Assembly (NCBI GenBank): GCA_964016885.1
Contig: OZ024741.1
Location: 40,424,001 to 40,488,000 of the forward strand
Length of the DNA stretch: 64,000 bases
DNA from: Eledone cirrhosa
Taxonomy: Eukaryota
Direction of reading: 5' to 3'
Shown piece after piece: positions 1 to 64,000 of the stretch. Below the pieces are notes generated by a model. That model was not told the origin of the DNA and made no database searches. It worked only from the letters and a program-made list of their open reading frames with translations. The stretch's first letter is position 1. Every line of letters starts with the position of its first letter. The position numbers were made by a program, and so were the translations under genes.

Positions 1-866
1 AACATGTTAACTTCCATGATATGGTTATAATAATCTACCATGTTAACCTCCATGATATAGTTATAATAATCTACCATGTTAACTTCCATGATATAGTTAT
101 CATAATCTACCATGTTACCTTCCATGATATGGTTATAATAAGTTAACATGTTAACTTCCATGATATAGTTATAATAATCTACCATGTTAACTTCCATGAT
201 ATAATTATATTAAGTTAACATGTTAACCTCCATGATATAGTTATAATAATCTACCATGTTAACTTCCATGATATAATTATATTAAGTTAACATGTTAACT
301 TCACTGATATAGTTATATTAATCTACTATGTTAACTTCCATGATATAGTTATAATAATCTACCATGTTAACTTCCATGATATAGTTATAATAATCTACCA
401 TGTTAACTTCCATGATATAATTATATTAAGTTAACATGTTAACTTCCATGATATAGTTATATTAATCTACTATGTTAACTTCCATGATATAGTTATAATA
501 ATCTACCATGTTAACTTCCATGATATAACTATATTAAGTTAACATGTTAACTTGATATAACTATATTAAGTTAACATGTTAACTTCCATGATATAGTTAT
601 ATTAATCTACTATGTTAACTTCCATGATATAGTTATATTAATCTACCATGTTAACTTCCATGATATAGTTATATTAATCTACTATGTTAACTTCCATGAT
701 ATGATTATAATAAGTTAACATATAAAATTCAATGATATAGTTATAATAATCTACCATGTTAACCTCCATGATATAGATATAATAATCTACCATGTTAACT
801 TCCATGATATAGTTATAATAATCTACCATGTTAACTTCCATAATATAGTTATAATAATCTACCATG
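1..866. repeat. 36-bp minisatellite (~24 copies, runs off window start)
   Basis: Unit ctaccatgttaacttccatgatatagttataataat with variants; the 12-aa periodicity of ORF 674..865 reflects it. Confidence 0.95.
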
Positions 867-1214
867 CCAAACTTTCATGAACCGGGTGACCGTTGTCCAC
901 TGACACTAGAAGTTCCAGAAGGGTGGACAGCAGGTGAGGGACGATGAGTTGATCGACAAAATTTGCCAAATTTCTGGAACATTTGGCAACGTTGTTCAGA
1001 TCCCACCGAGCTCCCTTTTGCCTTTCATCCTGTTGGGATCGATGAAAAAAAGTACAAACCTAGGATTTGTGGCGCCCTCCACCCTTTCAACAATCACATC
1101 CTAGATGCTCAGCCGGATCAATGGAGGCAGCGTAAATGCTGTGTTTGTGTCGGCTTGCGCGATTAATGTACACCTAAATAATTTAGCGAAGCGTCGTGCA
1201 TACTACCAAGAGAT

Positions 1215-1312
<98 letters not shown>

Positions 1313-1460
1313 TATATATATAATAAATGTAATCTGAGATTTTCGAATATTAATAATAACATTCGATTCGTTTGCAATTATGCAAACAAGCCTCATTTTT
1401 ATAGCCATGTTAGTAGAATGAACTCTTCATTCTTGCTCTTGTGTTGGCATGTAAACAGAA

Positions 1461-1503
1461 CTGCAGACACTAGTGTTTCTGGATATCACCCTTCATCAGT
1501 CAT
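1461..1503 (-). ncRNA. Type I hammerhead motif (stem I weakened)
   Basis: Minus strand: CTGATGA agggtgatatcca GAA ACACTAGTGT C tgcag; palindromic stem III, GUC site. Confidence 0.6.
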
Positions 1504-1778
1504 CTCACTGTTCACCTGCCAACTGTCAGAGCTAGTGAAAGTATATGCTATTTTCAAAAATATACAGTGACTGATCAATTAGATCTGCATATTAGCAGAT
1601 CCACTGATCAGCCAGATTTGCATATCAGCAGACTGGCCAGTCAGTTTCCTGTATACGAGCGATAAATGGCCGGCTTAGCCAGTCGGCTAATATGCAAATC
1701 AGGCCGATCAGACACTGTATATTTTAGAAAATAGCATATATTTTCACTAGCTCTGACAGTTTGCAGGTGAACAGTGAG

Positions 1779-1822
1779 CTGTACTGATGAAGGGGGATAC
1801 CCAGAAACATTAGAGTCTGCAG
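1779..1822 (+). ncRNA. Type I hammerhead ribozyme
   Basis: ctgta CTGATGA a-ggg-ggata-ccc-a GAAAC attaga GTC tgcag; stems I, II and III all pair. Confidence 0.75.
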
Positions 1823-2000
1823 TTCTGTTCACATGCCAACACAAGAGCAAGAATGAAGAGTTCAGTATACTAACATGGCTATAAAAATAAGGCTTGTCTG
1901 CATAATTGCAAACGAATCGATTATTATTAATATTCGAAAAACTCAGATTACTTTTACTGTATTCAGCCATGTAGAGGGAAAGTTTTCTTTATATATATAG

Positions 2001-2057
<57 letters not shown>

Positions 2058-2183
2058 AGAAAAAAGATAATCAGTGTTGCGACGAAAGGAATTTATTGGA
2101 CATATTACTATTGTTTCTCGGGCGACCAGCTCGAGGGACGATCGATGTGGTGATCAAACCTGACTCTGTAATCCAATACCAAT

Positions 2184-2336
<153 letters not shown>

Positions 2337-2572
2337 GTGTGCGTGTGTGTATTGAAAAGTGATTGTGAAGCGACTAATTTTGTTTCAGTCACGAACAATT
2401 CGATAAAATCTGAATGTCTCTTCCCTCAGAAAGTATGAACTTCTCGTGTAACTGTCACTTTAAAAAATATTAATTCTCTCTATTTGATGTAATGAGTACC
2501 ATACTTTTGATGTGGTTTCTTTCAATACCCAGTGGAACCATTACAGCAATTAAACTCTCTCTCTCTCTCACT

Positions 2573-2650
<78 letters not shown>

Positions 2651-2688
2651 TATATATATATATATATATATATGAATATATATATATG

Positions 2689-2760
<72 letters not shown>

Positions 2761-2885
2761 ATGATATTAAATAAATGGAAACTATATTTATAAAACCATA
2801 TTTATTCTATTATATATATTTCAAGGGTACCAAAAACTTTGGTACGCTTTCATCAGGTAAAATACAAAGTGTGTTTTATAAATTT
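2761..2885 (-). ncRNA. Hammerhead-bearing repeat, family H1 (copies at 7277-7573 and 34261-34383)
   Basis: Minus: tattttac CTGATGA aagc-gtaccaaa-gttt-ttggtac-cctt GAAA tatat ATA atagaata. Confidence 0.7.
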
Positions 2886-3535
2886 TGACATAGCTAAGGA
2901 AAGCATACAATTAATAGGAAAAGGAAATCCATAATAGAATTCTTCAATAATTATAACCTTAAGTTAGAACTATAAAATCGTTAACTTCTTAGACATAAAC
3001 ATTTATACACATAGATATATATAAATAAATAAATAAATAAATAAATATATATATATATACATATATTAAAATAATTTTTTGCTGAAAGGTGAAAGTACTG
3101 GTCCAGGTTTGTTATATAGAGGTGTTACCTCCCTTGCTGAATCCCACGAGGGGTCAGTAATAGCCACACTATCTATAGCATCTTGGAGCAAAACCCGTTG
3201 ATAACACGACTGCCTTGTTCATCATCTCACCAGAAGCCCAACATTCTTTATGTAGGCGGACAGTACCTGATTTGGAGATTTTACCATAAGTCCAGGGTCC
3301 GGGAAAGTATCAACACATATATTTTTATTGTTTGACCCAAATTACTTGGTCGTTTTGTTTTGGCTATGCGGATGATATGTTTAACCATCATCTCAGTGTG
3401 TTTGGCCCTTAACGTATGTTGTAGCTCTGATTCATATGATTCATCGAGCGCTTGCCACACATATCGGACGTTGATTTTCGTTAATTCCTGAGCTGAAAAC
3501 GATTCTCGCTAATTTATATTTATATATATATACAT

Positions 3536-3689
3536 ATATTTATTAAAATAACAGATTAAAGTTTAAGCAAAGAATCGCTGCTTTCACCCGTAACGGGATC
3601 TTCTGAAACTAACAAAGTCAATCTGATCCCGTTAAGGGTGAAAGCAGCGATTCTTTGCTTAAACTTTAATCTGTTATTTTAATAAATAT
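3536..3689. repeat. Fold-back palindrome, ~65-bp arms, with broken hammerhead at the turn
   Basis: atttattaaaataacagattaaag...cgggatc / gatcccg...ctgttattttaataaat; minus arm reads cagaaga-tcccgttacgggt-GAAA. Confidence 0.8.
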
Positions 3690-3790
3690 TTGCTCTACGG
3701 TTCTTATATATTTGATATATATTTATCCTTATCGAGCCCTCTTTCGATTTTAGTCTTCAAAAGTTATTATTATTACTATATGTATATATA

Positions 3791-3955
3791 TATAGGAAAA
3801 TGTTCAAAACCACGACGGCAGAGCTCCAAGCCGTTTCGACCGGCTTGAGCTCTGCCGTCGGGGTCTTGAACATTTTCCTATTACCCACTCTACTACCCAA
3901 AGTATTGAGTACTCTGGTGCGTTATGGTCCACCTGGTTCCTTACCACTTCATTCG

Positions 3956-3957
<2 letters not shown>
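3791..3957. repeat. (TA)n-embedded repeat with 5' hairpin; relatives at 34621-34677, 50883-51035 and 51469-51662
   Basis: Palindrome 3791-3880 centred on ttcga; shared tail gagtactctggtgcgttatggtccacctggttccttaccac. Confidence 0.85.
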
Positions 3958-4051
<94 letters not shown>

Positions 4052-4769
4052 ATACATATGTATGTATGCGCGTGTGTACGTATGTGTATTGTGTGGGGTA
4101 TAGAATATATAAATGTTTAAATCAGATTGTGAGGCATGCAAACTTACAGAGAGGGTGTGTGTGTGTGTGTGTGTGTGTGCGTGTGTGTGCGTGTGTGTGT
4201 GTGTTTGTGTACGCGTGTATGTTTGTGTGTGTGTACGTACGTGTATCCGTGTATGTGTGTGTGTGCGTACGTGTATCCGTGTATATGTGTGTGTGTATGT
4301 TTGTATTTGTGTATGGGTGTGTGGGTGGGTGTTTTTAAATGGGTGCAAGAGAGGAAGAGAGACAATGGAAGATAGTAATCAAAGTGGACAAGAACTGAGG
4401 GGGAGAGAAAGCGAGAGAGAGAGAGAGAGAGAGTGAGAGAGAGTGAGAGAAAGAGAAGAGAGGCAATGGAACATAGAAGTTAAAATAGGGGGTGGGGCAG
4501 AGAGGGAGGGGGGAGAAAGAGATTGGGAGGGAGGATAGACAATGGAAAATGGAAGTAAAAACGGCAGAGGGCTGAGAGAGAGAGAAAGAGAGAAAGAGAG
4601 AGAGAGAGAGATATGAGAGAAGAGAGAGAGATGAAGAAAGAAAGAGATGGAGAGAGAAATAGATGGAGAGAGAAATAGATGGAGAGAGAGATGGAGAGAG
4701 AAAGAGATAGAGAGAGAAGAGGTAGACAATGGGGCATGGAAATAAAAACGCGAGAGAGGTGACAGGGAT

Positions 4770-4809
<40 letters not shown>

Positions 4810-5245
4810 AATGAAAGAAGGATGTGGAGAGGGAATAGAGTGACAGAGATAGGAGAGAGAGAGAGTGTGTGTGAGAAAGAGAATGGATAAGTTGTTAGAT
4901 GATTGAGATATAAATATGGTTGTTATCGGTTTTATCTTCATCGTTGCTTTCATAGCATCTCGTCCGCCATTGAAGTTATGATAGAAGACTTAATCACACA
5001 AAATCCACTTCACCTTATATCTCACCCAGCCCAGCATGCAAGCCACTTACTCCTACCCGCTTCAGATTTTGAACACATATCCCACCCTCTATCACTCTCC
5101 CACTAACTTATATTTTGTTTCCCTCTCTCTTACTCTCTCTACCACTCTCTCCGTCTCTATCCCCCTCTTTCTCTCTCTTACTCTATATTGTACTCTCTAC
5201 TGCTCTCTCCGTCTCTCTCTCCCCGTATTTCTGTCTCTTACTCTA

Positions 5246-5305
<60 letters not shown>

Positions 5306-5888
5306 TCTCCATCTCTCTTATTCCTCTTATTCTCTCTCTCCCTTACTCTCTCTTACTCTCCCTCTCTCTCTCCTTCCCTCTTTCTCTCTCTCGCACTCTC
5401 TTTCTCTCTCTCTTTCTTACTCTCCCTCTCTCTTATTCTCGCTCTCTCTTACTCACTATCTCTTAATCTCTTACTCATACTTTCTATCTATCTATTTATC
5501 TATCTATCTCTCTCTTTCTCCCCCTTTCTCTCTCTCTTACTCTTACTCCCTTTCTCCCACCCCCTCTCTCTCTCTCACTGACTATCTTTATGATCTAGAC
5601 AAGGAATTTATGTAAATATCTCTCCTGTGTATTTTTTATAGATGATGTGATATGATAAGGGATTGATACAATACAATACTTCAGATTCAACGGTTATCGT
5701 CTGCCAAAACTTTCTAAGTTCAATTTCTCATTGAAGTACAATCTCTTCCATTTCTCTAAAAAGAGGTTCAGAATGTTCTTCAGAATTATTCTGACTCAAT
5801 ATAATCGAATTGGTTATTTCATTAATATTTAGTTTAATAACATTTTCGAATTTGTTTATTTTCTCATATCTATCTATCTATCTATCTA

Positions 5889-7190
5889 TTGCAGGGCATC
5901 CCGTTGGAAGCGGTATTGCGGAAAGCGGTGTCGGCCTACGCCGACGACGTAACAGTAATGGTGTCGACGGCGTCGGAAATTGGGGCGATCGGCACCTTAT
6001 TGGAGGAGTACGAAAGGTTTACAGGGGCTAAGCTGAACCGGGACAAGTCGATCGGTCTGCAACTCGGCACGTGGAGGGGCAGATCGATGCCCTCCGATGG
6101 CGTCGTCGGGCGCTGGACGGGGGTCCCGATGAAGTTGCTCGGGGTCTGGTTCGGACCAGACCTCCAGGTGGAGAAGAACTGGGGTGAGGTAACGAACAGG
6201 GTGTTTGCACTGACCCAGAAGTGGGCCGAGTGCAAAATGTCCCTGAAAGGTCGGGCGGAGGTGGCGAACACTTATATAGCGTCCGTCATCTACTACCGCC
6301 TGACCGTTGTGCCTTGCCCAAGGGAAACGCTCGCCAAAATGGAGCGCGCACTCTTCTAATTCCTTTGGAAGAAGCGGGCTCCTATGGTGAGGAGATCCAT
6401 CTGCTGTCAACACCCTTCGAAAGGAGGGATGGAATGCCGTGGCTAATGATACGTAAACACGCATTAAGGCTACGGCACCTCCAGGTATTCCTCACCGGTC
6501 AACCGGTGTGGGCCCCGTTTGTGAGGCGAGCCTTTCCCAGACTCGTCTCACTCACCGAGCTGCAATCCTGGGTCAAGCAAAGACCGAGAAAACTGGGCGC
6601 CTGGCACACCGAGTGTGCCCAGGCGCTCACGGCTCTCTGGTAGGCGGACCCGGCTGTCAGTGGAGAATCCACCTCGTCATTCTATAGAGGGCTGGTGGTT
6701 AGCGGGTGCGACGACGCCCTCGGAGTGTTATGTGTTATGGCTATGATGAAAGAGGTTATATGGTGGACGAAGTTAAAAGGGCTGAGGTCAGACACCTTTC
6801 TCTCCGGCGAGCAACTGATTCGTTTTTTCAAATATCATTTTGGAAGAAGAATCAAGATGGAGAGAGAGGTGTTGTACCCCAGCAAATTGTATAAAAGGTG
6901 GGTGAATGTGGCAACGATGGCCCGGTGGTTTGGCCTTCTCTCTATATAAGCCTGTAGGTTGAGGAAAAAGAGGAAGAGAGGAAGGGAGTACTCACTCTTG
7001 GTGCTCCTGGAGATGAGGGTTGTACATTTTTTCGGGGTGTGTACAACCCCTGTGTAACGCCTCCCCCCTATTGGGGATTTCAATTGTTATTTGTTATTTT
7101 AGTAATAGTTTTATTTTCATATACCTGTATGTAAACTCCCCATTTGTATTTGTCCCCTTCTTTTGTGCCCTTGTGGCTAATAAAGAAATT
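5889..7190 (+). mobile_element. 5'-truncated, internally deleted Tx1-like LINE copy in (TATC)n
   Basis: Translation LQGIPLE...YADD...LLGVWFG matches ORF2 at 40099-43536; stops and frameshift; deletion near 6724; ends aataaagaaat then tatctatc. Confidence 0.93.
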
Positions 7191-7276
7191 TATCTATCTC
7201 TCTCTCTATATATATATATAAGCAAAAGGGATATTTAATTTGTTGCTAATTCAACAAATATAAATGTTTATAACTG

Positions 7277-7573
7277 AATGATATTAAATAAATGGAAACT
7301 ATATTTATAAAACCATATTTATTTTATTATATATATATTTCAAGGGTACCAACACTTTGGTACGTTCTCATCAGATAAAATACAAAGATTGTTTTATAAA
7401 TATTGACAATATTTATAAAATATTGATAATATTTATGAAATATTGTCAATATTTATAAAACAAACTTTGTATTTTATCTGATGAGAGCGTACCAAAGTGT
7501 TGGTACACTTGAAATATATATAATAGAATAAATATGGTTTTATAAATATAGTTTCCATTTATTTAATATCATT
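7277..7573. repeat. Near-perfect palindrome of hammerhead family H1 (divergent hammerheads at ~7320-7382 minus and ~7470-7529 plus)
   Basis: Arms are reverse complements; plus arm tattttat CTGATGA gagc-gtaccaaag-tg-ttggtac-actt GAAA tatat ATA atagaata. Confidence 0.88.
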
Positions 7574-7610
7574 GTATATATCTATATATATACGTATATA
7601 TATATATACG

Positions 7611-7745
<135 letters not shown>

Positions 7746-7912
7746 AATACATCTACCAACATATGCGTACAGATGTACACTAATGCTAGTAAAAATATAA
7801 GTTATGTCAAAGTACCTAGGTGGTTCAATGCAGGGGGGATGCAGAACAATTATATGAAAGACGTAAAATAAGAAAATTTTAAAAATTAAAAATTAACTTA
7901 CTAAAATTTTCA

Positions 7913-7993
7913 CTCCAACTAATTAGTTTCTGTAATGGGATAAATATAGTTACACAATGTAACTATCGAGAATTCATTACGTCATCAGGGAAT
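7913..7993 (-). ncRNA. Type I hammerhead ribozyme (inverted copy)
   Basis: Reverse complement of 8727-8808; stem I attcc/ggagt retained through a G-U pair. Confidence 0.75.
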
Positions 7994-8726
7994 CTATTCT
8001 CAGCTAAGTTCCCAGGCAATGCGCGGACACTAGGAACCCATATAAAAATAATAATTCAGTGGATGTAATAAGCTAGCGGGAACTAAATTCCATAGCACTG
8101 AAAAAGTTCACTGCCTCTGGTCAGTGGTGGATTCTAAAGAATCAATCACGTGACACTGAGGTTAGTCAGTAGGAGTGGGGTGGTATTATGACAAGAGCCT
8201 ACTGATGACGTAATGAATTCTCGATAGTTACATTGTGTAACTATATTTATCCCATTACAGCTACTAATTAGTTGGAGTGAAAATTTTAGTAAGTTAATTT
8301 TTAATTTTTTTAATTTTCTTATTTTACGTCTTTCATATAATTGTTCTGCATCCCCCTGCATTGAACCACCTAGGTACTTTGACATAACTTATATTTTTAC
8401 TAGCATTAGTGTACATCTGTACGCATATGTTGGTAGATGTATTAATTCTCTATATTTATCTCCAAATTATTTGTTGAGCAAACTTGCCAAATCTACTGCT
8501 AATTCATAGTAGTAGTAGTAGGCTCTTGTCATAATACCACCCCACTCCTACTGACTAACCTCAGTGTCACGTGATTGATTCTTTAGAATCCACCACTGAC
8601 CAGAGGCAGTGAACTTTTTCAGTGCTATGGAATTTAGTCCCCGCTAGCTTATTACATCCACTGAATTATTATTTTTATATGGGTTCCTAGTGTCCGCGCA
8701 TTGCCTGGGAACTTAACTGAGAATAG

Positions 8727-8808
8727 ACTCCCTGATGACGTAATGAATTCTCGATAGTTACATTGTGTAACTATATTTATCCCATTACAGAAACTAATTA
8801 GTTGGAGT
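8727..8808 (+). ncRNA. Type I hammerhead ribozyme
   Basis: actcc CTGATGA c-gtaatg...atagttaca/tgtaactat...cattac-a GAA ACTAATTAGT T ggagt; GUU site at 8801-8803. Confidence 0.85.
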
Positions 8809-9029
8809 GAAAATTTTAGTAAGTAAGTTAATTTTTAATTTTTTAAATTTTCTTATTTTACGTCTTTCATATATATATATATATATATATATAAAGTATA
8901 TATACACACAAATACGTATATACACACATACATACATATATATATATATAGTGACGAAACATAAGTCAATTGCATGAACTCATAATCCTTTATTTACTGC
9001 TATATACATTTCTATATATATATATAGCA

Positions 9030-10437
9030 CACTTATCAGCAGAAACTACCCACCATTCCTAATCACCAATAGATTCCAACGTGCCCTAAAACTAGACATC
9101 CAGGAACTCAGACACCCCAAACCCAGGAGAGAACCGCAACAAAAATCTCTACCATACATCTCCACACACAACCCCCTCAACAATGAGGCATTCGATACCA
9201 TCCTCCAGAACATTCCTTTACTAAAAAGAGACCCAAGAATGAACAATATCCTCTAAACACACAACATCATAAAGAGCAAAAGACAACCCAAATCCATAAA
9301 AAATATCCTCACACAAGCCAAAATCCAACAAAGTTTCACAATAAACCCTACAGTAACAAAATGCGGAAGGCCCAACTGTGGCATATGTATAAATCTAATA
9401 GAAGGTTCAACATTCCATTTTAAACAAGGACAACGTTTCACAGTTAAACACAACTTTACATGTGCATCTGAAAACCTTATCTGTGTTTTGACCTGCTCAG
9501 GTTGTCTAGAACACTATATAGGACAGACAAAAATCAGCCTCCGTCAACGTATGACCGTCCATAAATCCCAAATTAAAATACAGGAATACAGAAAGATTGC
9601 ATTTAGTGAACATATCGCCAATTGTGCTCTCAACCAACTTCCAAACTTTAAAATTTTCCCCATTTACAAATTCATAGACAACGCTACTTTCATCAACGCA
9701 CCAATAAGGAAACACATTTCATTAATAAATTAATTTCAGCCAGTACTCAATGCCCTGAAATTCGCACCTTTCTAATACTGCAACAAACCATCAAACATTT
9801 ACAAGAGTTACCTCCCTCACACCATACCTAATCCTTTTTCTTAAATTAATTAAATATCACCCAGCAAGAATTGCTTCCCCCGGCATATTAACTCTCTAAA
9901 AAGGGAAATCATATCAAACCACAGTCCACCATTTGCCTCCTTCACGGAACCATGGTTCAACTCAACACTCTTGCGATATTAACACATTTTGAACTGCTTA
10001 ACTTCAATGACTGTACAGTACGTGTAAATAACATTAACTCTTCTTCCACATTGACTTTTTACGTTCCACATTATGCACGTTTTTTTTTCCTTTTTCTTTT
10101 TTCTTTTCACTTCTTAAACCTTGTTTGTATATAACATTATTCTTTCTGCACCTTCTGTTTAACATGTGCGACACCACACCAATACATTTCACTATCATTT
10201 GATAATGCATATAAATGCAGAAACCGGTAATAGACAATAATTAAATATATAAATAGATCAATAAATGCCATTGTTAAATAATAAATAAATCAACTAATAC
10301 CTTAACACTTCACACAAAGTAAAACATTTCGTTTTAATCATTTTCTAACCCAGAAAAAAAGAGAGAGAGAGACACAAAAAAAGAAAAAAAAAAGAAAAAA
10401 AAATGTTTCTTCCTCATAATCGTCTCTTTCTTCCTAT

Positions 10438-10440
<3 letters not shown>
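9030..10440 (+). mobile_element. Penelope-like element 3' fragment (GIY-YIG endonuclease, decayed)
   Basis: KCGRPNCGIC zinc motif then NLICVLTCSGCLEHYIGQTKISLRQRM (9488-9733); in-frame stops; hammerhead in downstream UTR. Confidence 0.85.
10192..10233 (+). ncRNA. Minimal hammerhead, U3-A8 core
   Basis: TTGATAA tgcat-ataa-atgca GAA ACCGGT A atag. Confidence 0.65.
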
Positions 10441-10504
<64 letters not shown>

Positions 10505-10643
10505 TATAATTACATATATACATATATATATGTGTGTGTATGTATGTCTGTATGTATGAGTATATGTGTATATTTATATATATATATTTCGTTTCTGAAT
10601 TTGTTTTGCAAGATTCTTTATCTGAAAACGTGTGTTGAAACCG

Positions 10644-10903
<260 letters not shown>

Positions 10904-10915
10904 GTGTGTGTGTGT

Positions 10916-10946
<31 letters not shown>

Positions 10947-11017
10947 CGCGTGTGCGTGTGTGTGTATAAATTCATATATAGAGAGTCTTCGGTTCTGAAA
11001 CCGGGTAGACCATAAAT

Positions 11018-11074
<57 letters not shown>

Positions 11075-11749
11075 TCCTAAAATACATTGTTTCAAAAAGA
11101 CCACATCACAAAGAAACTACCCAATATAAGAGTTTGTAGATTGTCGATAATTTTCCATGTAAAAGTAGATTTTGTCTTTTGATTTCAAACAAGGAATCAT
11201 TACTAAATCTAGTACAGAGATATTCATCTGAGAATATTCCATGAAAAGTTATTAACGAATCTGATATCATCAGAGGAAGGCTAAATTAAGTGCAGAAGTT
11301 AGTGCAGTAATGTGTCAGCATTCAGTAATCAGAAGAAAGGATGTAGGCCTGACTCGCTATCTTCCAATCGGATTTCGTGCCAGCACTTACCTGTGGTCAG
11401 GAATCTTTCAGAAGAAGAAGAAGATATCATAAATCGAGAAATAAGGAGATTTTGTAAAAGGTTATATAGAAAGAATGAACGTTCTATTGGAGTAGAAGTG
11501 TGTGTGTGTGTGTGTGTGTATGTGTGTGTGTGTATGTGTGCGTGTGCGTGTGTGTGTGTGTGTGTGCGTGTGTATGAGAGAGTTAAGTCGGGAACGAAAA
11601 TGTTATAAAAATATATGCATAAAGACTAAACTCTTTATATATTCCTACCGAATACTTTTTCAATATAGCCATAGTGTAGCAGTGTAGCCATTGATATTGA
11701 AACTCTGGCGGGTGAAGTGTGGAGAATGGTGAAATTCTGAAATTTTGCG

Positions 11750-12100
11750 TTAGGCACAAGGCCAGCAATTATCCAGTGCATTACTGGTACTTTATTTTAT
11801 CGACCCCGTAAGGATGAAAGGCAAAGTCAACCTCGGCGGGATTTGAACTCAGATCATAAAGGGACGTAACTATGCTGGAAAGCATGGCGTCCGACCCTCT
11901 ACCGATACTGCCATGGTTTCTGATTTATATACAAGGCCTACAATTTGTGGTGAAGGGAAAGTTGATTAAATCGACCCCAGTTCATTACTAACACTTTATT
12001 TTATTGACAAAGTAAGCAGCAATAAGTACTGGGGTCCATTTAATTGACTTTCCCTCCCCTTCAAATTTGCTAGCTTTGTGCCTATATTAGAAACAATTAT
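11750..12100 (-). mobile_element. tRNA-derived SINE family S1 copies and fragments
   Basis: Shares gagttcaaatcccgccgaggttaactttgcctttcatccttacggggtcgataaaataaagtaccag core (B-box-like GTTCAAATC) with many other copies. Confidence 0.85.
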
Positions 12101-12946
12101 TGTGCAAATGGCTGAGTATTCCGCATTCAAATTTGAATACGATACAGGTACAATGCATTTGATGGGCCTCCAAACACTTTTTGTCTATCAAATTTCACTG
12201 AAGGATTCGTCGACCAGAGCCTATAATAAATAACACTTGCTTTAGAAGACAGACATGTTGTAGGATTGAAACCTGGACTTTATGGTTGTGCAGGGACTTT
12301 CTTTACCATTCGGTCATGCTGCATCAACTACGCATACGTACGTCTTCATATGCAAATATCGATTTTGAATGTTGGCTGAAGACGAAAATTCATTTCACAT
12401 AATCCTCTAGAATAAACAAACAAGAAAATAAATAAATAAATACATAATAAAAAATAAATAAATGCATAAATAAATAAATAATAAATAAATGGTTAGTCAT
12501 AACAACTTGCCATTTCTTTTTTGCCATTAAAATTTATGATGTTTATACATATTATTGGTAAAAACATTCCAATAATTGAGCATTGAAGAGACAGGCGTAG
12601 CAGGCTAGTTATTTAAATAATACACACGCAGGCATGATTGTATCGTTAATGACTTAGTTTCTAGGTTCAATCCTACAGCGTGGCAAGCAGGTGTCTTCTA
12701 CTATAGTTTTGGGTCTGACCAATGTGTTGAAAGTATTGAAAGTAGAATTTGATAGAATGCCTGCCGTGTATATATATATATATATACGGTACTACATCTG
12801 TTGGTCAACTAGCAGAGAACGAAAGAGACCCTCGGACAGAAACATGAACTTTCCTCTCTAAATATGTATATTAAAAACTAATAATTTTTCTTCTCCATTT
12901 TATTATTATTTGTATAAATATGCAATTTAACTGCACTTTATACTTC

Positions 12947-12985
12947 CGTTGTTGAAAAGCATATAATGCTGAAACCGGTACCACG
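12947..12985 (+). ncRNA. Minimal hammerhead, U3-A8 core
   Basis: cgttg TTGAAAA gcat-ata-atgc t GAA ACCGGT A ccacg. Confidence 0.6.
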
Positions 12986-13202
12986 ATTAAATGCAGAAAT
13001 CCCCACTTTATAAATAAATGTTTTGATATTATACTGAAAAGAATCCCGCTAGCATTTTCTACTGTATTTTTTTCCTTTTTACTATTTATATATATATATA
13101 TATGGCGGGGGGGGGGCTTCTTCCCCAGTTTCTTTCCTCCTTTTTGCCCGCCCTTCCACTTATCAACCTTTGCTTTCTAGTTATCTTCTATTTCTAACTC
13201 TA

Positions 13203-13238
13203 TCTTCTGATGAAGGACTAGTGTCCAAAACGTTAAGA
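13203..13238 (+). ncRNA. Degenerate minimal hammerhead (G12 to A)
   Basis: tctt CTGATGA a-ggac-tagt-gtcc AAAAC GTT aaga. Confidence 0.55.
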
Positions 13239-13555
13239 CTCTCTTCCTGCTATTTCAAGCTTAAACTAATATATTTCTTGAATGTACTGTGTCGTTTGTT
13301 TTATGTCTGTTTGCCTTTTAGACACACCTATATATATATATGTATGTGTGTGTGTGTGTGTGTGTCTGTGTGTGTGTGTATCACGTAACAATATGACAAA
13401 AGAAGGCAGATGAAATAAATAGATCTCAGAAGAAGTATCTAGATCGATATCGATATGATCGAGTAAATCCCAGCACGTGTACAGTGTAATGACTTGAACC
13501 CATAAAAGTTTCAATGAACAAAGAACAAAATACATTTTATTGTACTTCAGTATTC

Positions 13556-13705
13556 AGGGCAGTGGATTGGTAGTATCAGTACTGTGTCGGACAACATGCT
13601 TTGCGGCATAGAGTTATGGCTCTTTACGCTCTGAGTTCAAATTCCGCCGAGGTTAGCTTTACCTTTCCTCCTTATGTGGTGATAAAATAAAGTACCAGTT
13701 TAATC
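13556..13705 (+). mobile_element. SINE S1 copy
   Basis: gggcagtggattggtagtatc...gagttcaaattccgccgagg...aaagtaccag. Confidence 0.8.
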
Positions 13706-13908
13706 GATTTTTCCGTTCCTCGGGTGGAATGAGATCGTCCAGGGGGAGCACCGCGATATGTCCGAGGACCTAGGGCATCAGTGGCCCCAGAATGTCACTT
13801 CAAATACCATATGTTCCGGTTTGACCTGTTAATAGATATACGGATGTCAATCCACTGATATACACCAGCCCACCATACACGTGTAGAAACAAATGTACTC
13901 TCTCTCTC

Positions 13909-13971
<63 letters not shown>

Positions 13972-13972
<1 letters not shown>

Positions 13973-14125
13973 AAGGCGCATGGCTTAGTGGTTAGAGCAT
14001 TGGGCTTGAAATCGAAACGTTGTGAGTTCAATTATCGGACTGGGTGATGTGTTGTTTCCTTGAGCAAGACACTTTATTTCACGTTGCTCCAGTTTACTCA
14101 GCTGTAGAAATGAGTACCAGTGGGA
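13972..14125 (+). mobile_element. tRNA-derived SINE family S2 (relative at 19378-19690)
   Basis: A-box-like tggcttagtgg, B-box-like gagttcaatt, shared gagcaagacac...ttgctccagtt.actca.ctgtagaaatg. Confidence 0.75.
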
Positions 14126-14220
14126 TGGCGTTATCTTATGGCTAAAACAGCACGACGTGTTGTGACCAGCGGCGCCGATTGGCGCCCGACAGACTGGTCG
14201 GTCAAGGTGATATATATATA

Positions 14221-14412
14221 GGATGAAAGGCAAAGTTAACCTCTGCGGGATATGAACTCACACCAGAAAGGGCCGTAATTCTTTGCTAAAGGCATCATGG
14301 CGTCCGACCCTCTACCGATACTGCCAATCCAAATGCTATATATATATAATCGCTGGCCTTGTGCCAAAAGTAGAAACAATTATTATATATATATATGTGT
14401 GTGTGTGTATAT

Positions 14413-14446
<34 letters not shown>

Positions 14447-14632
14447 TGAATTGGCAGTATCTGTAGAGGGTCGGACGTCATGCTTTGACGTATAGAGTTA
14501 CGGCCCTTGCCATTCTGAGTTCAAATCCCGCCAAGGTTAACTTTGCCTTTCATCCTTATGGGGTCGATAAAATAAAGTACCAGTAATGCACTGGTTAATT
14601 CCTGGCCTTGTGCCAAAAGTAGAAACAATTAT
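14221..14632. mobile_element. SINE S1 pieces (14221-14330 minus; 14350-14382 and 14447-14632 plus)
   Basis: Same S1 core and 3' end gccttgtgccaaaagtagaaacaattat. Confidence 0.85.
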
Positions 14633-15179
14633 ATGTATATGTGTGTATGTCCGTGTGTGTCCGTCTGCTTGTCCACTAATTAGTCTGAATAACTAATTAT
14701 ATGAAATAGAATAAACACAATTTATTTTTAAAAAGAAGACACTACTAACAAACGAAAAAAACTGAACACGACTGCGAAAGCAATCTAATTTCGGATTAAG
14801 CAGCAGTCGAAAACATGTAAAGGTACCGACTGGAAATGTGCGTGACAATTCCACGATTTAGGCCACCAACAGTCCACTTACTTATCCGAGAAAATCTCAG
14901 TGTGATGAAGTATTCCGTCTTCTCTCCCCACTACACCAACGCCAATACTTCATCTTAGACATTGAATAAAGAACGTTTGCCAACTCTACTTTACATATTT
15001 TCCACTGTTACCATCCGTTACTGAAGCGGAAAGATGGCGGATAGTTGATCTCTTTCGACATACAGACCAGACATCTCACCTTTCTTCTTTCTTTGCCAAA
15101 CACTGACAAGTTTTTTTACTTAATATTCCTTCGTATTTTTTTAATGAAATATCCACTTTCCTTTTATCAACTGTCGATG

Positions 15180-17100
15180 TTCTTATTGTTGTTGTTGTTG
15201 GTCTGTTGTTGTGTTGGTGGTGGTATTGTTGTTGTTGGTGGTGTTGGTGTTATTGTTGTGTTGATGTTGGTGTTGTTGTTGTTGTGTTGGTGTTGGTGTT
15301 GGTGTTGTTGGTGGTGTTGGTGTTGTTGGTGGTGTTGTTGTTGGTGTTGGTGTTGTTGTGTTGGTGGTGGTGTTGTTGGTGGTGTTGTTGTTGGTGGTGG
15401 TGTTGTTGTTGTGTTGGTGGTAGTGTTGGTGTTGTTGTTGTGTTGGTGGTGGTATTGTTGTTGTTGGTGTTGTTGTTATTGGTGGTGGTGTTGTTGTTGT
15501 GTTGGTGGTAGTGTTGTTGTTGTTGTTGTTGTGTTGGTATTGGTCTTGGTGTTGTTGTGTTGGTGGTGGTAGTGGTGATGTTGTGTTGGTGTTGGTGTTG
15601 TGTTGGTGGTGGTATTGTTGTTGTTGGTGGTGTTGTTATTGGTGGTAGTGTTGTTGTTGTGTTGGTGTTGGTGTTGGTGTTGTTGTTGTTGTGTTGGTGT
15701 TGGTAGTGGTGATGTTGTTGTTGTGTTGGTGTTGTTGTTGTTGTTGTGTTGGTGTTGGTAGTGGTTGTGTTGTTGTTGTGTTGGTGTTGGTAGTGGTGGT
15801 GTTGTTGTTGTGTTGGTGGTAGTGTTGTTGTTGCGTTGGTGTTGGTGATGTTGTTGTTGTGTTGGTGTTGGTAGTGGTGGTGTTGTTGTTGTGTTGGTGG
15901 TAGTGTTGTTGTTGTGTTGGTGTTGGTGTTGTTGTTGTGTTGGTGTTGGTAGTGTTGACGTTGTTGTTGTGTTGGTGGTAGTGTTGTTGTTGTGTTGGTG
16001 TTGGTGTTGTTGTTGTGTTGGTGGTAGTGTTGTTGTTGTGTTGATGTTGTTGTTGTTGGTGGTGTTGGTAGTGGTGGTACTGTTGTTGTGTTGGTGGTAG
16101 TGTTGTTGTTGTGTTGATGTTGTTGTTGTTGTTGTTGTGTTGGTGTTGGTAGTGGTGGTGGTGTTGTGTTGGTGTTGTTGTTGTTGTGTTGGTGTTGGTA
16201 GTGGTGGTGTTGTTGTTGTGTTGGTGTTGGTAGTGTTGTTGTTGTTGTGTTGGTGTTGGTAGTGGTGGTGTTGTTGTTGTGTTGGTGGTAGTGTTGTTGT
16301 TGCGTTGGTGTTGGTGATGTTGTTGTGTTGGTGTTGGTAGTGGTGGTGTTGTTGTTGTGTTGGTGGTAGTGTTGTTGTTGTGTTGGTGTTGTTGTTGTTG
16401 TGTTGGTGTTGGTAGTGGTGATGTTGTTGTTGTGTTGGTGGTAGTGTTGTTGTTGTGTTGGTGTTGGTGTTGTTGTTGTGTTGGTGGTAGTGTTGTTGTT
16501 GTGTTGATGTTGTTGTTGGTGGTGGTGTTGGTAGTGGTGGTACTGTTGTTGTGTTGGTGGTAGTGTTGTTGTTGTGTTGATGTTGTTGTTGTTGTTGTGT
16601 TGGTGTTGGTAGTGGTGGTGTTGTGTTGGTGTTGTTGTTGTTGTTGTGTTGGTGTTGGTAGTGGTGGTGTTGTTGTTGTTCTTTTGGTGGTGGTGTTGTT
16701 GTTGTGTTGATGTTGGTGTTGTTGTTGTTGTTGTGTTGGTGTTGGTAGTGGTGGTGTTGTTGTTGTTGTGTTGGTGGTGGTGTTGTTGTTGTTGTTGTTG
16801 TGTTGGTGTTGGTAGTGGTGGTGTTGTTGTTGTTGTTGTTGTGTTGGTGTTGGTAGTGGTGGTGTTGTTATTGTTGTTGATGCTATTGTTGATGTTGTTG
16901 GTGTTGGTAGTGTTGCTCTTGATGTTGTTGTTGATGTTGTTATTGTGGATGTGGCTGTTGTTGTTGATGATGATGATGTTGTTAATGATTTTGTTGCTGA
17001 TGTTGTTGTTGTTGTTGATGATGTTGTTGTTGCTGTTGATGTGGTTGTTGTTTTTGTAGTTGACGCTGTTATTGATGATATTGTTGATGTTGAGGATAAT
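15180..17100. repeat. Compound (GTT/GGT/GAT)n low-complexity array with ~466-bp internal duplication
   Basis: ORFs at 15891 and 16357 are near-identical, offset 466. Confidence 0.9.
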
Positions 17101-17456
17101 GTTTGATTTGATGTTTTTGTTATTGTTGTTTACAATAGTCGTTTATAATGTTCATTATTTATTATCATCGTTGGCGGTGGATTAACGGTAGAGAGTCCAA
17201 CACCATGCTTTGCAGGTCGATAAAATAAAGTACCAGTCGATAAAATAAAGTACCAGTAATGCACTGGGGTAATCGCTGGCCTTGTGGCTAAAGTAGAAAC
17301 AATTATTTATTATCATCATCATCGTCGTGATCAGTATTATTACCAAAGGAGTTACATTTACTCCTTTTTTTGTTTATATATAATATGGTTAATTAATCAA
17401 TCTTATTTGATTGTTCTTTTGTTTTTGTTCATTATTATTGTTGTTGTTGATGTTGC

Positions 17457-17490
<34 letters not shown>

Positions 17491-18147
17491 ATCATCATCA
17501 TCATCATCATAATACTCGTCAGAGTTAATTGAAAAAAAAAATTATTTTCAGTCCAACACCTGCTTCTACCTCACAACGTCTGCTCCCATCAACATTCTTT
17601 AAATCTCGTCTTCACGAGACTGTCTCATAAATTTATTTTAGCCCTTCTGTCTCTTGTCACTATTTTTTTAAATGTTATTTTAGGTTATTGTAGTGTTTTT
17701 TTTCTCTTTAATACAACGAAGGCGTCACTCGAATCATCCACACGTTTATTCACACCAATATAAATTTCTCCAGACACTGAAGGTTTCAACAGACCTATTT
17801 CATCTAAAAGAAAGTTAATCTCAGCCAACAGCCATTTCTTCACGACTTACTGTCAGTCAAACTTGCGTTTGTTTTTCCGATTCGTTACTTCCACATGACC
17901 AAAATAAAATCACTAATAATTTTGACTTCTGATAACTAGATGCTTTTTTTTTCTATCTAAACAGATTCTATCTGGAATCTTCCTTTAATTCGACATCGCT
18001 TCTTTCATTATACTAACTCCATTTAGTTATTCTTTTATTCTTTTATTGGTTTCAATCACTGGAATGTGGCCATGATGGGGCACCACCTTGTAAAGAATTT
18101 AGTGGATTATATCAACTTCAGTAGTAATTTTTTAAAAGTCTAGTACA

Positions 18148-18365
18148 TATGAGGGTCGGCTGAAAAGTTCATATGCTGAAAAGTACATAGGCTGACCAAG
18201 ATACTCTCAAGGAATGACTAAATGAGGTTTATTTTTCAACATAGTCCCTGGAAATAAACAATGCAGTTATTAATAAGAATAGTTGAAATTAATGCATGCA
18301 AGATTTCACAGCACTAGCATTATTCCTTTAAATTCAGTCTACGAACTTTTCAGCCAACCCTCGTA
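18148..18365. mobile_element. Tc1/mariner-type MITE
   Basis: ~30-bp imperfect TIRs tatgagggtcggctgaaaagttcatatgctgaa / ttcagtctacgaacttttcagccaaccctcgta, TA at both ends. Confidence 0.75.
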
Positions 18366-19054
18366 TGTTTTTGTTGTTTTTGTTATGTCTGGTACAATTT
18401 CTATTTTGTCGAATCAACCGCTGAGTTATTAAATATAAACAAACAGTAAACGTAAAGACAGCAGGGTTACGGGTTCAGTCCCACTGAAAGGCACCTTCGG
18501 CATATGTCTTCTACTATACGGATTGACTCATGTTTAATAGTTGCGCGGAAGTTTGTCGTATATATATGTGTGTATGTGTGTGTGTGTATGTGTGTGTGTA
18601 TGTGTGTGTGTATGTGTGTGTGTGTGCGTGTCTCTGCATGTCATTCGACTGCAGCCATGCCATGGCATCACCGTCAAGTAATTTAGTTGTTCTCTTTTAC
18701 TATACTATATATTTTTCATGTCTGGAATTTATGTTATTGCTCTTTTCTGCCGAACCGCTAAATTACGGGATATAAACACAAATACCAACACAGACACGGA
18801 CGGACACACAATAACACACAGAAACACACACACTCGCACAAACACACACACACGCACACATTTTCTGGCTGTTACTTCTAACAGGTCGAATCGGTAATTA
18901 TGTCGTTTCCTGTATGAAGGCATTCGTTGTGAGTGCATGCGCATGGGCATGTGTGTCTGTAATGGCTGTCCGTATTGTCGTACTGCATCAAATTTAGTGC
19001 AAATTATTTTATTAAAAAGCTCATGCGTATAAAAATACATAAATCAAAACATTA

Positions 19055-19236
19055 TCAGTATCGGTAGAGCGTCAGACACTATGCTTTACAGCATAGAGCT
19101 ATGGCCCTTTACGTTCTGAGTTCAGATCCCGCCGAGGTTAATTTTGCCTTTCATCCTTACGGGATCGATAAATTAAAGTACCAGTAATGCACTGGGGGTA
19201 ATTGCTGGCCTTGTGCCAAAAGTAGAAACAATTATT
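19055..19236 (+). mobile_element. SINE S1 copy
   Basis: S1 core and 3' end. Confidence 0.85.
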
Positions 19237-19377
19237 TCCTGTAGAATTGATTGTTTCAACTAGACCGAAGTCACCTACAAAATACATATATGTATACGTA
19301 TACTTATGTGTGTATGTGTGCGTGCGTGTGTATGTATGTGTGTATAATACTAATATTCTCTTCTATTTTGTATATAA

Positions 19378-19690
19378 GAAGGCACGTGGCTTAATGGTTA
19401 GAGAGTCAGGTTCACAATCGTGAGGGTGAGGGTTCGATTCACGGACCGGGTGATGTGTTATGACCTAGAGCAAGACAATATATTACCTGTTGCTCCAGTT
19501 CACTCATCTGTAGAAATGGGCAGCCATGTCACGAGTGCCATGCCTTTCCCCTAGACAATATCTGTGGCATGGAATTGAGAGACTGGCGGGCATAGTGACT
19601 GATGGTCTTTCACAAAAAAACACCTTGTGGCTTGGAGGGGTACATTCTAGGTGCAAGTCCCATGCTCATTCATGACCTAAGGGAGTCACC
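19378..19690 (+). mobile_element. SINE S2 copy
   Basis: tggcttaatgg...gggttcgattc; homologous to 13972-14125. Confidence 0.7.
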
Positions 19691-19811
19691 GGTGCTTTGA
19701 GAAAGCAACACCATTGATTAGTCCGGGACATATCAATGAATTGAAACAACAGGAGTAATTTTTATTTCTTCTTCGTGTTTTTTTTCGGGGGGGGGGTCTG
19801 TTCAACTATTA

Positions 19812-19870
19812 GCTGTCTGATGAGGCCATAGCTGTTGCATAACGGTTATCATCGAAATATAGATAACAGC
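19812..19870 (+). ncRNA. Type I hammerhead ribozyme
   Basis: gctgt CTGATGA g..atagctgtt-gcat-aacggttat..c GAAAT atag ATA acagc; perfect 5-bp stem I. Confidence 0.8.
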
Positions 19871-19932
19871 GATTGTATAATGAATAAATGAAGTAAATTT
19901 TAACCAGTTCACTTGTACTTCATTATGTGTGT

Positions 19933-20000
<68 letters not shown>

Positions 20001-20040
20001 ATCTATCTATCTATGTATGTATCTATCTATCTATCTATGT

Positions 20041-20111
<71 letters not shown>

Positions 20112-20261
20112 AAGAAATTAAAAGATGGTGAAAAAAGTTGAACTTTTTTAACCATCTTTTAATTTCTTATATATACTCCAGTCCAATAAACTGTTGAGTG
20201 CTACTTATCCGATATTTGCATTGGTTTATTGTTCTACAATAAAACTCACCTCCTACATATA

Positions 20262-20565
20262 TATATATTGGTAAACGGAATAGAAAATGCTGACAAATTG
20301 TTCACAGTTGAAAAATGGTTTAATTAGGAATAAAAGAGTATTAGTGATTGTATGGGTTAGTATTCAGAGCAAACAGCACGGACACTCTATCTCAAAATTA
20401 TTTTTGAAAAGCATTTAGAAATGCGCAACCGGTAAAAACTTAAAAACTTAAAACCACAACTGAATACTAACCCATACAATCACTAATACTCTTTTATTCC
20501 TAATTAAACCATTTTTCAACTGTGAACAATTTGTCAGCATTTTCTATTCCGTTTACCAATATATA
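20262..20565. repeat. Inverted repeat with ~106-bp arms; spacer holds a degenerate U3-A8 hammerhead
   Basis: 20262-20367 is the reverse complement of 20460-20565; spacer TTGAAAA gcattt-ag-aaatgc GCAAC cg GTA. Confidence 0.9.
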
Positions 20566-20594
20566 ATAACTTGTGTGTTACACCTCTATTCTTT

Positions 20595-20633
<39 letters not shown>

Positions 20634-20776
20634 TCGAAAATGTTTGAATGCATCTTCTCTTTTCATGATATTTGGATTACATTGAGTTCTTCATAGGGAT
20701 TGGACACTACCGTATATTTTGGTAGATTTATCTATACATATATATATATACATATATATATACATATATATATATA

Positions 20777-20864
<88 letters not shown>

Positions 20865-21109
20865 GAGACAGGGAGAGAGAGACAGCGAGAGAGGTAGAGA
20901 TCAATTATACTCAGTACTTGGCTGGTACTTTATCTTATCACCTAGGTTAGATGGATTTGAACTCTGTGTGATTGTTCGAACTGCTGGAAATAGTAATCTA
21001 GTTGTCCCTCAAACATTCTTGGAACTTTAGTCTGGAGCTAAGCGACAATAGTATCAACATCACCCTTTCCAGCTAACTAATGTCACCAGCTTACCCACTT
21101 ATCACCAAT

Positions 21110-22550
21110 CAACAATGAAGGACACATTAGATAGTGCAGTCCTAGATATACTTATACCTTTAAAAAGTACCAACATTAACAATGACGGGTACATTAGATA
21201 GTGCAGTCCTAGATATACTTATACCTTTAAAAAGTACCAACATTAACAATGACGGGTACATTAGATAGTGCAGTCCTAGATATACTTATACCTTTAAAAA
21301 GTACCAACATTAACAATGACGGGTACATTAGATAGTGTAGTCCTAGATATACTTATACCTTTAAAAAGTACCAACATTAACAATGACGGGTACATTAGAT
21401 AGTGTAGTCCTAGATATACTTATACCTTTAAAAAGTACCAACATTAACAATGACGGGTACATTAGATAGTGCAGTCCTAGATATACTTATACCTTTAAAA
21501 AGTACCAACATTAACAATGACGGGTACATTAGATAGTGCAGTCCTAGATATACTTATACCTTTAAAAAGTACCAACATCAACAATGAAGGACACATTAGA
21601 TAGTGTAGTCCTAGATATACTTATACCTTTAAAAAGTACCAACATCAACAATGAAGGACACATTAGATAGTGCAGTCCTAGATATACTTATACCTTTAAA
21701 AAGTACCAACATTAACAATGACGGGTACATTAGATAGTGCAGTCCTAGATATACTTATACCTTTAAAAAGTACCAACATCAACAATGAAGGACACATTAG
21801 ATAGTGTAGTCCTAGATATACTTATACCTTTAAAAAGTACCAACATCAACAATGAAGGACACATTAGATAGTGTAGTCCTAGATATACTTATACCTTTAA
21901 AAAGTACCAACATTAACAATGACGGGTACATTAGATAGTGCAGTCCTAGATATACTTATACCTTTAAAAAGTACCAACATCAACAATGAAGGACACATTA
22001 GATAGTGTAGTCCTAGATATACTTATACCTTTAAAAAGTACCAACATTAACAATGACGGGTACATTAGATAGTGCAGTCCTAGATATACTTATACCTTTA
22101 AAAAGTACCAACATTAACAATGACGGGTACATTAGATAGTGCAGTCCTAGATATACTTATACCTTTAAAAAGTACCAACATCAACAATGAAGGACACATT
22201 AGATAGTGTAGTCCTAGATATACTTATACCTTTAAAAAGTACCAACATCAACAATGAAGGACACATTAGATAGTGCAGTCCTAGATATACTTATACCTTT
22301 AAAAAGTACCAACATTAACAATGACGGGTACATTAGATAGTGCAGTCCTAGATATACTTATACCTTTAAAAAGTACCAACATCAACAATGAAGGACACAT
22401 TAGATAGTGTAGTCCTAGATATACTTATACCTTTAAAAAGTACCAACATCAACAAGGAAGGACACATTAGATAGTGCAGTCCTAGATATACTTATACCTT
22501 TAAAAAGTACCAACATCAACAAGGAAGGATACATTGGATGGTGCAGTGGT
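21110..22550. repeat. 67-bp minisatellite, ~21 copies, two interleaved variants
   Basis: acattagatagtgYagtcctagatatacttatacctttaaaaagtaccaacatYaacaatga(cgggt/aggac); period 21191 to 21258. Confidence 0.97.
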
Positions 22551-23075
22551 AAATACACCTATACTTAAAACACGTTTGAGTGTTACGACTAAAATGCAAG
22601 TTTATAGATAAGTTTTCATAACCACGACTGCCTTAACACATATCAACAACAACGGGGCCGGTATAAATGACAGCTGCCACAATTGCAGCAACAACAGGAA
22701 CAACAACAACAGCAATGACATCATCAGTAACAAAAACAGCACCGCTGCTACTAGTATGACAACAACGGCAACAATAAGGAAAGTATGGGTTTACTTCTTT
22801 TTAAGCCACCGAACCATAATAAATCAGATTAAACGAAAAATATTTAATGGAAATCCCAGACTAAATTACTATATGGTAGCTCGTGCGAGACCGCGTTTCA
22901 CTTAGATATCCTTGGATTAGTAAACCCTGTGTTCCCTGCCGAAAAACATATATCCATACTAATCCCCGGCCTTGTACCGCTGGTTTCAATACGTGAAAGG
23001 GGTGAAAGAAGAGAAGGAAAGAAGAGAAGGAAAAAAACGAAGAGAGAAAGGGAGAGAAAGAGGGAGAGAGAGTGA

Positions 23076-23138
<63 letters not shown>

Positions 23139-23295
23139 GGGGAAGGAGAGGAACACAAAGTTAAGTCAATTATCAAAACGTGATGAAGGAAAGAAATAAG
23201 AAATAGTAAGAAAGAAAAGAAAAAGAATGAGGAGTGAAAAAGAAGAAGAAAGTGAGAAGGAAAAGATCGATAGAAAGATAGATAGATAGATAGAT

Positions 23296-25155
23296 ATCTT
23301 TATTTGCCACAAGGGTGTACAAAAATGGGACATTACAAGACGTGGCGGCGAGGGTTGTACATAAAAATCTTTAACAATAATAATTGTTTCTACTTTTGGC
23401 ACAAGGCCAACAATTATCACAGTGTATTACTGGTACTTTATTTTATCTACCCCGTAAGGATAAAAGGCAAAGTTAACCTCGGCGGGATTTGAACTCAGAC
23501 CATAAAGGGAAGTAATTATGCTGCAAAGCATGGTGTCTGACCCTCTACCGGTACTGCAAATACACCGCCCTTAATAATAATGAATAACAATAAACTATAT
23601 ATGAAATAAAACAATCGAAATCCCCAAAAGCGGAGAACATTACTGCGGGGGTTGTATTATACCCCGTGGATAGAACAACGCTCAAAACCAGGTAGGTGTA
23701 CCTGTCTTCCCTCTGCTTGTCTTCCTCAACCTACAGGTTTATAGACAGAGAAGGCCCATAAACTCGGGCCATTTTGACCCCATTCACCCACCTTTCAGCG
23801 AATTTACTCGGGTGTAGCACCTCTCCCTCCACTCTCACCTTCCTTCTGAAGTGGTACTTAAAGAAGGGGATGAGTTGTTCTCCGGAGAGAAAGGTGTTTG
23901 CCCTCAGTCCCTTTTAACTTCGTCAACCATATTACCTCTGTCGCCATAGCCACCAGACAGAAAAAATTACCTCTCCTTCATTCTTAAATGAAGGCGGCGG
24001 GGTGATCTTCACGATGGACTCGGCTGACAACTGAATGTGCCCTACACGTGACAGTTACTGTTTGACATCATTTTACAAGTCGGTAACCTCTGGGCACTGA
24101 ACAATTGCGTGCAGAACGGTTTCGATGTCCTGCTCGCATCTTGGACAGGCCCATTTGGATGGTTCTCTGCCAGGGCGCCCGTGCCTGTAGATTTTGTCTC
24201 GAACTGGTAGAGCTCCTTGGTAGCACTGCCAGGCCAGAGATCTCTGGAAGATATCCATAGGTCCTGGACGGAAAGTCCTCCGAACAGACTGGTCAGTTCG
24301 TCCTCCTCGATGCCTAGAGTTTCCCCGAGAACGTCGTCGCACCTATTCTCCCCTAATCCCCTATAGAATGTCGAAGTGGTGTCTCCGCTGATTGCCGTTT
24401 CCGCTTGGTAGAGGGTTGTGAGCACCTGAAGGCACTCGAGGTGCCAGGCGCCCATTTTCGGTCTTCACTTGACCCAGGACTGCAGCTCTGTCAGCGAGAT
24501 GAGTTGTGGAAGAGCTCGTCTCACAAACGACAGCCACACCGGTTCACCGGTCAGGAATACCTGGAAATGGCGTAGCCTCAGCGCGTGTTTGCGCATTATC
24601 AGCCACGCCATGCCCAGCCCTCCGTTAGAAGGGTGCTGATAGCAGATGGATCTCCTCACCAATGGAGCCTGTTGCTTCGCGAGGAAGTTGAAGAGTAGGC
24701 GTTCCATTTTGGTAAGGTGTTCGCTGGAACAGGGTACGACTGTCAAGCGGTAGTAGATGATGGACGCTATGTAAGTGTTCGCCACCTCTGCTCGACCTTT
24801 CACGGAGAGTTTGCACTCAGCCTACTTCTGGGTGAGTGCAAACACCTTCGCCGTGACTTCGTTCCAGTTCTTGTCCACCTGGCGGTCTGGACCAAACCAG
24901 ACCCCGAGCAATTTCACCGGTACTTCCGTCCAGCGTCCAACGACGATGTCGGAAGGCATGGGTTTGCCTCTCCATGTGCCAAATTGCAAACCGAAAGACT
25001 TGTTTGGGTTTAGTCTTACTCCTGTCAACGTTTCGTATTCCTGTAATAGGTTGCCGATTACCCCGATTTCCGAGGTTTTCGGCTCCATTACGGTTAAGTC
25101 GTCGACATAGGCCGACGCTGCTTTCCGCAGTCCTGGTTCGATCGGGATGCCCTGC

Positions 25156-25157
<2 letters not shown>
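23296..25157 (-). mobile_element. 5'-truncated Tx1-like LINE (subfamily B) between (GATA)n tracts, with a SINE inserted in its 3' UTR
   Basis: ORF pieces 24822-25157, 24465-24803 and 24042-24455 match ORF2; 3' tail matches 63300-63385. Confidence 0.93.
23385..23572 (-). mobile_element. SINE S1 with probable aataataat target-site duplication
   Basis: aataataat at 23376-23384 and 23573-23581; removing it restores the LINE 3' UTR seen at 39590-39710. Confidence 0.88.
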
Positions 25158-25194
<37 letters not shown>

Positions 25195-25196
<2 letters not shown>

Positions 25197-26273
25197 TTCT
25201 TTATTTGCTACAAGGGCGCACGAGAAAAGGGGACAATACAAAGACATGTCGGGGATTTTACATACAGTCGTGTAAAAAAATATAAAACAAACAATTACAA
25301 CAATCGAAATCCCCAATAGGGGGAAGCGCCACAAATGGGTTGTTTAATACCCCGTCGATAGAACAACCCTCAACTCCAGGAGCGTGTTTTGCAAGTGATC
25401 CTTTCTTCCTTTTGCTCTCTTCTTTAACCTAAAGGCTTATAAACAGACAAGGCCCAATCACTCGGGCCATTTTCGCTTCATTCACCCACCTTTCAGTAAA
25501 TTTACTTGGGTGCAGTGCCTCTCTCTCCACCCTGATTCTCCTTCTAAAATGATACTTAAAGAAAGGAACCAATTGTTGTCCGGAGAGAAAGGCATCTGTC
25601 CTCAGTCCTCTCAATCTCGTCCACCATATAACTTCTTTCACCATAACCACTGTACAGAGGAAAACCGCCTCTCTTTCGTTTTTGAAAGAACCTGGTGGTT
25701 TGATCCTTACTATGGACTCGGCAGTTAACTGGATTTGTCCCATACGCGACAGCAGTTGTTCTGCATAGTTCCACAGGTCGGCTACGCCCGGGCAGTGTAC
25801 AATTGCGTGCAGGACTGTTTCAATGTCTTGCGCGCATCTTGGACACATTCTCTTGGAAGGATACCTGCCGGAGCGTCCGTGCCTGTAGATCTTGTCACGA
25901 ACCGGTAGAGCCCCTCGGTAGCACTGCCAGGCCAGGGACCTGTGGAGTCTCCGCTGATTGCTGTGCCCGCTTGCCAGAGGACTGTGAGCGCCTGAGCGCA
26001 TTCAATGTGCCAGGCGCCCATCGTTTTCGGGGATTTCTTGACTCAGGACTGCAGCTCCGTCAGCGAGATGAGCTGTGGGAAAGCCTATCTCACAAACGGT
26101 GCCCACACCGGTTGGGGGTCGGTGAGGAATACCTGGAAATGCCGCAGCCAAAGCGCATGTTTGCGCATCATCAACCACGGCATTCCCAGCCCTCCGTTGG
26201 AAGGGTGCTGACAGCAGACGGATCTCCTCACCAGCGGAGCCTACTTCTTCCACAGAAACTGGAAGAGCATGCG
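25195..26273 (-). mobile_element. 5'-truncated Tx1-like LINE between (GATA)n tracts
   Basis: RMLFQFLWKK...SLAWQCYRGALPVR...CPRC..ETVLHAIVHC; small internal deletion near 25940. Confidence 0.93.
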
Positions 26274-26401
26274 ATAGATAGATAGATAAATTTCTTTACG
26301 ATAGATAGATACGCAAATTAAGTCATTTAAGAAGAAGAAAATGAAGGAAATATGAAAGAAATGAAGGAAAAACGGAAAGAAGAAGAAAAAAGACGGAGAG
26401 G

Positions 26402-26459
<58 letters not shown>

Positions 26460-26552
26460 CAGAGAAAGAGAAAGTGAGACAGAAGAGACAGAGAGAGAGG
26501 GGGGAGAGGGACTATTAAGGGAAATTATAATGTTTATAATAAAAAAAAGAAA

Positions 26553-27310
26553 GACCCCGTAAGGCTGAAAGGCAAAGTTAACCTCGGCGGGATTTGAACT
26601 CAGAATGGCAAGGGCCGTAACTCTATGCGTCAAAGCATGGTGTCCGACCCTCTACCGATACTGCCAATCCAAATGGTTTCTTATATACAAGGCCAACAAT
26701 TTTGTGGGTAGGGGAAAGTGGATTAATTCGACTATAGTGCGCGACTGGTGCTTTATTTTAACGACCCTGTACGGATGAAAGGCAAAGCTAACATCGGCGG
26801 GATTTGAACTCAGAACGTAATGGGCCGTAACTCTATGCCGCTAAGCATATTGTCCGACGCTCTACCGATTCTGCCAATCCACCACACTCTAAGAAGAAAT
26901 AATAATCGTTTCTACTTTTGGCACAAGGCCAGCAATTATTACAGTATATTACTGGTACTTTATTTTATCGACCCCGTAAGGATGAAAGGCAAAGTGAACC
27001 ATAAAGGGGCGTAACTCTATGCTGCAAAGCATGGCGCCCGACCTTCTACCGATACTGCCAATCCACCGCCCTAATAATAATGGTTTCTTATTTCGGTACA
27101 AGGCCAGTGATTTGTGGGGTGGGGAAAGTCGATTAAATCGACCCCAGTGCGTGACTGGTACTTTATTTTATCGACCCCATAAGGATGAAAGGCAAAGTTA
27201 ACCTCGGCGGGATTTGACCTCAGATCATAAAGAGCCGTAACTCTATGCTGCAAAGCATGGAATCCGACCCTCTACCGATACTGCCAATCCACCGCCCTCT
27301 CACCGCCCTA
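26553..27310 (-). mobile_element. Cluster of four head-to-tail SINE S1-type copies
   Basis: Repeated aggcaaagttaacctcggcgggatttgaactcag...ctctaccgatactgccaatcc, separated by aataat or tggtttc junctions. Confidence 0.88.
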
Positions 27311-28044
27311 ATAATAATAAAAAGAGAAGGGGGAAAGTGCAGAAAACTCCACACCCCAGTCTAGGTGGTATACCAGAGAGGCGCCCGCGACTAAAATGGC
27401 GAGAGCATTGCTGCGGACAACAGTCAGCGACAACCACTGCACCAGCCACTCAACCTAGAAAATATCTTAAATTACAACAAGACGGTTCAAATGGCGGTAA
27501 CAACAAACAGTCTATTTATTTCGTTTGGCCTTGAACTCCTCTGCAAGATCGGAACGTCGGCGGCCCGTCAAAGGAAGGAGCCCCGCGAGGTAGGGTGACT
27601 GTTGCGGAACGTGTTGCTGGCCATAGTCCGCAGGAATACTTTTGCGGTCGTGTCTGCAGGGTATAGCCCCATTACCGCCGTGCGATAGACCCACAGCTCA
27701 ATCACCCCTTCCCGTCCTCATTCTTCTGTGACACTGGCACCCTTGCCTTTCCCTTCCTTTTCAGGGTTTTTTTTCGCTTTTTTTTCTTATTTTACATTCC
27801 ATTCTTTCTTCTCAATCTAACTGTTTCTATTAAATTTACTATAGACAACGCTAATCACTACAGTCCCATAACATTCTATAAAAGAGGAAACAGATATAAT
27901 TATGATAAAATAAATATATAAATAATGGTTGACTTATGATACATTGGGGATTTACAATTTTGAAATATGGTGCAGTAATGTGTCAGCTTCAGCATTCGGT
28001 AATCAGAAGAAGGAAGGTAAGTGTAAAAGCCTAACTCGCTGTCT

Positions 28045-28432
28045 TCAATTCATGAATCTTGGGTAATGACGGAAAAAATACGATCACGAGTACAACCGGC
28101 CGAAATGGGATTCCTCCGAATAGTTTTTGGGGTAACATTACTCAATAGGGTGCGTAGCTCGGAGATCAGAGAGTTACTCCAGTTAGAGCCGCTACTTCTC
28201 CAAATTGAGAGATCACAGCTCCGATATTATGGGAATGTAGTTAGAATATCTGAGGAAAGAATCGCTGGACAGATTTTACGGGCAAAACCATCGTATAGTA
28301 GACCCAGAGGTAGATCCCGAGCAGGATAGTTGGATAACATCCATGAGCTTGGCTGGTCTCGCTTGGGGTTCCAGCCGTATCAGTTGGAGATGATTGCTTC
28401 TGACAGGACCCGCTGGAAGGAGTGCTTCAGGA
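28045..28432 (+). mobile_element. RTE-clade LINE 3' fragment
   Basis: ESWVMT...AEMGFLR..GVT....RS.EIRE.L....IERSQLRYYGNVVR....RPRGR...A.DRTRW, a typical RTE C-terminus. Confidence 0.85.
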
Positions 28433-29358
28433 CCACCACACCATTACAACTACCACCACCACCAACAACAACAACAACAACAACAACAACACCACTACCA
28501 CCACTATACCATCACCACTACCACCACCACCACCATACCACCATCAGCACTACCACCACCACTACCACCACCATCAACACCACCACAAAAACCTCCACCA
28601 CCACCACCCCCAACATCACTAACATCAACACCACCACTACCACCACCAACACCACCACCACTATAACACCACCAATATCACCACCAATACCACCACCAAC
28701 ACCATTACCACCATCACCACCATCAACACCACCACTCCCACCACTATAACACCACCAATATCACAACCATCACCACCATCACCACCATCAACACCACCCC
28801 TCCCACCACCACCACCACCACCACCACCACTCCCACCACCACCACCATACCACCATCAGCACTACCACTACTATCACCACCACCACCATACCACCATCAC
28901 CACTACCACTACTATCACCACCACCACCATACCACCATCACCACTACCACTACTATCACCACCACCACCATACCACCATCACCACTACCACTACTATCAC
29001 CACCACCACCATACCACCATCACCACTACCACTACTATCACCACCACCACCATACCACTACTATCACCACCACCACCATACCACCATCACCACTACCACT
29101 ACTATCACCACCACCACCATACCTCCATCACCACTACCACTACCATCACCACCACCACCATACCACCATCACCACTACCACTACTATCACCACCACCACC
29201 ATACCACCATCACCACTACCACTACTATCACCAACAACACCACCACAAAATCCACCACCACCATCAACACCACCACAAAAACCACCACTACCACCATCAC
29301 CATCAACACCACCACCACCACCACCATCACCACCACCGCCACCACCACCACCATCACT
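28432..29358. repeat. (CAC/TAC/CAA)n array containing a 41-bp higher-order unit (~28860-29230)
   Basis: caccaccaccaccataccaccatcaccactaccactactat repeats with period 41. Confidence 0.9.
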
Positions 29359-29661
29359 ATATATCCCTCTATTATCCGCTCCATTTCACCTTGTTATTCG
29401 GCCGTTGCACAGCATTTCTTCAATGTGGGCAGAACTGGAGATAAAGTAAAGAATGGTGGGACACACACATATACATACATACACACGTACACACAGACAT
29501 ACACACGTACACACAAACAAACACATATACATACATACACATATACATACATACACACATATACACAGACATACACACACACATACATACACATACAGAT
29601 ACAGATACATGAGGGACACATCAATACACACACACATATATATATATATACATATATATAT

Positions 29662-29714
<53 letters not shown>

Positions 29715-30328
29715 TATATACACATATATATACACACACAGAGACATATATACACATACACACACATACACACAGACATACACACAGCCATACACACGTA
29801 CACATACACACGAACACACATATAGACATACCCACACGCATACACATACTGGCATACATACACGCACAAGCACACACACGCATACACATACACACACACT
29901 CACACAGACACACACTCACACACACACACATATATATATATTATATACATACACTCACACATACACGTACACACACGTCCGCGCGCATATATATACAGCA
30001 GATAGAGAGGTGGGAAGAAAAGGAGGAGGAAGGGGAGGAGGTGGACGAGAAGAAGAAGAAGAAGAAGAAGAAGAAGAAGAAGAAGAAGAAGAAGAAGAAG
30101 AAGGACAATCATGACGACGATAATGAGATGATAAAGAAGAAAAATGAGCGGGAGGAAGGGAGAGAGAAGGGGAAAGGTGAAAGGGATCCCCGAAATCCAA
30201 GTTTCCATCGGTTAAAAATAGACAAAAAATGTGTTTGGTCAGTCAGGGAGACAAACAAACAGATCACAGGATTATTTTCAGTCATCAGACTGCGACCACA
30301 CTGGAGCACAAATTTAAGTAATTTTCTC

Positions 30329-30383
<55 letters not shown>

Positions 30384-30927
30384 CAGCGAGATTCGTATTT
30401 CGGCTGAGGTCGAAAACAAAGCGAAACGCAATATCTGAGTTATGCTGGCAAACGCTCCATGGACCAAATAAAGTCCAGAGCAATAAACATAGGTTATAAA
30501 GGCCAAACAAACTGAGATGGCGGTAAAGAAGCCATCAACCACCTAAGCCAAAAAGACGAGGCAAGCCAAACAGGTCAAACAAAATAATATAAATATTTAC
30601 CCGGCCCCCTGGAAAAGATGGTATAATCCAGTACAGGGGTTCTGCGACACCTACATGATTTATACTGCCTGCTTAAAATAATAAGCTTTTGGTATAAAGA
30701 TCGAACAAGACTGTCACTTCGTCAACAAGTATTTTGTTCTACGTCAGCATGCTGAATCATGTTGTGGTATGTAGTAGTAAAACCACGTGTGTAGTAGTAA
30801 AACCACGTATTCAAGGGAGAAAACCCCAGATTTTGGCAGATGAATTCAGTAAGTGTAAAATTAAGGCAATAATTGCAAAAAACTGCACAAATCGAATATA
30901 TATATATATATATATATATATGAGGTA

Positions 30928-31015
30928 TCCTCTTGATAAGTCGGCAGACCTCGCAGGGACTCTATATCTTTGATATATTGTTTTTGTTTATGCCACGAAA
31001 CTACGTAGTCGAGGA
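30928..31015 (+). ncRNA. Type I hammerhead, U3-A8 core
   Basis: tcctc TTGATAA g.cggca...tgcca-c GAA ACTACGTAGT C gagga; GUC site ends 31010. Confidence 0.8.
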
Positions 31016-31518
31016 ATTTAGGAACAGTTTAGGTATGATACATTTTATTACTAATTATATCTAAATGTTTCTTCTCTCTTCATAATGTATATTTAACTCT
31101 GATACTGGTTCAGTCTAGTTCAAACTGAATTGGTCTGTCCCAGTCATTCATTGAGCAACATCGGTGAAGTTGGCACCCTTAACTCACAGTTGGGTGCGGA
31201 TGCATTCATGTATATATGTGTGTGTCCGCATGTATCTGTGTGTTTCTAAATATATTAATAACTCCCTCTGGTCGAGCAATCTTTGAAGTGTGGGGACAAC
31301 TGGAAAGCTTCCATTACTCATACTTCTCGCCTTCTTCACTACCTCTTCTACGGCCTCGATATGAATACCCCCTCCGCCTCCGTGGTATTTTCTTCGTGGT
31401 TATAAGAGGCTTAGCTCTGTTTCTCGACCGTTATATCGCGTGACTATCTCCCCCTCCGCCTTTTGGGATTCTTTCTCACGTCGTGTAGACGCGTTCTTGA
31501 GACTAGTAAAATGAGGTA

Positions 31519-31606
31519 TCCTCTTGATAAGTCGGCAGACCTCGCAGGGACTCTATATCTTTGATATATTGTTTTTGTTTATGCCACGAAACTACGTAGT
31601 CGAGGA
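31519..31606 (+). ncRNA. Second copy of the U3-A8 hammerhead
   Basis: Same sequence as 30928-31015; GUC site ends 31601. Confidence 0.8.
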
Positions 31607-31837
31607 ATTTAGGAACAGTTTAGGTATGATACATTTTATTACTAATTATATCTAAATGTTTCTTCTCTCTTCATAATGTATATTTAACTCTGATACTGGT
31701 TCAGTCTAGTTCAAACTGAATTGGTCTGTCCCAGTCATTCATTGAGCAACATCGGTGAAGTTGGCACCCTTAACTCACAGTTGGGTGCGGATGCATTCAT
31801 GTATATATGTGTGTGTCCGCATGTATCTGTGTGTTTC

Positions 31838-31877
<40 letters not shown>

Positions 31878-32379
31878 CTGTAGTACTAAGCTAGCGTTAT
31901 GCGTATTAGAGCTGTATATTAGAGTACTATATGTTTATCAAAGAAAAAATTATTTTGCTGTTACGAAAAATTATTTAATCCTTGTTAGCGAGGCCTCCAT
32001 ATGTTTATTGTTTAGAAATATATAGTATATACTTCCATATATATATATATATATTTACACGCACATACATATATATATTCACTGATCTATCAAGATCGAT
32101 GATGCTGGTATATCATCAAAAGTTATACATCTCTTATGTATTTTATCTGGCGAGGGTATGCTCTGATTTATGTTACACATAAATGTTTGCATCACTGAAA
32201 TATATATAATATCCACGAAATATATATAATGAAATAAATAGTGATGATATAAAGTATATATCTCTCGTTTATTACTATCATTATCACAATACTCCAGATA
32301 AATATTATCTGTTGAGTACTTCGTATCTGTTAAACACATAAATCAGTTGATTACATATCAACTAAGTCTTTAACTCATT

Positions 32380-32428
<49 letters not shown>

Positions 32429-32635
32429 CATATTAGAAAAGGGAAGTAAGGTTCTATACAAAACCGTGGATATACAGAAAAGGTGAAGTTGGAAAAAGCA
32501 CGGAAAATATATTTTAGGGTCTGGTTTTTGGGGGGTTTCTATTTCCTTCTTTGATTCATCAAAGTGACATTATTGAAAAGATGATATTATTGAAAAAATG
32601 GGAGGACAATTCTTTTTAAAAAAAGTTTTATAATG

Positions 32636-32680
32636 TATTACCGGTTTCGATGTATTATTAAAATTCATCTTATCAAATGT
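32636..32680 (-). ncRNA. Minimal hammerhead, U3-A8 core (weak stem I)
   Basis: Minus: TTGATAA gatg...catc GAA ACCGGT A. Confidence 0.55.
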
Positions 32681-33016
32681 TGAGTATTACAATTAAAAAG
32701 AATTAATAGGAATGAAAAACTAAAAATTAAAGATTTAAAATTAAGTGTTGGAGTAAGTTTTTTTCCTATCTTCCTTGCTCAGAAGTGTATATATATATAT
32801 ATATACGTTTAATTTTGGTGGTTTACCACTGGGTAGAACTGGTCATTCTGCAATGTTAACCATGACGTAATATGAGGTGGGCAAGCAATGTAGCAGCATG
32901 CTACATTGTCCGTCTCTGGGTCAAAAGCATAGCACACACTTTTTCCTCTTTGTTTTTCTTTGCTTCTTTCCTTAAAGCTTACCGTCATTCCGTTTGTATA
33001 TATCTATTACGAAATT

Positions 33017-33075
33017 TATACCTGATGAGGTCACTGGGTTCTTACGCAAACTGGCCACTGAAATGTGCATAGTGC
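33017..33075 (+). ncRNA. Type I hammerhead motif
   Basis: tac CTGATGA ggtca...tggcc act GAA ATGTGCAT A gtg. Confidence 0.55.
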
Positions 33076-33138
33076 ATAGTGTTTACAGTAATAAAAAATT
33101 AAGAAAATTCAACATATTTCGCCTCCTCTCATTTCACT

Positions 33139-33225
<87 letters not shown>

Positions 33226-33570
33226 ATTGCCATATATGAGTTCTCTAGTATTCTGGGGATTTAATCAGAGGTAAACACTGTATTTAAGGCCGACTGACGC
33301 AACTTCGAGTGAGTAAGATAGACTCACCTGATCAATGAAACAATTGTTAATACTTGAAGTAAAGCCCCTTGTAGTACAGCCGACCATGTTATTCTTCAAT
33401 CTTTCACTATTATTACTCCAAGTATAACCTACATAGGAATTCTCGCGAACTCGCTGCCTAACTATGGAAACATATTGTTGAGTCACACAACGCCGTACGT
33501 TAAAACTATCCACGACACGGAGTACTCACAACCTCTAACTGGATTACCTATAACGATAACTTGTTATCCC

Positions 33571-33602
<32 letters not shown>

Positions 33603-33608
33603 TGTATG

Positions 33609-33675
<67 letters not shown>

Positions 33676-34276
33676 TTGACTAAATAGTCTCACACTAACG
33701 AATAAATAAATTAAACCGGAGTTTTTCCGTATCTTCCCATTTTCAATCATATAAATATAAATATTCTTCTTAACTCAGTTAATTTAATTTAATTTAACTT
33801 AATATTTATTTACATAAAATACAAAACCAATATCCCTCATAACTCATTAGAACAATTATCTATAACATGATATACCCATCTATTTATTTATTTATTTATT
33901 TATCTATTTATTTATCTACTTATAATAGAAGAAAAATATTATATTATAAACAGATTTTAAACAACTAATAATCGTAAATACACGTACTATTAAGATATAT
34001 ACTTAGAATATATTTCCCTCAAATTAACGTTATATGAGTTTTTATTCATCTTCCCTTTTTTCTTTCTTCTCTCTCTCGCACTATTTTATCCTTCTCCTCT
34101 TCTCTCTCGCTCCATAGTCGTTTAAATAAATGGTTGTTTTTCAATTATTTACATATTCATTTGCATATTTACCCATAAGTTTGAAAAATCCCTAATATAT
34201 TTCCACTATCCAGAGAATATCCAACCGATAAGGTATAATTTTCATGGGTATGTCTCTATTTATGAAACAAACTTTG

Positions 34277-34338
34277 TATTTTATCTGAGGAAAGCGTACC
34301 AATGTGTTTTGGTACCCTTGAAATATATATAATAAAAT
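34277..34338 (+). ncRNA. Hammerhead family H1 copy (CUGAGGA)
   Basis: tattttat CTGAGGA ...gtaccaa/ttggtac... GAAA tatat ATA ataaaata; 8-bp stem I; varies at free position 7. Confidence 0.78.
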
Positions 34339-34459
34339 AAATATGGTTTTATAAATATAGTTTCCATTTATTTAATATCATTGAATATTTACTCCTGTAA
34401 CTTGTTGAGTGCTCTATGTAGGCTACATGTATAGGTGTGTGTGTATATTTATGTATACA

Positions 34460-34508
<49 letters not shown>

Positions 34509-34565
34509 GCATATATATATAAATATATATGTATGTATATATATGTATATATATATGTATGTATA

Positions 34566-34621
<56 letters not shown>

Positions 34622-34675
34622 AACGAGTACTTTGGTGCGTTATGGTCCACCTGGTTCCTTACCACATTTCCTTCG

Positions 34676-34748
<73 letters not shown>

Positions 34749-35315
34749 ATATATATATATATATATTATATATATATATATGTTTGTATATATATATATA
34801 TATGTATGTATATATATATATATATGTGTGTGTGTATGTGTATGTATATATGTTTTTGTATATATGTGTATATATATGTGTATGGATTTACGTATATGTT
34901 TATATGTATGCGTATGTCGATTTTTCATTGCGTGCGTAGAGTTTTTTGTTTTTGCGTTTTTGTGTTTGTACGTATTTATGTGTGTATACACCCCCTTTTT
35001 ATACGTGTCTGTGTATTTGTGTGTACATATTTGAGTGCATATATATCTGTGTATATGTATGTGTATGTATTTATGTTCCTGTTCGTTTTTCTATGTAGAC
35101 GCAAATACGCTTATGTGAGAAAGTATATGTCTACGTACTATTACGTATATGCGCGTGGTTGAGTGTGTGTATGTTTATGTTCTGGATATTTATTTTTATT
35201 TATCATTTTTTTTTTTATTAGCCTATTTCCTTTCTGCCCGTTTTTTCAGCCCCACTTTCATATTTTCTAAATTTTGTTTTTAAATCCATATTTAATAAAA
35301 ACACCATGTTATTTA

Positions 35316-35376
35316 TTCATTCTGACGACTGAAGACAGACATAACATCTGCCTTCAAGAAACCACTGGTAAATGAA
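35316..35376 (+). ncRNA. Type I hammerhead ribozyme (CUGACGA)
   Basis: ttcatt CTGACGA c-tgaag.cag...ctg.cttca-a GAA ACCA-c-TGGT A aatgaa; all three stems pair. Confidence 0.85.
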
Positions 35377-35422
35377 ATAATTATCTTATGTTTGTTTATT
35401 ACAAAACTATATATATATATAT

Positions 35423-35796
35423 ATTATGAAGAGAGAAGAAACATTTAGATATAATTAGTAATAAAATGTATCATACCTAAACTGTTCCTAAATTCCTCGA
35501 CTACGTAGTTTCGTGGCATAAACAAAAACAATATATCAAAGATATAGAGTCCTTGCGAGGTCTGCCGACTTATCAAGAGGATACCTCATTTTACTAGTCT
35601 CAAGAACGCGTCTACACGACGTGAGAAAGAATCCCAAAAGGCGGAGGGGGAGATAGTCACGCGATATAACGGTCGAGAAACAGAGCTAAGCCTCCTATAA
35701 CCACGAAGAAAATACCACGGAGGCGGAGGGGGTATTCATATCGAGGCCGCAGAAGAGATAGTGAAGAAGGCGAGAAGTATGAGTAATGGAAGCTTT

Positions 35797-35799
<3 letters not shown>
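35423..35799 (-). mobile_element. Permuted copy of the 591-bp unit, with hammerhead at 35494-35581
   Basis: Reverse complement of ~31300-31677 with a few substitutions; flanked by (TA)n. Confidence 0.9.
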
Positions 35800-35861
<62 letters not shown>

Positions 35862-36227
35862 GTTACACCTCTATTCTTTTAAATATATATATATATATAT
35901 GCATACATACACATACATAAATATCACATATATATACACTTGTGTGCTTGCGTGTGTGTACCACACAGCCATGCTTACTTCTGTATTTGTTGGGCGCTCT
36001 ACCGGTCTCTGCCAAAAAGTTAATTTAAAAATGATATAGAAATAAAATAAAATGACGGAAAAAAGAAAAGAGTTCTAGTTTTGATTTGAGCACCTTATCT
36101 TAAATACCATTCCATTCCATCCTTTCTGATACCGTCTCATCTTTTTTTTGTTCACTAGCCTCTCCGCCACGCTTGTCAGCCACATCTAATTGCTTGACTG
36201 GTGGCATCCCCCACCTATCTATCTAGT

Positions 36228-36350
36228 CACCCAGCCAGTCAGGCGACCAACCAGCCAGCCAGTCAGGCGACCAACCAGCCAGCCAGCCAGGCGACCAACA
36301 GCCAGCCAGTCAGGCGACCAACAGCCAGCCAGTCAGGCAACCAACCAGCC
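36228..36350. repeat. ~21-bp minisatellite (cagccagtcaggcgaccaac)
   Basis: About 5-6 imperfect copies. Confidence 0.8.
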
Positions 36351-37422
36351 AGCCTGTCAAACACCAGCCTGCCAACTGCACGTGCCACCCACCCAACCAG
36401 CCAGTTACTTTTGCCGGTTAACAGATTGAATGGTTCGTTGAGCAGGCGATAATCGTTTGTTCGGCATTTTTACAGTTGACGAATGCACACGTCACAATTA
36501 CGATTGTGTAGCAATGGTTGCAGTTATGGTGATGGTTGTGTTGGTGGTGGTAGTGGTGGTGGTGGTAGTGGTGGTGAGGATGGTTGTGTTGTTGTTTTAT
36601 TTGTTATTGTTTAACTCCCGACAGGTCAGACATGATCAAGGAGATCTATGATCAAAAGCATTCCACCCTTGACCATCCTGTATTTTCCTTATATACTGAG
36701 GAATCCAGGATCACATTATCCAATGTGTGCCTTTCCAAACATGTTAAAATATGATTTAAAGGAATTTGGTTGTTATTTCTAGCAAGTCGAGTTAGCAAGT
36801 AAAGGATTTTGGTGATGATGGTGGTTAGGATATTAATGGTGCTGGTGTTGATGTTGATGGTGGTATTGGTGTTGATGTTGGTATTGATGTTGATGTTGGT
36901 GAGGTCATGGTGGTTATGATGGTAGGGTGATAGTAGTTATAGTTGTGTCGATGGTATGGACTGTGATAGTACTGGTAGTAGTTGTGTTGGTGGTAGATGT
37001 GGTGGTGCTGTTGATAGTGGTAGCGTGGGAGGGTGTCGATTGTAGTAGGGTGTTTGTCCACGGTGTTCGTGGTTGTGGGGTGGGTGCCCACGATGTATAT
37101 ATTGGTGGTGATGATATTGTGGGTATTGATGGTGGAATCTAAGTATTCCGTAGAAATGTCAATATCACAATGCTCCAGTAGTCACGTGACTGAGGGAGAG
37201 GCCTCGTGGAGAGGAAGGTAAGTGGGGTGGAAAATATGCTCCACGTAATCCGAAAGCTTTGATGATAAGATAGAGTGACGTATGATTTTGTGCAATTTTA
37301 TGACTGTTTCCACAATTGCATCTGAACAGACGCACAAGCGTGAAGATATTGACGCATGCGTACACATGCAATTAGGCACAGACATCACATACCTTGGAAC
37401 GTAAATTCATATACACAGAGAG

Positions 37423-37531
<109 letters not shown>

Positions 37532-37621
37532 GGGGGGGAAGGAGAGAAAGAGATGGAGACAGCGAGAGACATATTATACACACACATATACTCATGCAGA
37601 CACACACACAAATACACACAG

Positions 37622-37654
<33 letters not shown>

Positions 37655-37739
37655 CATGCATATACGTATATATATATATACATATATATATGTGTGTGTG
37701 TGTATATGTTTATATATATATATATGTGTGTGTGTGTGC

Positions 37740-37783
<44 letters not shown>

Positions 37784-37959
37784 GCATGAGTAAGTGTGTA
37801 TGTGAGTGTGTAGGTGTGTATACGTGAGTGTGAGTGAGTATGTGTGTGTGTGAATGAGTGTGTGTTTGTGTGTGTGTGAGTGAATGAGTGTATGTGTATT
37901 TGTGTGTGCGTGTGTATTGTGCGCGTGTGTGTGTATGAATGTGAGTGTGTTTTAGCGTT

Positions 37960-38152
37960 TGGCCGAAGAGTCCAGACATCGCCGAAACTCTCCAGTCACT
38001 TTTATGCACTGAGGCAGTTACTAACATACCCCAATGCCCCAACAATCACAGGTGTCAATCTGAAGGCATAGTCAGGTTGGAGTATCTGCAGATTCCTCAT
38101 TAGTTCTGGATACATGTTCTCCTTTTTGCTAATCTTTAATATTATATTGGCA
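37960..38152 (-). mobile_element. R4/Dong-like LINE 3' fragment
   Basis: KENMYPELMRNLQILQPDYAFRLTPVIVGALGYV, homologous to 56470-56760. Confidence 0.8.
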
Positions 38153-38169
38153 TGTTTGTGTGTATGTAG

Positions 38170-38772
38170 GGGAAAGTTGCTTTTCAAGCATCTCGAATCG
38201 CATACGAGAAGGTAAAAAGGTCCTCCTATGGGCTGACATGCAGCGTCTGTGCAAGACTCCGCCTCAGCAAAGCTGGACTTGAAAGTCATTTTCGCAGTCA
38301 TAAAGTGAAACCAGTGGTTGACTATCAGGCTGCTGGCGGAGATGCTGCTCATTATATCTGTCAAGCATGTGGAAGAGAGTGCAGATCAGCAGGAGGGCTC
38401 AAACGACATGCAAAAGTACATGAAATTCAACCACAGCCGGCTACTGCCAGTGAATGTTTTGGTTGCCGACTTTGTACAAGACATTTTAGATCATTAGCTA
38501 TTAGTCTAAACAGCCACATTTGATCGCAGCACAGTTCATTATTAATATGTCATTTTCTTTGCAGCACAGTTACGTCCCTTTACGGATTGATTTCAAATCC
38601 CGCCGAGGTTAACTTTGCCTTTCATGCTTACGGGGTCGATAAAATAAAGTACCAGTAATGCACTGGGAAATTGCTGGCCTTGTGCCATAAGTAGAAACAA
38701 TTATTAATGTTTTTTTGTTATTTCTTTTTCGTGCAATGGCCATACTCGATAACGAGGGAGCAGCCATCATAT
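38170..38772 (+). mobile_element. RTE-like 3' end with tandem C2H2 fingers, interrupted by SINE S1 (~38560-38705), ending in (TATG)n
   Basis: CSVC...H..H, CQACGRECRSAGGLKRHAKVH, CRLCTRHF; terminus gccatactcgataacgagggagcagcca resembles that of 55766/59412. Confidence 0.65.
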
Positions 38773-39589
38773 ATGTAGGTATGTATGTATGTATTTAAGT
38801 ATGTATGTAGGTATGTATGTATCATTGAGTGGTTAAGATGTTCACCCCCAATCATGAGGTATCTACAGCAACTCTCTTTACCATGGCCGGGTTTAATCCA
38901 CCCATGTGAGGAAAATTGGATATAGGTAGAATCTATTAAGTAGCACTTTAGAAGGATTCTACACTCGGGCCCCTAAATAATAGAGGTGGGTTGAATAAGC
39001 GGAGGGGGGGTGGAATAAACGGCGGTTGGAATATACGGGGGGATAGGAAATTCTGTAATTTTTCTAGGTTGTCACCGTTGTTTTTGGTAAAAACCAGAAT
39101 TAGCCGTTTAGTTTACATATTGAGATCCCCAACCCAACCCATCCTATTTATTTTATAACATATGGCATTTCTAGTATTGAATTTTTTTTGTTATGTATGT
39201 TTTTTGATGTCTAAGGTAAATTGTCAGAGGAATGCTACCACTTAAAATAAAATTTCGCCGGAGATTGATTAGCAAAATTTAACAAGCGGGGAGTTGGAAT
39301 AAGAGCGGTGGAGTTGGAAAGAATCTGAAAAATTAATAAGCGTGGGGGACGGGACAATTATTCCAGTCCCAAGAGTACCCGGATTTCAAAAGACCAGACT
39401 TGTCACATATTTTGTCACGCTGATTCGACATAGGCATTACATTAGGATTTCATATGTCAGCGGGATACTCGACCACATACAGCGTGTTCTCATGAGCTGA
39501 ACTTTCTGTTGGTCAACCTGAATGATTAAAAACAAAAGAACACAGTGTGATTGGAGAAAAAGGTAGACTTTATGTATATAGATAGATAA

Positions 39590-39708
39590 ATTTCTTTATT
39601 TGCCACAAGGGCGTATAAAAATGGGACATTACAAGACGTGACGGCGGGGGTTTTACATAAAATCGTTAACAATAATGGATGACAATAAACTATATATAAA
39701 ATAAAAAT
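39590..39708 (-). mobile_element. Extremely 5'-truncated Tx1-like 3' UTR (subfamily B) between (GATA)n
   Basis: Matches 63270-63385 and 23296-23375. Confidence 0.85.
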
Positions 39709-39853
39709 AGATAGATAGATAGATAGATAGATAAGTAGGTAGGTAGGTAGGTTGATAGAGAGTGAGACAGGGTGGAAGAGAGGTACGTTGGTAGATGGAT
39801 TGATTGACCAACAAACAGACAAGCAGACAGATAGGGATCTAGCTACCTAGCTG

Positions 39854-39884
<31 letters not shown>

Positions 39885-40098
39885 TTCTTTATTTACCATA
39901 AAGGCATAAAAAGAAGGGACAAATACAAAGGGGGAGTTTACATATAATCGAGTAAAAAGGGTGTAACATGAAAATAATCGAAAATAACCTCAAAAGGGAG
40001 GGGACGTGATGGGGGTTGCACACACCCCCGAAAAAGTGTGCAATCCTTTGCCCGGGGAGCACATGGAGAAGGTGCTCCCCTCTCCTTTACTTCTTTAC

Positions 40099-64000: not shown

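What the first reader, a model, noticed from the sequence alone, without database searches (positions are those of the whole stretch)
30920..35799. 591-nt retrozyme-like replicon: tandem hammerheads plus a permuted copy nearby
Seen: a 591-bp non-coding unit present as 1.57 tandem copies, with hammerheads predicted to cut after 31010 and 31601 and so release an exact 591-nt monomer. An inverted copy at 35423-35799 starts and ends at different points, spans the monomer junction, and is also embedded in (TA)n. Inference: insertions templated from a circular or multimeric RNA and mobilised in trans by Penelope-like RT/GIY-YIG proteins, of which decayed examples lie at 9030 and 46980. It is longer than the metazoan non-LTR retrozymes I recall (about 150-400 nt).
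Basis: partly seen in the sequence, partly recalled or inferred. Interest (0 to 1): 0.85.

Follow-up and report, generated by a model that had tools for sequence, protein, structure and literature searches.

The report
Hammerhead retrozyme family in TA microsatellites
A 591-base non-coding repeat carrying a predicted self-cutting RNA motif sits in TA microsatellites and belongs to a large family of similar copies; it is likely a new member of the known animal 'retrozymes', likely spread by Penelope-like retrotransposon enzymes, and its RNA is untested.

Summary
There is a 591-bp period with 336 of 336 bases identical, and an inverted copy (373 of 377 identical) that has other ends and crosses the predicted cut site. 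Both insertions lie in (TA)n. Each unit carries a type I hammerhead motif with the rarer U3-A8 core, a palindromic helix III, a 57-nt helix II arm and a possible pseudoknot. Rfam misses it.

It is not a local duplication. One public run gave 1546 contigs covering the whole unit, including the head-to-tail joint, with no listed high-depth continuation into a longer element. Depth drops just after two TA-like sites that match the two insertion ends. Both nearby Penelope-like remnants are real, and the Neptune-like one has a U3-A8 hammerhead motif in its 3' UTR, but neither resembles the unit in sequence.

Best reading: a non-LTR retrozyme mobilised by a (TA)n-targeting Penelope-like element. Cleavage, circular RNA and the partner are untested, and fold models disfavour the active ribozyme in full context. 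The length is not unusual (published range 51-972 bp). Hits under other organism labels were trace-level or absent in the three such runs laid, so they do not show horizontal transfer. New member of a known kind.

The parts
30920..31846 (+). Insertion 1: 1.57 head-to-tail copies of the 591-bp unit, two hammerhead motifs; last few bases ambiguous with the TA tract
   Evidence: 336/336 identical at period 591
30921..31015 (+). Hammerhead motif a (type I): helix I 30928-32 with 31011-15; core UUGAUAA 30933-39 (U3-A8); helix II arm 30940-96 starting with G10.1-C11.1; GAAA 30997-31000; palindromic helix III 31000-09; predicted cut after C31010; possible pseudoknot 30921-26 with 30948-53
   Evidence: descriptor scan and shuffles; pair list and constrained fold; pseudoknot duplex -6.9 kcal/mol, chance 0.0065 (chosen after seeing it)
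31011..31601 (+). Predicted 591-nt monomer RNA between the two cut sites; 41.6% GC, 61% paired
   Evidence: linear fold z -6.2; circular fold z -5.4 on +, -0.8 on -; GC and pairing
31011..31081 (+). Predicted hairpin that takes up the 3' strand of helix I (possible lock of the ribozyme)
   Evidence: -19.3 kcal/mol; present in monomer, circle and precursor folds
31368..31461 (+). Two identical 12-nt GC-box-like words (31368-79, 31450-61); promoter role is speculation
31512..31606 (+). Hammerhead motif b, identical to a; predicted cut after C31601
35423..35799 (-). Insertion 2: 377-bp partial copy equal to unit 31301-31677, one hammerhead motif (35588-35494) with the cut site intact
   Evidence: 4 differences in 377
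30896..30921 (.). (TA)n at the 5' side of insertion 1
31841..31874 (.). (TA)n at the 3' side of insertion 1; the unit itself reads TATAT at this point (microhomology)
35409..35422 (.). (TA)n at the 3' side (RNA sense) of insertion 2; the unit reads TAATGTATAT here
35800..35857 (.). (TA)n at the 5' side (RNA sense) of insertion 2
9026..10229 (+). Context, not part of the unit: 5'-truncated Neptune-like PLE (C-terminal third of the ORF, CX4CxxC linker, GIY-YIG with internal CxxC) with a U3-A8 hammerhead-like motif at 10199-10229 in its 3' UTR (helix I only 2 bp); candidate class of helper
   Evidence: 41-56% identity to the C-terminal parts of 8 PLE-like proteins, 6 with an RT domain; motif; clade motifs from Craig 2021
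47152..48656 (-). Context, not part of the unit: decayed Hydra-clade-like PLE (RT then GIY-YIG, CxCX5C linker, no cysteines between GIY and YIG)
   Evidence: ORF listing, Atlas look-alikes with GIY-YIG and HTH_animal, clade definition

Best explanation
This is a many-copy, non-coding 591-bp repeat with a hammerhead motif in every unit, inserted in TA microsatellites, and it likely spreads as a non-LTR retrozyme: tandem transcripts would self-cleave to 591-nt monomers, likely be closed into circles, and likely be copied back by a Penelope-like (probably Neptune-type) RT/GIY-YIG protein. Shown: the repeat, the motif, the (TA)n sites, the many diverged copies, the seamless joint, and ends that differ between copies. 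Inferred steps: (1) a copy with two motifs, such as insertion 1, is transcribed on the + strand; (2) the ribozymes cut, possibly as a double hammerhead through the 10-nt palindromic helix III and helped by a pseudoknot; (3) a host ligase closes the monomer, in which the ribozyme is predicted to be folded off; (4) the PLE endonuclease nicks (TA)n, the nick anneals to one of two UA-rich spots 76 and about 241 nt downstream of the cut site, and RT runs through the junction for 0.64 (insertion 2) or 1.57 (insertion 1) rounds.
For: Hammerhead consensus met, with 5 of 3000 shuffles matching. U3-A8 is a natural, in-vitro-active covariation (Perreault 2011 section 8) and occurs in Schistosoma PLE hammerheads (Cervera 2014). 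The fold is strong on + only (z -5.4 against -0.8), as expected for selection on an RNA. Run X1: 1546 contigs laid (610 at 99%+, 409 at 95-99, 245 at 90-95, 282 under 90), depth in 30 of 30 bins, the joint 31846 to 31256 in 5 contigs, no other joint listed, share running on into unlike sequence 0. 11 X1 contigs end in (TA)n behind 31683, at the end of insertion 2. Summed depth falls from 5.7e5 to 1.7e5 across that site, and is 1.2-1.5e5 for 100 bases after the 31842 site against 2.5e5 or more before it. Both insertions keep the cut site intact and have TA-like microhomology at the 3' end only. Zero differences in the 336-bp overlap has probability 0.028 at the 4/377 divergence seen between the two insertions. 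(TA)n targeting is described for Naiad and Hydra PLEs and hypothesised for Neptune (Craig 2021). The local Neptune-like remnant has the same U3-A8 core and a palindromic helix III.
Against: No RNA evidence. Fold models disfavour the active ribozyme: helix I probability 0.0002 in the circle and about 0 for motif b with its upstream sequence at all 11 transcript lengths tried; cost 6.2-6.8 kcal/mol per monomeric fold and 10.5 for the double hammerhead, with the pseudoknot not modelled together. In Li 2026, 8 of 9 predicted retrozyme dimers showed no cleavage, and PLE-type hammerheads cleave poorly in vitro. Ends appear to cluster at two sites rather than being freely permuted, which a linear read-through RNA also explains. 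Variants keeping the predicted pairs (1 break in 12 against 3.0 expected) are not significant, P=0.10. No similarity of the unit to either PLE 3' region (94 and 87 of 100 shuffles scored as high). X1's kind is not on record, its depth is uncalibrated, and it may be the window's own sample.
Confidence: 0.6

Rival explanations
1. A non-autonomous PLE derivative that moves without a circle. Linear read-through transcripts, with the hammerhead slow or vestigial, are primed at their (UA)n tail or at an internal UA-rich spot, and the 1.57-mer is the usual PLE partial tandem (a 5'-truncated copy followed by a full copy), made by a second round of priming or from an uncut multimer.
For: Partial tandems are the normal PLE structure, also for non-autonomous Chlamys elements that mostly lack hammerheads (Craig 2021). 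Insertion 1 reads as a 332-bp 3' part plus one full unit ending near 31842. Depth is lowest just downstream of that end. The active fold is disfavoured.
Against: With two 3' ends 165 nt apart, template jumps should give a second, shorter period; no such joint is listed in X1, though these contigs drop rare variants. The motif is complete, and none of the 9 common X1 variants falls in the core, helix I or helix III (weak, under one would be expected there by chance).
Confidence: 0.25
2. The copies are terminal (pLTR) fragments of a coding Penelope-like element whose ORF lies elsewhere in the genome.
For: The hammerhead is of PLE type (U3-A8, palindromic helix III). Most PLE copies are 5'-truncated termini, and retrozymes derive from pLTRs (Li 2026). 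91 loose ends were not shown, and one shown X1 loose end is 255 letters of unknown sequence before 31418.
Against: No ORF remnant in the unit, whereas a pLTR often reaches into the ORF end. In X1 the share running on into unlike sequence is 0 and no place where many molecules begin or end was listed. The unit closes on itself head to tail.
Confidence: 0.1
3. A simple local tandem plus inverted duplication with a chance hammerhead-like motif.
For: Only three copies lie in the window, within 4.9 kb.
Against: 1546 contigs from under 90% to over 99% identity in one run; motif in 5 of 3000 shuffles; strand-specific fold.
Confidence: 0.02
4. The element has spread horizontally among many species, as the 17 organism labels might suggest.
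For: 20 of 24 listed runs, from 16 studies, hold sampled words; 14 hold half or more.
Against: Of 4 runs laid, only X1 held it in depth. X22 (same organism label as a 0.70 holder; 1938 million letters read) gave 5 reads, all on the microsatellite-like part. X15 and X18 gave 3 read-sized contigs each at depth 2-4.4, and two X15 contigs leave the unit at GANT-ANTC-type joins that I recall as proximity-ligation junctions. That fits trace carry-over of a very abundant repeat.
Confidence: 0.05

Closest known systems
Metazoan non-LTR retrozymes (Cervera and de la Pena 2020, PMC7229834; Li, Clavereau and Pollet 2026, bioRxiv 10.64898/2026.07.22.740005)
   Same: Non-coding head-to-tail unit, one type I hammerhead per unit, GC under 50%, strongly self-paired predicted RNA, no LTR structure, many copies, co-occurrence with PLEs; length inside the 51-972 bp range of Li 2026.
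   Different: The hammerhead is not the canonical C3-G8 form with loop-loop contacts: it has U3-A8, a 57-nt helix II arm, a 10-nt palindrome and a possible pseudoknot. It is longer than the 170-400 nt RNAs shown by northern blot in coral, mussel and axolotl. The ribozyme is predicted to be blocked in the circle, which Cervera 2020 notes only for some mussel retrozymes among animals. The copies seen are short dispersed insertions in (TA)n.
PLE pLTR hammerheads (Cervera and de la Pena 2014, PMC4209133), including the U3-A8 variant of Schistosoma Cercyon
   Same: U3-A8 core, G10.1-C11.1, palindromic helix III suited to dimers, 5-bp helix I, position upstream of the element's 3' end.
   Different: [quoted passage not shown]
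Neptune, Naiad and Hydra PLEs and non-autonomous Chlamys/MRC1 elements (Craig et al. 2021, PMC8557442)
   Same: Partial tandem insertions, 5' truncation, microsatellite targets, no discernible target-site duplication.
   Different: No RT or endonuclease; no detected similarity to the 3' end of a local autonomous-type element; at least two 3' end sites.
Pseudoknot-stabilised hammerheads (Perreault et al. 2011, PMC3088659)
   Same: A 5-6 bp Watson-Crick contact is possible between the strand 5' of helix I and a loop in helix II; about 40% of their set is predicted to use a pseudoknot.
   Different: Here it rests on one sequence family with no covariation, and the same strand can also form a hairpin that blocks helix I.

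Membership tests
non-LTR retrozyme | Type I hammerhead motif in each repeat unit | tested here: met
   Descriptor hits in all three copies; 5 of 3000 shuffles. Rfam models did not match.
non-LTR retrozyme | Head-to-tail tandem with two consecutive complete motifs | tested here: met
   Two complete motifs 591 bp apart, though only 1.57 units; the joint is also in 5 X1 contigs and 1 X15 contig.
non-LTR retrozyme | No protein coding; no LTR arrangement | tested here: met
   PBS and PPT were not searched for specifically.
non-LTR retrozyme | GC under 50% and a stable self-paired RNA | tested here: met
   41.6% GC; z -6.2 linear, -5.4 circular, + strand only.
non-LTR retrozyme | Many genomic copies | tested here: met
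   1546 contigs of graded identity in run X1; the copy number itself is uncalibrated and no genome is held.
non-LTR retrozyme | Monomer size in the known range | tested here: met
   591 bp lies within 51-972 bp (Li 2026) but above the 170-400 nt of Cervera 2020.
non-LTR retrozyme | Target-site duplication (when present) | tested here: inconclusive
   Both insertions are flanked by (TA)n on both sides, which hides any duplication.
non-LTR retrozyme | Self-cleavage of the transcript | not testable with these tools
   Fold models only; active fold 6.2-10.5 kcal/mol above the minimum without the pseudoknot.
non-LTR retrozyme | Accumulation of linear and circular monomer RNA | not testable with these tools
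   No RNA run was available to lay.
autonomous PLE (pLTR of a coding element) | RT plus GIY-YIG ORF between or next to the repeats | tested here: not met
   No ORF in or beside the window's copies; no listed high-depth continuation in X1. Rare master copies are not excluded.
autonomous PLE (pLTR of a coding element) | One shared 3' end with 5' truncation | tested here: inconclusive
   The two insertions share neither end, but ends appear to cluster at two sites.
PLE-type hammerhead | Palindromic helix III, G10.1-C11.1, core with a 3-8 Watson-Crick pair | tested here: met
   definitions.
PLE-type hammerhead | [quoted passage not shown] | tested here: not met
   G30940 follows A30939 directly and pairs with C30996.

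The most novel reading that the evidence does not exclude
A young, very abundant retrozyme that uses a PLE-type U3-A8 hammerhead as a built-in switch. One short strand (30921-26) either blocks helix I or forms a pseudoknot with a loop of a 57-nt helix II arm, so the RNA cuts in tandem transcripts and is locked as a circle. A Neptune-type RT then primes on that circle at two fixed UA-rich sites, so genomic copy ends would record rolling reverse transcription on a circular template. Consensus-based screens would miss such elements, and if the host is an octopod (recalled from SINE-like repeats, not tested) no cephalopod retrozyme turned up in my paper searches.
Probability: 0.2. Interest if true: 0.65.

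Novelty: new member of a known kind. Interest (0 to 1): 0.42.

Why it matters
The class is known and its link to Penelope-like elements is already in print, so the element is not surprising in kind. It is useful as a test case. Whether PLE hammerheads really make circular RNAs that template longer-than-unit insertions is still a hypothesis in the papers read. A short, young, very abundant family with a constant period and two discrete priming sites lets that be tested by mapping copy ends and by one RT-PCR. The atypical ribozyme, missed by Rfam, also suggests that retrozyme counts made with C3-G8 descriptors are too low.

Tried and rejected
Genome-wide BLAST: no genome is held. Rfam: no hammerhead match, only miRNA-family and other noise on simple repeats. 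RNA runs: no RNA holder listed, which says nothing about expression. Metagenome scans: the gapped motif gave 0 loci; a 20-mer gave 1 locus, L001, whose flanks do not resemble the unit and which I treat as chance. Viral contigs: 0. Earlier findings: none by sequence or place. Coding remnant in the unit: none. Similarity to local PLE 3' regions or to the second hammerhead family: none significant (the best was 6 of 100 shuffles scoring as high). Structure conservation among variants: P=0.10. Pol III transcription is unlikely because the + strand has four runs of 4-5 T (inference). A paper search for the SINE-like motif to confirm the host group found nothing. The supplement of Cervera 2020 could not be read and the preprint supplements are closed; either may list similar or cephalopod elements.
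Full report
OBSERVATION. The window is an animal-type sequence rich in microsatellites. Some SINE-like repeats look octopod to me, but that is recalled and one paper search did not confirm it. Between (TA)n tracts at 30896-30921 and 31841-31874 lies a 926-bp insertion with period 591: 30920-31255 equals 31511-31846 at 336 of 336 bases. A second insertion, 35423-35799 on the minus strand, equals unit positions 31301-31677 with 4 differences in 377 and is also flanked by (TA)n on both sides. The two insertions share neither end, and both cross the predicted cut site intact. No other copy lies in the window.

THE RIBOZYME MOTIF. Rfam found no hammerhead. A descriptor that allows any Watson-Crick pair at positions 3 and 8 hit all three copies, and hit 5 of 3000 dinucleotide shuffles of the unit. 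The motif is type I: helix I 30928-32 with 31011-15, core UUGAUAA 30933-39, helix II from G30940-C30996 with a 57-nt arm, GAAA 30997-31000, a 10-nt palindrome forming helix III, and GUC with the cut after 31010. U3-A8 is a natural covariation, shown active in vitro (Perreault 2011, section 8), and occurs in Schistosoma PLE hammerheads (Cervera 2014). The palindrome can pair between two copies at -14.3 kcal/mol, as in the double hammerheads proposed for PLEs. The strand 30921-26 can pair with 30948-53 in a helix II loop (-6.9 kcal/mol); 0.65% of random 8-mers of the unit do so, a figure computed after I had seen the match. The same strand can instead fold back on the 5' strand of helix I.

FOLDING. 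The 591-nt monomer folds far better than shuffles (z -6.2, 0 of 100). As a circle z is -5.4 on the plus strand and -0.8 on the minus strand (40 shuffles each), which points to selection on a plus-strand RNA. Against activity, the models put the active fold 6.2-6.8 kcal/mol (monomeric) or 10.5 kcal/mol (double hammerhead) above the minimum. Helix I has probability 0.0002 in the circle and about 0 for the second motif with its upstream sequence at all 11 lengths tried. It reaches 0.3-0.76 at 7 of 11 lengths only when the transcript starts at 30921. A hairpin at 31011-31081 takes the 3' strand of helix I. These models leave out the pseudoknot and folding kinetics, so they can be read as a lock on the circle or as a dead ribozyme. 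Of 12 variant sites (9 common in run X1 and 4 in insertion 2, one shared), 1 breaks a predicted pair against 3.0 expected, P=0.10: not significant.

CODING. Six-frame Pfam gave only weak hits under cut-off. Eight PLE-like proteins gave no tblastn hit under E=1, and the longest ATG ORF is 75 aa.

COPIES ELSEWHERE. No genome is held. Of 24 listed runs, 20 from 16 studies hold words of the insertion. I laid 4 of the 24 on one monomer, 31256-31846. X1 gave 1546 contigs (610, 409, 245 and 282 in the bands 99+, 95-99, 90-95 and under 90% identity) with depth in 30 of 30 bins, 1.2e5 to 5.7e5 summed. Six of the 8 X1 pieces shown are diverged contigs at depth 5.6-14.9. If those are single loci, the median bin is 2-6 x 10^4 times higher. 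The tool warns that summed depth is no copy number and overlapping contigs inflate it, so I claim only 'likely thousands'. X1's kind is not on record (I infer DNA from 1381 million letters of contigs), and it may be the window's own sample. The only X1 joint listed is 31846 back to 31256 (5 contigs, depth 17440). The share running on into unlike sequence is 0, and no place where many molecules begin or end is listed; 91 loose ends were not shown. Eleven contigs end in (TA)n behind 31683, at the end of insertion 2. Depth falls from 5.7e5 to 1.7e5 across that site, and is 1.2-1.5e5 over the 100 bases after the 31842 site. I read this as two preferred 3' end sites; it is a description of noisy bins, not a test. 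The other three runs held next to nothing. X22 gave 5 reads, all on the microsatellite-like part, in 1938 million letters, although another run with the same organism label held 0.70 of the words. X15 and X18 gave 3 read-sized contigs each at depth 2-4.4, two in X15 leaving the unit at GANT-ANTC-type joins that I recall from proximity-ligation libraries.

JUNCTIONS. At the 3' ends (RNA sense) the unit itself is TA-like (TATAT at 31842, TAATGTATAT at 31674), while the 5' ends share only 1-2 bases with the tract. That is the polarity expected if a nick in (TA)n primes reverse transcription on the plus-strand RNA (inference). The zero-difference overlap in insertion 1 has probability 0.028 at the divergence between the two insertions, so its two copies likely came from one template in one event.

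HELPERS. 9026-9757 (+) matches the C-terminal parts of 8 longer proteins at 41-56%; it has a CX4CxxC linker and cysteines inside GIY-YIG, the Neptune/Nematis pattern of Craig 2021. Its 3' UTR holds a U3-A8 motif with a palindromic helix III at 10199-10229, with helix I reduced to 2 bp, and a similar motif lies at 32676-32639. 47152-48656 (-) has RT upstream of a GIY-YIG domain with a CxCX5C linker and no internal cysteines, the Hydra-clade pattern. (TA)n targeting is reported for Hydra and Naiad and hypothesised for Neptune. The unit shows no similarity to either 3' region (94 and 87 of 100 shuffles scored as high), so the Neptune-like helper is a lead from the shared core only.

MECHANISM. 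Most likely (0.6): transcription of a two-motif copy, self-cleavage, host ligation to a circle, and PLE-primed reverse transcription into (TA)n from two UA-rich sites, running through the junction for less or more than one round. All of these steps are inferred. The main rival (0.25) is the same PLE-driven movement from linear, uncut RNA with an ordinary partial tandem. A pLTR of a coding element (0.1) is not excluded for rare master copies. Local duplication is excluded.

KNOWN SYSTEMS. The anatomy matches metazoan non-LTR retrozymes (Cervera and de la Pena 2020: abstract, sections 13, 14, 17 and passages read; supplement unreadable). Li et al. 2026 (parts 1-3 of 5 read; supplements closed) give consensus lengths of 51-972 bp, tie these elements to PLE pLTRs, and found cleavage in 1 of 9 dimers tested. 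So the length is ordinary and activity cannot be assumed. Also used: Cervera 2014 (parts 1-2 of 4), Craig 2021 (passages and section 11), Perreault 2011 (passages and section 8), Weinberg 2019 and de la Pena 2020 (passages). Lunse et al. on PLE hammerhead variants was seen only as a citation and may describe similar forms. Searches listed no paper on a cephalopod retrozyme or on this ribozyme form; I judged most of these from titles and abstract openings, and the library lacks most subscription papers.

VERDICT. A real, many-copy, likely young hammerhead-bearing non-autonomous element; a new member of the non-LTR retrozyme kind with an atypical PLE-type ribozyme. Interest 0.42.

Noticed in passing
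window 7478-7522 (+), 7374-7328 (-), 34285-34331 (+), 55408-55358 (-); related sequence at 2751-2908: A second, unrelated hammerhead family (C3-G8 core, 8-bp AT-rich helix I, (AT)n palindromic helix III) in a repeat of about 140-160 bp at 88-92% identity; the 7.3-7.5 kb pair is inverted. A decayed look-alike lies near 32148 (seen by eye).
   Followed up: partly
window 10199-10229 (+) and 32676-32639 (-): Two U3-A8 hammerhead-like motifs with an ACCGGT palindrome; the first lies in the 3' UTR of the Neptune-like remnant, the second about 800 bp from insertion 1.
   Followed up: partly
window 33022-33078 (+): Another weak hammerhead-like motif (C3-G8 core, 4-bp helix I) near a TA tract.
   Followed up: no
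window 47152-48656 (-): Decayed PLE with the Hydra-clade CxCX5C linker, interrupted by a TA tract.
   Followed up: partly
window 40099-45501 (-): Two long open frames (643 aa and 1156 aa) that look like ORF1 and an endonuclease-RT ORF2 of an L1/Tx1-type retrotransposon (label recalled), with fragments at about 5.8-6.9, 23.7-26.0 and 60.6-63.2 kb.
   Followed up: no
window 7891-8829: 313-bp inverted repeat at 98% with a 313-bp spacer, just upstream of the Neptune-like remnant; may be a PLE-type inverted structure.
   Followed up: no
window 31846/31256 joint in run X1: Some contigs carry 3-7 extra letters at this joint (depth 6840 for the commonest), perhaps a slightly longer subfamily or an edge effect.
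   Followed up: no
window 31028-31120 (+): By eye, a 5' splice-site-like word, a branch-point-like word, a pyrimidine tract and an AG within about 90 nt downstream of the cut site; D. virilis Penelope has an intron next to its hammerhead. The spacing to the branch-like word is short, so this is weak.
   Followed up: no
window 3-866 and 21111-22547: Minisatellites of 36 bp (24 copies) and 67 bp (21 copies, 95% matches).
   Followed up: no
window 14287-14487 and 50546-50625: Small elements with terminal inverted repeats, seen as hairpin matches in the Rfam output.
   Followed up: no
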